Assembly (NCBI GenBank): GCA_965248535.1
Contig: CBDFJR010000005.1
Span: 1,344,001-1,408,000 of the forward strand
DNA: 64,000 bases
Reading direction: 5' to 3'
DNA from: Phormidesmis sp.
GTDB lineage: Bacteria; Cyanobacteriota; Cyanobacteriia; Leptolyngbyales; Leptolyngbyaceae
Both the position numbers and the translations under genes were made by a program. The first letter of the stretch is position 1. Every line of letters begins with the position of its first letter. Shown piece after piece: positions 1-64,000 of the stretch. The notes below the pieces were generated by a model. That model searched no databases and had not been told where the DNA came from. It saw only the letters and a list, made by a program, of their open reading frames with translations.

Positions 1-292
1 AAAATTCGCACAAAATCATCAGATGAGACGAGATGAACTCGTGATCAAAAACCGTTCTTGCCCCTTCATCGTATTTTAGAATTCTTTGATGTTGCTTGGT
101 TTTACTGAATTTAGTATCAAGAATTGATGAAGAAATACTGGTTATGTAGTCTACCAGGCTTCACAAAATTCTGGTAGCCTACCAAAACGGCGTTGATCGC
201 TGCATTTGAGGCAAGCTGAACTCTCGCAGATGAGGGTTTGAATTAAGATCGCCGCTAAGACTTGGATAACCACCCTCTCTCACTAAACATTT

Positions 293-1711
293 ATGTACGA
301 AAAAATCACCCCTCCAACCACAGGTGCCGCTATTACATTTAAAGAGGGTGAGCCGATCGTCCCTGATCACCCGATTATTCCGTTTATTCGCGGTGACGGC
401 ACGGGGATCGATCTCTGGCCCGCCTCTGAGAAGGTGTTTGATGCTGCCGTGAAAGCCGCCTATGGGGATCAGCGCAAGATCACCTGGTTCAAGGTCTACG
501 CGGGCGATGAGGCGTGTGAGCAATATGGCACTTATGAGTATTTGCCCGAAGACACGCTAGCCGCGATTCGAGAGTTTGGAGTGGCGATTAAGGGCCCGTT
601 GACGACTCCGATCGGGGGTGGCATTCGATCGCTCAATGTCGCTCTCCGTCAGATTTTTGACCTCTATGCTTGCGTCCGCCCCTGCAAATATTACACGGGC
701 ACGCCGTCACCTCACAAAACTCCAGAAAAGCTAGATGTGATTATCTACCGTGAGAATACGGAGGATATCTATTTGGGGATCGAGTGGAAACAGGGGAGTG
801 AGATTGGCGATCGCTTGATCAAACTGCTCAACGAAGATCTGATCCCCAGCACGCCCGAACACGGCAAAAAGCAGATTCCGTTAGATTCGGGGATCGGCAT
901 TAAACCGATCAGCAAAAAGGGGTCTCAGCGGCTCGTGCGTCGGGCCATGCAGCACGCCCTGCGGTTGCCCAAAAATAAGCAAATGGTGACGCTGGTTCAC
1001 AAAGGCAACATCATGAAATATACCGAAGGGGCCTTTCGAGATTGGGGCTATGAGTTGGCGATCGAGGAGTTTCGGTCAGAATGCGTGACTGAGCGCGAGT
1101 CCTGGATTTTGGGCAACAAAGAGAAAAATCCAGATCTGTCTCTCGAAGACAACGCCCGTCAGATTGATCCCGGTTACGATTCGCTGACGGCTGAAAAGCA
1201 AGCTGCCATCTGCGAAGAGGTCAAATCGGTCTTAGATGCGATTTGGGAGACGCACGGATCGGGGCAATGGAAAGAGAAAGTCATGGTCAACGATCGCATC
1301 GCTGACAGCATTTTTCAGCAGATTCAAACCCGCCCAGATGAATATTCAATTTTGGCAACGATGAATCTGAATGGAGACTACTTATCGGATGCGGCGGCAG
1401 CGATCGTGGGCGGTTTGGGCATGGGCCCCGGTGCAAATATCGGCGATTCGTCGGCTATTTTCGAGGCCACTCACGGCACCGCCCCTAAACACGCAGGACT
1501 CGATCGCGTCAATCCCGGTTCGGTGATTCTCTCTGGCGTGATGATGCTGGAGTTTATGGGCTGGCAAGAAGCGGCCGATTTGATTAAAAAAGGATTGAGC
1601 GCGGCGATCGCCAACAGTGAGGTCACTTACGACTTAGCCCGCATGATGGAGCCTCCGGTGGAGCCATTAAAGTGCTCTGAATTTGCAGATGCAATTATTA
1701 GCCACTTCTAA
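293..1711 (+). CDS. icd: NADP-dependent isocitrate dehydrogenase
   Basis: [46 protein letters not shown] and [10 protein letters not shown] motifs. Confidence 0.98.
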
Positions 1712-1722
1712 AAACTCCTAGA

Positions 1723-1754
1723 AGACCTCCGACTTTTTAAAAAGTCGGAGGTCT
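1723..1754. terminator. Perfect 32-bp palindrome between convergent icd and ndhO; likely bidirectional terminator or small dispersed repeat
   Basis: AGACCTCCGACTTTTT/AAAAAGTCGGAGGTCT. Confidence 0.7.
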
Positions 1755-1762
1755 GGATTAAA

Positions 1763-1978
1763 TTAACTGAATGGCTCTATCTGATCAACTCGCAGCCAAA
1801 CGTTAGGAGTCGGGACGATGCCAAACTTGATAAAGGCAAAATCCCCTTTTAGATCGATGACTTCACCTTTAGTTTCAAAAATATAGCTAGGAAATCGCGA
1901 GTCGCTGGCCTTGGCTTCCAGACTATCCTCTAGCTTTTCTCGTACCGCCCGCACCAAGTCACCTTTTTTGATTGCCAT
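1763..1978 (-). CDS. ndhO: NAD(P)H-quinone oxidoreductase (NDH-1) subunit O
   Basis: [40 protein letters not shown]...[12 protein letters not shown]; start trimmed to ATG at 1978. Confidence 0.92.
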
Positions 1979-2027
1979 AGCCCACCTCGAAATTACTCTA
2001 CTTAGCATTTTAATGAGTTCGGAGTCT

Positions 2028-3146
2028 CTATTTCAGCCGATTTTGAGCAGATTTCATCAGTTTTTGCGCGTCTGAATAGTGAGTTGTGCCGGGTTTCACG
2101 TTGGCAAGTTCGTCAATAATTTCTTTTAGCTGAAGGGCGACGCGCCCTCTATATACCCCTTGGGGATTGTTTGTCGTCTCTTCTAAAAGGCGATTGGTCA
2201 ACTGTTGAGCTTTCTCAAAGGCCTGTGCTGACTCCTGTTCAGCTTTCATTTGCACCTCGACTCCGCCCAAGGCTTTTTGGTAGCTGATGAGTTGGGTCTG
2301 GGCTGGCACATAGTCTGGGTCGCTGACCTTAACCTCTTTGACGCGATCGACGGCCATCTCCCAGAGTTTTTGAATCGCCTCTAGCTCGGCCAGAGAGTGA
2401 GGGGGGTTTTGTGCGGATTTGGTTGCTTCAGCAGCAAACTGTTTGGCGACAGTGATTAAGCTTCCAGTCCGAGTGTTGTCTTTGGTGAAGCCAACGACCT
2501 GTTGAAAATCTCGCTCGTAGGCTTTGAGTTTGCCTTGGGCCATTCGCCCCGCTAGAGTGGCTGAAGGAATTTGTTGCATCGTGTCGATCGCGGTTTGCCA
2601 CTGCTCGATCGCTTTACTTTTTGCGGGCTGGTCGGTAGCTTGACGATAAGACTGCTGGGCTTCAGCGATCGCTTGATCGGACTGCTCAATTTGCGTGCGG
2701 GCGTTGTCTTCTTGAAACAGCGTAGCTTCCATGCGGGCCACCTCGGCACGAGCCGCCCGAAACTCATCGATCGTAAAGTTCCAGCCGCAGTGAAACAAAC
2801 TGCAATATTGACTGGGATAGTAGCCCACAAACCAGACTGGCAGAGCATCTAGATTTTTTTGCGCGGCTTGGGCTTTAGTTTTGCCTAGCTCAAAATCGGC
2901 AGGAGCCGTCGCTTGATTGATCAGTTGATCGGCTTGCTCGACGTTGACGATCGCTTGGCGATAGTTCTGATCCATGCTGATAAAACTTGGGATCAGCAAC
3001 AGAGGTGCCGATTTAGCAACCGCCCATCTCAAGGGAGCAAAGGGCAAATTGAGCACCCAAATGCCCCCGGCTAGGGCAATGAGGGCGATCGTGGAATTTT
3101 TTAGAGTTCCCCATGGAAAAGGGGCGCGATCGTGGCGGTCAGGCAT
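2028..3146 (-). CDS. Membrane-anchored helical/coiled-coil hypothetical protein
   Basis: Long ORF with an N-terminal hydrophobic segment followed by Ala/Gln-rich helices; start uncertain (ORF open to 3332). Confidence 0.7.
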
Positions 3147-3431
3147 AGCAGAAAAACTAAAACGACTCCTCTCTCCAGGATGCCCCAAGCAGTCTAGAGA
3201 CTTAAAAAGTCCGCTCGATCGAGCGGACTTTTCGGGGCAATCTGCAAATTTAGGATCAAGTCTGGCAGCGATCGACTGAAAATGCTGTAGGCACTGATGC
3301 TCACCCAACCCCAAGCAAACTAGCGATGCCATCGCCTCTGATGGGGCAAGCGTCAGTGCAATCAGGCTAAACCGCCTGCGGTATGTTGAAAAACTCCAGT
3401 CAATTGAGCCGCTGGAGATCAGCGCTGATGG

Positions 3432-3914
3432 TCAGGAGTTAGTGGTTTGAGTCGCCAGAAGTTGCTTGAGTTTCTCAAGGTCTTGTGCCCAGCGCGGATC
3501 GGGTTGAATCGAGTCAGGAGCAGACGAAGCCGCCGTGGTCGTGCTGCGGGTCTTGGTGTTGGCACTACTGCTTCCACCCTTGCGTCGAGCACCGCCCGAT
3601 GACGATGCAGCAGCACTCACCGGGGCGGGAGCGCTACTCCCTTCGGGCTTGTCTTCTGTCTCTTTGGTGCGAGGCAGCGCCTTCTCGATTTTGATGGCGT
3701 TGTCTTTGATCTGCAACCCGTTAAATTTTTCGATCAACTGATCGGCTAACTCATCGGTTTTGACCGTGACAAAGCCAAACCCGCGACATTTGCCCGTTTT
3801 GCGATCGGTGATCAGCTTGGCCGACACCCCATCGCCTTCTTCGGCAAACACGGCTTCTAGCTCTTGACGGGTTAAGTCTTCTGGCAAATTGCCAACATAT
3901 AAACGAATGGACAT
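3432..3914 (-). CDS. RRM RNA-binding protein with long C-terminus (Rbp3-type)
   Basis: RNP2 LYVGNL, RNP1 RGFGFVTV and C-terminal PDPRWAQDLEKLKQLL motif. Confidence 0.9.
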   Translation of the reverse strand: MSIRLYVGNLPEDLTRQELEAVFAEEGDGVSAKLITDRKTGKCRGFGFVTVKTDELADQLIEKFNGLQIKDNAIKIEKALPRTKETEDKPEGSSAPAPVSAAASSSGGARRKGGSSSANTKTRSTTTAASSAPDSIQPDPRWAQDLEKLKQLLATQTTNS

Positions 3915-4320
3915 AGTGAGAACCTCCAGACTTTGATCCTAGTACACTTGCTTTGAGAACGTTCACCTGATGCGGTCTGAGGATGGGCTAGGCCGACCTC
4001 TAAAAACTGCTAAACCCCCTCCCCAACCGCGCTAACTCAAGTAGTTCGTCAAATCTTAGGCTTTTAATCATCTGCTGACGACTGCCTCAAGATGAGTTGA
4101 GAACAATTCTTACTAAAAGAACCCCTAAGTTTTTGATGACTGCTGGAGGATTCAGACTAAACAGTAATTTTTAACTGGTTCCCCAGGATGTTCATGCCAT
4201 CCTTAAAAGTACCATGCCCATCAGCGCCGAACTTCACCCCCGGCAGATTTCCATCCCCCGCTTGATCTCTCCTTTAAAAACTGACGCGATCGCTCCAATT
4301 TTCTCTGTCTAGATGGATAT

Positions 4321-4435
4321 AAAAAACCAGCCATCGAAGCTCGATCGGCTGGTTAAGCTTGCTGTGTTGGGAGGAGAAATAGCCGATACCGAGACGCTTT
4401 AGCCACATTAATTGTGAAACACAGGACTGTAGACC
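4321..4435 (-). ncRNA. psrR1: Probable PsrR1 (SyR1)-like small RNA
   Basis: Minus strand has CCTGTGTTTCAC...CTCGGTATCGG, which I recall as the PsrR1 conserved blocks. It ends in an intrinsic terminator (4321-4354) and has an HLR1 box just upstream. The 5' end is approximate. Confidence 0.65.
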
Positions 4436-4451
4436 CGGCACTCTCTGACTC

Positions 4452-4469
4452 CTTGTAAAGAAATGTAAC
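4452..4469 (-). promoter_or_regulatory. HLR1 (RpaB-binding) direct repeat
   Basis: Minus strand GTTACATT-TC-TTTACAAG, close to (G/T)TTACA(T/A)(T/A)-N2-(G/T)TTACA(T/A)(T/A). Confidence 0.7.
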
Positions 4470-4514
4470 ATCACGTTTCCATAAATGCAACTTTTCTTTA
4501 CAAAAAAGGGTTTT

Positions 4515-6866
4515 CTAAATGATTAAGCAAAGCCCCAATAAGATGGCGGTGATCGCAAGCAGGGTAGACCAAATCTGATGCCCACTGCGGCTGATGCGAC
4601 TGCCCGATCGTAAGGTGTCCAGATCGATCCAGGGGGTTGCCCCGCGTCGAAGCCAGCCTGTGACTAGCACCGCTTGCCCGACTAGATCGGCGGGGCGAGT
4701 GACCGAGGGCAGCAGATTACCGACTGCGCCGACCTGGGAACAGTAGTGCAGCTTAATCAAGCCGTTTGCGGTTTGCAAGAGCAAATCTTGCCCTAGCCAG
4801 TTGGCGATGCCGATGCGTCCGATCAATCGCCCTTCTAAGCGAATGGGTTGGCTGTCGATCGGCAGCGCATCGGCTGCGGTCAGCCAGTTTGAGGGCAATG
4901 AGAGAGTTTCTGAAGGCGGCGGATCTGACTCGCTGGTTAAACGGGCGGACGATCGCGTTGACTCCAAACCATTGAGTTCTGGAAAGAACGTATTGAAGCG
5001 CAGAAAGATGCCCAACCCTAACCCGATGGACATAAACCCCGCAAACAGGTTGTAGTCACTCGCTAGCCAAGAAATTTGCTGCGCTCCAAATCGGTAGGCA
5101 ACCTGAGCCGCAAACCACAAAATCTGAGCGATCAGATAGCCTGCCGCCAGCCCAAAAAATGGCGCACCTTGCAGCCAGAACGATCGCGGGTTGCGATTCA
5201 CAGATTCAGATGGCTCAATCTCTAATTCTGGCTCTAGCTGCCAGTGCAGCGCATAGTGGGTAAGGCGTTGCAGCCGACTGCCCATGAGAGGATGAGAGTG
5301 GTTAATCGCTAACCAATCGCGATCGGGGTTAACCAGATCCCAGTCCAAAAGAGCCGTCAAAGACGTGTGAGGATAGAAGCTTCCCAGACTTGCGGCGGCT
5401 CCGTAGCTCAACGGCGTGAGCAGATCAAAGCCTTCTAGCAAATAATCGGTTTGAGTGTTTTGCTGAATCGTTTGCGCCGTAGCGATCGCGCTTTTGACTA
5501 AGGCGCGAATCAATCCATTTGGGTTTCCGGTTAGGTTGCAGGCTGCCCGATCGCTGTAGACTAGCCGCTGCCTTGAGAGCCACAGACCCGACCCGCGCAA
5601 AAGCCGATAAAAGCCATAGCTGACGGCAGACCCGATCGCCAACCCGTCAGACCCAATGCCCAATAAGACCGCCATTAGCTTACTGTCTCGCTGTCGCGCC
5701 GCACTGCTTTTGCGGAGCCAATCGCCTGCCGCTGCCGCTTGCCAGTAGAGCACATAGGGAATTTGCAGGACGATCGTCACCCAAGACATGAGGCTAAAAT
5801 CCCAGTGCAGAATGTGACCGAGTTCGCCTGCGTAGATAGCTGCGATTTCGTCATCGGTCAGTTGGTCGAGTAGGCCCTGACTGACGACAATTCGAGAAAA
5901 TCGCCGCAGAGAGCCGTAGGTAAACGCCAGAGGCGCGGAGGTGGGCACAACGCCCAGACGCGGCAGGGGCATTTTGTGCTGCTGACAAAAGCGCTGAATC
6001 AAGCGATAGGCTTCGGGGCTGTGAGTGCCTAGCGTAGTCGTCGAGAGGGGACGAAGGTGATAAAACCTTTTGAGCAGGGCATCCAGCAGCCAAGGAGAGG
6101 TAACCAACAGCCCGGCCAAGATCACGAGAATCGTGACAACCGGAATATCTGACGACGGAATTGGACTACCCCAGCGCAGAATGCTGGTGGTGAACTTGAA
6201 CCAGATCAGCCCGATCGCGTTCACGACCCCAAACACGCTGGTGATTAGCGCAAAAAGCACGATCGGGGTTGCCATTTCTGCCCACTGCAACCGAGCCGGG
6301 TTGAGTCTAATTAAAGGTTGCCAGCGCTGCGATCGTCCGGCACTGCGCCAAATAGTCGAATTTGGAGGAGCCGCTGCGGATTTTTTAGCGGATTTTTCAA
6401 CAGCCGTAGCAGGTTGAGGGACGGGTGGAGAGTCTACATTTTGAGCAGATGGCTGACCCGTTACCCCGGCGCTGGTTGGGGGCACGAAGACCGATCGCTG
6501 TGCCTGGGTCTCAGACCCAGGCACAAATCCGGCTAGGTCTGGGGTTTCCTCGACTTCAGAAGAGGATGGATATCGCTGCTCAATCTCTTCTAACGTCTGA
6601 CTGGCCCAATCTCTGACTTTGCCATTAGCGCTAGAAAGCAGGTGTTGGCAAACGGCGATCGCCTTTTTAGATCGCCCACTTCGCAGATAGACCGTCGCCA
6701 ACCACATGCGCGCCTTGATCGAGTCGGGCTGTTCTAGGGCACCCGCTTGAGACACCAGATAGCGCTCTAAGTGCTGAATCGCCTGGGGATAGTTGCCCTG
6801 TTTGATTGCTGCCAGACCCGCTTCGAGACGATTTGCACCCGAAGCAGCATCAGGGGAAGAAGTCAT
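4515..6866 (-). CDS. TPR + M48 (HtpX-like) membrane metallopeptidase-family protein with degenerate active site
   Basis: N-terminal TPR-like helices; PLAFTYG...IVVSQGLLDQLTDDEIAAIYAGELGH; SDRAACNLTGNP; HSHP..GSRL. Confidence 0.8.
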   Translation of the reverse strand: MTSSPDAASGANRLEAGLAAIKQGNYPQAIQHLERYLVSQAGALEQPDSIKARMWLATVYLRSGRSKKAIAVCQHLLSSANGKVRDWASQTLEEIEQRYPSSSEVEETPDLAGFVPGSETQAQRSVFVPPTSAGVTGQPSAQNVDSPPVPQPATAVEKSAKKSAAAPPNSTIWRSAGRSQRWQPLIRLNPARLQWAEMATPIVLFALITSVFGVVNAIGLIWFKFTTSILRWGSPIPSSDIPVVTILVILAGLLVTSPWLLDALLKRFYHLRPLSTTTLGTHSPEAYRLIQRFCQQHKMPLPRLGVVPTSAPLAFTYGSLRRFSRIVVSQGLLDQLTDDEIAAIYAGELGHILHWDFSLMSWVTIVLQIPYVLYWQAAAAGDWLRKSSAARQRDSKLMAVLLGIGSDGLAIGSAVSYGFYRLLRGSGLWLSRQRLVYSDRAACNLTGNPNGLIRALVKSAIATAQTIQQNTQTDYLLEGFDLLTPLSYGAAASLGSFYPHTSLTALLDWDLVNPDRDWLAINHSHPLMGSRLQRLTHYALHWQLEPELEIEPSESVNRNPRSFWLQGAPFFGLAAGYLIAQILWFAAQVAYRFGAQQISWLASDYNLFAGFMSIGLGLGIFLRFNTFFPELNGLESTRSSARLTSESDPPPSETLSLPSNWLTAADALPIDSQPIRLEGRLIGRIGIANWLGQDLLLQTANGLIKLHYCSQVGAVGNLLPSVTRPADLVGQAVLVTGWLRRGATPWIDLDTLRSGSRISRSGHQIWSTLLAITAILLGLCLII

Positions 6867-6901
6867 AGGTTTCCTGAATGCACAGCGCCTCTAGGATACC
6901 C

Positions 6902-8530
6902 CTATAGGGCGGTTGGCTCTTTCCCAGAAACTACGGGGGCGATCGAGTTCAGGCTTAACTCAGGGTGATCGGCTTGAAGCTGCTGACAGTTCCACTCGTT
7001 GCGAAACAGTAAGACAGGGCGCTCCCAGCTATCTTTGACCGTCAACGTGTTGAAAATTCGTCCGACTTTTTGCAGCGCCTCCCAGCCACCCTCAACCCAG
7101 CGCGCCACCGTGTAAGGCAGCCACTCGACCGTCGTCTCGACCCCATATTCGTTTTGCAGACGAAACTGCACGACTTCAAACTGCAACTGCCCAACGGCCG
7201 CTAAGATCGGGTCGCGTTTGGCTTCGTCGGCCGAATACATAATCTGCACAGCCCCTTCTTCTCGAAGCTCAGACACGCCCTTGCGGAACTGCTTAAACTT
7301 AGACGGGTTGGGGTTTCTCAAATAGGCAAATAGCTCTGGCGAAAAGCAAGGAATGCCTTCATATTCCAGCCTTTGCCCGTTGTAGATGGTGTCTCCGATC
7401 GCAAACACGCCCGGATTATTCAAACCAATCACATCACCGGGGTAGGCTTCTTCGATCACTTCTCGATCTTGAGCAAAGAGCTTTTGAGGACGAGACAGCC
7501 GCACGGTTTTGCCAGTCCGAGCAAGGCTGACGGTCATATCTTTCTCAAACTTGCCCGAACAGACTCGCACAAAGGCGACCCGATCGCGGTGTTTAGGGTC
7601 CATATTGGCCTGAAGCTTGAACACAAACCCCGAAAACTCTGGATAGGTCGGGGCAATTTCACCCTGACTGCTGTCGTGATTGCCCGGCTTGAGCGCGTAA
7701 TCAAGGAAGGCATCTAAAAATAGCTCGACTCCAAAGTTGGTCATCGCACTCCCAAAGAAAACGGGAGTCATTTTGCCTTGATGAACGGCTTCTAGATCAA
7801 GCTCGGGCCCTACGCCCTCGATCAGTTCCAACTCGTCTTTGAACTGATGATAAAGCCCCTGCTCTAACAGCGACTCAATGCGCGGATCACCGAGATCGAT
7901 CGCCGTGTCGATCGCTTCTCGTGTGCCGTGTTGACTGCGCTCAAATAAGTGAATCTGCTGACTGCGGCGATCGTAGACTCCCTGAAACAGATCGCCCATG
8001 CCGATGGGCCAATTCACCGCGTAGGTTTGCAAGCCTAGCTCTTGCTCGATTTCGTCCAATAGCTCTAGCGGCGTGCGGCCGGGACGATCGAGCTTATTGA
8101 CAAAGGTAAAAGTGGGCAGCGATCGCAGCTTGCAGACTTCAAACAGCTTGCGGGTTTGCGGCTCTAGACCTTTGGCAGCATCGATCAGCATGACTGCATT
8201 ATCGGCGGCGGCTAACGTCCGGTAGGTGTCTTCACTAAAGTCTTGGTGTCCGGGTGTGTCGAGCAGATTGATCTGACATTTTTGATACTCAAATTGCAGC
8301 ACGGTGGAGGTGATCGAGATGCCGCGCTGTTGCTCCATGGCCATCCAGTCTGAGGTGGCGTGGCGTTGAGAACGACGGGCTTTGACGGCTCCGGCTTCAT
8401 GAATGGCACCGCCGTAGAGCAGCAGCTTTTCAGTCAGGGTCGTTTTGCCTGCGTCAGGGTGAGAAATAATTGCAAAATTGCGTCGCCGCTCAACTGCTGT
8501 TTGCAATTCAGCCTGAAGTTCAGTGGACAT
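6902..8530 (-). CDS. prfC: Peptide chain release factor 3
   Basis: [53 protein letters not shown]. Confidence 0.98.
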
Positions 8531-8683
8531 ACTTAAATCCGAGAGATAGATTCGAGGAAACCCAGAAGTTTCACAATACCTTAAAGATAACGAGAAATGG
8601 CATGAGCGCGTAGAGTGTCAATTTCCCACGGCTTAAACTCCGATCGCTTCTTGTAAAAAAACGCCCGATAGACGTAACCGATT

Positions 8684-9031
8684 ATGGAAAACTCTGATCA
8701 ACGCAAGCTATTGTCTGCTCTCAGTCACGGCTCTATTTTCTTGAGTTCTTTACTGATCTCGATTGGCATCCCCGTGGCGATTTTGGTGATCTCAGACGAC
8801 CCGATCGTCAAAGAAAACGCTAGAGAAGCGATCAACTTTCACATCAATCTTTACCTTTATGCGGCGTTGGCGGCGGTGCTGGCGGTTACGATCGTGGGTA
8901 TCCCGATCGCAATCGTGCTGGGAATCGCGCTGCTAGTCGCTAGCTTTCTCATGCCGATTTTGGCCATTGTGACCGCCTTGGGTGACCCGACTCGACCCTA
9001 CCACTATCCCCTGATCTGGCGACTGGTCTAA
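8684..9031 (+). CDS. DUF4870 family small membrane protein
   Basis: LLSALSHGSIF...DDPIVKENAREAINFH...PYHYPLIWRL; paralog at 49087-49440. Confidence 0.8.
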   Translation: MENSDQRKLLSALSHGSIFLSSLLISIGIPVAILVISDDPIVKENAREAINFHINLYLYAALAAVLAVTIVGIPIAIVLGIALLVASFLMPILAIVTALGDPTRPYHYPLIWRLV

Positions 9032-9351
9032 CTTTATCAAAACTTAATCGCAGCCTTGTGTATTTGCGGACTTTGCTCTGTAGGATATAGAGTAACTATC
9101 AGGGAATTGCGGACGAAATCTCAGTGAGATTGACTACCTTAAGCATCTACATTACGCAATAGAAAATCATTCAGAATTGGGACTGATAGCCCTCAAAATC
9201 AGCAAAGAGCTTTCAGAACCGATCTCTGGTATGGGTCACGTTGGGGTTGATGTGAGCAGGTATAAAATTTTCATTGGCTTTGATCTGCCAGCCGTTGGCA
9301 TCGCCATAATTCTTCTAAATTCTACAGTCGAGCAATTATGGAGCATTTGTC

Positions 9352-11505
9352 ATGAACTCTAGTAGTGACTTGCTCACCGCTGCGCCGCTGCTGCCGAGCA
9401 CTGGGCTACGGGCGCTTGATACCAGCAGCCGAGTTGCGTCTGCTCAAAGCAGCCTCACTACAGATCTGCTGTGGCGGAATTCTGCTGAGGGCACCAACAC
9501 CACTTGGTCAATGGATGGGACGCGCTATGTCAAAAATCGCGATCTAACCCCGGTCAAAGACCCTAACTGGCAGCTAGTCGCCACCGGAGACTATAACCGA
9601 GACGGGCAAGACGACCTGCTCTGGCGCAACTCTGACGGCAATCTTGCCTGGTGGGTAATGAATGGCACCTCGATCGTTAAGGCCATTTATCTGACCACGC
9701 CCGCCGTCAAAGACCTCACCTGGCAAATCGTCGGCACGGGCGATTATAACCAAGATGGGCAGGTCGATCTGCTCTGGCGCAACTCTGTCGATGGCTCGGT
9801 TGCCTGGTGGGTGATGAATGGCACCTCGATCGCCAGTCCTGTCTATTTGCCAACGCTCAAAGATGCCAATCTGACGATCGTGGGCACAGGCGATGTCAAT
9901 CAAGATAAACAAGTCGATTTGCTCTGGCGCAATGCTGCGACAGGAGAAAACTTTTGGTGGGTGACCAACGGCAGCGCTGTCATCGAAAAGCGAGTCTTGC
10001 CCCCCGTCACTGACCCAAATTGGAAGATCGTGGGCACAGGCGACTTTAATGGAGATGCAAAAGCTGATCTAATATGGCGCAATTCCACCACAGGGGCCAA
10101 TAGCCTGTGGCTGATGAACGGGGTAGATGTCATTGACACAGTGGCTCTTCCAACAGTTGCCGATCAGAATTGGAAAATCATGGGGGTTTTGCGCCGTCCT
10201 GTTGAGGAGGGGTCGCCCGTGGTGGTGGCTGCGCCCACTACTTTATCAGTGGCTGAAAAGCCAATTCTCGCGACCTCCCCTACCGGAACCCTCGCCGCCG
10301 CGATCGTGCAAAAGTCGGTCAGCTTTTCGACCAGTGCTCAGGTAAACGCGGGTCATCTCAATGACTTCTATCAGGTGACGATCGCTCAGTCTGGGGTGTT
10401 TAACGCTAGTTTGACGGGGCTGTCTGGCGATGCCGATGTGCGCCTCGTGCAAGACGTTAACCAAAACCGCGAGATTGACCCCGGTGAAGTGTTGGCATGG
10501 CAGTGGGAGCGAGGCACCATCAGCGAATCGATTCGGCGGTTTTTGACGGCGGGCACCTATTATGTGCAGGTGATGAGCTATGGCAATCAGACCGCAAACT
10601 ATGGGCTGACGACCAGCTTTAGCGCGGCGATCAACGACGACCAAAAATTTGAGTTTAAGCTTGATTTTGATCAGCAGGGGTTGAATGGGTTGACCGAGGC
10701 AGCCAAAGCGGCGATCGTCGATGCCGCCAAATTTTGGGAAAGCGCCATCACCAGCCGCAGCGCCATCACTCGCTCAAATCAGTTAACCGTCACGCTCACG
10801 GGCAAAAGCTTGGTCTATAGCAATGGCAGTGCTGACACCGGAACTCTGGCATTATCTGGGCCCCAGTTTGCTCTGGATGGCCCCAATTTAATCATTAATA
10901 GTGGCACCAGCACGCTCAACGCCCGTCGATTTGGCGAATTCAATGCCAACCCTACCTATCTACGCAGCCTGATGATTCATGAGTTTGCTCACGTTTTAGG
11001 GTTTGGCACGCTGTGGGAGCCTGTTCAATTTATGAGTTCTACGGGGCAGGTGTTTAACGTTGGCAAAAATTTGATCAACCGCAGCAACGTAACCTATAAC
11101 GCCAACACTTATGCCGGATGGGCATTTGGAGAACTGACGGGCAGTTTTACTCAAACGGCCGTTCCGATCGAACCAGGAGCCTTTGCTCACTGGGATGAAA
11201 CCCGCTTTGACACCGAGTTGATGACTCCCTACGCCGAAAACCCTGGAGTCGCCACGCCCCTTAGTCAGTTAACGCTGGCTGCCCTGAGAGATCTAGGCTG
11301 GAACCTCAACTTTGGAGTGGCTCAAGCCTACTCATTGCCGCCCGTTACTTCAGAGGCTCCGGTGGTCACGTTAGCGCCCGTGATTCAAAGCGCTCCGGTG
11401 GCTGCCTCGATTAGCTGTGGGTGTGCTCGGTGTTTGTCAGCCTCATCTAAGGTTTACGCACTCAGCGGCGCAACGTTGACAGAAACAATCGGCGATCGGG
11501 TCTAG
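9352..11505 (+). CDS. FG-GAP/VCBS repeat + PPC domain + leishmanolysin-like zinc metalloprotease
   Basis: Repeated WQIVGTGDYNxDGQxDLLWRN units; LTGLSGDADVRL...AGTYYVQV (PPC-like); HEFAHVLGFG...HWDE...ELMTP. Confidence 0.8.
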   Translation: MNSSSDLLTAAPLLPSTGLRALDTSSRVASAQSSLTTDLLWRNSAEGTNTTWSMDGTRYVKNRDLTPVKDPNWQLVATGDYNRDGQDDLLWRNSDGNLAWWVMNGTSIVKAIYLTTPAVKDLTWQIVGTGDYNQDGQVDLLWRNSVDGSVAWWVMNGTSIASPVYLPTLKDANLTIVGTGDVNQDKQVDLLWRNAATGENFWWVTNGSAVIEKRVLPPVTDPNWKIVGTGDFNGDAKADLIWRNSTTGANSLWLMNGVDVIDTVALPTVADQNWKIMGVLRRPVEEGSPVVVAAPTTLSVAEKPILATSPTGTLAAAIVQKSVSFSTSAQVNAGHLNDFYQVTIAQSGVFNASLTGLSGDADVRLVQDVNQNREIDPGEVLAWQWERGTISESIRRFLTAGTYYVQVMSYGNQTANYGLTTSFSAAINDDQKFEFKLDFDQQGLNGLTEAAKAAIVDAAKFWESAITSRSAITRSNQLTVTLTGKSLVYSNGSADTGTLALSGPQFALDGPNLIINSGTSTLNARRFGEFNANPTYLRSLMIHEFAHVLGFGTLWEPVQFMSSTGQVFNVGKNLINRSNVTYNANTYAGWAFGELTGSFTQTAVPIEPGAFAHWDETRFDTELMTPYAENPGVATPLSQLTLAALRDLGWNLNFGVAQAYSLPPVTSEAPVVTLAPVIQSAPVAASISCGCARCLSASSKVYALSGATLTETIGDRV

Positions 11506-11555
11506 TCCTTCTCTAAGCGCCCAGATCGATTGGCTCTAGCATCTTTAGATAAAAC

Positions 11556-11583
11556 TGCCCGCGACCATAAACGGCTGCGGGCA
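11556..11583. terminator. GC-rich hairpin downstream of protease gene
   Basis: TGCCCGCGACC-ATAAAC-GGCTGCGGGCA. Confidence 0.45.
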
Positions 11584-11864
11584 TAGGGACAGTTAAACGC
11601 TTGTTGCCATTATGCTGAAGTCTATCAACACTTGGGAACCCAGTTGGGACGGTTGGCAGACTGTCCATTGAGTACGACAAAAGATATTTTTCAGATACAG
11701 ATTAAAAAAATTGGGTGAGCGATTCTCCCTCAGCTTATTATTGGCATGAGCCTGGGCTAGCTTAATCCTTTTTAGGCCATTTGGAGTGATTAGTATGACA
11801 GGGTGCTACAGCTTAGGTGGCGTAGAATCTGATCGACTCACCCAGAACGAGGAGCCAAAAAACG

Positions 11865-12662
11865 ATGTTGAGCAAACGGTTCAGGAAACTTTCTGTGCCT
11901 CAGATCAGTGTCCTTACTCTGAGTTTCGTACTACTGTTTACCCCACCTGCACGCACCCAAGTAGCTTCGCCCTCAGCCACCATTTCAGCTTCTGGAGTCA
12001 GCCAAATCAGGCTTCAGCAAGCGAGCCAGACAACTCCACTGGTGGGGCTACTCATCAACATCCAAGAGCGGGGGACTGAATCGAACCGTCAAGGGGCGAT
12101 CGGCACACTGCAAGAGCGAGTCAAGATTATCCGACAGTCCATTGAGCAGGTTGGCATCCCTGCCTCTAGCATTCAAGTCAAAACCTATACGGTTTCTCCT
12201 TCTTTTGAGCAACAGCCAAGGTTTCGCGACGCTTTCTCTGCACCAGCGAATGCATCGCCCGGCTCTGCTTCCGCTCAAAGGCTGCCTATGCAAGCTTCCG
12301 CTCCACCCATACAGCCCTTAGTTTTGAGTCAAAGTTTGGAGGTAAGAACGTCTTCTGAGCGACTTCCTGTAGCTATGGATGCAGCCATTCGTGCTGGTGC
12401 CAATAGCGTCAGCGTCTTTTCTCTCACTTCTCAAGGATTTGCGGTTCAGCCAGACCTCCCCAACGCGACACTTTTTGTAAATGCAGTAAAGGAAGCCACG
12501 CAGCAAGCTCAAGCATCAGCACAAGCAAGCGCTCAAAGCACCGGGGTGAAGCTGGGAGGTCTTCGTAGTATTGCAGTGCAATCTCCCTCCTTTTCCTATG
12601 GCTCATCAGAAGGAGCCGTTTGGCGAGTGCAGGTGAATCTTGTTTACAGTGTTGCGCCTTAG
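11865..12662 (+). CDS. SIMPL (DUF541)-like exported protein
   Basis: Signal-peptide-like N-terminus; MDAAIRAGANSV; AVKEATQQAQASAQ...GVKLGGLRSI. Confidence 0.65.
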   Translation: MLSKRFRKLSVPQISVLTLSFVLLFTPPARTQVASPSATISASGVSQIRLQQASQTTPLVGLLINIQERGTESNRQGAIGTLQERVKIIRQSIEQVGIPASSIQVKTYTVSPSFEQQPRFRDAFSAPANASPGSASAQRLPMQASAPPIQPLVLSQSLEVRTSSERLPVAMDAAIRAGANSVSVFSLTSQGFAVQPDLPNATLFVNAVKEATQQAQASAQASAQSTGVKLGGLRSIAVQSPSFSYGSSEGAVWRVQVNLVYSVAP

Positions 12663-12743
12663 AATCGTCTAAGCAAAAAAGTTTCAACTTCTGAATTTGA
12701 CGGTAGACTATGCCGCTAGGATGCCCTTGTTAAAAGTCCCCCC

Positions 12744-14234
12744 ATGTCCTTTCTTTCTCCGCTTTACGGTTTATTTTTGCTGAGTGTTGTTGGGGTTTAT
12801 TGGTCTGTGCAGCAGTCGTGGTTGCGATCGTGGCTGCTGTTTATTGCCAGTCTGATTTTTTATGCCTCGCTGCAAGCCCAATACATTCCCCTTTTATTGG
12901 CCGCCACCTGGATTAATTTTAAGTTGGGGCAAGCGATCGGGGCCCCTCCTGATTGGCGCATCGAAGACTGGCAGTTTGCCCAACAAGATTGGAACCAGCG
13001 GCGCATTAAGCTGCTCAGTTTTGGGGTGGTGACCAATGTTTTGCTGCTGCTCAGTTTTAAATATCTGCCCTTTATTTTGTCGTCGATCGGGGCGGCTCTA
13101 GGCTGGTCGATTGCTCAACAAAGCGCAGACTGGACGACTCTGCACGTAATTGTTCCGTGGGGGCTGAGTTTTTTCTGCTTTGAGTGCATTGCTTATCTGG
13201 TCGATGTTTATCGGGGCGCACCTGCGGCCCAAGAGTTTCTCAAGTTTGCGTCTTATAAGCTGTTTTTTGCCAAACTGATTTCGGGCCCGATCGTGCGCTA
13301 TCACGCCTTCGCGGGACAACTGCAAGCCCTCAAATTTCCGGCGATCGACCAAATCACCGAAGGGCTATGGCTGATTGCCTGCGGTGCCATCAAAAAAGGA
13401 CTGATTGCCGATCGCTTAGACCTTCTCGTCAAACTCAGTTTTGACAATGCCCAACGCGCTGGCAGCGGCAATTTGTGGCTGGCGATCGTCGCCTATGGGT
13501 TGCAGCTTTATCTTGATTTCAGTGGCTATGTCGATGTGGCGCGGGGCAGTGCTCTCTTACTGGGCATTAATCTGCCTCAAAACTTTGACTTTCCTTATTT
13601 CAGCACCAGCATTGCTGATTTTTGGCGACGCTGGCACATCACCTTGGGCGACTGGCTGCGAAACTATCTTTATTTTCCTCTAGGCGGCTCTCGTCGCGGA
13701 CTGCCTAGAACCTGCATCAATCTGATGATCGTGATGCTGATTGCCGGAGTTTGGCACGGGTCAGCGTGGGGCTTTGTGGTCTGGGGCGGACTGCACGGAG
13801 TCGCTTTAGCGGTGCATCGATTAGTGGATCTGCGATCGCGCCAATCCCCCTACCTCGAACGATTTTGGCAAAGCCTACCCGGAATCGTGACCGCCTGGTT
13901 TGCGACTCAACTGATGGTTTTTAGTGCGTGGATATTTTTCCGTCTGCCCAACTTTAAAGATTCGCTGGTTGTATTGCAGCGATTGGTCGGACAGTCGGCC
14001 GATGCTCAGTTTGCTCAAAAAGTTTATGGAGAAGCGATCGGGCTATCTCCGGTTCAAATTTCTCTCTTGCTCGGCGCGATTTTCTTAGGAATGGGATTTG
14101 CTTATCTGCTCGATCGTGGGCTAAAACTGCAACTCACCTGGCACATCAAGCTATTTTTGATTCCGCTATGTCTTTACGCCGTTTGGGTATTAGCGCCTGA
14201 AGGCGGCTCGAAATATATTTATTTCGATTTTTAG
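12744..14234 (+). CDS. MBOAT family O-acyltransferase (AlgI/DltB-like)
   Basis: LISGPIVR, QLYLDFSGY, NFDFPYFSTSIADFWRRWHITLGDWLRNYLYFPLGGSR, GVWHG. Confidence 0.93.
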   Translation: MSFLSPLYGLFLLSVVGVYWSVQQSWLRSWLLFIASLIFYASLQAQYIPLLLAATWINFKLGQAIGAPPDWRIEDWQFAQQDWNQRRIKLLSFGVVTNVLLLLSFKYLPFILSSIGAALGWSIAQQSADWTTLHVIVPWGLSFFCFECIAYLVDVYRGAPAAQEFLKFASYKLFFAKLISGPIVRYHAFAGQLQALKFPAIDQITEGLWLIACGAIKKGLIADRLDLLVKLSFDNAQRAGSGNLWLAIVAYGLQLYLDFSGYVDVARGSALLLGINLPQNFDFPYFSTSIADFWRRWHITLGDWLRNYLYFPLGGSRRGLPRTCINLMIVMLIAGVWHGSAWGFVVWGGLHGVALAVHRLVDLRSRQSPYLERFWQSLPGIVTAWFATQLMVFSAWIFFRLPNFKDSLVVLQRLVGQSADAQFAQKVYGEAIGLSPVQISLLLGAIFLGMGFAYLLDRGLKLQLTWHIKLFLIPLCLYAVWVLAPEGGSKYIYFDF

Positions 14235-14313
14235 GTGTTTTTTGTGTTGCGTTGTTCGGATGTTTCCTAAATGTCTTGCATGATAGAACTAGGAGTTTCT
14301 CAACCGAAAATCG

Positions 14314-14712
14314 ATGAATCAGGAAGTGAACGAATCGATCGCGCTTCAATCGTTGCCCTCAGACCCCGAAATCACCCGCACCCGCTATTGGGGCACCGTC
14401 ACTCTGCTCGAAGAAGGCAAACGCTATCGCATCAACCGCATTGAGCTAAAGCCCGGACATCACATCAGCACTCAGATGCACTATCACCGCAGTGAGCACT
14501 GGGTGGTGGTTTCAGGAACGGCAAAAGTGTTATGTGGCGGTGAAGAAAAAACCCTGGTGCAAAAGCAGTCTACCTATGTGCCCGCCTGCACGCCCCATCG
14601 GGTTGAAAATCCGGGGGTGATTTCTCTGGTGATGATCGAAATCCAAAACGGGGAATATCTCGGAGAAGACGATATCACTCGTTTTGAGACTGACCCACAG
14701 CTAGATGATTAG
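14314..14712 (+). CDS. Cupin protein, phosphomannose isomerase type II C-terminal domain
   Basis: [39 protein letters not shown]. Confidence 0.9.
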
Positions 14713-14750
14713 TCTTCAACTTCAAAAGCCTTACTCTAACGACTCGCCCC

Positions 14751-15800
14751 ATGAACTTCCCCGTCTTGTCACCTTTGCCAATGCCGTCTTTTTTTAACCC
14801 CGATCGGGTCGGCAGTGTTTGGCGTGTTCCTTATCAACAGCGAGCCATCGAAGCCGAAGCTTGGGCCACTCAGCAGGGCATTCGTCCCGCGTCTGACGAT
14901 CAGGTGCGCGTTTGTCTTTTAGCGATCGATGTGCAAAACACGTTTTGCATTCCAGAGTTTGAGCTATTTGTGGGCGGACGATCGGGCACGGGGGCGATCA
15001 ACGACAATCAGCGACTCTGTGAGTTCATCTACCGCAACTTGGGGCTGATCACCGAGATTGCACCCACAATGGACACCCACACAGCCATGCAGATCTTTCA
15101 TCCCATTTTTTGGGTGAATGACGCGGGTGAACATCCCATTCCGACGGCCACCATGATTCGGCTAGAAGATGTCCAAAATGGACTGTGGAGGGTGAATCCA
15201 GCCGTGGCCTATAGCCTAGCGAATGGAGATTATGAGACGCTGCAATCCCATGCGCTGCACTACACTCAAAAATTGACTGAGAATGGTAAATATCCGCTCA
15301 CGGTTTGGGCCTATCACTCGATGCTGGGGGGCATCGGTCATGCCCTAGTTTCTGCTGTTGAAGAGGCGATGTTTTTTCACTGCATTGCCCGTGGCAGTCA
15401 GACCAATTTTCAACTTAAAGGCGACAATCCTTTAACTGAAAACTACTCAGTGTTGCGTCCTGAAGTGATGGATGGGGTGGACGGATCGGCGATCGCTCAA
15501 AAAAACAGTCCATTAATTCAAAAGCTGCTCGATTTTGATGCGGTAATCATTGCAGGTCAGGCAAAAAGTCACTGCGTCGCATGGACGATCGACGACCTGC
15601 TGACGGAAATTTTGGCTGAAGATCCCAGTTTGGCCAAGAAGGTCTATTTGCTAGAAGATTGCACGTCTCCGGTTGTAGTGCCGGGTGTGATCGACTTCAC
15701 AGAACAAGCGGACGCAGCGTTTCAGAGATTTGCTGAGGCTGGGATGAATTTAATGCGATCGACGGATCTGGTGGGCGATCGTCTAGCAAATTTGAGTTAG
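14751..15800 (+). CDS. Isochorismatase/nicotinamidase-like cysteine hydrolase
   Basis: [35 protein letters not shown]. Confidence 0.85.
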
Positions 15801-15940
15801 AGAGCCACATCAAAATGAGACCTCAGTTCACGGGTTGAATCCGCCAATTTTTAGAATTGAAGAAAGTAAAGGCTAAGTTAGCGTTAGCCTCTGGCTCCAT
15901 AGAGAATGCTCTTGAACGCGTGATCCACTACGGGAATAAT

Positions 15941-16609
15941 ATGTCCGTTGAACCACAAGATGAATACGCTCAGGCATTGGATAACTTGGCATTAGCTTTG
16001 CGAAGCTCATACGATCAGATGAAGACAATGTGCGCTGCTGAGGCTGATTTTAGCTATTCTCAAGCGATCGCCAATCGGCTACGTGCCTTTTATATCGCGC
16101 AATGGGAAACAAAGAACTTTCTTGGTAAAAAAGTTGCACAAGCAGGCTCAGACTTTTTTGTAGAAACAATTCTGTTTTTTCTTAAATTGTTCAATGACGT
16201 AAACGGGCTAGGTCTTGAAATTACGTCAGAGCTTGCTATCCAGCGTAAGCGCAGTGCAATTCGTCCTGATATTAGCATTTGGTGTGGTTCTGAACTACTA
16301 GCTGTTGTTGAGTGTAAAACGCAACTTGGCTGGAGTCGCCACAATTGGAAGTCTGATTTTGAAAATCGGGAGCAGAAGCTAAAAGAGGTGTTTCCGAATG
16401 CAAAGATGTTTCTCGTTGTGATGAGCAGTCGCAATTGGCCAGGTTTCGGTGACGATTTGAAGGTTGGTGAGCAGCTATTTTGTTTGTTGAATGTCTGGCC
16501 AACAGAGCTATCTATTCCTCCTGCACAGGATGCGTTGCATACTCCCATTGAAGACCTCTTTGAGCAGTTTGCAGAGTTGAAATTTAGTACCTCTGGCGTT
16601 ACGGTCTAA
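15941..16609 (+). CDS. Putative PD-(D/E)XK nuclease
   Basis: IRPDISIW...LAVVECKTQLGW motif; more AT-rich than flanks; ATG 15941 preferred to TTG 15857. Confidence 0.6.
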   Translation: MSVEPQDEYAQALDNLALALRSSYDQMKTMCAAEADFSYSQAIANRLRAFYIAQWETKNFLGKKVAQAGSDFFVETILFFLKLFNDVNGLGLEITSELAIQRKRSAIRPDISIWCGSELLAVVECKTQLGWSRHNWKSDFENREQKLKEVFPNAKMFLVVMSSRNWPGFGDDLKVGEQLFCLLNVWPTELSIPPAQDALHTPIEDLFEQFAELKFSTSGVTV

Positions 16610-16766
16610 CAATTTGCAAAATAACTAAAGCGGTTGATACTATGTTTGCGGCGATCTGCTGATTCACTTCAAGTGGTAGGTCGTTCTTTCAAGGCTGTCT
16701 GTAAATCTTCAAGGTTGTGCAGTGAACTAGAGAACTCAATACTGTGTATGGTGCTATAGTGGTGTC

Positions 16767-17204
16767 ATGTTTAGCCCACGATCGCTTCGAGTTGTAGTTG
16801 ATACCAACGTTGTGTTTGAGGGTCTAACTAAACAAGGCGGAGCTTCAGGTCTTATTATTGATGCTTGGTTGTCTAGGCTGATAGTCGTTTGCGTCTCTAC
16901 TGCACTTGCCTACGAATATGACGATGTGCTGTCTCGGAAGCTTTCAAAATCGCGTTGGATTACAGTGCAGCCTATATTAGGAAAACTACTCAGTATCGCT
17001 CAATACACAAATATTTATTTCTCGTGGCGACCGACTTCCCCTGATGCTGGTGACGATTTAGTCATTGATTGCGCTATGAATGCAGGTGCTATCGTTGTCA
17101 CGTCTAATATCCGTGATTTTCAGGGTGCGAGAGAGTCTCTGGAGATGCAGATAATGACACCCGTGCAGTTTGTGAACTTATTAGCATCAGGAGAAAAGCA
17201 ATGA
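16767..17204 (+). CDS. PIN-domain toxin (type II TA)
   Basis: RVVVDTNVV, YEYDDVLSR, PDAGDDLVIDCAMNAGAIVVTSNIRDF. Confidence 0.9.
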   Translation: MFSPRSLRVVVDTNVVFEGLTKQGGASGLIIDAWLSRLIVVCVSTALAYEYDDVLSRKLSKSRWITVQPILGKLLSIAQYTNIYFSWRPTSPDAGDDLVIDCAMNAGAIVVTSNIRDFQGARESLEMQIMTPVQFVNLLASGEKQ

Positions 17205-17530
17205 GCCGATTGACATTACGATTACCCGAAACGTTGCATCAACAACTTGCTCATTTGGCTGAAACTGAAGGCGTATCACTGAATCAGTATATTGTTTATG
17301 CTTTGACTCGTCAGACTACCTTAGCGAATACCGTTCAGGTTATCCCTGAGGCAGAAGTTGAACAGCAGCAGCAGGCGTTCGAGTCATTGATAAAGCAGCT
17401 AGGACACGCTTCGTTTTCTGAAATCGAGTCAGTTTTAGCGACACGCGAACAAGGTGAAGCAGAAGCAGAACTGAGTTTAGAGGTGGTTGCTCGTCTCCAA
17501 GAACGAATCCAAAGGCGGGCAGGAGTATAG
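17201..17530 (+). CDS. HicB-like/RHH antitoxin
   Basis: MSRLTLRLPETLHQQLAHLAETEGVSLNQYIVYAL; ATGA overlap with the PIN gene. Confidence 0.85.
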   Translation: MSRLTLRLPETLHQQLAHLAETEGVSLNQYIVYALTRQTTLANTVQVIPEAEVEQQQQAFESLIKQLGHASFSEIESVLATREQGEAEAELSLEVVARLQERIQRRAGV

Positions 17531-17695
17531 ATTGAAGTTAGCGTCAGCCGATTCCCTAGCTTGCAGCCGTTAGAATCTGTTCAGCCGTGATTTGAAGTTC
17601 TGGAAAGATAACAGAGAGAATGCGCGCTGCTTCGCAGATACCGCAAGGGTCGCTTCCTCTAAATCGGCTCACCTGATACTTGCCTTCTCTGTTTT

Positions 17696-18526
17696 CTAGC
17701 GCTGACAATTAGGACAGAAATGGGACGATCGCCCCGCTAATTTTAATCGCTGAATAATCGTTTCACAGGTTCGGCAGGCTTCTCCGTCGCGGGCATAAAC
17801 CCAGGCAATGTTGCCATAGTTGCCATTCACCCCCGACACGTCTCGAAAGTCGCTAAAGGTGGTGCCTCTGGCGTTGATGCTGTCTTGCAACACGCGGACG
17901 ATGTTCGATCGCAGCCGCTTAATCTTCGCCAAACTCAAATCTCCGCACAGCGTCTCAGGACGAATTCCACTCAGAAAAAGGGCTTCATCTGCGTAAATAT
18001 TGCCGACTCCGGCTACTAATGCTTGATCTAACAAAGCAGTTTTGATCGGACGGCGACGATCTTTAAACTGTTGAGCCAGATAATGATCTGAAAAATCTGC
18101 CGAAAAGGGTTCCGGCCCAAGTTTTTGCAGCCCGGTGATGATGGTTTTGGGGTCACGATCGCCCGGCACCCACCACATTTGCCCAAAGGTGCGCTGATCG
18201 ACAAACCGCAACTCGCGATCGTCGCCAAAAAACAAGCGAACTCGCGTATGTTTATGCAGAGGTTCGGCTTTGTCAACCCACAGGAGTTGTCCCGTCATTC
18301 TTAGATGAACGCCTAGCCAACCGTCACTTAATTCTGCCAGCAGATATTTTCCGTGGCGGTGCCATTGCGCGATCGAGGTTTTTTGCAGCCCCGTTAAGAA
18401 AGCGATCGCCGAAGTCGGGTAGGCAACGGTGCGATCGAGCAACACATCGCCGCCCTGAATGGGCTGATTTAACGTAACTTGGTTGAGACCTAACCGAACG
18501 GTTTCAACTTCAGGAAGTTCTGGCAC
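17696..18526 (-). CDS. mutM: Formamidopyrimidine-DNA glycosylase
   Basis: MPELPEVETV, HLRMTG, GVGNIYADE and C-terminal zinc finger. Confidence 0.98.
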   Translation of the reverse strand: MPELPEVETVRLGLNQVTLNQPIQGGDVLLDRTVAYPTSAIAFLTGLQKTSIAQWHRHGKYLLAELSDGWLGVHLRMTGQLLWVDKAEPLHKHTRVRLFFGDDRELRFVDQRTFGQMWWVPGDRDPKTIITGLQKLGPEPFSADFSDHYLAQQFKDRRRPIKTALLDQALVAGVGNIYADEALFLSGIRPETLCGDLSLAKIKRLRSNIVRVLQDSINARGTTFSDFRDVSGVNGNYGNIAWVYARDGEACRTCETIIQRLKLAGRSSHFCPNCQR

Positions 18527-18623
18527 AAAAAAACCCTAGACCTTGAACAATGAATGCAACTCTGCACCCTTGATCTCTAGTCTAAGGTCTAATTATCAGA
18601 TGCTGTTTAGGAATTTGAAGACT

Positions 18624-18983
18624 CTAGCGGGCTTCGGTTCCTTGGTTAGCATCTCCTTCTACCACGGTGCTGCCACCGGGCGTTTCGGCTTTGTTAGTCT
18701 GCTTGCCTGAGACTCCGCTGCCTGTCTTGCGAGAGATCGGGTCGATCGGGGTTTGCTTGCCGCCGGGCATTGTTGCTGAAGGCTTCTTCTTAGGCGCTTC
18801 GACTTCGATCAATTCACTGGCTGCAAAGTTGTTGGTGTTAACCCCGGAATAGGCGACCTTTTCAAATCGGACAATCACAGGATATTTAATGCCACTTTGA
18901 TCAATGGAGGCAACGGTGCCCACATCTTGGAACCAATAGGATTCTTTGCGAAGAACGCGAACTTTAGAACCACGCTGAACCAT
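18624..18983 (-). CDS. psaE: Photosystem I reaction center subunit IV with C-terminal extension
   Basis: [54 protein letters not shown]; start at ATG 18983. Confidence 0.95.
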
Positions 18984-19113
18984 GAGTGTTCTTTTCCTTT
19001 TTCTATTAAACTTGAACTCATACAGCCTAATGACACTCACTCTACTACGGAGTGGAAACGCATCTCTCGAAAGCCAAACGGGTTGAAACAATCTGCAACA
19101 ATTGAGAGAAAAA

Positions 19114-20352
19114 TCAGGCTCCGTAGGTTCTGCCGCGCCACTGAGTTGGCGTTTGAGTAGACGAGAGAAAAATTCGTAAAACGGCGATCGGGTCGGCGAT
19201 CGGAGAGAGCCAAAACATCCAGGCAAGTTTGGCTTGAGAGCGATCGTAGGAAGCGGCGATCGCCCAGTTCAGCGCGATCCGCATCGCCACCAAAAACCCA
19301 TTTAGCCCCAAAGCCGTCAGAGCCGGGAGCGTCGTATTTCCGCCTCCGACTAAACAAGCTGACAGGATCAATATCGGCAGCGGCAACCCCTGAACTGAGA
19401 GCAAAAACCAGAGATCGCCCCAGATCTGACCCGGCGATGCAGCGTCTTTGAGGTCGAGCGATCGTCCCCATTCCTTCCAGGTTTCTGCCATGCCCTCATA
19501 CATCCGCACTTTGAGAATCTTGGCTCCATCCATAAAGCCCACTCTGGCCCCTTGGGCGGCGGCAAATCGGGCCAGCGTGACATCATCACAAAACGATCCA
19601 CGAGCGCTGGTGTAGCCGTTTAGCTGAATGAGCAGCGATCGCCGACAAAAAAAGCACTGACCATTAGCCATCACTCGCTCAGGGGGGCTGTCTTTCTCGC
19701 CAGCGGCTCCAAACCGATAGACCAGCGTCATCAGCAAAGCAGGTTGCAGCCAAAGCTCACCCGGCTGCTTGAGAATAAACTGCGGCGAGAGCGAAATCAG
19801 ATCGTAGTCTTCTGAATAGGCCGTTTCGATCAAGCTGGCGACTAAACCGGGGTGGGGCTGGGTGTCGGCATCAATGCCTAAGATCCACTCGCTGCGATCG
19901 GAGCTAGCCAAAAGTCCTGAATGCAGGGCCCAGGGGCGACCGATCCAGCCCGGCGGCAGTGGGTCATCATTCATTAGCCGAAACCGAGGATCTCGCTCTT
20001 GAGCGGTTTTCACCAGATCGGGGGTACCGTCTTGAGAGTGGCTATCGACCACAATGATTTCTCTAACTTCATAGCTTTGCCGACTCAGCCCCTCTAAGCA
20101 AGGTTTAATGCGAGCGGCTTCATTGAGGGTGGGCACGACCACACTGACCACCCCAAACGAGTCGGGAGCCGCCGATCGCGGTTCGAGAGGCGGATGGCGC
20201 GTCGGGCCCTTGAGCAACCGTGACAGCAAAATTGCCACCGCTGGCACCTGCATCAACACTAGGCCCAAAAAGCCCACATCTTGTCGATAAAACCCATTTT
20301 GAGGGCTGACGAATCCTACGCCGTCGAGTCCTAATTGCAGCAAGCTCGTCAA
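19114..20352 (-). CDS. cruG: Carotenoid (myxoxanthophyll) 2'-O-glycosyltransferase, GT2
   Basis: [36 protein letters not shown]...WRGRTY; directly downstream of cruF. Confidence 0.88.
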
Positions 20353-20384
20353 TCTTTTGACCTAGGGTGATGGATGACTGTGAT

Positions 20385-21317
20385 CTACTGTTCAGAAACG
20401 CCAACTGAGACCACCGGAGGCTCTTCTAAATCTCTGGCTTGCAGAGCGGTTTCTAGCTGGGCGACTGTGGCGTTGGGTTTAGCGATCCACCAGAGCACGA
20501 TCGCCGGAACGACTCCTAGAAATGCACTCAGGGCGGTGGGAATCCAAAATCGAGCATCTAGTTGGGCGACGGTGATCACCGCTCCAAATGCAAAGTTAAT
20601 CAGATAAACCGCTAGAGGAACTGTGAGTTGAGCACGGCTGAGGTTAAGCGGCGTTCTTCCCCAAAACAGGGAGGCAACGGTCATAAAGACGACTCCAGTG
20701 CCAAACCAGCCTGACAGGTTGCGGTAAGGCATCCCAAAAAAGGCTCCTAGCTGCTTAAACTCCCAGAAGGGGTAAGTGGTTTGACTCATCGCCGGGTCAA
20801 GCACAAAATCCCAGGCGGTGAGCATGAGAGAGCCAACGGCGATCGCGCCCACCAGCCGCGCCCAAACCGGGAGCCTGACGCTTTCTAACCCGGCTCTGGC
20901 CAGCACATAGCAAGCCATTCCTAAATAAAACCACGAGAGCGGAATGGTGAAGGGCACCAGCCCCGCGATTTTATAGCCCAAGCCACTCAGATAACCATAT
21001 TCACCAAAGGGAAAGCCCGTGCTTGTGCCTAAAAGCTCACTGCCGAGGGAAAGCACGATCGCCGGGATCATAAACGTCAGCCAGCGCTGCAAGCCGAGCA
21101 CCCGGTAGGCATAGGCCGCGATCGTAATCGCCCCCAGCAGAATATAAACCACCCCGCCACCTGACATGCTTAACCCGAAGGCTGACTGACCAAACGCTGG
21201 CAGTGCCAAAATAAAATCAGGGTTGGGCAACACCAACAACAACCCTGCTAGCCCAAATGCCAATGCGACTGTGTGACCAGTCAGGCAAAAGCGCTCAATC
21301 GCCATCAGTTGCTTCAT
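20385..21317 (-). CDS. cruF: Gamma-carotene 1'-hydroxylase
   Basis: ELLGTSTGFPFGEYGYLSGLGYKIAGLVPFTIPLSWFY, LTAWDFVLDPAM, GMPYRNLSGW. Confidence 0.9.
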   Translation of the reverse strand: MKQLMAIERFCLTGHTVALAFGLAGLLLVLPNPDFILALPAFGQSAFGLSMSGGGVVYILLGAITIAAYAYRVLGLQRWLTFMIPAIVLSLGSELLGTSTGFPFGEYGYLSGLGYKIAGLVPFTIPLSWFYLGMACYVLARAGLESVRLPVWARLVGAIAVGSLMLTAWDFVLDPAMSQTTYPFWEFKQLGAFFGMPYRNLSGWFGTGVVFMTVASLFWGRTPLNLSRAQLTVPLAVYLINFAFGAVITVAQLDARFWIPTALSAFLGVVPAIVLWWIAKPNATVAQLETALQARDLEEPPVVSVGVSEQ

Positions 21318-21667
21318 ACAGACTCCTCAGAAAATGGGGCATTTAAAATGCCTGCTATAAGTTTACAAATCTTTAATCAAAAACTCGCATTTGGTTCCTG
21401 CTTTTCTCACATTTTTGGGGAAGAAGTCAAATGGCAGCGATCGTTGACAGAGGTCAGCCTCTTGCGTGCTTAACAAAGCAGATCACCAGAAAAGGGGTCA
21501 GGCTGTTAATCCTAACGAACAATCTTCTGCTTGATCCGATTTCTCACGAGGGGTAGGGTTGGGAGGCGATCGCAGAGTCTGTCGCTCGATCGAGATTGCT
21601 GCTAAGATCCGCTAGATATTCCTCACGGTTGGGAATCGAACTCCTCACTCTGAAGCTCGTTAGCTGC

Positions 21668-22678
21668 ATGACTCAACTGAACAGTGCGTTCACCCTCTTT
21701 TTAAGCTTGCTGGTGGAGGCAATTCCCTTCTTATTATTGGGGGTTTTGTTCTCTGGTCTGCTGCAATTTTTTGTAGATGAGCGGCGGCTGCTGACGATTT
21801 TGCCCAAAAATCCTCTGCTGGGGGCGTTTGCCGGAAGCTGCATCGGCTTTTTGTTTCCGGTGTGCGAGTGTGGAAATGTGCCCGTGGCGCGACGGCTGTT
21901 GATGCAGGGTGCCCCGGTTTCGGTGGCGATCGGGTTTCTGCTGGCCGCGCCGACCATTAACCCGATCGTGTTTTGGGCGACTTGGACGGCCTTTCGAGAT
22001 CAGCCAGAAATTGTGTTTTTGCGCGTGGGCTTTTCGCTGGCAATCGCGACCATTGTGGGCTTCATTTTTAGCGCTCAGGCTGATTTGCGTCCTTTTCTTC
22101 AGTCTGGGGTGGCCTCGGCGATCACGCTGCGCCAGCGCCAGCCCTCTGACCTAAACCCGTCTCCGCTGCTGCAATCGGGCACCTATTTTTTAGGGCAATC
22201 AGCTAAACCTCTGATCACCGACCCGTCTGAACTGCAAGCCGCCATGATGGCAACGGTGTCTAAGCCGATCGGCTTTCGTCTCAGACTGCTGTTAGAAAAC
22301 ACGGTGCAAGAAATGCGCGAGTTGGGCGCTGTGCTAATTTTGGGCAGCGCGATCGCCGCTCTAGTGCAGGTGTTTGTGCCTCGCGATCTGATTCTCAGCC
22401 TGGGTCAAAGTCCGGTCACGTCGATTTTGGCGATGATGCTGTTGGCGGGGGTCGTCTCGATTTGCTCAACGGTGGATTCGTTTTTTGCGCTCTCGTTTGC
22501 CTCGACGTTTACGAGCGGATCTCTGGTCGCATTCTTAGTGTTTGGCCCCATGATTGACCTCAAAGGGGTGGGGCTAATGCTGTCAATCTTCAAGCCCAGA
22601 GCGATTTTTTACCTATTTGCTTTATCAGCTATGCTGACGTTTGCCTTGACGCTGTTTCTGAATTTATACACTAGTTGA
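21668..22678 (+). CDS. DUF318 family permease
   Basis: EAIPFLLLG, FPVCECGNVPVARRL, SICSTVDSF, FLVFGPMIDLK. Confidence 0.88.
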   Translation: MTQLNSAFTLFLSLLVEAIPFLLLGVLFSGLLQFFVDERRLLTILPKNPLLGAFAGSCIGFLFPVCECGNVPVARRLLMQGAPVSVAIGFLLAAPTINPIVFWATWTAFRDQPEIVFLRVGFSLAIATIVGFIFSAQADLRPFLQSGVASAITLRQRQPSDLNPSPLLQSGTYFLGQSAKPLITDPSELQAAMMATVSKPIGFRLRLLLENTVQEMRELGAVLILGSAIAALVQVFVPRDLILSLGQSPVTSILAMMLLAGVVSICSTVDSFFALSFASTFTSGSLVAFLVFGPMIDLKGVGLMLSIFKPRAIFYLFALSAMLTFALTLFLNLYTS

Positions 22679-22684
22679 TTAGCC

Positions 22685-23446
22685 ATGACTCGTAACGCTA
22701 TTCGATCGCTTCTGCCCTGGCTAGATGTTGTGGCGATCGCCGCTTGGGGCGTTTTGCTGCTCAATTATTGGCTGTCTGAGAAGCTTTTTTTGCTGATTCA
22801 CCCCAACTATATTGGGCTGACGGTGGCATCCGGCATTTTTTTGCTGTTGGTCAGTGGCTTAAAGGGGCTGTCTCTGCTGCGAACGAATCGCAGTCGCCAA
22901 GGGTCTGCGCCGATGCCCCACATGACGCTGTTTCCGCCAGGGTGGGGGAGTCTGCTGCTGCTGGTGGTCGCGATCGCGGGGTTATTTATCACGCCACGGG
23001 CCTTTGCGAGTCAGACGGCTCTCGATCGCGGAGTCAGTGATGCCATAACCCTGACGCGGGTGAAACCGCAGTCGTTTCGGGCGGCAACTCGCAGCGAAGA
23101 TAAAACCCTAATTGACTGGATTCGCACCCTCCAGGTTTACCCCGAACCGGATGCCTACGCTGGGCAAAAGGCAAAAGTTCAGGGGTTTGTGGTCTACCCG
23201 CCTAAGTTGCCAGAGCAATATCTATTCATTACCCGGTTTGTGATTACGTGCTGCGCCGCCGATGCTTACCCAGTGAGTTTGCCTGTGAAATTGATGACGG
23301 GCGATCGTCGCGCCTATGCCCCCGACAGTTGGTTAGAAATCGAAGGGCAACTGTTGACCGAAACGCTGGATGGCAAACGGCAATTAACGATTCAAGCTAA
23401 GTCTCTAAAACCCATCCCAGAGCCGAAGAATCCCTACAATTACTAA
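22685..23446 (+). CDS. TIGR03943 family putative permease subunit
   Basis: LIHPNY, YPEPDAYAGQ, RFVITCCAADAYP; operonic with the DUF318 gene. Confidence 0.85.
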   Translation: MTRNAIRSLLPWLDVVAIAAWGVLLLNYWLSEKLFLLIHPNYIGLTVASGIFLLLVSGLKGLSLLRTNRSRQGSAPMPHMTLFPPGWGSLLLLVVAIAGLFITPRAFASQTALDRGVSDAITLTRVKPQSFRAATRSEDKTLIDWIRTLQVYPEPDAYAGQKAKVQGFVVYPPKLPEQYLFITRFVITCCAADAYPVSLPVKLMTGDRRAYAPDSWLEIEGQLLTETLDGKRQLTIQAKSLKPIPEPKNPYNY

Positions 23447-23920
23447 AGATTGTAAATAGAACGTTGTCCTCTCAATAACTCGAATCGATTGAAAAATAAC
23501 TTAATCGATCGGGTTCTCTATTTCCGCTTTGTAATCACTCAATCCCATAGTCAGCCTTGACTGTGAATTCTGAGAAGCCAGAGTAAAATGTTTAAGATTC
23601 ATTAACTTCTCATAAAAATGTAAAGTATTTCAACGCTATCTTAATCATTGTCCTCAGAGCTAAAACTGCTAAAAACAAGCTGAAAAGCCGTCTGTGCAAG
23701 AGATTAAAGCTTTTTGATAGAGCCGTGAAAGACCAGAGTCTTCTCTGTCTATAGAGTCTCTTAAGATTAGAAATTATCCCCTAAAGATGTAAACTTTAAT
23801 CAACATATATTCACTCCTCTGATAGCTTTCTCTATACTAATTTCACAACGGCGATTCGCGGGGATCGCTATAAAGCTTTTCAAAACTAACAATAACCCTT
23901 TAACTCTGGGAGCAAGAATT

Positions 23921-24295
23921 ATGGCACTGGTTCAAAGTCAGCCTTTCAAGAACCTCTATTTCTTAGTCGCCCTCAAAAGCTTTTTGATCTGGACTTTTAC
24001 TCTCACAGTTTGCATGATTGTGGTTGGTTTTCCGGCTCTGGTTTTAGTGATTTCAGTTGGCGCTCTGGCAGCAGTTACCTTACACGCCATCATGCCATTT
24101 AGCGCCGTTTTATTGATTGCGGTTGGGCTAATCGGCATTCATGCCATTGGCATTATGCTAGCGGCTGCATTCATGACTGCTAATGGCATTCACCCTCAAG
24201 AGGTTGAGTGGTTGCGCTGGCTCAATGGTCAAGCCGACCCCTTACACACGTCAGTCTATGCCGCTTGCCCACTCACATGTGAAATCAATTCTTGA
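23921..24295 (+). CDS. Hypothetical membrane protein
   Basis: Hydrophobic ORF with GGAG upstream, long AT-rich promoter region and downstream terminator. Confidence 0.75.
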   Translation: MALVQSQPFKNLYFLVALKSFLIWTFTLTVCMIVVGFPALVLVISVGALAAVTLHAIMPFSAVLLIAVGLIGIHAIGIMLAAAFMTANGIHPQEVEWLRWLNGQADPLHTSVYAACPLTCEINS

Positions 24296-24387
24296 CTCCA
24301 AAACTAGCAGTCTAAAAACGCCAAATGCCTGCTTTTTGTAAGCACACTTTAAAAGTTTTGTGAATCATCGGTGAAACAGTCCTACTT

Positions 24388-24410
24388 AACCAGCTTCGGC
24401 TGGTTTTTTT
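24388..24410 (+). terminator. Intrinsic terminator
   Basis: AACCAGC-TTCG-GCTGGTT followed by a T-run. Confidence 0.8.
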
Positions 24411-24619
24411 GTGCGTTAATCTAAGGCTTGATTGAATTCGACCCTCCCTTTACCCTCAAAAAATCACAAATAGCGACTACGATAGGGAAGATATTTTCCT
24501 AATCGCACAATTGTTAATCAATCAGAATGGTGGAAACAAGGTTTAGAACGCTTAAGTTACCTGGCTTTTAGCTGGATGGCTCAGACGTTAGCTTCTCGGT
24601 TCTATGACTCAAAAAACTC

Positions 24620-25741
24620 ATGCTGAAGGTTCCTATTCCCATTTGCATCATCGTTGGCACTCGCCCCGAAGCGATTAAAATGGCTCCAGTTATTCAAGCC
24701 TTTCAACGATCGCCGCTGTTTGATGCCCAAGTGATTTTGACCGGGCAGCATCGCGAAATGGTGGATCAGGTGATGCACTTGTTTGACCTCACGCCCCATC
24801 ATGATCTGGCTATCATGCAGCCCAAGCAAACCCTGACCGATATCACCTGCTGGGCGATGCGGGGGTTAGAAGACCTGTTTCAAAAAATTCAGCCGCAGAT
24901 GGTGCTGGTGCAAGGAGACACGACCACGGCTTTTGCTGCCGCGATCGCCGCTTTTTATCAAAAGATTCCCGTTGGGCACGTCGAAGCAGGTCTGCGAACC
25001 GAAGATCTGTTGAACCCCTACCCCGAAGAAGCCAATCGCCGATTGATCTCTCAGGTGACTCAGCTTCACTTTGCCCCCACCTCAGTTGCGGTAGGGCATT
25101 TGCAGCGATCGGGCGTTTTGGGCGACATTCACCTAACGGGCAACACGGTGATTGATGCCTTACTCAAAGTGGCAGAACGCCAGCCCATCTGTGAGATTCC
25201 GGGGCTTGACTGGGGTCAACATCGGGTCATTTTGGCTACGGTGCATCGACGAGAAAACTGGGGCGACCCGCTCAAAGACATCGCTCAAGGCTTTCTTAGC
25301 GTGCTGAACCAGTTTGCTGACACGGCGCTGCTGCTGCCTCTGCACCGTAACCCGATCGTGCGTGACCCCTTAACGGCCATTTTAGGCAGCCATCCGCGAG
25401 TGTTTCTCACCGAGCCGCTTGACTACACCGAGTTGGTAGGGGCAATGCAGCGCTGTTATTTGCTGCTGACTGACTCAGGGGGCATTCAAGAAGAAGCGCC
25501 AAGTCTGGGAAAACCTGTCTTGGTGCTGCGAGAGACCACCGAGCGCCCCGAAGCCGTCACCGCAGGAACCGCCAAACTCGTTGGCACTGACCCCGCCAAC
25601 ATTTTCAGAGAAGCCTCAACCCTGTTGAGCGACCCAGCCGCCTATCAAGCCATGTCGAATGCTACCAGCCCTTTTGGGGATGGCTATGCGGCCGATCGCA
25701 TCGTGCATCTGGTCGAAGATTATCTACAAACGTGCCCCTAA
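24620..25741 (+). CDS. wecB: UDP-N-acetylglucosamine 2-epimerase (non-hydrolysing)
   Basis: GTRPEAIKMAP, TGQHREM, VQGDTTT, HVEAGLRT, TDSGGIQEEAPSLGKPVLVLRETTERPE. Confidence 0.96.
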   Translation: MLKVPIPICIIVGTRPEAIKMAPVIQAFQRSPLFDAQVILTGQHREMVDQVMHLFDLTPHHDLAIMQPKQTLTDITCWAMRGLEDLFQKIQPQMVLVQGDTTTAFAAAIAAFYQKIPVGHVEAGLRTEDLLNPYPEEANRRLISQVTQLHFAPTSVAVGHLQRSGVLGDIHLTGNTVIDALLKVAERQPICEIPGLDWGQHRVILATVHRRENWGDPLKDIAQGFLSVLNQFADTALLLPLHRNPIVRDPLTAILGSHPRVFLTEPLDYTELVGAMQRCYLLLTDSGGIQEEAPSLGKPVLVLRETTERPEAVTAGTAKLVGTDPANIFREASTLLSDPAAYQAMSNATSPFGDGYAADRIVHLVEDYLQTCP

Positions 25742-25769
25742 TCAGAGCCTGAGATCAGACTGCGTGCCT

Positions 25770-26042
25770 TTAGAGATCGGGCAAATCTGGCGGATCGATC
25801 TTGGCGGCATCTAGCAGTTTCTTTTTGGAGTCTCTTAGCTGTTGCCAAAGCTGCTTGATTTCTTTGTAGGCCTCTCCGGGCGGAATTTTACCCCCCGTTT
25901 CTAGCCCACAAAGCAGCGACACCCGTTGAGCAAACTCTTGCAAGTTAGCGTTAAAAGCTAGGTGCTCTGGGGTAAACTCGCCTCGATAATGCCCGACCGG
26001 GTAGAGAAACCCTTCTTTGCTGTTGTCTGTGTTATTTGCCAC
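25770..26042 (-). CDS. Conserved cyanobacterial hypothetical protein
   Basis: FLYP..YRGEFTPEHLAFNANLQEFAQRVSLLCGLETGGKI motif; GTG start assumed. Confidence 0.75.
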   Translation of the reverse strand: MANNTDNSKEGFLYPVGHYRGEFTPEHLAFNANLQEFAQRVSLLCGLETGGKIPPGEAYKEIKQLWQQLRDSKKKLLDAAKIDPPDLPDL

Positions 26043-26227
26043 AAGCTTTCCTGAGTAAACGAGGTGATCAAGCAACCCAATCAGTCGCATTGGTCAAACG
26101 ACTTCTCTACCATTCCTATCTCAAATTTGCAGGTTTGAAAAGAGAGTAGAGAAAGATTAGCAGGGTACTCTGAGTAAAATTCTGAGCAATCCTCCTGTCC
26201 AGTCCCATTTTCTAAATCGGCTCAGTT

Positions 26228-27214
26228 ATGCGATCGGATCAACCTAAAAAACGATTTTTGCCTAAGATTTCAGTCATTGTGCCCATTTATAACGGCGAAG
26301 CAGACCTGCCGGGGTTGTTGGGCTGTTTGAGGGCGCAGACCTATCCGAGTGATCTCGTCAACTATTGCCTGGTGGATAATGGCAGTCACGATCGCACGGT
26401 TGAAATGCTTGAGGCTGCCAGTCAAGCCACTGAGAATTTTGTGATTCTAACCGAGTCTCAGATTCAAAGCTCTTATGCGGCTCGAAATGTGGGCATTCGA
26501 TCAACGACTAGAGAAATTTTGGTGTTTACCGATGCCGATTGTCGCCCCGAACCCGACTGGTTAGAGACGTTGATGCAGCCGTTTGAAGATGGAGCGGTGG
26601 GGCTGGTGGCAGGAGAGATCAAGGCGCTTTTAGGCAACACGGTCTTAGAGCAACACGCCGATCGCCAAGAAACTCTCTCGCAAAAGCACACCTTGGGGCA
26701 CCCATTTTGCGCTTATGGTCAGACGGCTAATTTAGCAGTTCGCTATCAGGTGTTTGAGCAGGTGGGGCTGTTTCGCCCTTATCTAACCACGGGCGGCGAC
26801 GCAGATTTTTGCTGGCGAGCGCTGCGGCTTACGCCCTGGCAGATGCGGTTTGCAGAAACGGCGATCGTGCAGCACCGTCACCGATCGACGCTGGCAGAGC
26901 TTCGCAGTCAGTGGCACCGATATGGTTGCTCAAACCGCTATCTACACGAGTTGCACGGCGTAGATTTGACCCGCACTTTTAGCTGGCAGGGCTATGGCTA
27001 TCGTCTGGCCCGCTGGTTGTTAAAAGAATTGCCGATCGCGGCTCTGCACGCGCTACAGCAGAAAGTAACGCTGGCAGATCTCTTTAGCACCCCGATCGGG
27101 CTAATCTGCGCCCATGCTCGCGCCACCGGGCAGCGCCATGCCCGCCTCCCTGATCAAGCCCGCCGGATCGAGTGGCTTCATGACCCAAATCTCATCACCC
27201 CGATTCATTTTTAA
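26228..27214 (+). CDS. Glycosyltransferase family 2
   Basis: ISVIVPIYN, VDNGSHD, SSYAARNVGI, FTDADC, GGDADFCWR. Confidence 0.92.
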   Translation: MRSDQPKKRFLPKISVIVPIYNGEADLPGLLGCLRAQTYPSDLVNYCLVDNGSHDRTVEMLEAASQATENFVILTESQIQSSYAARNVGIRSTTREILVFTDADCRPEPDWLETLMQPFEDGAVGLVAGEIKALLGNTVLEQHADRQETLSQKHTLGHPFCAYGQTANLAVRYQVFEQVGLFRPYLTTGGDADFCWRALRLTPWQMRFAETAIVQHRHRSTLAELRSQWHRYGCSNRYLHELHGVDLTRTFSWQGYGYRLARWLLKELPIAALHALQQKVTLADLFSTPIGLICAHARATGQRHARLPDQARRIEWLHDPNLITPIHF

Positions 27215-27228
27215 CTCAGATTTTTAAT

Positions 27229-27489
27229 ATGACCGTCACGTTGCTGACCCTTGGAGCGCTGGTTTTGGCTGGTTTGATAATTTATGGAGTCGCTCAACCA
27301 AAGCGCGATCGCCGATCGTCGCGCCGCGCCCTGAGTCGCCCGCCCAAACGAGTGCTGCTGCTGCTCAACGGCGACGCAGCCACCGCCCAGCGATTGTTTG
27401 AAATGGCGCGGCTGAAAAATCCGAGAGAGTCTGATCAGTGGTGCTGGGAAAAAGTGCTGTGGGATCTAGAGCGCGATCGTCGCTGGTAA
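27229..27489 (+). CDS. Small hypothetical protein with N-terminal TM helix
   Basis: TM segment; LLNGDAATAQRL...NP..SDQWCWEKVLWDLERDR. Confidence 0.7.
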   Translation: MTVTLLTLGALVLAGLIIYGVAQPKRDRRSSRRALSRPPKRVLLLLNGDAATAQRLFEMARLKNPRESDQWCWEKVLWDLERDRRW

Positions 27490-27524
27490 GATCAAGATCC
27501 TGCAACCAAGATTGATTTAAGGCT

Positions 27525-28133
27525 TTGAGCTACTATCGTCAAACCCCTAACGCGTTCGCCACTTCTTATCTTGAGGATTTGCGAAAAAAGATTTTAGCTT
27601 GCCCTTATTTTGCGGTCAATAATCTCAATCGTGATTTTGTCGGCACCAAAGGATTTTCGGTGGTGTTTCAGCGATCGCGCCTCGAAACCGTTGCCGAGAA
27701 GTTTCCCTTCTTTAAGAATTATCTAGATCGAGCACTTGAGTCTAGCTGCAATGCGTTTTATCTCAATCCCTTAATGCTGCAAGAAGGGTCTCGCGTCGAT
27801 CCACATATTGACCGATCGCTGCGGTCTTATTGCAAAACGATCCATCCTCCTGACAGTGTGAGCGTGCTCTATGTGCAGGTGCCATCGGGAATGCAGGGCG
27901 GTGAGCTAGTTTTGCGAAATCATAATCGTCAAGTCGGGCAAGTTAAGCCACAAGAGAATCTGTTGATTCATTTTCAGGGCGATTTGACCCACTCGGTAAA
28001 TCTGGTTAAAGTTCCCGGAACCCGACTGAGCCTAGTCTGTGAACAATATAATTTGGAGGAGTCGGAGTTGCGAGAGATTCCAGAGTTTACGATCGAGTCC
28101 CGCGTGATGAGTGCCAAGCGACCCCGATCGTGA
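27525..28133 (+). CDS. 2OG-Fe(II) oxygenase family protein
   Basis: HID motif, GGEL, LTHSV, RLSLVCEQY. Confidence 0.85.
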   Translation: MSYYRQTPNAFATSYLEDLRKKILACPYFAVNNLNRDFVGTKGFSVVFQRSRLETVAEKFPFFKNYLDRALESSCNAFYLNPLMLQEGSRVDPHIDRSLRSYCKTIHPPDSVSVLYVQVPSGMQGGELVLRNHNRQVGQVKPQENLLIHFQGDLTHSVNLVKVPGTRLSLVCEQYNLEESELREIPEFTIESRVMSAKRPRS

Positions 28134-28259
28134 ACAGAACCAAACTTCTATTGAGAGAAGAGCACAATGTAGGACAAACCGCTCTGAAACTTTGCATCCA
28201 CATCAGGGCTTAAGCTAGTCTGCTCTGACTGGGTTATGTTGCCGCGATCGCAACCATCA

Positions 28260-28478
28260 TCAAGCAATTTGAAGCGTCCTTGGTTCAGGGATAGGTTCTC
28301 CTTCTGCTTGCCAAGCCTCCAAGTACATTTCAATCACTTCTTCGCCGTTATGAATGGCTTCCTCACGGGTTTTGCCATGCGTGCAGGGCATGACAACAAG
28401 ATTGGCAAACTCTGGAATCGTGACGAGGAAAAGCTGATCTTCGTCAGACCATTGAACAATCATGCTGTATCGATTCAT
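28260..28478 (-). CDS. hicB: HicB family antitoxin (copy 1)
   Basis: MNRYSMIVQWSDEDQLFLVTIPEF...THGKTREEAIHNGEEVIEMYLE...PIPEP. Confidence 0.9.
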   Translation of the reverse strand: MNRYSMIVQWSDEDQLFLVTIPEFANLVVMPCTHGKTREEAIHNGEEVIEMYLEAWQAEGEPIPEPRTLQIA

Positions 28479-28699
28479 GAATCCCCGTCCTCCCTTAACT
28501 CTTTCAGTACAGTAAGTAACTTTGCTAGTTGTTTTTCTAGGTAGAGTGGTACATCGTCTCCATCCTTGCCTGGAATTGTCAGTGTTTCTTTGAGCAAAGG
28601 ATGTCGCCAACGCTCATGGCTGCCTTTGCCACGCTTTGGCAGATAAACAAACCCTTCACGCGCAATCTGAGTTTTTAACGCTCGAATTTTCCTGGGCAT
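28475..28699 (-). CDS. hicA: HicA family toxin (copy 1)
   Basis: GF...RGKGSHERWRHP...LTIPG. Confidence 0.9.
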   Translation of the reverse strand: MPRKIRALKTQIAREGFVYLPKRGKGSHERWRHPLLKETLTIPGKDGDDVPLYLEKQLAKLLTVLKELREDGDS

Positions 28700-28752
28700 C
28701 GATATTGCCTAACTTTTCCCCTATTCTTTTTATTATCCTATTAAGAGTGCCG

Positions 28753-28857
28753 GAGAACGTAAATGGGATCGCGTTCTGCAATCTCTCAAAAGCGGATGTA
28801 GTGCGCCATCAGTTGGTGCAGCGCATTGTCGAAGCTTATGAAGAGTTTGAGCAGTAG
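28753..28857 (+). pseudogene. phoH: Orphan 3' fragment of phoH (copy 1)
   Basis: Translates to ENVNGIAFCNLSKADVVRHQLVQRIVEAYEEFEQ*, the PhoH C-terminal DVVRHxLVxxIVxAY motif; no N-terminal part present. Confidence 0.85.
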
Positions 28858-28920
28858 TTCACTGAGAGGGGACGAAATGCAGCGTAATGGCAAGGACAAA
28901 ATCAGCCCCTAATTCGCCTC

Positions 28921-29166
28921 TCATTCCCCTGTGTAGAAATAGGAAAACAGCTCTTCTTCAGGAATATATTGGCTTGCTTGCCGAAGAATGACTCTACAGG
29001 TTCCTGTATCTAGCTGCTTATGATTTGGTACGATTAGCGTCTCGTTGCCTGATTCTCCAACTCGGCGGAGTTTAATGTGACTTCCTTTCTGGCTGTGAAC
29101 TTGAAATCCAAACGATTCGAGGATTGAAATCACACCTTCCGCAGATAAGCGTTTCAGCTTAGGCAT
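28921..29166 (-). CDS. hicA: HicA family toxin (second type)
   Basis: MPKLKRLSAEGVISILESFGF...QKGSHIKLRR...VPNHKQLDTGT. Confidence 0.9.
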   Translation of the reverse strand: MPKLKRLSAEGVISILESFGFQVHSQKGSHIKLRRVGESGNETLIVPNHKQLDTGTCRVILRQASQYIPEEELFSYFYTGE

Positions 29167-29392
29167 ACTGTGGAACTAGCTCAAACGTAACCACGATCGA
29201 GGGTTGAGAGATGACTTGCAATCGGCTCAAATCTTCATCTTCGAGATACAGAGAAACCGCCTCACTCAGATTTTGCATGACTTCATCCAAGGTGTCTCCC
29301 TGAGTCACAATGGCAAACTCTTGGCACTCGGCAACATATCCGCTTTGGTCGCCCGGATAAACTGTTGCGTGGATCTTTTCTCGAAGGGTCAT
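29159..29392 (-). CDS. hicB: HicB family antitoxin (second type)
   Basis: GYVAEC...IVTQGDTLDEVMQNLSEAVSLYLE. Confidence 0.9.
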   Translation of the reverse strand: MTLREKIHATVYPGDQSGYVAECQEFAIVTQGDTLDEVMQNLSEAVSLYLEDEDLSRLQVISQPSIVVTFELVPQYA

Positions 29393-29505
29393 TGACTCTC
29401 ACAGGAATTAAGTGGGTTTAATTTTAGCGTAGCACTCCGGCGAAGTGCGATCGTACTTTTTCCCAACTCAATTCTTAATCCCCGTAGTAGCGATCGCAAC
29501 CATCA

Positions 29506-29724
29506 TCAAGCAATTTGAAGCGTCCTTGGTTCAGGGATAGGTTCTCCTTCTGCTTGCCAAGCCTCTAAGTACATTTCAATCACTTCTTCGCCGTTATGAA
29601 TGGCTTCCTCACGGGTTTTGCCATGCGTGCAGGGCATGACAACAAGATTGGCAAACTCTGGAATCGTGACGAGGAAAAGCTGATCTTCGTCAGACCATTG
29701 AACAATCATGCTGTATCGATTCAT
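29506..29724 (-). CDS. hicB: HicB family antitoxin (copy 2)
   Basis: Same protein sequence as 28260-28478. Confidence 0.9.
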   Translation of the reverse strand: MNRYSMIVQWSDEDQLFLVTIPEFANLVVMPCTHGKTREEAIHNGEEVIEMYLEAWQAEGEPIPEPRTLQIA

Positions 29725-29945
29725 GAATCCCCGTCCTCCCTTAACTCTTTCAGTACAGTAAGTAACTTTGCTAGTTGTTTTTCTAGGTAGAGTGGTACAT
29801 CGTCTCCATCTCTGCCTGGAATTGTCAGTGTTTCTTTGAGCGAAGGATGTCGCCAACGCTCATGGCTGCCTTTGCCACGCTTTGGCAGATAAACAAACCC
29901 TTCACGCGCAATCTGAGTTTTTAACGCTCGAATTTTCCTGGGCAT
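29721..29945 (-). CDS. hicA: HicA family toxin (copy 2)
   Basis: Two amino-acid differences (L>S, K>R) from 28475-28699. Confidence 0.9.
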   Translation of the reverse strand: MPRKIRALKTQIAREGFVYLPKRGKGSHERWRHPSLKETLTIPGRDGDDVPLYLEKQLAKLLTVLKELREDGDS

Positions 29946-29998
29946 CGATATTGCCTAACTTTTCCCCTATTCTTTTTATTATCCTATTAAGAGTGCCG

Positions 29999-30100
29999 GA
30001 GAACGTAGATGGAATCGCGTTCTGCAATCTCTCAAAAGCGGATGTGGTGCGACATCAGTTGGTGCAGCGCACTGTCAAGGCTTATGAGGTGTTTGAGTAA
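29999..30100 (+). pseudogene. phoH: Orphan 3' fragment of phoH (copy 2)
   Basis: ENVDGIAFCNLSKADVVRHQLVQRTVKAYEVFE*. Confidence 0.85.
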
Positions 30101-30225
30101 TAACGCACCACCGATAGCAACGAGCCTCAAACTCAGCACGCCTATTTTTCAACCAGCCGCTGCATTTGATTTGTTATACTTCTGAAGATCGAATCACTGG
30201 TCAGTTTTGGGAAGTGAAGTGCAGG

Positions 30226-31371
30226 ATGCTAGACAGCAAGCAGCAAGCAGAAGAAGAGCTGGAGAATGCTGATCTTGGTCTGGGTGTTGACCCCGATGAA
30301 GATGAAAGTATAATTCAGCCGTTTGACCCTGAATTAATTAGGGTTGAAACTCGACCGATGACAATTGACCTGTTGCTACAACGTATTAAATATGAGGAGC
30401 TTAATCTAACGCCAGATTTTCAGCGGAAGGACGGGATTTGGAATCCTCGTACTAAAAGTCGTCTCATTGAATCCATCCTTATTCGGATTCCACTGCCAGC
30501 TTTTTACATGGATGCCACTGATGAGGATAAGTGGGTAGTTATTGACGGCTTACAAAGATTAACGACCTTGAAAATGTTTGTTAATGATAAATCACTAAAA
30601 CTTAGCGAACTTGAGTTTTTGACCCAGCTTGAAAATAAAACTTTTGAGGAATTGCCACGCAATCTACAACGACGAATTATTGAAACTCAAGTCACAGTCT
30701 ATTTAATTGAGAAAGGAACGCCTAGCAAAGTTAAATTTAATATCTTTAAACGCATCAATACTGGTGGCTTGCCGTTATCGTTACAAGAAATTCGCCATGC
30801 TCTAAATATTGGTCATTCAACTAGGTTTTTGGAGAAACTTGCTAACTCGGCTGAGTTCAAGAAAGCAACTGCTCATAGAAACTTCAGCCAACGGATGGCA
30901 GATCGTGAGTTCATACTACGATTTCTAGCTTTTGTGATTCATCCCTACACCGACTACAAAGCGACAGAGTTTGATAGCTTTCTGAGTGACGTGATGGCAG
31001 AGATTAATGAAATGAGTGAACAGAGAATTAACGATCTGGAACTGAAATTTAGCAAGGCTATGATTGCTGCTTACGAAATTTTTGGCAATGATGCTTTTCG
31101 TAAGCGATCCAGACAAGATGCCCCAAGGTCACCAATTAATAAAGCATTGTTTGAATCTTGGTCAGTTAGTCTAAGTCAGTTAAGTAGGGATCAGATTCAA
31201 ACCTTGGTAGAACGTAAAGAGCAATTGAAAATGGGCTTTATTGGACTCATGAACGATCGCGAAGTGGAGCCTAAATTTGAGTCATCCATCTCTCAAGGAA
31301 CGGGAGATACTAGAAAAGTCAAACGTAGGTTCAGTGCTATTGAGCAGTTGATTCAAGAGGTCTTAGCGTGA
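30226..31371 (+). CDS. DUF262 (ParB/GmrS-like) protein; Menshen NsnA-like
   Basis: PDFQR...W...KSRLIESILIRIPLPAFY, VIDGLQRLTTL, IFKRINTGG. Confidence 0.88.
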   Translation: MLDSKQQAEEELENADLGLGVDPDEDESIIQPFDPELIRVETRPMTIDLLLQRIKYEELNLTPDFQRKDGIWNPRTKSRLIESILIRIPLPAFYMDATDEDKWVVIDGLQRLTTLKMFVNDKSLKLSELEFLTQLENKTFEELPRNLQRRIIETQVTVYLIEKGTPSKVKFNIFKRINTGGLPLSLQEIRHALNIGHSTRFLEKLANSAEFKKATAHRNFSQRMADREFILRFLAFVIHPYTDYKATEFDSFLSDVMAEINEMSEQRINDLELKFSKAMIAAYEIFGNDAFRKRSRQDAPRSPINKALFESWSVSLSQLSRDQIQTLVERKEQLKMGFIGLMNDREVEPKFESSISQGTGDTRKVKRRFSAIEQLIQEVLA

Positions 31372-32477
31372 TCTGCCAACTGCGCTTACAAAACTTCAAA
31401 CGATTTGAGGATCAATCTTTAGAACTTGGAGCATTGACTCTCCTTTCAGGACTCAATGGAATGGGGAAATCTTCCGTTCTGCAATCCCTTTTGCTGTTGC
31501 GTCAGTCATATCAACAAGGATTATTAGAATCTACTGGTTTAGCCTTAAACGGCGATTTAGTCCGTATTGGCACTGCCAGAGATGCTCTATTTGAGGATGC
31601 GAGAGAGGACAAAATTGAATTTGTTCTTACTTTTAGAAATGGCAGTGAAGCAATCTGGCAGTTTGGCTATGATCCTGAAGCAGATATTTTAGGGCTGACT
31701 TCATCTGCTGTGCCATCTGAAACTTACCAACTCAGCTTATTTGGTGATAATTTTCAATACTTGCAAGCTGAACGTCTTGGGCCTCGAACCTCTTTTGCAA
31801 TATCTGATTTTCAAGTGCGACAGCATCGTCAGTTAGGAACTATGGGCGAGTATGCTGCCCACTTCCTATCCATTTTTAGAGACTCTGAAATTTCAACTCC
31901 TACGCTCAGTCATCCGCAAGCAAAGTCTTTAAACTTGCTGAACCAAGTTGAGGCTTGGTTGGGTGAAATTAGTCCTGGAACTCGGATTCATATCGTTGAT
32001 AGCCCAGGTATGGATCTGGTGAGCCTACAATATTCTTTTGGACTAAGCAAGGAGTATCGTGCAACAAATGTTGGCTTCGGCATCACATACACGTTGCCCG
32101 TGATCACTGCCATCTTGTCAGCCAAACCTGGAGCTTTAATACTACTTGAGAACCCAGAGGCGCATCTGCATCCCAAAGGTCAAGCTCTCATGGGTAGTTT
32201 ATTAGCCAAAGCTGCGGCTGAAGGTGTGCAGATTATTCTAGAAACTCACAGCGATCATGTGCTAAATGGAATTCGTCTTGCTGTGCATGGAGGAAGTCTT
32301 GATCCTAATGCAGTGCGATTACACTTTTTTCAGAGACGTGAATCTCCGGGGCAGTCTATCAGTGAAGTGATTTCACCCCGGATGAATCGTAGAGGACGAA
32401 TTGACCAATGGCCTGATGGATTTTTTGATGAGTGGGATAATAGTCTTGCTGCGTTACTTCAACCCGTTGAGGAGTGA
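31368..32477 (+). CDS. AAA/ABC-type ATPase with DUF3696 C-terminus; Menshen NsnB-like
   Basis: LQNFKRF, Walker A GLNGMGKSS, NVGFGITYTLP, LLENPEAHLHP, ETHSDH, IDQWPDGFFDEW. Confidence 0.88.
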   Translation: MICQLRLQNFKRFEDQSLELGALTLLSGLNGMGKSSVLQSLLLLRQSYQQGLLESTGLALNGDLVRIGTARDALFEDAREDKIEFVLTFRNGSEAIWQFGYDPEADILGLTSSAVPSETYQLSLFGDNFQYLQAERLGPRTSFAISDFQVRQHRQLGTMGEYAAHFLSIFRDSEISTPTLSHPQAKSLNLLNQVEAWLGEISPGTRIHIVDSPGMDLVSLQYSFGLSKEYRATNVGFGITYTLPVITAILSAKPGALILLENPEAHLHPKGQALMGSLLAKAAAEGVQIILETHSDHVLNGIRLAVHGGSLDPNAVRLHFFQRRESPGQSISEVISPRMNRRGRIDQWPDGFFDEWDNSLAALLQPVEE

Positions 32478-32480
32478 CTA

Positions 32481-33401
32481 ATGGCGGTTGAAATGGTTTT
32501 GAATGATCTGTCTCTTCTTTCTCCCGTCAGCGATCGAGGAACGGCTAGAAAGTTGATGACTGATCTAATTAGTGTGCTCAGTACAGCGGTGATTTCTGGA
32601 GTCAAGACTTTGCGTACTCAGGATAATCTCTACAATCTCATACTCTCGCCTGACTATCCTGTTGCAAGTTGGTTGAATGATGGACAAGTTGAACGGGAAG
32701 AGCGTAGCTTCCTACGAACACTTGGAACTAAAACACCCCTGCTAGCAGAAATCATAGATTCGACTGTCCAAGAGGAAGAGTGCCTGACTGATTTTAGGCA
32801 TCGAGGAGAGCTAGCTTATGCGCTGGGCATTGCGTACTTGCTGAATGCCCTGGTAATTAGTTTTCACTCTGAGCCAAGGTGGAATTGCGACAGTTTAGAC
32901 CTAGAGATTACGAGGTTAGAAGATGAAACAAATTCAGAGGATGTAACTGCGGAACTGACTCTGAAGACGAGTACTGAAAGACTTATTCACGCTAGCCGAA
33001 GAGAGCATATTCTTGGGCACAAGGCACAGATTGAGTATCGCTTTCGTGCAGAGCCTTGGCATTCTGAAGACGAGATACTGCGTTGTCATATCACAGCAGA
33101 TAGGAAAAGTCCCATGTCTGAATGGCTAAATTCTCTTGGCGATCGACGAGCGAAGGAATTTATCCAAGCTAGGCTCAATCAGGTAAAACAGGGTAATTTG
33201 GGTGACTGTAAATCTGTCGGGGAAGGCGTATGGGAATTGAGGATCTTTTATGGCCCTGCCTACCGAATTTATTTTGGTCAGGTTACAGCAGTTCAGCCAT
33301 TACTTCTGAATGGAGGAGATAAAAGCACTCAAGCACAGGACATCATTAAGGCTAAACAGTATTGGCGAGATTATAAACAACAGCAACGTATCTCAGACTG
33401 A
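32481..33401 (+). CDS. Unknown N-terminal domain fused to RelE/HigB-like addiction-module killer toxin; putative Menshen effector
   Basis: C-terminal ~100 aa SPMSEWLNSLGDRRAKEFIQARLNQVKQGNLGDCKSVGEGVWELRIFYGPAYRIYF...GGDKSTQAQDIIKAKQYW. Confidence 0.8.
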   Translation: MAVEMVLNDLSLLSPVSDRGTARKLMTDLISVLSTAVISGVKTLRTQDNLYNLILSPDYPVASWLNDGQVEREERSFLRTLGTKTPLLAEIIDSTVQEEECLTDFRHRGELAYALGIAYLLNALVISFHSEPRWNCDSLDLEITRLEDETNSEDVTAELTLKTSTERLIHASRREHILGHKAQIEYRFRAEPWHSEDEILRCHITADRKSPMSEWLNSLGDRRAKEFIQARLNQVKQGNLGDCKSVGEGVWELRIFYGPAYRIYFGQVTAVQPLLLNGGDKSTQAQDIIKAKQYWRDYKQQQRISD

Positions 33402-33428
33402 CAATATGAACAATACTTGCCAAGTTAC

Positions 33429-36400
33429 TCACACCAGTGCAGGTTCGAGGAGTGCGCCTTGCATTCGACTGAGCCAATCGATCAGATTAGAGAGTTGTTG
33501 GTCAGCACTGAGCATTCCCAAGCCGCGCACAGTGACTTTGCCGGGAGTGTAGACAAAGCGAGTTTGCAGATGATTGGGCAGGTTTTCTTTGAGCAGATTC
33601 CAGCCGGGTTCCTCCATTGGGGTTTCGAGAATGACGTGCTGTTTGCCGTCGGGCTTGATGCGAGAAAAGCCGATTTTTTTGGCGACTTGTTTGAGTTCCA
33701 TGACGCGCAAAAGTTGGAGGGCCGCGATCGGGATCGAGCCATAGCGATCGCTCCAGTCTGCCGCAATCTGGGTCAACTCTGGTTTAGAAGATGCGGTGGC
33801 AACTAGGCGATAGGCATCCATTTTTTGGTCTAGGTCGGGAATGTAATCGGCTGGAATAAAGGCGGTGAGACTGAGATCGATCTGCGTGTCGTCCACTTTG
33901 GGAATTTCTTGACCGCGAATTTCTTTAATCGCGTCTTCGAGCATCTCCATGTAGAGATCGAACCCGATCGCGTCCATTTGTCCCGATTGTTCGGCTCCGA
34001 GCAGGTTGCCCACGCCGCGAATTTCCATATCTCGCACGGCTAGCTGATAGCCTGAGCCGAGTTGGGTAAACTCTTGGAGTGCCCGCAGACGTTGACGGGC
34101 TGCGTCTGAGAGTTCGTGTTTTTTAGGATAAAACAGCCATGCGTGCGCCTGAATGCCTGCCCGTCCGACGCGACCGCGCAACTGATAAAGCTGAGACAAC
34201 CCGAACTTTTGAGCGTCTTCGATCAGGATTGTGTTGACTCTGGGAATGTCTAACCCCGACTCGATAATCGTGGTGCAAACGAGAATATCGGCTTCGGCTT
34301 CGCCAAAGGTGAGCATCGTGGATTCGAGTTCTGACTCTGGCATTTGCCCGTGAGCGACTGCAATTCTGGCACCAGGAATCATCTCGCGCAGTTGAGCCGA
34401 GATTTCTTCAATGCCTTCGACTCTGGGAACGACGTAGAAGATCTGTCCGCCCCGATCGAGTTCTTGTCGAATCGCCGATCGCACCATTTCAGGATCGTAG
34501 GGCGACATATGAGTTTTAATCGCACGGCGAGACGGCGGAGGAGTTGTAATTAAACTCATTTCGCGCACGCCAGATAACGCCATATATAACGTGCGAGGAA
34601 TCGGAGTTGCACTGAGACTGAGAACGTCAACTTGAGTTTTGAGCGATTTGATTTTCTCTTTTTGATTTACGCCAAATCGCTGTTCTTCATCCACTACCAA
34701 CAGTCCCAAATCTTGGAACTGAATGCCTTTTCCTAACAGTTGGTGAGTGCCAACGACAATATCCAATTCTCCGGTAGTTAAACGACGCTGAATATCTTTG
34801 CGCTCGTCAGCCGTGCGAAATCGATTCAGCAATCCGACCTGAATGGGATAAGGTGCAAATCGTTCTTTGAGGGTGTGATAGTGCTGTTGAGTCAAAATCG
34901 TGGTTGGTGCTAGCAATGCTACTTGCTTTCCGGCGATGACGGCTTTAAATATTGCCCGAATCGCAACTTCGGTTTTGCCAAAGCCGACATCCCCACAGAC
35001 CAATCGATCCATCGGACGATCGCTCTCCATATCCAGCTTCACATCTTGGGTGGCTTTAAGCTGATCGGGCGTGGGCTGATAGGGAAACGATTCTTCCATC
35101 TCTTGCTGCCAAGGCATATCAGTGGGGTAAGCAAAGCCGGACTGCTGCGATCGCTGGGCATAGAGATGCAGCAAATCCACCGCAACTTTTTTGATCGCTT
35201 TCCGAACTTTGCTCTTGGTTTTCTCCCAGGCTTTGCTCGACATTTTGTTGAGTTGCGGCACCGCTTCGCCCACGCCCCGAAACCGAGACAGGGCGCTGAG
35301 TTGATCGGCTGCAACTCGCAGTAAACCATCGGCATATTTCAATACTAAATACTCGCGAGTTTCTTCATTAAGCGTCAAACTTTCGAGCTTGATGAATTGA
35401 CCGACCCCATGATTTTTGTGAACCACATAATCACCGGGCTGCAATTTGTTGGGATCAACTTGCTTAGACGCAGCGCGGCGACGTTTGCGAACATAGCTCG
35501 GAGTCGTGAGGCTGTGTTGTCCAAAAAACTCCCGATCGGTGACCAACACCATCCGAAAAGTTGGCAGAATAAAGCCTTCTAGCTCGGCTAACCCCGAATA
35601 TTTGACCGCCACCGGAACGTGCTGAATTTGCAGTTTGTCGATCGCTAAAAAATCTCGCGGGTTGGGCACAAACTGCGCGGGGCAATCATGCTCTTGCAGC
35701 AGCGAAACTGAGCGAGACGGCTGGGCTGAGACGAGCCAAACTGAGAAGCCCCGATCGCGCTCTCCTCTCAACGTTTCAGCGAGTCGCCCAAACTGGTGGG
35801 GCACCGCAGGAACGGGACGGCTGGCGAGATTTAGCCCATTCTTCTCTTCTGCCAGTTCGCTGAGAAAGAGACGATCGAAGCACTCAACTTCAGCCAGAGA
35901 CGCAGCAAACGAACGGTGCGTTTTAGGGAACGGGTGAGAGATTTCTTGCCAATGTTCTTCGACTTGATCAAACCAGCGATCGCCGTGGGCTTCACACATT
36001 TCTGGTTCGTCAAGCGCGATCAAAGTATTGTCAGGTAAATAATCTAGCAGAGACGCAGGTTTTGAGAAAGCGAGTCCTAAAAAGCGGCGCATTCCCTCGA
36101 TCGCGTGTCCTTGCTCAAATTTTTCTTGATCTTCGGGAGAGAGATAAGGCTCAACTTGCTCAAACGTTAGATGAGATTGAATAATCGGGCTGAAACTCGT
36201 GGGAGTCAGCACCAAGCGATCGATGCGATCGAGCGATCGCTGCGTAGACGGATCAAACTCCCGAATCTGATCTAATTCGTCGCCAAACAACTCCAATCGA
36301 ACAGGCAGTTCTGCTGCGACCGGAAACACATCGATAATGTCTCCTCGACGGCTCCACTGTCCTTCGGTTTCGACGAGATTGACGCGATCGTAGCCCAGTC

Positions 36401-36896
36401 TTGCTAACTCGTTACTGAGCGTATTGAGGTTTAGCTCTTTGCCACGATCGAGCGACAAACAATAGGGCGCAAAGGCTTCGACAGGCGGCAGGTGAGTTTG
36501 CAGGGCGCGTTCGGTGGCCACGATCGCCAGAGCACCCGGCTTTTCGGTTTCGTCGGTCGTCTTGACCAAATCTGCCAAGACCTGCAACTGTCCCCAATTC
36601 ATCTCTGCTTCGGGGTCAAACACCTCGTAGGGCGACGTTTCCGACGTGGGATAAAAATGCACCGTTTGCCAGCCCATTGCCTCTAGTTGAGCGCTCCAGC
36701 GTCCGGCTTCTTCTAAGGTTGCCGTGACCACCAGCAACGGACGGGTTTGAGCTTGCGCCAGCGTAGACGCGACTAAGCCCTTGGGCAATCGTGCTAGCCC
36801 ACTCAGCCGCAAAAATTGCTGCTGCTTGAGTTTGTTGAGCAGTTCAGTCGTTAGGGGCAATCGGCCGAGGGCACGAGTGATCGAAGAAAACGCCAT
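33429..36896 (-). CDS. mfd: Transcription-repair coupling factor
   Basis: [49 protein letters not shown]. Confidence 0.98.
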
Positions 36897-37026
36897 TGGT
36901 TAAGCGAAGAGTGTTGCAGTTTAGCTATCTTTACATTTTATCGAGCGATCGGTGGAGTTGAGTGAAAGCAGCGATCGTCCCCTCAGCATCTCCAATCTTT
37001 GATAAACACCGCAATTGTTCGCTTGA

Positions 37027-37851
37027 TTATCGGTGAGTTTCCACAAGTTTTTGAAAGGCGACCAACGTTTGTTGATAACGCTCACCTGCGACCCACGAGA
37101 AATCATTGTGTCCTGCCTCGGCAACCCAAAGAGACATCTTAGGCTCTGATGCAGCTTCATAAAGTCGCTGACCGTGTTGAATCGGAATGGTTTGATCTGC
37201 TTGACCGTGCATCACGAGAACCGGACACTGCACCTTTCGCAGCTTATCAAGGTTAGAAAACTTGTCGAAGGGAAGTATGGGAAAAGGCACAACGACCCGG
37301 AAGGCAGATGTAAACGTGCTCTCTAAAATCAAACCGCCCACTGGATGCCGAGTTGCTAGGTCAACGGCTGACCCACCCCCCACCGATCGCCCATACACAA
37401 TAATTTGTTTAGGAGGTATTTTGAGTTGTTCGGTTAGATACCGATAGGCTGTCTCTGCGTCCTGATAAGCGTTGCGTTCGCTGGGGTTGCCGTTGCTGGT
37501 TCCATAGCCACGGTAGTCATAAGCAAACACACTAAATCCCCAACTGTGCAGGCGATCGAGCAACGGACGAATATCCCCCAAATCTTCCGCATTGCCGTGA
37601 ATGTAGAGCAAGGTTTGGGTCGCTTGAGAATTGGGCAAGTAGAGGGCTGAAATCTGCTCAGTTTGAGTCACCGACAGCTTAAGACTATTTTTTGAATCTT
37701 GGTAGCTAGTAGGCTGCGGCAAAAAGATCATGCTGTCTGCTCGAAAAAAGACGTAAAGCGCGAAAAACGTGTAGATAAATAGGAGCGATCGCACCAGTCT
37801 TTTCCAACTCAGATCTCCGATGATCAGTTTTCTTAACGGCAATTGACGCAT
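37027..37851 (-). CDS. Alpha/beta hydrolase (ABHD17-like)
   Basis: HGNAEDLG, YDYRGYGTS, GRSVGGG, HGQADQTIP, GHND. Confidence 0.9.
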   Translation of the reverse strand: MRQLPLRKLIIGDLSWKRLVRSLLFIYTFFALYVFFRADSMIFLPQPTSYQDSKNSLKLSVTQTEQISALYLPNSQATQTLLYIHGNAEDLGDIRPLLDRLHSWGFSVFAYDYRGYGTSNGNPSERNAYQDAETAYRYLTEQLKIPPKQIIVYGRSVGGGSAVDLATRHPVGGLILESTFTSAFRVVVPFPILPFDKFSNLDKLRKVQCPVLVMHGQADQTIPIQHGQRLYEAASEPKMSLWVAEAGHNDFSWVAGERYQQTLVAFQKLVETHR

Positions 37852-37918
37852 GAACGGTTACTGCAAGCCACAGCCATTAGTTATTCTCGATGATCTTACC
37901 AAGTTGACGAGGCGATCG

Positions 37919-38034
37919 GAAGACGTGACGGGCGAAGGGTAAAACTCAGATACACTAAAACAGTCCGCACCATCCCTGCCAAATCAACAGGCAGCGCCAA
38001 GAATGCCTCCCACCGTCGAATGTTTGATTATCTT
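37919..38034. repeat. 116-bp direct repeat, copy 1 (promoter and first codons of corC-like gene)
   Basis: Matches 38648-38763 with 3 mismatches (offset 729). Confidence 0.93.
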
Positions 38035-38063
38035 TGGAGAGGCAGATCTCGAACTCAGCACCC

Positions 38064-38324
38064 CTAGCTCTCGTCTGCTGCATCTGAAAGGCTAGCCTGT
38101 GGTTTGGGGGCAAGCGCTTGGTTATTTTGCGTGACTCTGACTAGAAATCGCAATGCTTCGTTGACAGCCTCAGCATTAGGAAACATCGCTGCAACATCAG
38201 GATCTAACCGCACCGTTGTTTCGCCAAAGTTGTTGCGTCCAGACCCTAATCTCCTAACCCGCAGACTTGCCAGGTCATACTCTGACCGAAGCTCATCATC
38301 CCTAATTGACTCATCCCTTTTCAT
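38064..38324 (-). CDS. BrnA-like antitoxin
   Basis: DDELRSEYDL...VRLDPDVAAMFPNAEAVNEALRFL; overlaps BrnT end. Confidence 0.85.
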   Translation of the reverse strand: MKRDESIRDDELRSEYDLASLRVRRLGSGRNNFGETTVRLDPDVAAMFPNAEAVNEALRFLVRVTQNNQALAPKPQASLSDAADES

Positions 38325-38583
38325 AAGCTTCTCGTTCGCTTCGTGTGACTTCTCTAGCACTGATGAGGCGAGTTAACTCACCCCGCTCTGTATAGGACAC
38401 AATCAGTAATCGTCTTTGGTTTGACTCTCCCACCATCAGATAACGCGCCTCCTGTTCCGAATGGTCTGGGTCATAGAAATCAATGTAGAGCGGGTCGTCA
38501 AATACAGTTTTGGCTTCCTCAAACGAAACTCTATGCTTTGAAACGTTTCTAGCTGCTTTAGTTTCGTCCCACTCAAATTTCAT
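38311..38583 (-). CDS. brnT: BrnT family toxin
   Basis: MKFEWDETKAARNVSKHRVSFEEAKTVFDDP...RLISAR. Confidence 0.92.
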   Translation of the reverse strand: MKFEWDETKAARNVSKHRVSFEEAKTVFDDPLYIDFYDPDHSEQEARYLMVGESNQRRLLIVSYTERGELTRLISAREVTRSEREAYEKG

Positions 38584-38647
38584 GAAACCAGTCTAGCCAG
38601 TTTCGCAGAGAACTTTAAACCTAAGTCGGTTTGTGACGAGCCAAATA

Positions 38648-38763
38648 GAAGACGTGACGGGCGAAGGGTAAAACTCAGATACACTAAAACAGTCCGCACC
38701 ATCCCTGCCAAATCAACAGGCAGCGCCAGGAATGCCTCCCACCGTCGAATTTTTGATCATCTT
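38648..38763. repeat. 116-bp direct repeat, copy 2
   Basis: Contains the start of the intact 38732-40090 gene. Confidence 0.93.
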
Positions 38764-40090
38764 GCTTTTAACGATCGCTAACGGCTTGTTTGTGATGTCA
38801 GAAATGGCGATCGTGTCTGCCCGAAAGGTGCGCCTCCAACAGATGGCCAATCAGGGAGACGCTAGAGCCAAAGCAGCGCTCGATCTGGCCAACGCACCCA
38901 ATAACTTTTTGGCGATCGGGCAAGTTGCCATCACGCTAATTGCGATCATCTCTGGTGCCTTTGGTGAGGCGGCCATCTCGCGCAGAGTCGAGCCAATTTT
39001 AGAATCAATCCCGTTTTTGCAACCCTATAGCCACCCGCTTTCGTTTGTGATCTCGGTGATTTGCCTGGCTTATCTGACCTTGATTATTGGCGAATTGGTG
39101 CCGAAGCGATTAGCGCTTAACTACCCCGAACGGGTGTCGTCAGTGGTGGCGATGCCAATGAGCTTGCTGGCAAAAGTGGCCGCCCCGATCGTCTTCTTAT
39201 TAGGCATCTCAACCGACTTGGTGCTGAGGGTTTTGGGCATTCGTCCATCGGGTGAGCCAACTGTGACTGAAGAAGAAATTCGCGTCATGATCGAGCAGGG
39301 CACCGAAGCGGGGATGTTTGAGCAAGCCGAAGAAGACATCATGAAACGGGTGTTTAGGCTGGGCGATCGCCGCGTTAGTTCTCTCATGACTCCTCGCTTA
39401 GAAATTGTCTGGCTCGATCTCGAAGACTCGCTCGACGAAAACCGCCGCACGATGATGGAGAGTTCTCACTCTCGCTTCCCGGTTTGTCATAGCGGCCTCG
39501 ATAATTTGCTGGGAGTGGTGCAGGTCTATGACTTATTAGTAAAAACGCTGTCGGGTCAACCGATCGATTTCACCAGTTCGCTGCACACGCCTGTGTTTGT
39601 GCCCGAAAGCACTCGTGCGCTAAAGGTGCTAGAGCTATTTAAACAGTCGGGCACTCAGATCGCGTTTGTGGTCGATGAATATGGCGTGATTCAGGGGTTG
39701 GTGACGCTGACGGATGTGCTGCAAGCGATCGTGGGTGATATTCCCTCAGTTGAAGAGTTGCAGGAGCCGCAAGCCGTGCAGCGAGAAGATGGCTCATGGC
39801 TGTTGGATGGGATGCTGCCGATTTATCAATTTAAAGAGATTCTCAACTTAGAAGACGAAGAACTGCCGGGAGAGCAACGGGGCAGCTATCAGACGCTGGG
39901 CGGTTTTGTCGTGATGCACCTAGGTCGCATTCCTGCGCCGGCCGACCATTTTGAATGGGACACCATGCGCTTTGAAGTGATGGATATGGATGGTAACCGC
40001 GTCGATAAAGTGCTGGTGATGCCCCCCCGAACTCAAAGAGGATTGGAAGGACGAGGAAGTTATGAACCCGATCGACGCGACAGATCCTAA
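38732..40090 (+). CDS. Hemolysin-family HlyC/CorC protein (CNNM + CBS + CorC_HlyC)
   Basis: NGLFVMSEMAIVSAR, GELVPKRLA, MTPR, HSRFPV, VVDEYG, VMDMDGNRVDKV. Confidence 0.93.
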   Translation: MPPTVEFLIILLLTIANGLFVMSEMAIVSARKVRLQQMANQGDARAKAALDLANAPNNFLAIGQVAITLIAIISGAFGEAAISRRVEPILESIPFLQPYSHPLSFVISVICLAYLTLIIGELVPKRLALNYPERVSSVVAMPMSLLAKVAAPIVFLLGISTDLVLRVLGIRPSGEPTVTEEEIRVMIEQGTEAGMFEQAEEDIMKRVFRLGDRRVSSLMTPRLEIVWLDLEDSLDENRRTMMESSHSRFPVCHSGLDNLLGVVQVYDLLVKTLSGQPIDFTSSLHTPVFVPESTRALKVLELFKQSGTQIAFVVDEYGVIQGLVTLTDVLQAIVGDIPSVEELQEPQAVQREDGSWLLDGMLPIYQFKEILNLEDEELPGEQRGSYQTLGGFVVMHLGRIPAPADHFEWDTMRFEVMDMDGNRVDKVLVMPPRTQRGLEGRGSYEPDRRDRS

Positions 40091-40212
40091 ACTGATCGCT
40101 CAATACTTTGATGATTCAAGTGTGACATGGGGAAATCGTAGCGATCGTGAAGATAGACGATCTCCATTGTCCAACGATATGATTAACGACATCACAAGTA
40201 ACTAACTTAGAT

Positions 40213-40443
40213 ATGGTGACTCTCAACCAGGTTCTTGAAAATGCCATGCAGCTTCCTGTAGAGCAGCAGGAAATGCTTATTGAAATTCTCCATAATCGTC
40301 ATCTTGAACAGCGCCGCGATGAAATTGCAGAAGATGCGAGAGAATCTATCAGCGCATTTCGCGCAGGACAGATCAGACCTCAACCTGTAGAAGACATCAT
40401 TTTAGAACTGCGTCAGTCTCTCAACCATGCTGATGACGAATGA
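40213..40443 (+). CDS. Putative antitoxin (small helical protein)
   Basis: TLNQVLENAMQLPVEQQEMLIEIL; ATGA-coupled to a toxin remnant. Confidence 0.7.
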   Translation: MVTLNQVLENAMQLPVEQQEMLIEILHNRHLEQRRDEIAEDARESISAFRAGQIRPQPVEDIILELRQSLNHADDE

Positions 40444-40568
40444 GAGAACTCGTTCTAACTCCAAAGTTTAAAAGAGCTTTTCGCAAATTTATAAGGCGAG
40501 ATACCAAGTTTCAAAATCGCCTAGAAGATACTTTAACTAATCAGAAATTGCCCTATCGTACTACATAA
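40440..40568 (+). pseudogene. Truncated YafQ/RelE-like toxin
   Basis: MRELVLTPKFKRAFRKFIRRDTKFQNRLEDTL followed by an unrelated tail and stop after 42 aa. Confidence 0.65.
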
Positions 40569-40576
40569 AAATCTGA

Positions 40577-41415
40577 CTATAAAGAGCGAATTCCTGTGAT
40601 TAAACCGTGACAGATTCCGGTTAAGAAATCTAGATCCAGAGTGTCTAAGCGATCGCTAGCTTTGTGATAGTTGGGATTGCGAAGATCAGCAGTGTCGGTA
40701 ATCATCAGGGCCCGATCGCCGCGATCCCAAAAAGGGGCGTGATCACTGCGACGAGTTAAGGGCAAAATCTTGCCGCTATTGGGCACCGGGAGCAACTCGC
40801 AATTGACTCCAGCTTGACGAATGTTGCGCCGCAAATGGATTAGATCAGGAATCGATTTTAAGTTGCCAATCAATCCGATAAAGTTGCCTTGATGGGGGTA
40901 GAAATACTTCAGCCCCGTTGGGTAGCTTTGCGAATGGGGAGTAGCCACACAATAGCCCAACATTTCTAAAGAAATCATCAACCGCAGTGGCTCACTGAGA
41001 CTACGGGCATAGTGAGTGCTGCCAGCCCGATCGTAAGCAGTCTCCTCACAGTCAAACGCCACTAATCGAATCGGATGTCGAGCCGGCCCTTCATGAAAGG
41101 CTCTAGCCATCTCTAACAACACTGCCACCCCTGTCGCATTGTCATCAGCCCCAAGCGAACCCGGCACCGCATCATAATGGGCCCCGATTAAAATTGCAGG
41201 TCGATTTGTTGGCTTTTGGGCAGGCAAATTAAGCACCCAATTTGAGTGAGTTTTTGCCCCCATTAAAAATTCGTGACTCTCCGCTATTCCCCATTGACTA
41301 AACGCTTGACGAATGTATTGCTCACATAAAAGTGTCCTTCAGTCGCTAAATAGACATCTCGTTCGCGAATAATTTCTTGAAGGTGCGATCGTAGCCGTTC
41401 TCTTAAAGCCAGCAT
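40577..41415 (-). pseudogene. M28 family peptidase split by an apparent 1-bp deletion near 41322
   Basis: MLALRERLRSHLQEIIRERDVYLATEGHFYV then frame change to EQYIRQAFSQWG...IGAHYD, GADDNATG, FDCEE, RSDHAPF. Confidence 0.75.
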
Positions 41416-41480
41416 TCTTTAGCTCTGCTCAATAAATTGATCGGCCCTTGGATAGATGCAATCTACAAACTGTCTTGAAT

Positions 41481-41494
41481 GTATTCATTTTGAC
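41481..41494. promoter_or_regulatory. Possible NtcA-like site upstream of porin/amino-acid ABC operon
   Basis: GTA-TTCATTTT-GAC (one mismatch to GTA-N8-TAC); no clean -10 at canonical spacing. Confidence 0.3.
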
Positions 41495-41653
41495 AATTTT
41501 TTTTGATCCCTAATTAGAGAATCACCTCATTCAGGTCATTGACTTGACCCGGTTTCAATACTAGCTTGCCAGATTTTGCTAGCAAGAGTTTCGACTGTGA
41601 TTAGCGATTGAATCTCAGTTATTTTACGAACGAGTGGTGTGAGTGTGTAATTT

Positions 41654-43309
41654 ATGACAGCACAATTAAAGAGTGTAGGCATCGGGATCGCCCTTCTCAG
41701 TGGCGGGCTGACTCTTGCGCCTGTTGCCTTGGCTGAAGGTGATTTGATCGTTAGCCCATCGTCGATCGACGCGGTTTCGGCTCAACCGTCTGAGGAGAGC
41801 GATCGCTCCTCTCTCGATCAAGTGACTTCAGTTTCTCAACTGACCGATGTTCGCCCGACTGACTGGGCGTTTCAAGCTTTGCAGTCGCTGGTTGAGCGCT
41901 ATGGCTGCATTGCAGGTTATCCCGACAAGACCTATCGCGGCAACCGGGCCCTGACTCGCTATGAGTTTGCTGCCGGGCTGAATGCGTGTCTTGATCGGGT
42001 CAATCAACTCATCGCTGCCTCAACCGCTGATCTCGTTAAAAAAGAAGATCTCGTCACTCTGCAAAAACTGCAAGCAGAATTTGCAGCAGAACTGGCTACT
42101 CTGCGCGGTCGAGTTGACGTGCTAGAAGCCCGAACCACCACACTGCAAAAGCAGCAGTTTTCGACCACTACTAAACTCGGTGTTGAACTGGTCAGCTATC
42201 TCGCCGATGCCTTTGGCAAAAGCGCCGGAGATGTCAACAATGCAAACCTGGGCTATCGACTGCGACTGGATTTTGATACTAGCTTTTCGGGCAAAGATCG
42301 CCTGAGAGTGCGGCTGCAATCGACTAATTTGCGACGGTTAGATACGGCAACCACCTTTCCTACAGGGGCCCTGGCAGGCGGAACAGACGAATCTCGATTT
42401 TTAGCGACCAGCGTGTCGCAAGATGGTGAATTTCGGCTCAATCGCTTGCAATATCGCTTCCCGATCGGAGAGAAACTCACGGTTTTTCTCGATGCCAACA
42501 CGATCGATCCCAGCATTGTCACCGACCCGATCACGCCGTTTAACGACCAAACTCAGGGGTCTCCGTCTAACTTTGCTCAGATTAATCCCATCTTTTTTCC
42601 GGTGGGCAACCGGGCCGGAGTCGCGGCTAACGTTCACGTCTCACCCGCTATTAGCTGGGATTTTGGCTATTATGGCGAAGACTCGACGATCGGCGGGCCC
42701 AACTTCCCCGATAACAAATCAGGCATCTTTAACGGCGGTCACAGCGCCTGGACTCAGCTAATCTATAGTGCGGGAGCGCTCAAGGCTGGGTTTCTCTACG
42801 TCAACTCTTACTCAGTGGTGAATGGGGTCGATACGCTAGCGGGCAGCAATGCGGCAAAAGTGATCGGCGCAGGCCCGACCATGGGCAACTCCTATGGCTT
42901 TCAGTTTGACTATCGGGTTTCGCCTAAGTTTGAGTTGGGCGGCTGGGTGGGCTATACGGCAGCGCGGACTTTAGGCGATGGCACCAAAGGCGATGCCTCA
43001 GTCTGGAACTTTGCGGTAAATGTCGCCTTTCCTGACTTGGGCAAAAAAGGCAACCTGGGCGGCTTTGTGTTTGGGATGCAGCCAAAACTCACTTCAACGA
43101 GCAGCGATGCCGTGGCTCAAGCGATCGGGCTACCCGTGGGTCAACGCAGCGATCGGGACACGGGCTATCACATTGAGGCATTTTATCGCTATCAACTGAC
43201 GGATAACCTGTCGTTGACTCCGGGCGTGATCTGGCTGACGGCTCCCAATCATGACGATCGTAACCCTGATGTTGTGATTGGCGTGATCAGAACCACGTTT
43301 GTCTTTTAG
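41654..43309 (+). CDS. SLH-domain outer-membrane porin (OprB/Som family)
   Basis: QVTSVSQLTDVRPTDWAFQALQSLVERYGCIAGYPD, QFSTTTKL, C-terminal IRTTFVF. Confidence 0.95.
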   Translation: MTAQLKSVGIGIALLSGGLTLAPVALAEGDLIVSPSSIDAVSAQPSEESDRSSLDQVTSVSQLTDVRPTDWAFQALQSLVERYGCIAGYPDKTYRGNRALTRYEFAAGLNACLDRVNQLIAASTADLVKKEDLVTLQKLQAEFAAELATLRGRVDVLEARTTTLQKQQFSTTTKLGVELVSYLADAFGKSAGDVNNANLGYRLRLDFDTSFSGKDRLRVRLQSTNLRRLDTATTFPTGALAGGTDESRFLATSVSQDGEFRLNRLQYRFPIGEKLTVFLDANTIDPSIVTDPITPFNDQTQGSPSNFAQINPIFFPVGNRAGVAANVHVSPAISWDFGYYGEDSTIGGPNFPDNKSGIFNGGHSAWTQLIYSAGALKAGFLYVNSYSVVNGVDTLAGSNAAKVIGAGPTMGNSYGFQFDYRVSPKFELGGWVGYTAARTLGDGTKGDASVWNFAVNVAFPDLGKKGNLGGFVFGMQPKLTSTSSDAVAQAIGLPVGQRSDRDTGYHIEAFYRYQLTDNLSLTPGVIWLTAPNHDDRNPDVVIGVIRTTFVF

Positions 43310-43463
43310 CCGAATTCTGCTGTCTGCGATCGGAGTGGATAAAGCTCGATCGATTTTTTTATTAACGATAAAGAAGTCGCAGGGTTGCGTATACTGAATC
43401 TGCTAGCGGAACTGAATCATTAACGACGAAAAGATTTAGAAATGTAACCTAGAGGAATCGCAA

Positions 43464-44312
43464 GTGAAACGAAGACAATTAATCTTGACTGGTTTGTTTG
43501 CAGTGTCATTGGCAACGACTACGATCGTGGGTTGCAGCAATCAAGATGCAAACAATGCCAACACGGCTAACAAAAAAGAGTTAACGCTGGTGACATCACC
43601 AGATTACCCGCCCTATGAGTTTTATGACACTGCTAATGGGGGTCGTCAAATTGTCGGGTTTGATATTGATATTGCTAACTATGTGGCTAAAGAGTTGGGA
43701 CTAACCCTCAAAATTCAAGAATCTGATTTTAATGGCTTGATTCCCGCGATTCAGGCTAAACGAGCAGACTTTGTGATGGCGGGCATGACTCCCACTGACG
43801 AGCGCAAAAAAAGTGTAGATTTCTCAACGCTTTATTTTCAAGCTCAAGACACGATCGTGTCCCCAACAGGCAGCAATCTTAAAAAACCAGCCGATCTAGC
43901 AGGTAAAAAAGTTGGCGTGCAGCTAGGCTCAATTCAAGAAGGCAACGCCAAAAAGATTGCCGAAAAAGTCACCGGAATTCAGATTAAACCTCTGAACAAA
44001 ATTCCTGAGATTGTGCAAGAAGTCAAAGCAAAACGCATTGATGCCGCCATTATCGAAAACACGATCGCGGAAGGGTTTCTCAAGTCCAATCCTGACCTAG
44101 AGTTCACACTCATCCCCAACGAAGGGCCGTCTGGTTCAGCGATCGCTTTCCCCAAAGGGTCATCTCGCGTGGCTGACTTTAACACCGTGCTGCAAAAAAT
44201 GAAGGCCAGTGGCGAACTCGATCGCCTCGCCAAGAAGTGGTTTTCTCAAAGCATTCCGCCATCTCCGGCAGCCTCTCCCTCGACTTCTCCTTCTCCCTTA
44301 CCTAGCAAATAA
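43464..44312 (+). CDS. Polar amino-acid ABC transporter substrate-binding lipoprotein
   Basis: Lipobox IVGC, SPDYPPYEF, VGFDIDIA, AGMTPTDERKKSVDFS. Confidence 0.92.
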   Translation: MKRRQLILTGLFAVSLATTTIVGCSNQDANNANTANKKELTLVTSPDYPPYEFYDTANGGRQIVGFDIDIANYVAKELGLTLKIQESDFNGLIPAIQAKRADFVMAGMTPTDERKKSVDFSTLYFQAQDTIVSPTGSNLKKPADLAGKKVGVQLGSIQEGNAKKIAEKVTGIQIKPLNKIPEIVQEVKAKRIDAAIIENTIAEGFLKSNPDLEFTLIPNEGPSGSAIAFPKGSSRVADFNTVLQKMKASGELDRLAKKWFSQSIPPSPAASPSTSPSPLPSK

Positions 44313-44365
44313 TTCGCCTGTAGGGGCGTTTCCTACAGCGTTCCTACAAACATCATCCCACTTAT

Positions 44366-45025
44366 ATGAATCTAGACTTTGCGCGCATTCTGCCTGATCT
44401 CCCGTTTATTCTTAGTGGCATTCCGCAGACGTTGCTTTTTACATTCTCATCTGTGTTCTTTGGGCTGCTGCTCGGAACGGTTCTCTCGCTGTTTAAGATC
44501 TCTGGCGTTAAGCCCCTCTACTGGTTTGCAGTAGCCTACACGTCTGTATTCCGGGGCACTCCGCTACTGCTGCAATTATCGTTGGTTTATTTTGCAACCC
44601 CGCAGTTAACAGGCTATGACATTTCGGCACTGCAAGCGGGCGTGTTCACCTTTAGCCTCAACTCTGCGGCTTATATGTCAGAGACGATTCGCGCCGGAAT
44701 TCAGGCTGTCGATAAAGGGCAAACCGAAGCCGCGCTAACGCTGGGTGTTCCCTACCCGCAATTGATGTGGGATATTGTGCTGCCCCAAGCGTTAAAAAAT
44801 ATTCTCCCGGCATTGGTGAATGAAACGATTTCGCTGCTCAAAGATTCTTCATTGGTGTCTACGATCGGGGTCGTCGAGATTCTTCGCAGTGCTCAAATTG
44901 TGGGCGCAAACAAATATATCTACTTTGAGCCACTGATTTTAGCAGGCTTAATCTATTACATTTTGGTGATGGGGTTAACGTACACGGCATCCATTTTAGA
45001 AAAGAGGCTGAGACGCAGTGAATGA
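44366..45025 (+). CDS. Polar amino-acid ABC transporter permease
   Basis: [41 protein letters not shown]. Confidence 0.93.
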
Positions 45026-45752
45026 AGTTGTAATTCGGGTTGAATTTCTCTGTAAATCGTTTGGGGCGCTCAAAGTTCTTGACGACATTTCGACCGAGAT
45101 TCATCGGGGTGAAGTGGTGTCAATCTTGGGGCCTTCTGGCTCAGGCAAATCGACATTTCTGCGCTGCATGAACTTGCTAGAACAACCAACTCGCGGGCGA
45201 ATTTATTTCAACGAGCAAGACATTACCGCTCCTAAAATCAACATTTCCACTGTCCGGCAAAAGCTGGGCATGGTGTTTCAACACTTCAATCTGTTTCCGC
45301 ACCTGACCACCCTCGCAAACGTCACCTATGCCCCCATTAAACTTAAAGGCATGAGTCACGAGCAAGCCAAACAAAAGGGTATGGAGCTACTCGCCAAAGT
45401 CGGGTTAGCCGAAAAAGCCAATGTTTATCCGTCTCGACTCTCAGGCGGACAAAAACAGCGCGTCGCGATCGCTCGTGCCCTAGCCATGGAACCCGAAGTG
45501 ATTTTGTTTGATGAGCCGACTTCTGCCCTCGACCCTGAAACCGTTAAAGAAGTGCTAGAAGTGATGAAAGCCTTGGCTAAAACCGGAATCACGATGGCCG
45601 TAGTGACCCACGAGATGGGCTTTGCGCGAGAAGTGGCCGATCGCATTCTTTTTCTTGATCAAGGCAAGTTGGCCGAAGACAGTTCGCCGGATGAGTTTTT
45701 TAGTCGTCCGCGCTGCGATCGGGCCAAGCAGTTTCTCGAAAAAATGCTTTAA
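45018..45752 (+). CDS. Polar amino-acid ABC transporter ATP-binding protein (GlnQ-like)
   Basis: [44 protein letters not shown]. Confidence 0.95.
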
Positions 45753-46626
45753 ACGAATTCTCCTTGGCCACCATCACGACGTGACCGCCGACCGACACTT
45801 CGATCTCGGCATCGGTTCTTTGCGCTTTGAGCAACAGCAGCGACGGTCTGCCCATCTCATAGCCTTGTTCAACGCGCACATCAACCGGAGCATCCCCAAA
45901 GTAGTGGTATTGCACTAAATATCCAGCCAGACACCCGTTGGCGCTGCCCGTCGCCGGATCTTCTGGGATGCCCAACCCATCCACAAACACGCGCACACAA
46001 AGCTGATTGTCAGCGTGATACGTTTCAGGACAAAAGACTAGAATCGCTTTGGCCTCTGTGGTGGCGATCAGGTCAAATAGTTTCTCGCGATCGATTTTAG
46101 AGTGCTGAAGCGATCGCTGTTTTTTCAACGGCACAATCATAAACGGCAAGCCTGTCGAAACTTCTTGGATGGGATAGCGATCGTCCAATTCATCAACATT
46201 GAGATTGAGAATGGGCGCGATCGTCTCTCGGCTGAATTGTTGTCCAAACCTGGGCGAATTTTGACGCATCCACAATAAATCAATCTGCCGATCGCGATAG
46301 CTCAACGTCACCGGAATCTGTCCTACTTTGAGATTGAGAATCACGGTCTCGATCGCGGATTGAATCACTTCCTGTTGCAAAATAAACGCTGTTCCTAAGG
46401 TCGGATGCCCAGCAAAAGGCAACTCTTGCTGAGGCGTAAAAATCCGAACTTTATAGCCGCCATTCTCAGCGATCTCAGACTCGATAAACGTCGTCTCAGA
46501 ATAATTCATTTCTTTGGCAATCTGCTGCATTTGCTCAGTTGAGAGATGCTCAACGCCACGAAACACAGCAAGCTGATTTCCAGCATATTTTGTTTCTGCA
46601 AACACATCGACGATATAAAACTGCAT
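45700..46626 (-). CDS. PhzF family isomerase; 3' end possibly frameshift-extended
   Basis: VDVFA...[46 protein letters not shown]. Confidence 0.9.
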
Positions 46627-46869
46627 GGTTCTGCCTCTCGGTTGACCTCACTTGGGTCTTGCACTAATGTAAAGATTCCATAAACTTTCGTCAAAATTGA
46701 GTCGATCGGCTGGTGTTTTTACGCAACCCAAGGTCTAATAGGCACGGTTGAAGCGTTCTAAGGTCAAACAGCTTTCCATTTGCTGACTAACCGTTTGGGA
46801 TACGATCGCACGATCACAGACTCAACACCTGACCCAATTCCAGCCCTTAAAAGACCCCCAGAAACCACC

Positions 46870-48057
46870 ATGAAGAACCTATCACCTCAAGTTGAGATGT
46901 TGCCTCAGCGTGAAACATTTCACTTGGCGTATCTCGATTCTCTAAGGGGTTTAGCTGCACTCTATATTGTGCTCCATCATGCCACTCTACAAATCAATTT
47001 TTCTGAGAACAACCCGAATATTTTCGTAAAATCTTTTGTTTACGTCACCATGAATGGGTTTCAGTATGGACACTATGCTGTCGATTTATTTATTGTTCTT
47101 TCAGGCTTTTGCTTAATGCTGCCTGTCATTCGCAACGATGGCGAAATTAAGGGTGGGGCAATTAATTTTTTCAAAAAACGTGTTCGACGTATTCTGCCAC
47201 CCTACTATTTAGCAATGGGGCTTTCTCTTCTGTTAATTTTCACCTTAATTGGAAACAAAACAGGCACCCATTGGGATGCCAGCCTTCCTGTGACATCACA
47301 TGATATCATCGCTCATTTATTGCTCATTCAAGACCTATTTAGGGAGATGAATGCAAAAATAAATCATGCTTTTTGGTCTATTTCAGTTGAGTGGAGAATT
47401 TACTTCCTGTTTCCAATACTCATTTTGTTGTGGAGACGCTTTGGGGCAGTGAAGGTTGCTGCATCGACGCTGACCTTATCGTCTTTGCTCTATTTCGTTC
47501 TTTATCTAATCGCTCACTTTGTTCCATCCTTTGCGATTAACTTAAGTCCTTGGGGAAGCTGCCCTCACTACATTGGACTGTTTGCCCTAGGTATGTTGTC
47601 TGCCGAAATTGCCTACTCAAGTCAATCGACGTTTCCCCATCTTCGGAAAAATCTGCCTTGGAAAATGATGGCTTTAATAGCGGCTGCCGCGTCATTGATT
47701 ATTTATGATACTGCAATCCATAGTGGTTATCTGTGGGTCGTTGCAGATTTAATTGCAGGCGTTGGATTTGCTTGTTTACTAATAGTTTCGTCATTCGCTC
47801 AAACCAGTTGGCTCACTAACTTATTGACCTGGAAGCCACTCGTTTTTATCGGCGGATTTGCTTATAGTCTCTATCTGGTTCATGCGCCTTTATTGCAGGT
47901 CATTTCGCAGTATTTACTAGATCCGTTAGGGCTAACAAACTGGATGGCTTTATTGGTGATGTTTGTAGTTGGCACACCGATCGTTGTCGGATTTTCCTAC
48001 CTGTTTTTTGTGCTGTTTGAACGACCATTTCTCACTAAAAAGAGACTGATTGTCTGA
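46870..48057 (+). CDS. Acyltransferase family 3 (OafA-like)
   Basis: LDSLRGLAAL, AVDLFIVLSGF, RRILPPYY, WSISVEWRIY, YSLYLVH, FERPF; AT-rich. Confidence 0.92.
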   Translation: MKNLSPQVEMLPQRETFHLAYLDSLRGLAALYIVLHHATLQINFSENNPNIFVKSFVYVTMNGFQYGHYAVDLFIVLSGFCLMLPVIRNDGEIKGGAINFFKKRVRRILPPYYLAMGLSLLLIFTLIGNKTGTHWDASLPVTSHDIIAHLLLIQDLFREMNAKINHAFWSISVEWRIYFLFPILILLWRRFGAVKVAASTLTLSSLLYFVLYLIAHFVPSFAINLSPWGSCPHYIGLFALGMLSAEIAYSSQSTFPHLRKNLPWKMMALIAAAASLIIYDTAIHSGYLWVVADLIAGVGFACLLIVSSFAQTSWLTNLLTWKPLVFIGGFAYSLYLVHAPLLQVISQYLLDPLGLTNWMALLVMFVVGTPIVVGFSYLFFVLFERPFLTKKRLIV

Positions 48058-48271
48058 ACTATTTCATGGTCTCTTTTAGCCGATAAATGAATGATTGATG
48101 ACTCAGAAGTGTCAAGTTTAGAGTTTGTGCGATCCACCGAGACAAGACTATCTGAGGCTCTAAATTTCAGCATGAGCATTTAGTGAAAGACCGAATTTAC
48201 TCTTCTTCTCTGGCATCTCTCAACAGACGATGGCAAAATAGACGTTACTCTTTTGTTAGTTGAGCAGCATC

Positions 48272-49021
48272 ATGACGATTCATCCAACGCTACAGAATGC
48301 CCTTGACCACGCTCACGCTCTAAAAATCATTAGCGGCCTGAATAACTTTGATGCCGATCGGGTTGCGGCCGTGGTTAAAGCTGCCGATCGTGGCGGTGCA
48401 ACCTTTGTCGATATCGCGGCTGACCCTAACCTAGTGCGGATGGCAAAGCAACTCACCAGCCTGCCAGTCTGCGTCTCTGCCGTCGAGCCAGAGTTATTGG
48501 TGGCTGCCGTCAATGCAGGTGCCGACCTGATCGAAATCGGCAACTTTGATAGTTTCTATGCTCAAGGTCGTCGATTTGAGTCCGCAGAGGTCTTGGCGCT
48601 CACTCATGCGACTCGCGCTCTATTGCCGACGATGACCCTATCGGTCACGGTGCCCCACACGCTGCCGCTCGATCGCCAAGTTCAATTGGCAGAAGACTTG
48701 GTGAAAGCTGGAGCCGACCTGATTCAGACTGAGGGTGGCACGAGCAGCGCCCCAACCCATGCGGGCAGCTTAGGCCTGATCGAAAAAGCAGCCCCCACGA
48801 TCGCGGCTGCCTACGAGATTTCTCGTGCGATCGCGATCCCGGTGCTTTGTGCGTCGGGCTTATCGAGCGTGACCGTGCCCCTAGCGATCGCGGCGGGTGC
48901 ATCGGGTGTCGGCATTGGGTCTGCCATTCATCAACTCAACAGTGAAATTGCTATGGTGGCCGCCGTCCGCAGCTTGGTCGAAGCGCTGGCAACGGTCAGC
49001 CGCGCCAGCGTCAATCGGTAG
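48272..49021 (+). CDS. DUF561 (Ycf23) family protein
   Basis: LKIISGLNNFD, GGATFVDIAAD, IEIGNFDSFY, IQTEGGTS. Confidence 0.9.
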   Translation: MTIHPTLQNALDHAHALKIISGLNNFDADRVAAVVKAADRGGATFVDIAADPNLVRMAKQLTSLPVCVSAVEPELLVAAVNAGADLIEIGNFDSFYAQGRRFESAEVLALTHATRALLPTMTLSVTVPHTLPLDRQVQLAEDLVKAGADLIQTEGGTSSAPTHAGSLGLIEKAAPTIAAAYEISRAIAIPVLCASGLSSVTVPLAIAAGASGVGIGSAIHQLNSEIAMVAAVRSLVEALATVSRASVNR

Positions 49022-49030
49022 GATTTCACA

Positions 49031-49066
49031 AAACAGCGATCGTTCCAACCAGAACGATCGCTGTTT
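49031..49066. terminator. Inverted repeat between convergent genes
   Basis: AAACAGCGATCGTTC-CAACCA-GAACGATCGCTGTTT. Confidence 0.7.
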
Positions 49067-49086
49067 CAAGCTCAATTTCTCACGCT

Positions 49087-49440
49087 CTACAGCAGGCGGA
49101 AGATGAAGGGATAGCTGAAAGGCTCATTGGGTTTGCTAAAGCAGTGAGCTAGCGCCCAAATCGTCAAACCCCAGTGAATAGCATAGCCAAGGGGGAATAA
49201 AACCCACCCTAACAGCCCAAAGGTCAGCAGCGATGGAATCAGAATCAAAATGCCCCAAAACCACACGTTAAAGTGAAAGTTGATCGATTCTTTGGCGTTG
49301 GCTTTAACAACTGGGTCGTCGGAGATAAACGTGATCGCGATCGGCACGCCAACCGATAAAAATGTTGTGCTAAAAAAGATTGCTCCATGACATAGGCAGG
49401 ATAGCAACTTGCGCTTGTCTGAATCGTAGGTTCCTTGCAT
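49087..49440 (-). CDS. DUF4870 family small membrane protein
   Basis: LLSCLCHGAIFF...DDPVVKANAKESINFHFN...PFSYPFIFRL. Confidence 0.8.
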   Translation of the reverse strand: MQGTYDSDKRKLLSCLCHGAIFFSTTFLSVGVPIAITFISDDPVVKANAKESINFHFNVWFWGILILIPSLLTFGLLGWVLFPLGYAIHWGLTIWALAHCFSKPNEPFSYPFIFRLL

Positions 49441-49558
49441 CCTGGAACGGCTCCTGTAGATAATTTTTCTTTGACCTGATCGTATCTCCGATCGTACAGC
49501 CTTCAGTAGTGAAGTTTACCGTACTTCTTCACGCAAGCAGCTTTTCCTTTAGATAGAT

Positions 49559-50398
49559 TTATTGTTGGGCATCAATTTTTTGAGGGTTTTGAGGGGTGAG
49601 AATCACCTCTGGGTTAAATGGCTGAAGATTGGGTGCAGAGCCGTTTTGCTGAGGTTGGGCAAAGCGTTGCGCCAAATTGATAAAGTCAGAGGGCACCATC
49701 ACGATCGTGGTGGTGTTGTTTTCGGCTCCGATTTCGGTCAGCATTTGCAAACGGCGCAATTCTAGCGCGATCGGGTTAGCGCTAATCATTTGAGACGCTT
49801 CGGCGAGTTTTGCAGAGGCTTCTTGCTCGGCGGCGGCTTTAATGATGCGGGCGCGTTTTTCACGAATGGCTTCAGCTTCTTTGGCCATTGCCCGCTGCAT
49901 GGTCGGCGGAATCTCGACATCCTTGGTTTCAACTCGCTCAATCACGATGCCCCAGGGTTCTGTGATTTCATCAACGATTTCTTGCACTTTGACGTTGATT
50001 TTGTCGCGGTTTTGCAGCACATCATCCAAGATATTTTGTCCGACCACGTTTCGCAGAGTCGTCATAGCCACCTGATAGACGGCGGTTTGATAGCTCTCAA
50101 CTTTGTTGATGGCCTTAGATGGGTCGAGAATGCGGTAGTAAAGAACAGCGTTGACTTTGATGGTGACGCTATCAGCCGTGACGGTTTCTTGCGGCTCAAT
50201 ATTGACGGTTTTGGTTCTTACGTCAATCTGCACTTTTTGATCGACAAACGGCATAATCCAATACATGCCGGGGCCCATCACGCCCTTGGTGCGTCCGAGC
50301 CGAAAAATCACGCCTCGCTGATATTCTCGATCGATTTTCAACCCGTTTAGCGACACGATAAACAGTGCGCCAAGCAATGCAGTCATAAAGCTTCCCAT
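49559..50398 (-). CDS. SPFH/stomatin-like (slipin) protein
   Basis: EYQRGVIFRLGR, TTLRNVVGQ, TEPWGI, MQRAMAKEAEAIREKRA, ALELRRLQ. Confidence 0.92.
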   Translation of the reverse strand: MGSFMTALLGALFIVSLNGLKIDREYQRGVIFRLGRTKGVMGPGMYWIMPFVDQKVQIDVRTKTVNIEPQETVTADSVTIKVNAVLYYRILDPSKAINKVESYQTAVYQVAMTTLRNVVGQNILDDVLQNRDKINVKVQEIVDEITEPWGIVIERVETKDVEIPPTMQRAMAKEAEAIREKRARIIKAAAEQEASAKLAEASQMISANPIALELRRLQMLTEIGAENNTTTIVMVPSDFINLAQRFAQPQQNGSAPNLQPFNPEVILTPQNPQKIDAQQ

Positions 50399-50519
50399 TG
50401 GGCGATTCCTAACGCTATACCTCTGTTCTAGCACAGCACTTTAGGAGCACCCAGAAACGTAATGTTATCGGGTTTGTTCTGGCGATCGGTCGGCTCTAGT
50501 GACTTCTGAACCCCTCTCT

Positions 50520-52034
50520 TTAAGACTCCTCAGAATCGAATTTTTCAGGTTTTAGCAATGGGAAGGCGATCACGTCACGAATGCTAGCGGCATCAGTCAG
50601 CACCATGACTAAGCGATCGATGCCGATTCCCAGTCCTCCGGTTGGCGGCATTCCATATTCCAACGCGGTGAGAAAGTCTTCGTCAACGCCTTGGGCTTCG
50701 AGATCGCCAGCGGCTTTGCGATCGGCTTGGGCCTCTAGTCGCGATCGCTGATCTACAGGATCAGTTAACTCTGAGAAACTATTGGCGGTTTCTCGCCCGA
50801 CGATGAATAACTCAAATCGTTCGACTAGCCCAGGCTTTGAGCGATGCGGTTTTGCGAGGGGTGAAATCTCGATCGGATAATCTAAAACAAACGTCGGCTG
50901 GATTAGTGTATCTTCAACTTTTTGTTCAAACGCTTCGTTGAGCAGGTTCCCGATCGAGACACATTTCTCAATGTTGTAGATTCCAGCCGCTTTTGCCGCA
51001 ACTTTTGCCTCGTCTAACGTTTGGAACTGCGTGAAATCAAGTCCGGTTTTTTCTTGCACAATCTCGTGCATCGTGACTCTGCGCCACGGAGGAGTCAGAT
51101 CAATATCTTCGCCCTGGTAGCTAATCTTTAAAGTTTCTAGAACTTCTTGGGCGACGGTCGTAATAATCGCTTCGGTCAGCGCCATCATGTCGTGATAGTC
51201 GGCGTAGGCTTGATAAACCTCGATCGACGTAAATTCTGGATTGTGCCGGGTCGAAACGCCTTCGTTTCTAAAGATGCGTCCCAGTTCAAACACTTTCTCA
51301 AACCCACCCACGATCAGGCGCTTGAGGTGCAACTCGGTGGCGATGCGGAGATATAGCTCCATATCCATCGTGTTGTGATAGGTGACAAACGGACGCGCAT
51401 CGGCTCCGCCTGCTTCTGACAAGAGAACGGGCGTTTCGATTTCGATAAAGCCTTGCTGATCTAAATAGCGCCGAATTCCCGCTGTGATCAGGGCGCGACG
51501 ACGAAAGGTTTGCCGCACTTCAGGATTCACAATCAAATCCACATAGCGTTGACGATAGCGTTTAGCGACATCGGTCAAGCCGTGCCATTTGTCGGGCAGC
51601 GGCAGCAGCGATTTGGTCAACATCGTGTATTGGTTGACGTAGACCGAGAGTTCGCCTTTTTCGGTGCGCTTGACGCTGCCGCTTGCGCCGATGATGTCAC
51701 CTGCATCAGTGAGTTGCTTGAGATGGTCAAAGGCTTGCGGGTCTGCCTCGCCCATGTTGGCTTGAATGCGCGTTTTGTCGAGATAAAGCTGAATGGTGCC
51801 CGTCTCGTCTTGCAGCGTGAAAAATGCCAGCTTGCCGAAGACGCGCCGCGCCATGATTCTGCCCGCGATCGCCACTTCGATCGCGACTTCTTCACCGTTG
51901 GCTAAGTCGGCATATTTTTCTTGCAGTTCGGCGGCGTGGTGGGTTGACTGCCACTGATAGGCGTAGGGGTTTACGCCCAGTTGCTTGAGTTGCTCAACTT
52001 TTTCGAGGCGAGTAGCGCGAAGATCGTCTGACAT
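50520..52034 (-). CDS. lysS: Lysine--tRNA ligase (class II)
   Basis: [50 protein letters not shown]. Confidence 0.98.
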
Positions 52035-52252
52035 GGCTTAAAATTCCTGGATACGCAGCCAAGAAGCAGGATGCAACTGAGGCTAATAGCAGCTTTCTAT
52101 TATAAGGGCGAAGGCTACGGGAACGTGGAGTAAACCTTTTGCGTTTATGGGGCGATCGCATCAAAAATTGAGTACAGCAGTCAAGGCACATGAAATGCTG
52201 AGGGAACACCTCCGGTGCAGGAAACCTATGCGCTGACAGCCATACTGAAGCA

Positions 52253-52396
52253 AATATGCGAAAAGATTCCGCCTATCCATCCAAATGAGCGTAATACGCA
52301 GAAAGATTCTGTCTATCTACCTCATTCGGGGTGCTACGCAGAAACCATCTGCCTATTCACCCATTTCGGCGTGATATGCGGAAACTTTCTCTCTAA
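52253..52396. repeat. Degenerate tandem array, 40-bp period (~3.6 units), each unit with a 23-bp imperfect palindrome
   Basis: Units start at 52253, 52293, 52333 and 52373; approximate core ATAYGCRGAA-N3-TTCYGYCTAT. Confidence 0.75.
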
Positions 52397-52556
52397 AAAG
52401 AAGTTATGCTGCTTCGTTTACAGGCGATGGTAACTAGTGGTCTGTTAGCGTTTAAGCTCTAGACAGAGATCAATGAAGTGGTTAAACCCTAGAGCTTCTA
52501 CGGATGTTGTATTTTTCATCGTATTCCAAGATTGAATGAGTCAGTTTTGAAATACG

Positions 52557-52946
52557 ATGAAAAAGCTTCTCACTCTTACTCTATTGACTGCTGCTAGTTG
52601 TTTTTTTGTAGGTAAAGCTATGGCAGAAACGCCATTACTTATTTACGGGGCTCCGCCAAGAGGACAAGGAACAATCTTTTTGGGTTGTATCAACTGCAAT
52701 CGTTCACATCCAAGCTCTTTGGCAAACAGCATCGGTGACTATGGAAGTCGAATTTCTGACTTAAGTATTTACAATCGCATCGGTGATTATGGAAGTCGAA
52801 TTTCTGATGTCAGTGCTTGTAATTCTTACGCAAGTAGTCCACCCATCGTAGTAAACGGTGATGGCGATGTTGTTGGTTATCTTACTGTAAATAGACGTAC
52901 GAATGGTGTAATTTTAGATCCCCGCATCATTGGTGCTTGTCAATAA
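52557..52946 (+). CDS. Small secreted hypothetical protein with internal repeat
   Basis: Signal peptide MKKLLTLTLL...AMA; FLGCINC; IGDYGSRISD twice. Confidence 0.8.
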   Translation: MKKLLTLTLLTAASCFFVGKAMAETPLLIYGAPPRGQGTIFLGCINCNRSHPSSLANSIGDYGSRISDLSIYNRIGDYGSRISDVSACNSYASSPPIVVNGDGDVVGYLTVNRRTNGVILDPRIIGACQ

Positions 52947-53173
52947 TTAAACTAACTTTTGATACTGCAAGTGGTTATTTTGAATAGGTTTGATTTTTCA
53001 AGATAGTTCCTTGATACAGGACAATAGGCTGTTGCAAAACCGATAAGCAAGCCAGTATGCTCGCCACTCTTCTAGATTATCTTGAATTTCGCGAAACCCA
53101 ACACAAGCTCTGAAGCCAACGATCGCCTCACCCAGCTAAAATAAAAGGGTCAAGTCGCAACGAGATCAAGCCT

Positions 53174-53446
53174 ATGACAGTTCGACAACCCCGCTACAGC
53201 AAAGAAGAATTTGCTCGACGTGGCGATGAGATTTATGAATCTCAGGTTCGCTCTCAAGTTGAAGAAGGCAACCATGGCAAAATTGTGGCAATTGATCTCG
53301 AAACCGGAGCTTTTGAAGTTGATGCCCGTGAAATTGCTGCTTGCGATCGCCTCGAAGCCCGTCACCCAGACGCTCAAATCTGGATTGTCCGCATTGGTTC
53401 CCGCCATGTTCGTCGATTTGGCGGACGCACAAAGAGAGCCGTATGA
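53174..53446 (+). CDS. Small hypothetical protein, TA-like partner of clan AA protease
   Basis: RYSKEEFARRGDEIYESQVRSQVEEGNHGKIVAIDLETG; ATGA overlap with next gene. Confidence 0.75.
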   Translation: MTVRQPRYSKEEFARRGDEIYESQVRSQVEEGNHGKIVAIDLETGAFEVDAREIAACDRLEARHPDAQIWIVRIGSRHVRRFGGRTKRAV

Positions 53447-53820
53447 TCATCGGGATCGTCAACGCGGATTTTGAGCCGATTATTCCACTTTCAGTCTGTG
53501 GCTCCGATGGAACGGTTTGCGCACAAGACGCGATCGTGGACACAGGCTTTAATGGTTGGCTTTCACTGTCTCCAGATTTGATCGCTCAGTTAAATCTGAC
53601 CTAGAAAAGGCGAGGACGAGCCATTCTGGGCGATGGGAGCGAATGCGTTTTTGATGTTTATGAGGCAGTTTTAGTTTGGGATGGGAATCTTTTGACAATT
53701 CCAGTCGATGAGGCTGATTCAGAACCCCTTGTCGGGATGTCGCTGATGGAGGGATATGAGCTAATGGTGCAAGTATTTGAGAGCGGTCGTGTCGAACTCA
53801 ACAAAGTAACCGCGATTTAA
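53443..53820 (+). pseudogene. Clan AA aspartic protease with in-frame TAG at 53602-53604
   Basis: AIVDTGFNGWLSL...LNLT*KRRGRAILGDGSE...PLVGMSLMEG; frame continues to TAA at 53820. Confidence 0.8.
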
Positions 53821-53953
53821 CAAGTCATTGCACGTCGATCGTATCGAGTTATCTAGTTAAGTCTTGGATGTAATCGCTCTATTTCCATTCTTGATCGAAG
53901 TCGTTTAGTGTTCACCTTTATTTTTTGTGTACAAATGTGCATACAATTGAAGC

Positions 53954-54220
53954 ATGGTGTATCAATGGGACAACTACAAAGCAGCGGCTAATCTTCGCAA
54001 ACATGGGATTGATTTTGCCGATGCTGTGCTTGTTTTCTCAGATGACCTTGCCATTACAGTGACAGACGATCGCTTTGACGAAAGGCGATTTATCACGATC
54101 GGAACCGATGCCTTGAGCCGAGTGCTTGTGGTTGTCTACACCTACCGAGAAACTGCGATTCGACTGATCTCGGCTCGGTCTGCAACTCGCCAAGAACGCA
54201 GACAATACGAAGAGGGCTAA
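53954..54220 (+). CDS. brnT: BrnT family toxin
   Basis: YQWDNYKAAANLRKHGIDFADA...IRLISARSAT. Confidence 0.92.
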   Translation: MVYQWDNYKAAANLRKHGIDFADAVLVFSDDLAITVTDDRFDERRFITIGTDALSRVLVVVYTYRETAIRLISARSATRQERRQYEEG

Positions 54221-54486
54221 TGATGGAACCAGAATACGACTTTAGCAAGGGGCAACGAGGAGCGATCGACCCATCGGGCGCTGGAAAAACCCGCATCACG
54301 ATTCGGATCGATGATGCAGTATTAGCTTGGTTTAAAGAACAAGTTCATTTGGCAAATGGCGGCAACTACCAGACCTTGATTAATGAGGTTCTCAAAGCCC
54401 ACATTCAACAGCAGCACGAGCCTCTAGAAGACACACTGCGACGAGTGTTGCGAGAAGAACTAGACCGCATTGAAAAACAGGTATGA
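54220..54486 (+). CDS. brnA: BrnA antitoxin
   Basis: EYDFSKGQRG...KTRITIRIDDAVLAWFK...YQTLINEVL. Confidence 0.9.
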   Translation: MMEPEYDFSKGQRGAIDPSGAGKTRITIRIDDAVLAWFKEQVHLANGGNYQTLINEVLKAHIQQQHEPLEDTLRRVLREELDRIEKQV

Positions 54487-54633
54487 GCGTGAGTGCGTCA
54501 GACCTAAGAGTCAAAGTTAAGGTTTAGATGCGATCGCTCCCTATCCCCTTCCCGATCGCTTTGCATCTAGATTGATGGAGTTGGGAAACCGCCTGAATGG
54601 AGACTATCAGAGTCATCACGGCTCCCCAACATC

Positions 54634-55005
54634 CTATAGTTGAATCGTGGTTTTGCTGGGCACCTCCTCTACTTGTATTAGGGAACCACTACCCAGAACA
54701 ATGTTGAACTTCACAAGTGATCGTTCTACTTGATATCCGGGCAACACTCGCACAATCTGATACTCTGTGGTCAGATCACTGGTGCCATCCCACTTCAGCA
54801 ATGCTAGTTGATTAGATGAGATTTCACTCAGTTGGGAGACAAACTCTTCAATGCTGTCGCTAACATCCGAAACAATGCCAGACGACACAAAGAGATAACG
54901 CTCTTGCAAATCCAAAGTCACACTGACTCGATAACGCTTTTCCACCGAGCAACGCAACTCAATGGTGAACGAAATCGAGCTAGGAACGATCGTCCTAACT
55001 GCCAT
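54634..55005 (-). CDS. Hypothetical protein
   Basis: 123-aa ORF with GAGG upstream of ATG; no family recognised. Confidence 0.55.
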   Translation of the reverse strand: MAVRTIVPSSISFTIELRCSVEKRYRVSVTLDLQERYLFVSSGIVSDVSDSIEEFVSQLSEISSNQLALLKWDGTSDLTTEYQIVRVLPGYQVERSLVKFNIVLGSGSLIQVEEVPSKTTIQL

Positions 55006-55343
55006 AGTTTCTGTCCTCTTAGTTAAGTTAAAGAGGACAAAAACACGGATCTCTCAGATATTGGGTTGGGGTGAAATCTGTATGCAGGATCTTGATTCCA
55101 GCCTTTCAAGATCCCATAGCAAAGCTGACGGTGTACAATCATGAACGCCTCCTGAGTTATTTGCGGTAACTAGGGATGGAAGTCCTCGGAGTCTGATTTG
55201 GCCGATCAGATTTCCGGGGCACAACTCCATCACTGCGGTGTATTGTACTAGAGTTTTTTGTTTTTTGGAATGCTGAATTTTTTGGAGAGCGATCAAGCCG
55301 CTCGCGCAAATAGAAATCTATAGGCGATGGGCAACTTTTTCTT

Positions 55344-55427
55344 AGCCCCCTCAAAAAGGGGGTTTGGGGGATCGCATCGTCGGAGGCACGATCCAGAGAT
55401 CCCTAAATCCCCCTTTTTAAGGGGACT
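55344..55427. repeat. Miniature inverted-repeat element of the cyanobacterial CCCCCTTTTTAAGGGGG type
   Basis: ~30-bp imperfect inverted arms (55344-55373 and 55398-55427), each itself palindromic. Confidence 0.7.
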
Positions 55428-55461
55428 TTGATCTGTCCTACTGTACTGGCGAAATGCGCGA

Positions 55462-55719
55462 TCAAGATCCCTTTTGGTTTTGCGATCGGAACCGTCCCGA
55501 TAGAAAGTCTCGCTTTTTGAGGTGTTTAGTCCCTCGCCCAGTGACTCGCTCACGCCACATCCGAAAACTGGAGGGTTTCATCTCGCGACGCATCAGCGCG
55601 ATCGTTTGTGACTCAGTTAAGCCAAACTGAAGCTCGATCGCTTCAAAGGTCGTCCGGTCTTCCCACGCCATTTCGAGAATGCGATCGAGGGTTTCGCTCT
55701 CTAATTCTGGTAAATCCAT
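55462..55719 (-). CDS. TIGR03643 (DUF2805) family protein
   Basis: DRILEMAWEDRTTFEAIELQFGL...MKPSSFRMWRERVTGRGTKH. Confidence 0.88.
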   Translation of the reverse strand: MDLPELESETLDRILEMAWEDRTTFEAIELQFGLTESQTIALMRREMKPSSFRMWRERVTGRGTKHLKKRDFLSGRFRSQNQKGS

Positions 55720-55744
55720 CAGATCAAAAAGATAAATCGCTGGA

Positions 55745-56350
55745 CTAGTTTACAGGAATAAGTTTGCGGACTTCTGCGATCGGGTTGACCGACTCAACTT
55801 CTGGAAAATGCTTATCTACTAAATCAGGAATTTCGCTGGCACCAATTTTGCAATAGCGCGTTTTACCCGGCATCACGACATTAGGGCCTTTGCCGCAGTT
55901 TTTCATGCAGCCTGTGCCTTTGATGGTGACGTGATCATCTAGCCCACGATCGCTGAGTGCTGTCTCTAGGGCTTGACAAATGGCTTTGCCGCCGCGCTTC
56001 ATGCAGCCCGATTTTTGACAGACGAGGATCGTTTCTGACGATTTTTTAACCGCAGGCTTGGGCTGGGCAATTGGGGCAGTGGGAACGATTGGTTCGATAA
56101 AGTCAGCTTTAAATCGGGTGGTGTGAGTGTCTCGATCGAGCTTCTTTCTACCAGACACGCGCACCCAATCACCCGCAACCAAGCCATGACTTAAGCCAAT
56201 TCGCGCTTCTTTGGTGAGCTTAATTGAGCATTCACCCTCGGCGGTGGCAAGCTGAAATCGCTTAATTTTATGACCCGCTTCGGTCTGATATCCCAAAAAG
56301 CGCCCTTCTAAGCTGAACGGGGTCACTTGGCTCGTCTTAGATTTTCCCAT
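55745..56350 (-). CDS. Thioredoxin-like (2Fe-2S) ferredoxin domain protein
   Basis: ILVCQKSGCMKRGG...TGCMKNCGKGPNV. Confidence 0.85.
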   Translation of the reverse strand: MGKSKTSQVTPFSLEGRFLGYQTEAGHKIKRFQLATAEGECSIKLTKEARIGLSHGLVAGDWVRVSGRKKLDRDTHTTRFKADFIEPIVPTAPIAQPKPAVKKSSETILVCQKSGCMKRGGKAICQALETALSDRGLDDHVTIKGTGCMKNCGKGPNVVMPGKTRYCKIGASEIPDLVDKHFPEVESVNPIAEVRKLIPVN

Positions 56351-56411
56351 TGTCAAACTCCGATGTGATCAAATTGCTAGACGACGTGTTTTTTAGAAGA
56401 CTGAACCCTGT

Positions 56412-56490
56412 GCATTATTGCAAGTAATATTCAATAATGCGGCTATCTTAACCTTACAACAAACTTTTTTATTTGCAAACTATTCTCATT
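56412..56490. promoter_or_regulatory. Two Fur-box-like sites
   Basis: ATTGCAAGTAATATTCAAT (56417-56435, within the palindrome GCATTATTG-N11-CAATAATGC) and TTTGCAAACTATTCTCATT (56472-56490). Confidence 0.55.
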
Positions 56491-56584
56491 AAGAATATAG
56501 GCATTGAGGGCAAAGATCATCCGCCATCAAGAGTATCTAGGGTTGTCGTGCGATAGTGAGTTGGCAGCAATCTTTGAAGGAACT

Positions 56585-57367
56585 ATGTCTGCAACTACTC
56601 CGATCGTGCTCGCGCTAGATTTTGATGGCGTTATTTGTGATGGACTGAGAGAATACTTTCAAACCGCATGGCAGGCCTATTGTCAGATTTGGCAGCCTGA
56701 TGATGAGACTCCGAACCCAGCGCTAGCGCCTCAGTTTTATCGGTTGCGCCCTGTGGTTGAGACGGGTTGGGAGATGCCAATTCTGATTAGGGCGCTGGTC
56801 TTAGGCATCGAAGAAAGCAAGATTTTGCAGGATTGGGCCCCGATCGCCGCTCAAATTATCGCTGATGACGAGTTAAATGCTACTAACATCAGCGCGATCG
56901 TGGATGGCCTTCGCGATCAGTGGATTGCAGCAGATTTAGAGGGCTGGTTAGCCGAACACCGCTTCTATCCGGGGGTAATTGAGCGACTGCGCGGAGTCTT
57001 AGCGAGTTCAACGGATTGCGTGATCATCAGTACCAAAGAAGGTCGCTTTATTAAACAACTGTTGCAACAGCAAGGGGTGAGTTTATCCGATCACCAAGTT
57101 TATGGCAAAGAAGTCAAACGTCCGAAATATCAAATTCTTAAAGAGCTAACGCTTGAGTATGGGGAGACGACTCCGATTTGGTTTATTGAGGATCGGTTGA
57201 AGACTTTAGAATCGGTTAAGAATCAGCCGGGATTGGAGAATGTGACCTTGTTTTTGGCCGACTGGGGCTATAACACGATCGGCGATCGCGACTCGATTCT
57301 AGACGACGATCACCTTCACCTTTTATCTTTAAAACAATTCACGCAAGAGTTTGCGGTGTGGATCTGA
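56585..57367 (+). CDS. HAD family hydrolase
   Basis: LALDFDGVICDG, ISTKEGRF, FIEDRLKTL, LADWGYN. Confidence 0.9.
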   Translation: MSATTPIVLALDFDGVICDGLREYFQTAWQAYCQIWQPDDETPNPALAPQFYRLRPVVETGWEMPILIRALVLGIEESKILQDWAPIAAQIIADDELNATNISAIVDGLRDQWIAADLEGWLAEHRFYPGVIERLRGVLASSTDCVIISTKEGRFIKQLLQQQGVSLSDHQVYGKEVKRPKYQILKELTLEYGETTPIWFIEDRLKTLESVKNQPGLENVTLFLADWGYNTIGDRDSILDDDHLHLLSLKQFTQEFAVWI

Positions 57368-57397
57368 GACCCTAAACGATCCGCAAACACTCGTGCT

Positions 57398-57973
57398 CTA
57401 ATCAGTTTGAGCCAGTTTTGCAGAATAAATGTGCCAAGTGCGATCGTCGGCTGAGGTTCCATCAACAAGCGATCGACGTAAGACATAAGTTCCTTTAAAG
57501 TGCTGCACTGTCTGGTTTTTAGTTGTTGCGGTTAGCATCACCGGAACCCTGACATATTGCGACCCTGCCGCGCCTTCTATTTGACTCGGTTCGCTAATGT
57601 TGACTTGAGTAGAGGTCGTTTCTGCAAAGCCGTTTTTAAACGCCTCAAAGGTCTGATGGCTGGCCGAGCCGTTGTCTTGCCAGGCGCGATAGGCTTGAGC
57701 ATAGTCTCGGCGATCGAGGGCATCATAATATCCCTGAATGACCGCAACCGCGTTGTCAGACTCAGAACGGGTGTCTTGAGCGACAGCCTTTAACGGGGAA
57801 ACGGTCACCGCAGAAGGCTGTGCAGGAGTGGGAGTTAAAGAGGGAGTCGGCGCGGTAGTGGCTTGCAGACTAGGTGCAGGGCTGCTCTGAAGGTCTGGAT
57901 TTTGAGCCGAACTACAGCCTGACACCCAGCCAAGCGCTAACACGCTGATCGTTAGAAAATGAGAGGTTTTCAT
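57398..57973 (-). CDS. Hypothetical lipoprotein
   Basis: Lipobox VSGC, Pro/Thr-rich linker, YYDALDRRDYAQAYRAW, EGAAGSQY. Confidence 0.8.
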   Translation of the reverse strand: MKTSHFLTISVLALGWVSGCSSAQNPDLQSSPAPSLQATTAPTPSLTPTPAQPSAVTVSPLKAVAQDTRSESDNAVAVIQGYYDALDRRDYAQAYRAWQDNGSASHQTFEAFKNGFAETTSTQVNISEPSQIEGAAGSQYVRVPVMLTATTKNQTVQHFKGTYVLRRSLVDGTSADDRTWHIYSAKLAQTD

Positions 57974-58433
57974 AGAGATTTTTATCGATAAAGCTGCGGT
58001 GTCGATTGAGCGGATTTTCGTAGAGCCTAAAGCCAGTGCTTAGGTCTATTCTATCGGACTGGATACACGCTGAAACCTGCCAGTTTCGCACTAGTGAATA
58101 GGATTGATAAAGTCTCTCTCTACAGAAGCACTATCACTACATCTTTAGAAAGAGAACACTCAGGTTCTAATTGATTAAATAGCTCGATAACGGTTAAGGT
58201 TACAAATTTGGAAACATAAAAAATCTTCGATTCGATAAAAACTATAATCCTAAATCCCAATCAGTAATTTGCTGAATGAATCAATCTTTGGATGTGGGCG
58301 ATCGTGGTTTTATCAGTGGTTTTATCAAAGGCTTTTAATCAGTCATGCCATCGCTTTAGCAAATTATCGATTGCTAAAAGTTTGATTACCCAATTCAAAC
58401 CGCTATGCTGTTAGAGAGACACTACACAACCTC

Positions 58434-59669
58434 ATGCTTGACCTGACCAAACTCGCGCAGCAGATGCAGGGCATTAGCCAACACCTCACCGTTGAAGCAG
58501 TGGCAACCCGGCAGCGCCTAGAACGGGCCCAATTTTTGATCGAGCAAGCCCGATCGCACCAAGAAGAACTAGTCGAACTACAAGAAACATGGCGCGATCG
58601 CTTGATTTTCACTGCCGCCACCCCGATCGAGCCGTTAGATACCTACCTCGACATTAGTCCGGCTCCGGTAGCACACACCGCGATCGCCACAGACGGCTCT
58701 CAAATTGCTCCCAGTCACCACGAGATCGCCTACTGCTATCTGATCAACGTCGGGCGCATCGTCTTGCACTATGGGCAAAGCAAACTGCCGCTTTTAGACA
58801 GCCTCCCCGAAGTGTTTTATCGCCCCGAAGATCTCTACGTCTCTCGTCAGTGGGGCATTCGCACCGAAGAATGGATGGGCTATCGCCGCACCGCGTCTGA
58901 AACGACCATGTTGGCAGAGCTTGCCAGTGCTCTCAATGACGAAGGCAGACGGCTGCAAATGCGCGAACAGGGAAGTCTTGCCCCCCAACCCTCGTTTATT
59001 ACCCATCCCTCAGTGGCGATGGTTGACGGCTCTTTAATTCACTGGTTTTTAGAGCCGATGCCCCACGAAGCGAGAGATATGATTCTCACGCCCATTCTCA
59101 AAGCGTGGGATCAGCTACGATCGCTCCGTGTCCCTTTAGTGGGCTATATCAGCGCCTCTCGCAGTGGCGAAGCGCTAAATTTTTTGCGATTGCAGACCTG
59201 TCCTTATCTGGCTCCTGACTGTGGCACCCACTGCGCCGGAAAAGCCGAGCGTCCGCCTTGCCAGGTGCTTGACCCGCTCAAAGACACCGCGCTTTGGGCC
59301 AAGCTTTTACAACCCGGACAGCGCAGCCCGCTCTGGCGCAGTTCTGCCAAAATCTTAGATTTGTATGGCGAGCACACCATTCACTTTTGCTATGTGAATG
59401 TCGGCAGTGAGATTGCGCGGGTTGAGGTTCCGGCTTGGGTTGCCCACGATGAAGAACTTTTAGACTCGGCGTTAAGTCTAACGCTGGCCCAAGTGCAAAA
59501 AGGCTATGGCTATCCGGTGGCGTTAGCAGAAGCCCACAATCAGGCCGTGGTGAGAGGCGGCGATCGCTCTCGTTTTTTTGCGCTGCTAGAGCAACAAATG
59601 ATCCGGGCAGGCTTGCGAAACGTCGGCACCTCCTATAAAGAAACTCGCAAACGGGGCAGCATTGCTTGA
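58434..59669 (+). CDS. nurA: NurA-domain nuclease
   Basis: ATDGSQI, MVDGSLI, EIARVEVP, GYGYPVALAEAHNQAVV. Confidence 0.88.
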   Translation: MLDLTKLAQQMQGISQHLTVEAVATRQRLERAQFLIEQARSHQEELVELQETWRDRLIFTAATPIEPLDTYLDISPAPVAHTAIATDGSQIAPSHHEIAYCYLINVGRIVLHYGQSKLPLLDSLPEVFYRPEDLYVSRQWGIRTEEWMGYRRTASETTMLAELASALNDEGRRLQMREQGSLAPQPSFITHPSVAMVDGSLIHWFLEPMPHEARDMILTPILKAWDQLRSLRVPLVGYISASRSGEALNFLRLQTCPYLAPDCGTHCAGKAERPPCQVLDPLKDTALWAKLLQPGQRSPLWRSSAKILDLYGEHTIHFCYVNVGSEIARVEVPAWVAHDEELLDSALSLTLAQVQKGYGYPVALAEAHNQAVVRGGDRSRFFALLEQQMIRAGLRNVGTSYKETRKRGSIA

Positions 59670-59687
59670 GTCTGCGGGGCTGCGGTT

Positions 59688-60086
59688 CTAATCAGGTGGC
59701 AACAGCGCTTTGATTTGATCGACAAACGCCTGGTGATCGATCACGGGTTTTGAGATGTAGTCATCGGCACCGCTCTGGCTGAGAAACTTTTCGCGATCGC
59801 CCTCCATCGCGTAAGCGGTCAGCAGAATCACAGGCAGTTTCATGGTCAGTGGGTTTGCCTTCAGCAGGCGCGTAATCTTGATGCCATCCATCACTTTGCC
59901 TTCATAGACACTGCGCGTCAGCGAGACATCCATCAAAATCAGAGCCACCTCTCCCGACTGGGCGATTTGGATCACCTCCGCCACGTCTTCGGTGTGCTTA
60001 ATTGCCAGTCCGCCGCGCTTGATCAAAACTTTTGAGAAGACGCGAACATTGGTCGGGTCATCCTCCACGATTAGAATAGTGGTCAC
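59688..60086 (-). CDS. Single-domain response regulator (DivK/CheY-like)
   Basis: ILIVEDD, ILMDVSL, LTAYAMEGDRE, YISKP. Confidence 0.9.
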   Translation of the reverse strand: MTTILIVEDDPTNVRVFSKVLIKRGGLAIKHTEDVAEVIQIAQSGEVALILMDVSLTRSVYEGKVMDGIKITRLLKANPLTMKLPVILLTAYAMEGDREKFLSQSGADDYISKPVIDHQAFVDQIKALLPPD

Positions 60087-60209
60087 TGAAAAGTCCTCTC
60101 TACAGGGTGATCAGCTAAAGAAATTAAGGTCATAACTTGCTAAAATTAACTTAAAGTAGTACTACTGTATTTACACCCTTGGGAGGAAGAGGTTCCCGCG
60201 ATCGCGCCA

Positions 60210-60605
60210 TCACCCAGGCAGCAACGCCAGCACCTGATCAACAAACGACTGGTGATCGATGACGGGTTTTGAAATATAGCCATCGGCACCGCTCTGTTGA
60301 AGAAAACTTTCTCGATCGCCCTCCATCGCGTGAGCCGTCACCAGCACGATCGGAATCGTTGCCGTTTGAGGATCAGCCTTTAAAAGCTGAGTCAGTTGAA
60401 TGCCATTCATCGGCTTGCCCTGGTAGGCACTTCTAGACAGCGACACATCCATCAAAATGATGTCCGCCTCTCCCGACTGAGCCACCTGAATGACCTCTGC
60501 CACATCTTCGGTATGCTTGACAGCTAACCCACCCCGATTAGTCAAAATCTTGGAGAAAACACGAGCATTTATCAAATCATCCTCCACAATTAAAGCGGTC
60601 TTCAT
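60210..60605 (-). CDS. Single-domain response regulator (DivK/CheY-like), tandem paralog
   Basis: ALIVEDD, ILMDVSL, VTAHAMEGDRE, YISKP. Confidence 0.9.
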   Translation of the reverse strand: MKTALIVEDDLINARVFSKILTNRGGLAVKHTEDVAEVIQVAQSGEADIILMDVSLSRSAYQGKPMNGIQLTQLLKADPQTATIPIVLVTAHAMEGDRESFLQQSGADGYISKPVIDHQSFVDQVLALLPG

Positions 60606-60761
60606 AAGCGCTATCCTCTCGGCGCGAGTCTCACAGGGTTAACGAACGTTGCGATCGAACGACAGAAGCAATAACACCACTCGCAGCGCAACTGTGATAA
60701 GAGTGATTACACTGAAATTAAAACAAACTTTTGTAAAGTTCGGAACAAAGGGACAAGGCTC

Positions 60762-63359
60762 ATGGTGAATCAGTTAAACATCCTCCCAACAGGACAGGTT
60801 ATCACGACTGCCCTGCACACGGAGATGCAACAGTCGTATCTAGAATACGCCATGAGCGTGATCGTCGGGCGAGCACTGCCAGACGTGCGAGATGGGCTTA
60901 AACCCGTCCACCGTCGAATTTTATACGCAATGCACGAGTTAGGGTTAACCCCCGATCGTCCCTATCGCAAATGTGCCCGCGTGGTGGGTGACGTGTTGGG
61001 CAAATATCATCCCCACGGTGACCAGTCGGTCTATGATGCGCTGGTGCGCTTGGTGCAAGACTTTTCGAGCCGCTATCCACTTTTGGGAGGGCACGGAAAT
61101 TTTGGCTCAGTTGATAACGACCCTCCCGCCGCAATGCGCTACACCGAGACGCGACTGGCCGCGATCGGCAACGAGGCTTTATTAACCGAAATCGGCGAGT
61201 CAACCGTCGAGTTTGTTGGCAACTTTGACAACTCGCAGCAAGAACCGACTGTGCTTCCGGCTCAGTTGCCGATTTTGCTGCTCAACGGCAGTTCGGGGAT
61301 TGCCGTCGGCATGGCGACCAATATTCCGCCCCACAATTTAGGCGAAGTGGTGGATGGATTAGTGGCGCTGATCGACAACCCCAATCTGTCAGATGCGCGA
61401 TTGTTTGAGTTGATTCCGGGCCCAGATTTTCCGACGGGGGGCGAGATCATTGGCACAGAAGGCATTCGCGAAGCCTACACCACCGGCCGGGGCAGCATTC
61501 CCGTGCGCGGAGTTGCCAAGATTGAAGAACTCACCGTAGGTCGAGGCAAGCATCGGCGCACGGCGATCATCATCACAGAGCTTCCGTTTCAGGTCAACAA
61601 AGCGGCGATGATCGAAAAAATTGCCGAACTGGTCAACCAGGGCAAGATTGAAGGCATCGGCGACCTGCGAGATGAGAGCGATCGTGACGGCATCCGCGTC
61701 GTGGTAGAACTGCGGCGAGATGCTAATCCCCAAAAAATTCTCAATGCCCTCTATCGGCAGACGGCGCTGCAAAACAACTTTGGCTCAATTTTGCTGGCAT
61801 TGACGGGCAATCTCCCCAAGCAGATGACCCTGCGAGAGTTGCTCCAAGAATTTCTCACGTTTCGAGAGACCACGCTGACGCGCCGCTATAGCCATGAGTT
61901 AGAAAAGGCAGAAACTCAAATTCACATTGTCGAAGGTCGGCTAACGGCGCTGTCTCACTTGGATGAGGTGATCGACATTTTGCGAAACGCGCCCGACGGC
62001 ACCACCGCCAAGGGGCAGCTACAAGCGCAATTGGATCTCAGCGATCGCCAAGCCGATGCCATTCTCTCGATGCCACTGCGCCGACTGACCGCAATGGAGC
62101 GGCAAAGTCTGCAAACTGAATTTGAAGAACTGACCACGCAAATGCAGGAATTGCGGAGAGTGTTGGGCGATCGCCGCGAATTGCTCAAAGCCTTGAAAAA
62201 AGATCTGCGGGCTTTGAGAAAAAAATATGCCGACGATCGCCGCACCCGCATCCTAAGCGCAGAGCCACCCAAAGAAGAGACCAAACCTTCTAAGAAGTCC
62301 GCCGACAAAAGCGTCGAACCTCAACCCTCAACCCTCAACCCTCAAAATGACTTTTCTCTGACCCTAGATTATGAGGAAGCCGCCCAAGAAACCGTGGTTG
62401 AGTTAACCCATCGGGGCTATGTGCGGCGCATGGCTCCCAAAGTCTACGATCGCTTAAATCGCAATCGCACGGATAACGAACCGACGATCGCGTTAGAAGA
62501 CGCTGACGAATTCGGTGTGCAAACGCAATTCACCACGACGGCACAAACGCTAGTGGTGATGACTCGCAGCGGCAAAGCCTACCCTGTGCGGGTGTCTGAC
62601 ATTCCTCAAGTATCAGGCGGCAAATCTCGCGGCACCCCCTTGGTGACCCTGCTCCCAGTGGCCGCTCAAGGAATGCCCGACTCGATCGCCGGAAGTTTCA
62701 TTTTGCCAGAGGATCTCGACGATCAATATCTGCTGTTGCTCACCGAGCAGGGACGACTGAAGCGATTGCCGCTCTCAGAGTTTGCTGACCTGACGGGACG
62801 AGGCTTGACGGCACTCAAGCTCAGAGAAGACGATCAGCTTTTATTGGTCAGCTTGACCCAAGTAGATGAACAGGTAGTGATCGTCACTTCTAGCGGTCGG
62901 GCGCTGCGGTTTGAAGTCAATGACGAGCAGGTGCCGATCGCGAGCCGCACGTCTCAAGGCAACGCGGGCATGAGAATCAGCAAAAAAGAAAAAATTGTAG
63001 GCTGGGCGATCGCAACCATAGACGACACCTTTTTGATGGTGTCAGAGCAAGGCTATGCCAAACAAATGGCGATCAAGTCGCTGCGGCGCGCCAACACAGG
63101 CGAGATCGGCACCCAAGCCTTCCAGTTCACCACTAAAACAGATGCGCTGATTGGCACGGTGGCCGTGCTGCCAGAAGCGCTCGTGTTCTTGTTGACCAAT
63201 GAAAATCACCTAGCTAGGATAGCGGTCGAGTCAATCAAAGTCGGGGCGAAAGATGGCAAGGGCGATCGTTTAATTAACCTCGGTCAGTCGGAGCGGATTA
63301 CGGGGGTGAGCCTGCCGATTTTGTTGAGCGATCACGTCGAAGAAGAGGGTGAGGACTAG
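60762..63359 (+). CDS. gyrA: Type IIA topoisomerase subunit A (second cyanobacterial GyrA paralog, ParC-like)
   Basis: [37 protein letters not shown]; no canonical QRRGGKG GyrA-box seen. Confidence 0.9.
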
Positions 63360-63458
63360 AAATCTTGCGCCCAATCAGCCAGGCTGTGGGATGGCAAGGG
63401 CAACAACAAGATAAACTGAGAAGCTGAAGCTCCGTTCTGCTGCTGGATATTCAAACTC

Positions 63459-64000
63459 ATGGCATCGTTTTTATTAGAAGTTGGCACCGAAGAACTCCCC
63501 GCAAGCTTTGTTGATGAAGCGCTGGCTCAGTGGCGATCGCGCATTCCCAAAAGTCTGGCTGACCATTATTTGACTCCAGACTCGATCGCCTATTACGGCA
63601 CGCCTCGTCGTCTCGCGATCGTGATCAAAGGCTTGCCGCTTCAGCAGGCTGACCAAACCGAAGAGGTCAAGGGCCCGCCTGCTCAAGCCGCTTTTAAGAA
63701 CGGAACCCCAACGAAAGCAGCCGAAGGGTTTGCCCAAAAGCAAGGCGTGTCGGTGGATGCGTTAGAAATTCGGCCGACTGAGAAGGGCGATTTTGTATTT
63801 GTTCGCAAAGTGATTCAGGGTCGGGCGATTTCTGAGATTTTGACCGAGTTAGTTCCCCAGTGGATTACCGGATTGGAGGGCAAACGGCTGATGCGCTGGG
63901 GCGATGGTGAACTGAAATTTTCTCGGCCAATTCGCTGGCTGGTGGTGCTGCTAGACGAGCAGGTGTTGCCGATCTCGATCGTCAGCAATTCCATTCACTA
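63459..64000 (+). CDS. glyS: Glycine--tRNA ligase beta subunit (partial, runs off window)
   Basis: [15 protein letters not shown]...YGTPRRLA...VKGPP...MRWG...FSRPIRWL; absent from the ORF track. Confidence 0.93.

Follow-up and report, generated by a model that had tools for sequence, protein, structure and literature searches.

The analysed window is a 64,000-nt stretch of the genome of Phormidesmis sp. (GCA_965248535.1, contig CBDFJR010000005.1, positions 1,344,001 to 1,408,000, forward strand), in which a 608-bp unit that combines hicB and hicA with the final ~32 phoH codons is present twice, 1246 bp apart (Table 1). Each copy is followed by different cargo; Pfam and PADLOC identified a second HicA/HicB-like pair after copy 1 and a Menshen operon after copy 2, in agreement with a first-pass annotation of this DNA. 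The two hicB copies encode identical proteins, and the two HicA proteins differ at 2 residues. Because they are adjacent genes matching the respective Pfam families, the duplicated hicBA genes are predicted to form a HicAB type II toxin-antitoxin (TA) system. In the second pair, hicA2 scored 57.9 bits against HicA_toxin and the hicB2-like gene 17.4 bits against HicB_lk, the latter below the cut-off. The Menshen genes are contiguous or overlapping and match the PADLOC models (NsnA, E 3.7e-147; NsnB, 2.3e-124; NsnC, 4.9e-41), with the match of NsnC being good only over its first ~190 residues; Pfam detected GmrSD_N and AAA_15/AAA_21/DUF3696 in these genes as well as a weak Gp49 match in the C-terminus of NsnC, which is thus weakly Gp49/HigB-like. 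By gene content, nsnABC can be assigned to the Menshen type, with a predicted anti-phage role. The interval between nsnC and mfd is only 27 bp long. No Pfam matches to the PhoH body or to integrase or transposase families were found in 50 of the 52 window ORFs of at least 110 aa, which bears out the earlier remark that the window holds no intact phoH, integrase or transposase. One ORF outside that scan is the second hicB frame; its shorter version encodes the same protein as copy 1. The ORF at 23921-24295 had no Pfam match.

Table 1 Features around the duplicated hicB-hicA-phoH unit, in window positions
Feature	Position	Strand	Remarks
2OG-Fe(II) oxygenase gene	27525-28133	+	Pfam 2OG-FeII_Oxy_3
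110-bp spacer, 2OG gene to repeat copy 1	28134-28243		without counterpart in the rest of the genome or in sister genomes
Repeat copy 1	28244-28857		HIP1 octamer GCGATCGC (28244-28251) is the exact start; ends with the phoH stop codon
hicB copy 1, 72 aa from ATG	28260-28478	-	Pfam HicB_lk_antitox 28.0 bits (cut-off 27), on the longer 116-aa frame
hicA copy 1, 74 aa	28475-28699	-	Pfam HicA_toxin 39.2 bits
phoH tail 1	28759-28857	+	same place as the intact phoH end in G003; Pfam PhoH
Second pair	28921-29392	-	hicA2 28921-29166, hicB2-like 29159-29392
Repeat copy 2	29490-30103		starts with HIP1 octamer 29490-29497
hicB copy 2	29506-29724	-	
hicA copy 2	29721-29945	-	
phoH tail 2	30005-30103	+	older displaced copy
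Menshen-type operon	30166-33401	+	nsnA 30166-31371, nsnB 31368-32477, nsnC 32481-33401
mfd	33429-36896	-	conserved right border of the variable gap; Pfam TRCF, CarD_TRCF_RID, UvrB_inter, helicase domains

BLAST aligned positions 28244-28851 with 29490-30097 over 608 bp with 13 mismatches and 0 gaps, confirming the duplicated unit and its spacing as first described. When the comparison is taken through the phoH stop codon (28244-28857), the copies show 16 differences, and these are unevenly distributed. Across hicB, hicA and the region upstream of hicA, 4 of 518 positions differ (28320, 28565, 28566 and 28596), versus 12 of 96 in the phoH tail (28762-28857; Fisher P = 1.2e-7). An alternative split ~38 nt into the tail gave a similar result (6/556 versus 10/58, P = 1.4e-7), so that the hicBA parts are 99% identical and the tails beyond their first ~38 nt differ by 17%. 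The four differences counted by hand in the TA parts were correct, and the unevenness persisted after proper alignment; the hand count of nine in the tails is valid inside the BLAST alignment, which ends 6 bp short of the stop codon, but rises to 12 through the stop. A plain local duplication of 608 bp would yield such a pattern if only selection had acted afterwards, purifying for hicBA but relaxed for the tails. The decay of tail 2 fits this scenario; however, a tail divergence of 12.5% predicts many more silent changes in the 441 coding bases of hicBA, where only one of the four differences is synonymous and the other three alter the protein or sit in adjacent bases of one codon. Moreover, the sister genome G003 has the same two-tail layout, and the tails therefore predate the near-identical hicBA copies. 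We consider this explanation very improbable.

Both tails correspond only to positions 172-205 of the 205-position Pfam PhoH profile (PF02562), tail 1 scoring 27.2 bits against a cut-off of 27 and tail 2 scoring 25.0 bits, below it. Judged from sequence, they are gene fragments from which the full P-loop ATPase domain is absent. They share 88% protein identity and 81-83% DNA identity with the end of the intact phoH of this genome. Alignment with that gene and with the tails of relatives revealed private changes in both. Tail 1 has a single change absent from the 11 other compared tails and otherwise reads like a working allele; tail 2 has five such changes, which comprise three amino-acid replacements (two of the changes fall in a single codon) and a stop that comes one codon too soon. 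Tail 2 is evidently decayed, and tail 1 still resembles a functional phoH end. At tail position 33, both carry G, versus T in 10 of 10 other tails. Since this common G33 is private to the two tails, hicBA copy 1 appears to be a local copy rather than a separate capture; the hicBA copies, together with the opening ~38 nt of each tail, apparently stem from recent copying within the genome, and the two independent captures previously envisaged in this window find no support. The related claim that the tails come from different phoH alleles holds in part: the tails are old paralogues that predate the recent duplication, as their colinearity with G003 indicates, but their first ~38 nt were recently copied.

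The phoH-mfd locus was then compared among seven sister species. They are 85-90% identical in DNA, with no closely related empty/filled pair for the phoH site itself, so the empty-site comparison is weaker than a strain-level one. An intact phoH faces mfd across a variable TA/defence gap in six of the seven (the contig of G004 ends first), and mfd at these loci has 96-98% protein identity. At six of the seven loci, the gene immediately before phoH encodes a KH protein (the G007 contig begins at phoH), and ffh lies upstream in all four loci that extend far enough. The gap cargo varies by species, including Menshen, MazEF, HigBA, HicAB, PIN, HNH and reverse transcriptase genes. Pfam detected no integrase or transposase families in the gaps of G001, G002, G003, G005 and G007, and the G006 gap contains IS transposases that are tied to an inversion. 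Orphan phoH tails occur in three of the eight genomes of the genus, and none was confirmed elsewhere among 90 genomes of the family (with one partial PhoH match, in G067) or 301 genomes of the class; orphan mfd tails were found at none of the seven loci.

In G003, the order is intact phoH, hicA2B2, hicB1A1 and an orphan tail, and the stretch from tail 1 to tail 2 of the window (28763-30097) is colinear with that from the intact phoH end to the orphan tail (1343 columns, 86%); the hicA2/hicB2 pair at the same place has 93% protein identity. The sequence downstream of the G003 orphan tail is that following the intact phoH in G001, G002 and G004, and the intact phoH end of G003 keeps this downstream sequence for just 20-40 bp. 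G001, G002, G004 and G005 have a single phoH end without the hicAB cassette. A second, independent case was found in G007, where a ~190-bp repeat starting near codon 261 brackets a PIN gene; the junction in G003 is near codon 284. Further cargo lies beyond the orphan tail in both G003 and G007. In addition, tail 2 with the Menshen operon is colinear with the intact phoH and Menshen operon of G006. Relatives thus do carry the cargos of the window beside phoH (hicA2B2-hicB1A1 in G003, Menshen in G006).

On these grounds, the locus is probably a variable phoH-mfd gap that gathers TA and defence genes and has been shaped by cassette insertion with target duplication, later recombination and rearrangement, the two tails being old flanking repeats of one cassette insertion with a duplicated target of ~120-140 bp. 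The comparison with G003 shows that a double cassette (hicA2B2 plus hicB1A1) was inserted near phoH codon 284, either before the split from G003 or through later exchange between the two; vertical descent and interspecies exchange both fit the comparison. The DNA duplicated by the insertion starts at codon 284 and extends 20-40 bp beyond the stop, so that phoH retained a complete proximal end (now tail 1), and the useless copy beyond the cassette (now tail 2) has since decayed. Such an architecture corresponds to what has been termed insertion with long target duplication (ILTD), seemingly with no recombinase gene involved as far as is visible. Subsequently, the tails may have recombined with each other as homologous direct repeats. 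If the crossover fell within their first ~38 nt, it would place a second hicB1A1 before tail 1, as expected if unequal crossover amplified the 1246-bp unit, and would leave the hicBA parts nearly identical but the rest of the tails diverged. After an unequal crossover, hicA2B2 should also lie on the left side of copy 1, but the 110-bp spacer and the 2OG gene are found there, and at least one further event is therefore needed: the left end of copy 1 would have become joined to foreign DNA exactly at the HIP1 octamer, and the phoH body, with yet another tail, would have moved to another contig, C2, beside tRNA-Lys. As for the TA cargo, long direct repeats should make inserts easy to delete, and addictive cargo penalises loss, which may be why such repeat-flanked inserts survive.

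An alternative, which takes the model of the first-pass annotation literally, is that a donor supplied each block of cargo joined to its own phoH 3' end, and that the block was added via homology with the resident tail, by homology-facilitated illegitimate recombination or by single-crossover integration of a circle, each tail then being a separate acquisition. The cargo lying between intact and orphan phoH ends at two different junctions in G003 and G007 is compatible with this view, and so are the four third-position states that tail 2 has in common with the G005/G006 alleles, the Menshen operon directly after phoH in G006, and the tail of the C2 phoH, an outlier with mostly synonymous changes, as if from a distant allele. 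The same model, with one anchored and one illegitimate end, has been proposed for T6SS immunity arrays and rhs loci in the excerpted text of PMC5361080. Against it, the private substitution in the near-identical hicBA-tail segment points to a recent and local origin of copy 1; there is no orphan tail beyond Menshen, where the gap to mfd is so short; and orphan phoH tails were confirmed only within the genus among the genomes searched. Furthermore, this route presupposes a donor with cargo already beside phoH, so that the first insertion is left unexplained. We regard donor capture as unlikely. Within the preferred history of target duplication, Menshen, which directly follows a tail and has no orphan tail beyond it, need not have come in the same way and may have arrived by another route.

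The intact phoH of this genome is located on contig C2 in the order ffh-S16-KH-phoH, followed ~55-60 bp on by the tRNA-Lys/aroC region. The window therefore lacks phoH evidently because the genome was rearranged, not because only fragments ever existed there, as might have been read from the window alone; in the sisters the gene is intact at the locus. The C2 phoH has neither the sequence of tail 1 nor hicA2B2, and between its tail and any of the others there are 15-21 differences in 96 positions, most of them synonymous. The best matches to this tail in 60 relatives were 82-85% identical, revealing no source, and the 55 bp after the C2 phoH stop had no match. The 2OG gene is the left neighbour in this genome only. 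Its homologues in G001, G002, G003, G006 and G007 lie on contigs other than that of phoH-mfd, adjoin neither phoH nor mfd, and lose homology at the stop codon. In each of five sister genomes, the 2OG gene and tRNA-Lys/aroC have different neighbours, and the rearrangement that parted phoH from its tails could therefore not be retraced; no single two-break rearrangement that we wrote out yields both present junctions.

Repeats this long can mislead short-read assemblers, and a collapsed or mis-joined repeat was thus considered as the source of the whole structure. Short contigs from two runs labelled as the same organism bridge tail 1 to hicA2 (28770-29025) and tail 2 to nsnA (30016-30351), each with 0 differences, and also span the 2OG gene to 25 nt into copy 1 (28069-28268). 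The two runs may be the source data of the genome itself, and hence the bridging contigs are not independent proof. However, the copies differ at 16 positions, and both G003 and a freshwater metagenome contig (run X9) independently have the order tail, hicB2, hicB1A1, tail. Small-share metagenome runs (glacier, freshwater and biocrust) yielded phoH ends of relatives and that one contig only, and a degenerate pattern for the junction of the hicA promoter and the phoH tail had 0 matches in the metagenome contig collection. Taken together, an assembly artefact is extremely unlikely.

Gene-fragment repeats beside TA genes, for which the first-pass annotation had proposed a genome scan, are widespread in this genome. 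A BLAST self-comparison of the genome found 55 local direct-repeat pairs, 36 of them at an identity of at least 78%; after eight were dropped (seven within one gene or between paralogous domains, one redundant), 28 unique intervals remained, one of which is in this window. TA genes are present in 17 of the 28, where 14 contain Pfam-named toxin, antitoxin, PIN or HepT domains and three contain DUF pairs that we take to be TA-like; the other 11 have no recognisable TA gene, and interval L116 contains an IS1 transposase. Repeat lengths are 41-320 bp at the 28 intervals, compared with ~96-140 bp at phoH and ~190 bp in G007, and the duplicated piece is sometimes the 5' end of a gene or intergenic DNA. 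At hisIE, G003 has a clean empty site with which the orphan tail and its downstream DNA are colinear. At a NACHT-WD40 locus, a divergent-antitoxin remnant (39% over 36 aa, E 3.5e-6) follows the orphan tail, as an older cassette would in a C-terminal displacement array, and nothing recognisable follows it at loci E and F. Empty sites for two NACHT-gene loci were not found in the sister genomes because the host genes themselves are variable among them.

Because the same architecture recurs at many other genes of the genome, and sometimes at a 5' end or in intergenic DNA, duplication of the target explains the repeated piece better than a special landing pad does. The notion of a reusable pad is only partly supported: cargo is bracketed by phoH ends in G003 and G007, but with orphan tails in three of eight genomes of the genus, phoH has low generality as a pad. 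The recurrence also bears on the possibility that the tails are att remnants of integrase-driven elements targeting the phoH 3' end, which either eroded later or were mobilised by an integrase encoded elsewhere. Such elements classically leave direct repeats that rebuild the 3' end of their target, a feature also treated in the excerpted text of PMC2853133, and the intact phoH now adjoins a tRNA-Lys gene. Nevertheless, no integrase was detected in the window or in the scanned sister gaps, the two phoH junctions (near codons 284 and 261) do not share a conserved core site, the inserts are just 0.4-4 kb, and the many unrelated targets are unlike the choice of a site-specific enzyme. This explanation is improbable.

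Both repeat copies start at a HIP1 octamer, and repeat boundaries were compared with HIP1 positions. In ten hand-inspected repeat pairs, a full HIP1 lay within 8 nt of 5 of the 20 boundaries (expected 1.0, P = 0.003; a post hoc comparison), but the unbiased 28 pairs showed no significant excess (5/56 versus 2.8 expected, P = 0.15). In these 28 pairs, enrichment was confined to the CGATCG core (19/56 versus 10.7 expected, P = 0.006), with boundary positions taken from BLAST ends and hence imprecise. HIP1/CGATCG at the junctions is accordingly a lead rather than a finding. Transformation and HIP1 as a candidate recombination signal are under active study in cyanobacteria, according to the excerpted texts of bioRxiv 10.1101/2024.09.10.611283 and PMC13756078.

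A broader and rather doubtful possibility is that ILTD is the main chromosomal entry route for TA and small defence cassettes in this strain, and perhaps in HIP1-rich transformable cyanobacteria. If so, the duplicated target, often the last 35-100 bp of a gene, would act as portable homology for excision, amplification and re-insertion by host recombination; this homology would stack cassettes into arrays and cause chromosome breakage and rejoining of the sort seen at phoH; the unstable repeat-flanked inserts would be held in place by their addictive cargo; and CGATCG/HIP1 at the junctions would connect such insertions with the part that HIP1 has been proposed to play in DNA uptake and recombination.

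The movement of TA and small defence cassettes that carry no mobility gene is a long-standing question. The present genome offers many parallel cases in one strain, namely 17 TA-bearing intervals plus the phoH array, with empty and filled sites among relatives. The phoH locus adds two testable consequences: repeats build cassette arrays, and repeats lie at the breakpoint that moved a core gene. For annotation, it suggests that short 'PhoH-like' ORFs beside TA genes are insertion scars rather than genes.

Several known systems resemble this locus. Variable and defence hotspots between core genes are usually described without duplicated fragments of the border genes; the phoH-mfd gap is like them in that one core-gene gap holds different TA/defence cargo in each species. 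Integrative islands in the 3' ends of tRNA or protein genes likewise have direct repeats that rebuild the gene end and accrete in tandem at one site, whereas here there is no integrase and no common core site, the junctions are variable and the inserts are very small. Arrays formed by displacement of C-terminal ends were reportedly also described by Jackson et al. in 2009. For rhs, cdiA and T6SS effector-immunity loci, the excerpted text of Kirchberger et al. 2017 (PMC5361080) describes such C-terminal displacement and orphan arrays. In these, too, cargo comes with a replacement 3' end and pushes the old 3' end and its cargo downstream, giving strings of orphans, and an integrase-free, homology-facilitated illegitimate recombination has been proposed; the displaced pieces are variable toxin domains with immunity genes, in contrast to the conserved housekeeping tail found here, which has no role in the cargo.

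The closest counterpart is ILTD, the description of which is said to go back to Nobusato et al. in 2000. Genome comparisons have revealed such insertions since 2000, but neither a mechanism nor an experimental system has been available for them, and ILTD is defined by an insert flanked by direct repeats of more than 30 bp, according to the excerpted text of Furuta et al. 2010 (PMC2853133). The same excerpt reports restriction-modification genes inserted in this way, with some cases overlapping the 3' end of a gene and one found in Microcystis, and proposes amplification via the flanking repeats. At phoH, the repeats exceed 30 bp, the empty site in relatives is single-copy, and the insert is shorter than 20 kb with no mobility gene. 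In the four papers matching phoH with integration sites and genomic islands, no title or abstract opening names phoH as a target, and those among the matches listed for long target duplication do not name a TA-cassette case, which is not proof that the case is unpublished; the excerpt of one TA review mentions long target duplication for restriction-modification only. The likeness extends to small inserts without mobility genes between direct repeats of tens to hundreds of bp, to repeats that are present once where a relative has the empty site and that often lie at a gene 3' end, and to addiction-type cargo with flanking repeats proposed to drive amplification; one published case, that in Microcystis, is cyanobacterial. 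Three differences stand out. The published cargo consists of restriction-modification genes, whereas here it consists of type II TA cassettes. The common cause suggested in the excerpted source is DNA breakage by the cargo, which the RNase-type HicA, PIN, BrnT and HepT would not supply. Finally, the repeats here appear to have given rise to an array with several tails and are located where the chromosome was broken and rearranged. Overall, this comparison indicates that the phoH insertion is of a known kind, which is, judging from the repeat-bracketed intervals, common in this cyanobacterium.

The first-pass annotation had described a duplicated unit of hicB, hicA and the 3' end of phoH, and this proved to be correct: two direct copies of 608 bp, 1246 bp apart, align without gaps and with 13 mismatches. 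Each copy begins with the HIP1 octamer (GCGATCGC), 16 bp past the hicB stop, and continues with hicB and hicA on the minus strand (the pair hicB1A1), about 60 bp of hicA upstream DNA and the last ~32 codons of phoH on the plus strand. The phoH ends closing copy 1 and copy 2 (tail 1 and tail 2) align only to positions 172-205 of the 205-position Pfam PhoH profile. Up to the phoH stop the copies show 16 differences, which are distributed very unevenly (4/518 bp in the hicBA DNA, 12/96 bp in the phoH tail; Fisher P = 1.2e-7); the uneven divergence reported at first thus stands, while the count of nine tail differences rises to 12 once the last six bases are included. The two HicB proteins are identical and the two HicA proteins differ at two residues. 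After copy 1 come a second HicA gene and its weakly matching HicB-like partner (hicA2B2), and after copy 2 nsnA, nsnB and nsnC, very strong matches to the PADLOC models of the Menshen defence operon, with mfd on the opposite strand 27 bp past nsnC. In two sequencing runs labelled as the same organism, which may be the assembly's own data, short assembled contigs span the junctions from tail 1 to hicA2 and from tail 2 to nsnA with zero differences, and contigs also extend from the 2-oxoglutarate (2OG) oxygenase gene 25 nt into copy 1. An independent freshwater metagenome contig of a relative carries the order tail, hicB2, hicB1A1, tail. For NsnC, the PADLOC match is confined to the first ~190 residues, and its C-terminal ~90 residues resemble a Gp49/HigB-like toxin only weakly, at 23.1 bits and slightly under the cut-off. 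A PIN_3-domain ORF amid core genes of the window is possibly a further TA toxin.

Coordinates of the repeats, genes and loci discussed (C5, contig bearing the window, which spans G000:C5:1344001-1408000; C2, the other large contig)
Feature	Location	Strand	Remarks
Copy 1 of the 608-bp repeat	window 28244-28851		closes with tail 1
Copy 2 of the 608-bp repeat	window 29490-30097		closes with tail 2
Stretch colinear with sister species G003	window 28763-30097		
NsnC	window 32481-33401		
PIN_3-domain ORF	window 16767-17204		
Left 130-bp repeat	window 37905-38034		
98-aa partner of BrnT	window 38064-38360		inside 130-bp repeats
BrnT toxin gene	window 38311-38583	minus	inside 130-bp repeats
Right 130-bp repeat	window 38634-38763		
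CNNM-family gene	window, starts at 38732		
Intact phoH end on C2	L001 1486-1590		
Broken Menshen operon of sister species G006	L031, G006:C13:1425000-1438000		
Phd-PIN pair and 233-aa gene	L059, G000:C2:2379500-2386500; L058, G000:C5:2183500-2187000		
Triple-repeat array	L104, G000:C2:1279400-1284100		
Split AstE/AspA-family gene	L112, G000:C5:353500-356500		
LmeA-like/DUF2231 repeat	L085, G000:C5:2388500-2391500		
Tract of ~72-nt tandem repeats	G000:C5:1512994-1519300		

Besides the two tails, the genome holds one full phoH, on C2, and one PIN-PhoH-type paralogue at another place on C5. Upstream of the full gene lie ffh, the S16 gene and a KH-protein gene; ~55-60 bp past its stop begins the DNA upstream of a tRNA-Lys gene, and aroC follows. 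Among the seven sister species of the genus (G001-G007), the KH-protein gene is immediately upstream of phoH at six of seven loci (the G007 contig begins at phoH), and ffh is present at all four loci extending far enough. In six of the seven, phoH and mfd face each other with 0.66-2.7 kb or more between them, the G004 contig ending too early to show this. Given this conserved synteny, the window tails are no strays: they lie at the ancestral phoH site, and what has moved in the present genome is the phoH body. The cargo of the gap varies from one species to the next: MazEF alone in G005, MazEF with unknown genes in G001, MazEF with a reverse transcriptase in G002, both hic pairs with an HNH nuclease in G003, a PIN gene, HigBA, a hicB2-like gene and MazEF in G007, and Menshen interrupted by an IS and an inversion in G006. 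The G006 operon, directly 3' of intact phoH, is broken by an ISAzo13-type transposase gene within nsnA and an inversion breakpoint in nsnB.

The origin of the two tails is suggested by G003, in which intact phoH is followed by hicA2B2, hicB1A1 and an orphan phoH tail, and then by the sequence found after intact phoH in G001, G002 and G004. The window aligns with G003 from the intact phoH end to the orphan tail over 1343 columns at 86% identity, the usual divergence between these species. By this colinearity, tail 1 corresponds to the end of a working phoH and tail 2 to the displaced copy. Both species join hicA upstream DNA to phoH at codon 284, and this shared junction therefore stems from a single old event; the duplicated piece in G003 runs from codon 284 to ~20-40 bp past the phoH stop. 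The private changes of the tails agree with the displaced-copy reading: tail 2 has five changes absent from the other 11 tails, amounting to three amino-acid replacements (one with two changes in one codon) and a stop one codon early, while tail 1 has one private change and otherwise 7-11 differences from the sister species' working alleles, within the 6-18 by which those alleles differ among themselves. The initial proposal that the tails represent different alleles is correct. In G007, a repeat of ~190 bp starting near phoH codon 261 brackets a PIN gene and marks a second, independent event.

Within the first 38 nt the two tails differ at only two positions and have in common, at position 33, a G that is T in each of the ten other tails; the remainder, starting at position 39, shows 10/58 differences. 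The low divergence and the common G thus delimit a tract of recent identity running from the HIP1 site through hicBA and ending inside the tail, the pattern that results when one tail crosses over with the other by homology. Unequal exchange would yield a middle tail of distal type at its 5' side and of proximal type at its 3' side, identical hicB1A1 copies flanking it and a period of 1246 bp; modules between such long repeats can amplify via those repeats, according to the available text of Furuta et al. 2010 (PMC2853133). However, one prediction of unequal exchange failed: hicA2B2 was expected to the left of copy 1, but the repeat breaks off at the HIP1 octamer, beyond which come a 110-bp spacer and the 2OG oxygenase gene. 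In none of the five sister genomes searched do the spacer and oxygenase gene adjoin phoH or mfd, and phoH on C2 carries neither tail 1's sequence nor hicA2B2. The C2 phoH tail shows 15-21/96 differences, mostly silent, from all other tails. Over its last ~60 bp it is more diverged from all sister alleles (72-83% identity) than the others are from each other (84-91%), nearly all of the changes being silent, and it looks as if this end derived from a more distant allele. No single rearrangement yielding both present junctions could be written. On these comparisons, the best reading is a three-step history: a cassette would have been inserted long ago at the phoH end, with long target duplication; the two resulting tails would later have recombined; and a rearrangement would have taken phoH away from the locus.

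The phoH fragment had also been proposed to serve as a reusable landing pad. This proposal is partly right. Orphan phoH tails were found in three of eight genomes of the genus (G000, the genome of the window, G003 and G007). For 90 genomes of the family, the partial PhoH C-terminus matches listed are those of G000 and G007 and one ambiguous fragment in G067, 53 weaker matches falling outside that list. The tail peptide is present in 291 of 301 genomes sampled across the class, with more than one match only in G000 (three) and G286 (two). The second G286 match is a 50%-identical paralogue within a 281-residue frame. Menshen directly follows a phoH end in G000 and G006, with no orphan tail beyond it in either, and orphan mfd ends were found at none of seven loci. 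In the genomes searched, phoH has thus not been reused widely as a pad.

The same scar recurs elsewhere in the genome. As the first-pass annotation had suggested, other gene ends were sought: for 3441 long ORFs the final 180 nt were compared with the genome, and a whole-genome self-comparison was then made for direct repeats of 35-450 bp, 150-8000 bp apart and in at most two copies; the loci surveyed include L055-L062, L081, L083, L085 and L102-L125. The self-comparison gave 55 local pairs, 36 of them at ≥78% identity. Eight of these were dropped, namely one redundant outer pair of a triple repeat and seven pairs internal to a single gene or shared by paralogous genes or domains (MarR domain, FG-GAP, WD40, a TPS paralogue pair, NMT1_2, GUN4 and a response-regulator case), which left 28 intervals. 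TA genes were found in 17 of the 28: fourteen contain toxin, antitoxin, PIN or HepT domains named in Pfam (ParE, RelE, PemK, BrnT, HepT with MNT, PIN with Phd, MazE or DUF2281), and three hold the DUF pairs DUF4160/DUF2442, DUF433/DUF5615 and UPF0175/DUF3368, which we take to be TA-like. The other 11 either are empty or contain small unknown ORFs, an AlkB-like gene or an LmeA-like gene. Among the host genes with duplicated 3' ends are glgA and tsaE, a TPS exoprotein gene, two TPR genes and two NACHT genes, as well as hisIE (from the tail scan), and at pnp the repeat begins 11 nt past the stop. For hisIE, G003 has the empty site, with which the orphan tail and its downstream DNA are colinear. 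Where the cassette is co-oriented with the host gene, the repeat also takes in the cassette's ribosome-binding site and first 1-20 codons. One of the 28 intervals lies in the window itself, where repeats of 130 bp (94% identity) bracket the BrnT gene, and the right-hand copy covers the first 32 nt of the CNNM-family gene; because this repeat holds the next gene's 5' end, the duplicated piece is the target and not specifically a gene tail. At a NACHT-WD40 locus, the remnant of a different antitoxin after the orphan copy fits displacement of an older cassette.

Several further loci are of note. A second phoH-like case has a Phd-PIN pair between two orphan 3' ends of a 233-aa gene, which itself lies on the other large contig, and a reverse-transcriptase gene just upstream of the first orphan. 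Elsewhere, a 90-175-bp repeat present three times separates two different cassettes, a PIN-like set and UPF0175/DUF3368, in a small array adjoining the TPR/DUF4160-DUF2442 case. An AstE/AspA-family gene is split by a 278-aa ORF without known family, with 74 bp of the gene duplicated at the two junctions. A 320-bp repeat comprises the end of an LmeA-like gene and the initial ~60 codons of the DUF2231 gene that follows, with its second copy upstream of the LmeA-like gene, so that the displaced fragment is 5', not 3'. Several kb of ~72-nt tandem repeats within or between ORFs swamped the tail scan.

HIP1 lies at the left ends of both 608-bp copies, at the start of the hisIE orphan tail and at the NACHT-WD40 cassette/orphan junction; it occurs once per 980 bp in this genome. 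In ten pairs inspected by eye, it was within 8 nt at 5/20 boundaries (P = 0.003, post hoc), and in the unbiased set of 28 pairs at 5/56 against 2.8 expected, which is no significant enrichment (P = 0.15). The only element enriched in that set was the CGATCG core (19/56 boundaries versus 10.7 expected, P = 0.006). In the accessible portions of two reports, HIP1 makes transformation and recombination more efficient in a laboratory strain and is proposed as an uptake signal (bioRxiv 10.1101/2024.09.10.611283; PMC13756078). The present data do not establish a link between HIP1 and insertion, which is worth testing.

An integrase-driven element at the phoH end would be another source of such cargo. 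The window and the scanned sister gaps contain no integrase, there are two junction positions within phoH, and the many unrelated targets in one genome are unlike those of a site-specific enzyme, all of which argue against this explanation. The architecture at phoH and the other sites of this genome is instead that of 'insertion with long target duplication'. In the text available from Furuta et al. 2010 (PMC2853133), the inserts are restriction-modification genes without mobility genes, and the repeats, of 46 to ~420 bp, correspond to one copy in the genome that lacks the insert, and some overlap gene 3' ends; most cases come from naturally competent species and one from Microcystis, and the mechanism is given as unknown. 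Our literature search found no published report of such insertions for TA cassettes, which does not prove absence. In its array aspect, the arrangement is similar to the C-terminal displacement of rhs, cdi and T6SS loci, where the part of Kirchberger et al. 2017 (PMC5361080) consulted proposes homology-facilitated illegitimate recombination. Compared with what these two sources describe in the parts available, the present genome differs in having TA cassettes as cargo and many cases in one genome, together with a multi-tail array and a repeat at the breakpoint that moved a core gene.

Follow-up and report, generated by a model that had tools for sequence, protein, structure and literature searches.

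A block of three genes next to mfd in Phormidesmis sp. ends in a gene whose product carries a RelE/HigB-type toxin domain with no antitoxin gene beside it, and the question raised is to which system this block belongs and how such a toxin might be kept under control. The block lies within the window, that is, the whole stretch of 64,000 nucleotides that was analysed. The reading that we favour, and consider rather probable, is a Type I Menshen operon whose NsnC combines the commonest N-terminal domain with a Gp49/HigB-type RNase and would serve as an ATPase-gated anti-phage effector. The features are as follows.

nsnA, 30226..31371, plus strand: ParB-DUF262 protein with a C-terminal DNA-binding region, without an extra N-terminal sensor domain (Type I Menshen)
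nsnB, 31368..32477, plus strand: OLD-type ABC ATPase with a DUF3696 tail
nsnC, 32481-33401, plus strand: 306-aa protein of two domains
nsnC N-terminal domain, 32481..33050, plus strand: residues 1-190, the commonest NsnC N-domain family
nsnC C-terminal domain, 33093..33401, plus strand: residues 205-306, a whole RNase domain of RelE fold and Gp49/HigB type that ends in a long helix
spacer, 33402..33428, no strand: 27 bp up to the convergent mfd stop, too short for an antitoxin gene
mfd, 33429-36896, minus strand: convergent 1155-aa ORF (TIGR00580, 1058.9 bits against a cut-off of 800)

The earlier note had described three tightly coupled genes with mfd converging 27 bp behind the last one, and both points were borne out by the coordinates and by the TIGR00580 match. 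All three ORFs, closely packed on the plus strand between 30226 and 33401, are intact. For gene 1, which stops at 31371, TTG 30166 and ATG 30226 are alternative starts; since its relatives start at residues equivalent to the ATG, 30226 is the likely start of nsnA. The GTG start of nsnB overlaps the TGA stop of nsnA by 4 bp, and 3 bp separate the nsnB stop from nsnC. Scanning of positions 29900-33600 detected 6 promoter-like sites against 6.2 expected, which is the level of chance, and 0 terminators.

PADLOC models recognised all three genes. NsnA was matched by PDLC03877 (E 5.6e-147; spanning residues 9-380 and model positions 21-383 of 385) and by Pfam GmrSD_N/DUF262 (1.9e-23), and its translation carries the three DUF262 motifs defined by Li et al. 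(2025; PMC12065111), namely, FQRKDGIW (QRxxxW), DGLQR (DGxQR), and FKRIN (FxxxN). NsnB was matched by PDLC03878 (2.3e-124 over 1-344 of 345), and more weakly by the models for AriA, PtuA, and GajA. Its Pfam matches were AAA_15 (5.2e-23), AAA_21 (1.6e-20), and DUF3696 (4.8e-17, residues 311-363), and its motifs are GLNGMGKS (Walker A), LLENPE (Walker B, in which EN replaces DE), GFG, ETHSDH, and H294. The use of EN instead of DE in Walker B and of GxG instead of SGG is the hallmark of NsnB (PMC12065111), and the hallmark residues are invariant throughout 45 NsnB sequences. For NsnC, the match to PDLC03879 (4.9e-41) was confined to residues 1-190, which cover model positions 1-177 of 305, and this N-domain with its effector directly follows nsnB. 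The earlier assignment of a DUF262 protein and an AAA ATPase with a DUF3696-type tail to the Menshen architecture agrees with these matches, and, as judged from the sequence, the locus is an intact Type I Menshen (NsnA-NsnB-NsnC) operon.

The N-terminal domain of NsnC, labelled 'inactive PIN-like' (inPIN) by Li et al. (PMC12065111), has 553 representative relatives at E<=1e-3, and its AF2 model is of high quality (pLDDT 94.7, pTM 0.89). D67 is the sole acidic residue of this domain conserved at 90% or more, and N8 is located at the end of the first strand, so that a D-E-D-D tetrad is not conserved. Structural likeness to PIN domains was weak: in VIA-align the best PIN domain was 1o4w_A (Z 5.0, rmsd 4.5, 103 aligned), tied with unrelated Rossmann-like folds, and other PIN domains among its 50 rows were 2mdt (Z 4.4), 2hwy (Z 4.0), 5wz4 (Z 3.9), and 8rdd (Z 3.9). 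These Z values, which reach 5.1 for 1lqt_A, come from re-alignment and not from the whole-model pass, in which none of 48,161 chains was found at Z>=5. Foldseek with the N-domain model gave only noise, with TM never above 0.27.

The last 100 or so residues of NsnC had been read from the letters as a killer RNase of an addiction module, and this region was indeed found to be a whole RelE/HigB-type toxin. Residues 205-298 matched TIGR02683 (RelE/ParE-family toxin) with 104.6 bits against a cut-off of 62.85, covering positions 2-95 of 95. Pfam Gp49 (PF05973) gave 23.1 bits, just below its cut-off of 23.9, and of the 65 homologues listed, 6 have PF05973 in their precomputed annotation. The model of the C-domain consists of helices 211-218 and 222-236, strands 243-247, 250-255, 261-267, and 273-280, and helix 281-305, i.e., the RelE fold of helices and a four-stranded antiparallel sheet, followed by the long C-terminal helix described for Gp49-like toxins (PMC9098466). 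By Foldseek, the best match was Mtb HigB1 (7nbu_Y; E 1.2e-3, prob 1.00, TMt 0.61), together with S. pneumoniae HigB (6af3/6af4; TMt 0.66-0.68); RelE, YafQ, and HigB2 were also matched. As PDB sequence searches with whole NsnC, the C-domain, and a 7-sequence C-domain profile detected no relative, HigB is linked to the domain through the fold and TIGR02683. In an alignment of 37 fusions, with a mean column identity of 66%, six residues (K244, E252, R254, R262, K281, and Q284) do not vary or are conserved at 90% or more, and E252, R262, K281, and Q284 are invariant also in a small alignment including two free toxins. Their spacing of 8, 2, 8, 19, and 3 is close to that of 8, 2, 9, 18, and 3 in the HigB-TAC pocket (K58/E66/R68/R77/K95/Q98; PMC9098466), the equivalence being drawn from spacing and conservation.

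The PADLOC model PDLC03894 was considered as a ready-made model of Gp49-type NsnC, as it covers NsnC residues 4-298 at 1.8e-8. Positions 191-291 of this model weakly matched one free toxin (L006, E 5.1e-4) and, with each taken alone, matched neither the C-domain of the window nor the toxin of locus L010, the free pair of the same genome described below. The identification is no more than suggestive, and it was set aside.

The fusion is neither unique to this assembly nor the standard form of NsnC. About 58 full-length relatives were found at 51-88% identity, and the order nsnA-nsnB-nsnC recurs in three (L002, L003, L004) of four cyanobacterial loci with the full-length fusion. A survey of the C-terminal ends joined to this N-domain, recommended in the earlier note, covered 106 full-length representatives, of which 99 carry the usual H..R..GYIGxH-type end and 3 the RelE/Gp49-type. 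The N-domain of the window retrieves the majority-form proteins at 27-47% identity. In two loci, L005 and L007, NsnC matches PDLC03879 from end to end, and the NsnA and NsnB proteins are 57-59% identical or better to those of the window. The proposal of an effector-swapped variant holds with respect to the majority form, from which this NsnC differs by its C-terminal end; it does not hold as a claim of novelty, since Gp49 is already catalogued among NsnC effectors (PMC12065111).

How the toxin domain could be controlled is suggested by a predicted complex of two NsnB subunits with the NsnC N-domain, a model that is new here. The complex scored 0.73 against 0.00 for the best control; among test cases, 116 of 157 solved complexes attain this mark, as do 2 of 215 mismatched pairs, a calibration that is rough here since our own alignments were used. 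The three runs have no less than 91% of their contacts in common, with a partner pLDDT of at least 79. Both DUF3696 tails of NsnB are placed on the N-domain of NsnC, and the modelled interface is formed by residues 344-366 of each NsnB copy together with residues 30-38 and 71-82 of NsnC, which are among the most conserved in both proteins. The interface agrees with what Li et al. modelled by AlphaFold 3 (PMC12065111), an agreement of prediction with prediction; for NsnA, these authors obtained no predicted complex. Control through the ATPase, as supposed in the earlier note, fits this model.

Under the favoured reading, NsnA (ParB-DUF262) would sense phage DNA, a role suggested by the literature. 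NsnB, as an ABC ATPase oligomer, would hold NsnC with its N-domain clamped between the two DUF3696 tails, as modelled, and an ATP-linked change in NsnB might free or activate NsnC. The HigB-like domain would then cleave mRNA in the ribosomal A site, leading to the arrest of translation and of infection, as its fold, family, and putative pocket residues suggest. The toxin domain would be restrained by the ATPase complex rather than by a type II antitoxin. Our literature search found no experimental paper on the mechanism of Menshen, the dedicated paper found being computational, and one preprint reports higher-order Menshen complexes by mass photometry.

An effector selective for phage RNA, with the PIN-like N-domain as an RNA-binding guide and with survival of the infected cell in place of abortive infection, is an unlikely alternative. 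Recognition of an RNA target by inPIN was proposed by Li et al., who describe N-domains of high diversity (35 families) and state that targeting of phage RNA cannot be told from abortive infection (PMC12065111). Against this proposal, Gp49/HigB-type toxins of the same fold cut A-site codons on the ribosome and discriminate little between templates (PMC9098466). Moreover, the N-domain is well conserved and not hypervariable inside the fusion family, and its conserved surfaces point at the NsnB tails in the predicted complex.

The earlier note had pointed out that no antitoxin follows nsnC, and this was confirmed: a spacer of 27 bp is too short to hold a gene, and for the two plus-strand ORFs that overlap the end of mfd (33310-33552 and 33417-33806) no match to a Pfam family was obtained. 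The adjacent cognate antitoxin gene by which a type II toxin-antitoxin system is recognised is thus missing at nsnC. The effector is antitoxin-less as claimed, and this is no peculiarity of the operon, because NsnC effectors in general are described as lacking an antitoxin or immunity gene in the accessible text of Li et al. (PMC12065111).

A free paralogous toxin-antitoxin pair is, however, present in the same genome about 215 kb off, an observation that is new here. Over the full length of its 114-aa toxin, identity with the C-domain of NsnC is 50% (E 6e-37), and its 99-aa antitoxin is of HI1420-type (PF21716, 36.3 bits against a cut-off of 27). For TIGR02684, no match above the cut-off was detected in the whole genome, and the best match lay 215 kb away beside its own toxin. 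Neutralisation of the NsnC toxin in trans by this antitoxin, by which the lack of an antitoxin would become only apparent, is very improbable. Type II pairs do not usually cross-neutralise when they share 50% identity. PF21716 was found at E<=0.001 in none of the 4 other fusion-bearing genomes, which may be incomplete, and in a tree of 21 rows all fused domains are separated from the free toxins by a split with support 91/92. It is possible, if on the doubtful side, that Gp49-type NsnC goes back to one event in which a Menshen operon captured a HigB-like toxin of type II, and that the antitoxin was replaced by the clamp of NsnB, perhaps along with the N-domain in cis. If so, Menshen would represent an ATPase-gated, phage-triggered 'antitoxin'.

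The closest relative of the window copy (locus L001 of genome G006) is of interest in this respect. Its nsnC is intact (301 aa), nsnA is reduced to residues 1-116 and inverted, and nsnB is reduced to residues 289-369, next to a fragment of an IS240-type transposase; the two genes were broken by an IS-linked rearrangement. This sister genome with intact nsnC and broken nsnA and nsnB is also new here. The arrangement hints that NsnC may be tolerated without a working NsnB, which would mean autoinhibition of the toxin in cis, by the N-domain, with NsnB as its activator and not its restrainer. Such a mode of control would be the opposite of a PARIS-like release model. The broken relative, together with the chance level of promoter and terminator signals in the window copy, could also be taken to mean that the operon is a decaying or silent remnant with an effector that no longer works, but this is the least probable of the readings, as none of the three ORFs in the window is interrupted, their stops and starts overlap or abut, no hallmark motif has been lost, and the 37 homologues show the column identity and the conserved putative pocket residues given above.

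With respect to origin, the operon was probably acquired horizontally, as suggested by its low GC content and patchy distribution. The GC content is 42.9% for the operon, 49.8% for the window, and 52.0% for mfd, in line with the earlier remark that the block is AT-richer than mfd, and a value this low is reached in just 0.16% of 3176-bp sliding windows. The full-length fusion is present in 3 of 41 related genomes, that of the window included. The HIP1 sequence (GCGATCGC) occurs at 51 sites in the window and 0 in the operon, as had been noticed for the block. The HIP1-free gap from 29497 to 33744 (4254 bp) is the second longest of 50; by simple arithmetic, about 1.7 gaps of this length are expected at the HIP1 density of the window, and the gap alone is therefore not significant. 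It was rejected as a sign of foreign origin, for which low GC is the better signal. The operon probably lies in a small toxin-antitoxin islet adjoining mfd.

Menshen, the polymorphism of its effector, and the Gp49 class have all been published before. The survey of Menshen by Li et al. (2025, Nucleic Acids Res 53:gkaf357; PMC12065111) describes NsnC as an inactive-PIN domain with interchangeable nucleases, for which 15 families of C-terminal effectors are listed, 9 of them in the RelE/BECR superfamily and Gp49 named among them. PB-BECR1, the majority effector, is itself YafQ/RelE-like, and the archetype, from S. silvestris, combines inPIN11 with PB-BECR1 (PMC12065111). From a statement of frequency in the same paper, we infer that the majority N-domain family is 'inPIN1'. 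As a discovery the operon carries little weight, being a sound but ordinary find. Its practical value lies in a clean and intact cyanobacterial example accompanied by a free paralogous pair and by a sister genome in which nsnC alone survives, a compact set in which to ask if the effector is restrained or activated by NsnB and if an effector of RelE type still depends on the ribosome in this setting.

Compared with Gp49-type Menshen, as far as described in the accessible text of PMC12065111, the operon shows no difference in kind. The genes, their order, and the motifs of both NsnA and NsnB, with EN in Walker B, are alike; in both, NsnC joins an N-domain of the type labelled inactive-PIN-like to a C-terminal BECR nuclease, no immunity gene is present, and two DUF3696 tails are predicted to clamp the N-domain. 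The majority Type I Menshen shares the N-domain family with the operon and differs in NsnC's C-terminal domain. Type II HigBA and HI1419-HI1420 modules (TIGR02683 with TIGR02684/PF21716) resemble NsnC in the complete toxin domain, the fold, the long C-terminal helix, and, to judge by spacing and conservation, probably the K/E/R/R/K/Q pocket pattern. In contrast to these modules, the toxin here stands behind a 190-aa domain in a three-gene ATPase operon with no adjacent antitoxin, and this is not a toxin-antitoxin module. PARIS (AriA/AriB), Septu (PtuA/PtuB), and Gabija, a comparison made by Li et al. (PMC12065111), likewise employ an OLD-type ABC ATPase oligomer that holds a nuclease asymmetrically between two protomers; their nuclease is of Toprim or HNH type, whereas the operon described here carries a RelE-fold RNase and a separate gene for a ParB-DUF262 sensor.

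The ORF listing agreed in every respect with the coordinates, gene overlap and gap given in the earlier note for a Menshen-like operon of three tightly coupled genes, which is followed by mfd after a spacer of 27 bp:

30166 (TTG) or 30226 (ATG) to 31371, + strand: gene 1 (nsnA)
31368-32477, + strand: gene 2 (nsnB), GTG start, 4-bp overlap with the gene 1 stop
32481-33401, + strand: gene 3 (nsnC), 306 aa, beginning 3 bp past the gene 2 stop
33429-36896, convergent to nsnC: mfd, 1155 aa (TIGR00580, 1058.9 bits, cut-off 800)

By the PADLOC run, gene 1 was identified as NsnA (5.6e-147, almost end to end) and gene 2 as NsnB (2.3e-124, end to end), while the best NsnC model for gene 3, PDLC03879 (4.9e-41), covered residues 1-190 only, on model positions 1-177 of 305. 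Pfam matches to GmrSD_N/DUF262 for gene 1 and to AAA_15/AAA_21 and DUF3696 for gene 2 bore out the assignment of a DUF262 protein and an AAA ATPase with a DUF3696-type tail. Both translations carry motifs described as hallmarks in passages of the computational survey by Li et al. 2025 (PMC12065111), namely QRxxxW (FQRKDGIW), DGLQR and FxxxN (FKRIN) in NsnA, and Walker A (GLNGMGKS), Walker B (LLENPE, with EN for DE), GFG for SGG and the sensor His in NsnB, the latter set being invariant among 45 NsnB sequences. Since NsnA is without an extra N-terminal sensor domain, the operon belongs to Type I Menshen in the terms of that survey. The earlier note read the operon correctly as Menshen with an effector of HigB/RelE type.

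GC content is 42.9% in the operon block, 49.8% in the window and 52.0% in mfd, the difference from mfd having been noted before; an equally low value was observed in just 0.16% of sliding 3176-bp windows, and the operon is approximately the window's lowest-GC stretch of this length. None of the 51 HIP1 sites of the window falls in the block, again as noted before, and the HIP1-free gap around it (4254 bp) is the second longest in the window. Weight was given to GC and not to HIP1, because gaps of such length are expected by chance at the window's HIP1 density. Upstream of the operon lies a 608-bp direct duplication (28244-28851 and 29490-30097; 97.9% identical, 13 mismatches), each copy beginning at a HIP1 site and the second ending about 130 bp upstream of nsnA. 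Toxin-antitoxin pairs are located as follows:

28260-28699, - strand: HicA-toxin/HicB-like antitoxin pair in the first copy
28921-29392: third HicA-type pair, between the two copies
29506-29945, - strand: HicA-toxin/HicB-like antitoxin pair in the second copy

With these copies close to nsnA, the Menshen operon stands at the edge of a small toxin-antitoxin islet.

The last 100 or so residues of gene 3, read before as a toxin domain, were supported as such by both sequence and structure. Residues 205-298 matched TIGR02683, the toxin half of HI1419/HI1420-type pairs, at 104.6 bits (cut-off 62.85) over model positions 2-95 of 95, and Pfam Gp49 scored 23.1 bits on gene 3, slightly below its cut-off of 23.9. 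In the AlphaFold2 model of NsnC, built from 37 homologues, this C-domain (pLDDT about 90) consists of two helices, four strands and a long terminal helix (281-305), the last being typical of Gp49-like toxins according to passages of the HigB-TAC paper (PMC9098466). The top Foldseek match was M. tuberculosis HigB1 in its ribosome-bound form (7nbu_Y; E 1.2e-3, prob 1.00, TMt 0.61), followed by S. pneumoniae HigB (6af3/6af4; TMt 0.66-0.68), RelE, YafQ and HigB2; PDB sequence searches gave no relative of NsnC or its C-domain. Conservation in the fusions is complete or at least 90% for residues K244, E252, R254, R262, K281 and Q284, of which E252, R262, K281 and Q284 remain invariant when two free toxins are aligned with them. 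The spacing of all six is close to that of the HigB-TAC pocket residues K58/E66/R68/R77/K95/Q98 in the same passages, an equivalence by spacing and conservation and not by superposition. The C-domain appears to be complete and is probably active as a HigB-type RNase.

The statement that no antitoxin follows gene 3 also held, the 27-bp spacer being too small for a gene and ORFs overlapping the mfd end giving no family match. A search of the whole genome with TIGR02684, the antitoxin half, yielded nothing above cut-off; its best match is at a distance of about 215 kb and directly follows the one free TIGR02683 toxin gene in the genome:

G000:C5:1590550-1593819, ORFs 1468-1827 and 1182-1559, - strand: the only free HI1419/HI1420-type pair of the window's own genome

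Over its full length, this free toxin (114 aa) shares 50% identity with the NsnC C-domain (E 6e-37), and its antitoxin (99 aa) matches PF21716 at 36.3 bits (cut-off 27). This antitoxin could conceivably neutralise the NsnC toxin domain in trans, but that is unlikely to hold generally, as PF21716 matches were found in none of the four other fusion-bearing genomes, which may be incomplete. A missing antitoxin is normal for Menshen. Two further arrangements were observed among the relatives. The metagenomic protein P0063 (205 aa) combines a TIGR02683 toxin (18-105) and an HI1420-type antitoxin (123-202), and is a fusion of the two or else a gene call with read-through. In the cyanobacterial locus L003, a 98-aa ORF (7042-7338, + strand) downstream of the fused nsnC gave a sub-threshold ribbon-helix-helix match (RHH_3; E 0.0094, 16.3 bits, cut-off 21.6); the window, L002 and L004 have nothing comparable after nsnC.

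The closest relative, genome G006 (labelled Phormidesmis sp.), has a sister copy in L001 that shares synteny with the window, mfd included, and is rearranged and broken:

1265-1612, - strand: nsnA stub (residues 1-116), inverted
4058-4486, + strand: IS240-type DDE transposase fragment, between the nsnA and nsnB remnants
5752-5994, + strand: nsnB 3' stub (residues 289-369), adjoining nsnC
6001-6906, + strand: intact nsnC, 301 aa

The same contig, of 1.77 Mb, carries a second NsnB fragment (P0285, 299 aa) at another place. Because the toxin-bearing gene is intact without its partners, there is a hint that this nsnC is silent or not toxic alone. Just past mfd, L001, collinear in other respects, lacks window 36951-38637, an insertion or deletion that distinguishes these close relatives; the stretch holds a hydrolase gene:

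37027-37851: alpha/beta-hydrolase (Hydrolase_4, 7.4e-21)

The earlier note had reckoned with a fusion limited to this assembly or, alternatively, standard for NsnC, and neither is the case. The NsnC search detected 65 proteins, of which about 58 are full-length (about 300 aa; 51-88% identity) and come from numerous metagenomes as well as some records of NCBI. Seven loci (L001-L007) were retrieved from species genomes. Three cyanobacterial MAGs (L002-L004) carry the order nsnA-nsnB-nsnC with fused NsnC; their downstream neighbours vary (mnmG, an epimerase and an unknown ORF), which is what a mobile operon would be expected to show. L005 (Gemmatimonadota) and L007 (Methylomarinum) share the N-domain alone with the window's NsnC and match PDLC03879 end to end, and L006 is a free toxin-antitoxin pair. 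The full-length fusion was present in 3 of 41 related genomes, the window's own counted, and Menshen with the usual end in one more (G021); many others hold free toxins only. The N-domain alone matched 553 representative proteins (E<=1e-3). From the best 150 of these, 106 of at least 270 aa were kept, 44 shorter ones being dropped as fragments, and their C-termini formed clusters of 99, 3, 2, 1 and 1, that of three (P0027, P0053, P0132) being RelE/Gp49 type. This clustering, together with the L005 and L007 matches, indicates at least five different ends on one N-domain family, which answers the survey proposed earlier, the window's operon having a minority one. In a tree of 21 rows, a single split (support 91/92) separated free toxins from fused domains, which is compatible with a single capture of the toxin domain in this small sample and unrooted tree.

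The proposal of an effector-swapped variant therefore stands as to the minority end (3 of 106, among the best 150 of 553), but not as to novelty. In the passages of Li et al. 2025 (PMC12065111), NsnC is described as having an N-domain of inactive-PIN-like type, with 35 families, followed by an effector from one of 15 families at the C-terminus, Gp49 is explicitly listed among the known domains at NsnC C-termini, and Gp49 also appears among BECR families with validated RNase activity, citing the HigB-TAC paper. Menshen with a HigB/RelE-type effector is thus neither unique nor new. The archetypal effector there is the YafQ-like PB-BECR1, whose H-R-H triad fits the H..R..GYIGxH pattern common to the cluster of 99 among the best 150 of 553. 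A 2026 preprint describes one more BECR family in Menshen, for which it questions the inactivity of the PIN domain. For the N-domain here (residues 1-190), the structure model is confident (pLDDT 94.7); PIN domains matched it at Z 3.9-5.0 amid unrelated Rossmann-like folds, a weak likeness, and Foldseek with this model gave no match. D67 is the sole acidic residue at least 90% conserved (107 sequences), indicating that the PIN D-E-D-D site is not kept.

Two NsnB chains were then modelled with the NsnC N-domain. The complex scored 0.73, against 0.00 for the best control, and three runs had at least 91% of contacts in common with partner pLDDT of at least 79; 116 of 157 solved complexes and 2 of 215 mismatches had attained the score mark, counts that apply approximately here, our own alignments having been used. 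NsnB 344-366 of both copies contacts NsnC helices 30-38 and 71-82 in the model, including the conserved NsnC VEREERSF and invariant NsnB G343, R344, W348, W356, L360, L363 and L364. The model supports, rather than shows, binding of the NsnC N-domain by NsnB. In the mechanism proposed by Li et al. 2025 (PMC12065111), NsnA is the sensor, NsnB the transducer and NsnC the effector; this predicted scheme is strengthened by the locus-specific complex model and the conserved pocket residues. The same source predicts an NsnB4-NsnC2 complex with the N-domain clamped by two DUF3696 tails, and this clamp was reproduced in our model for a Gp49-type system.
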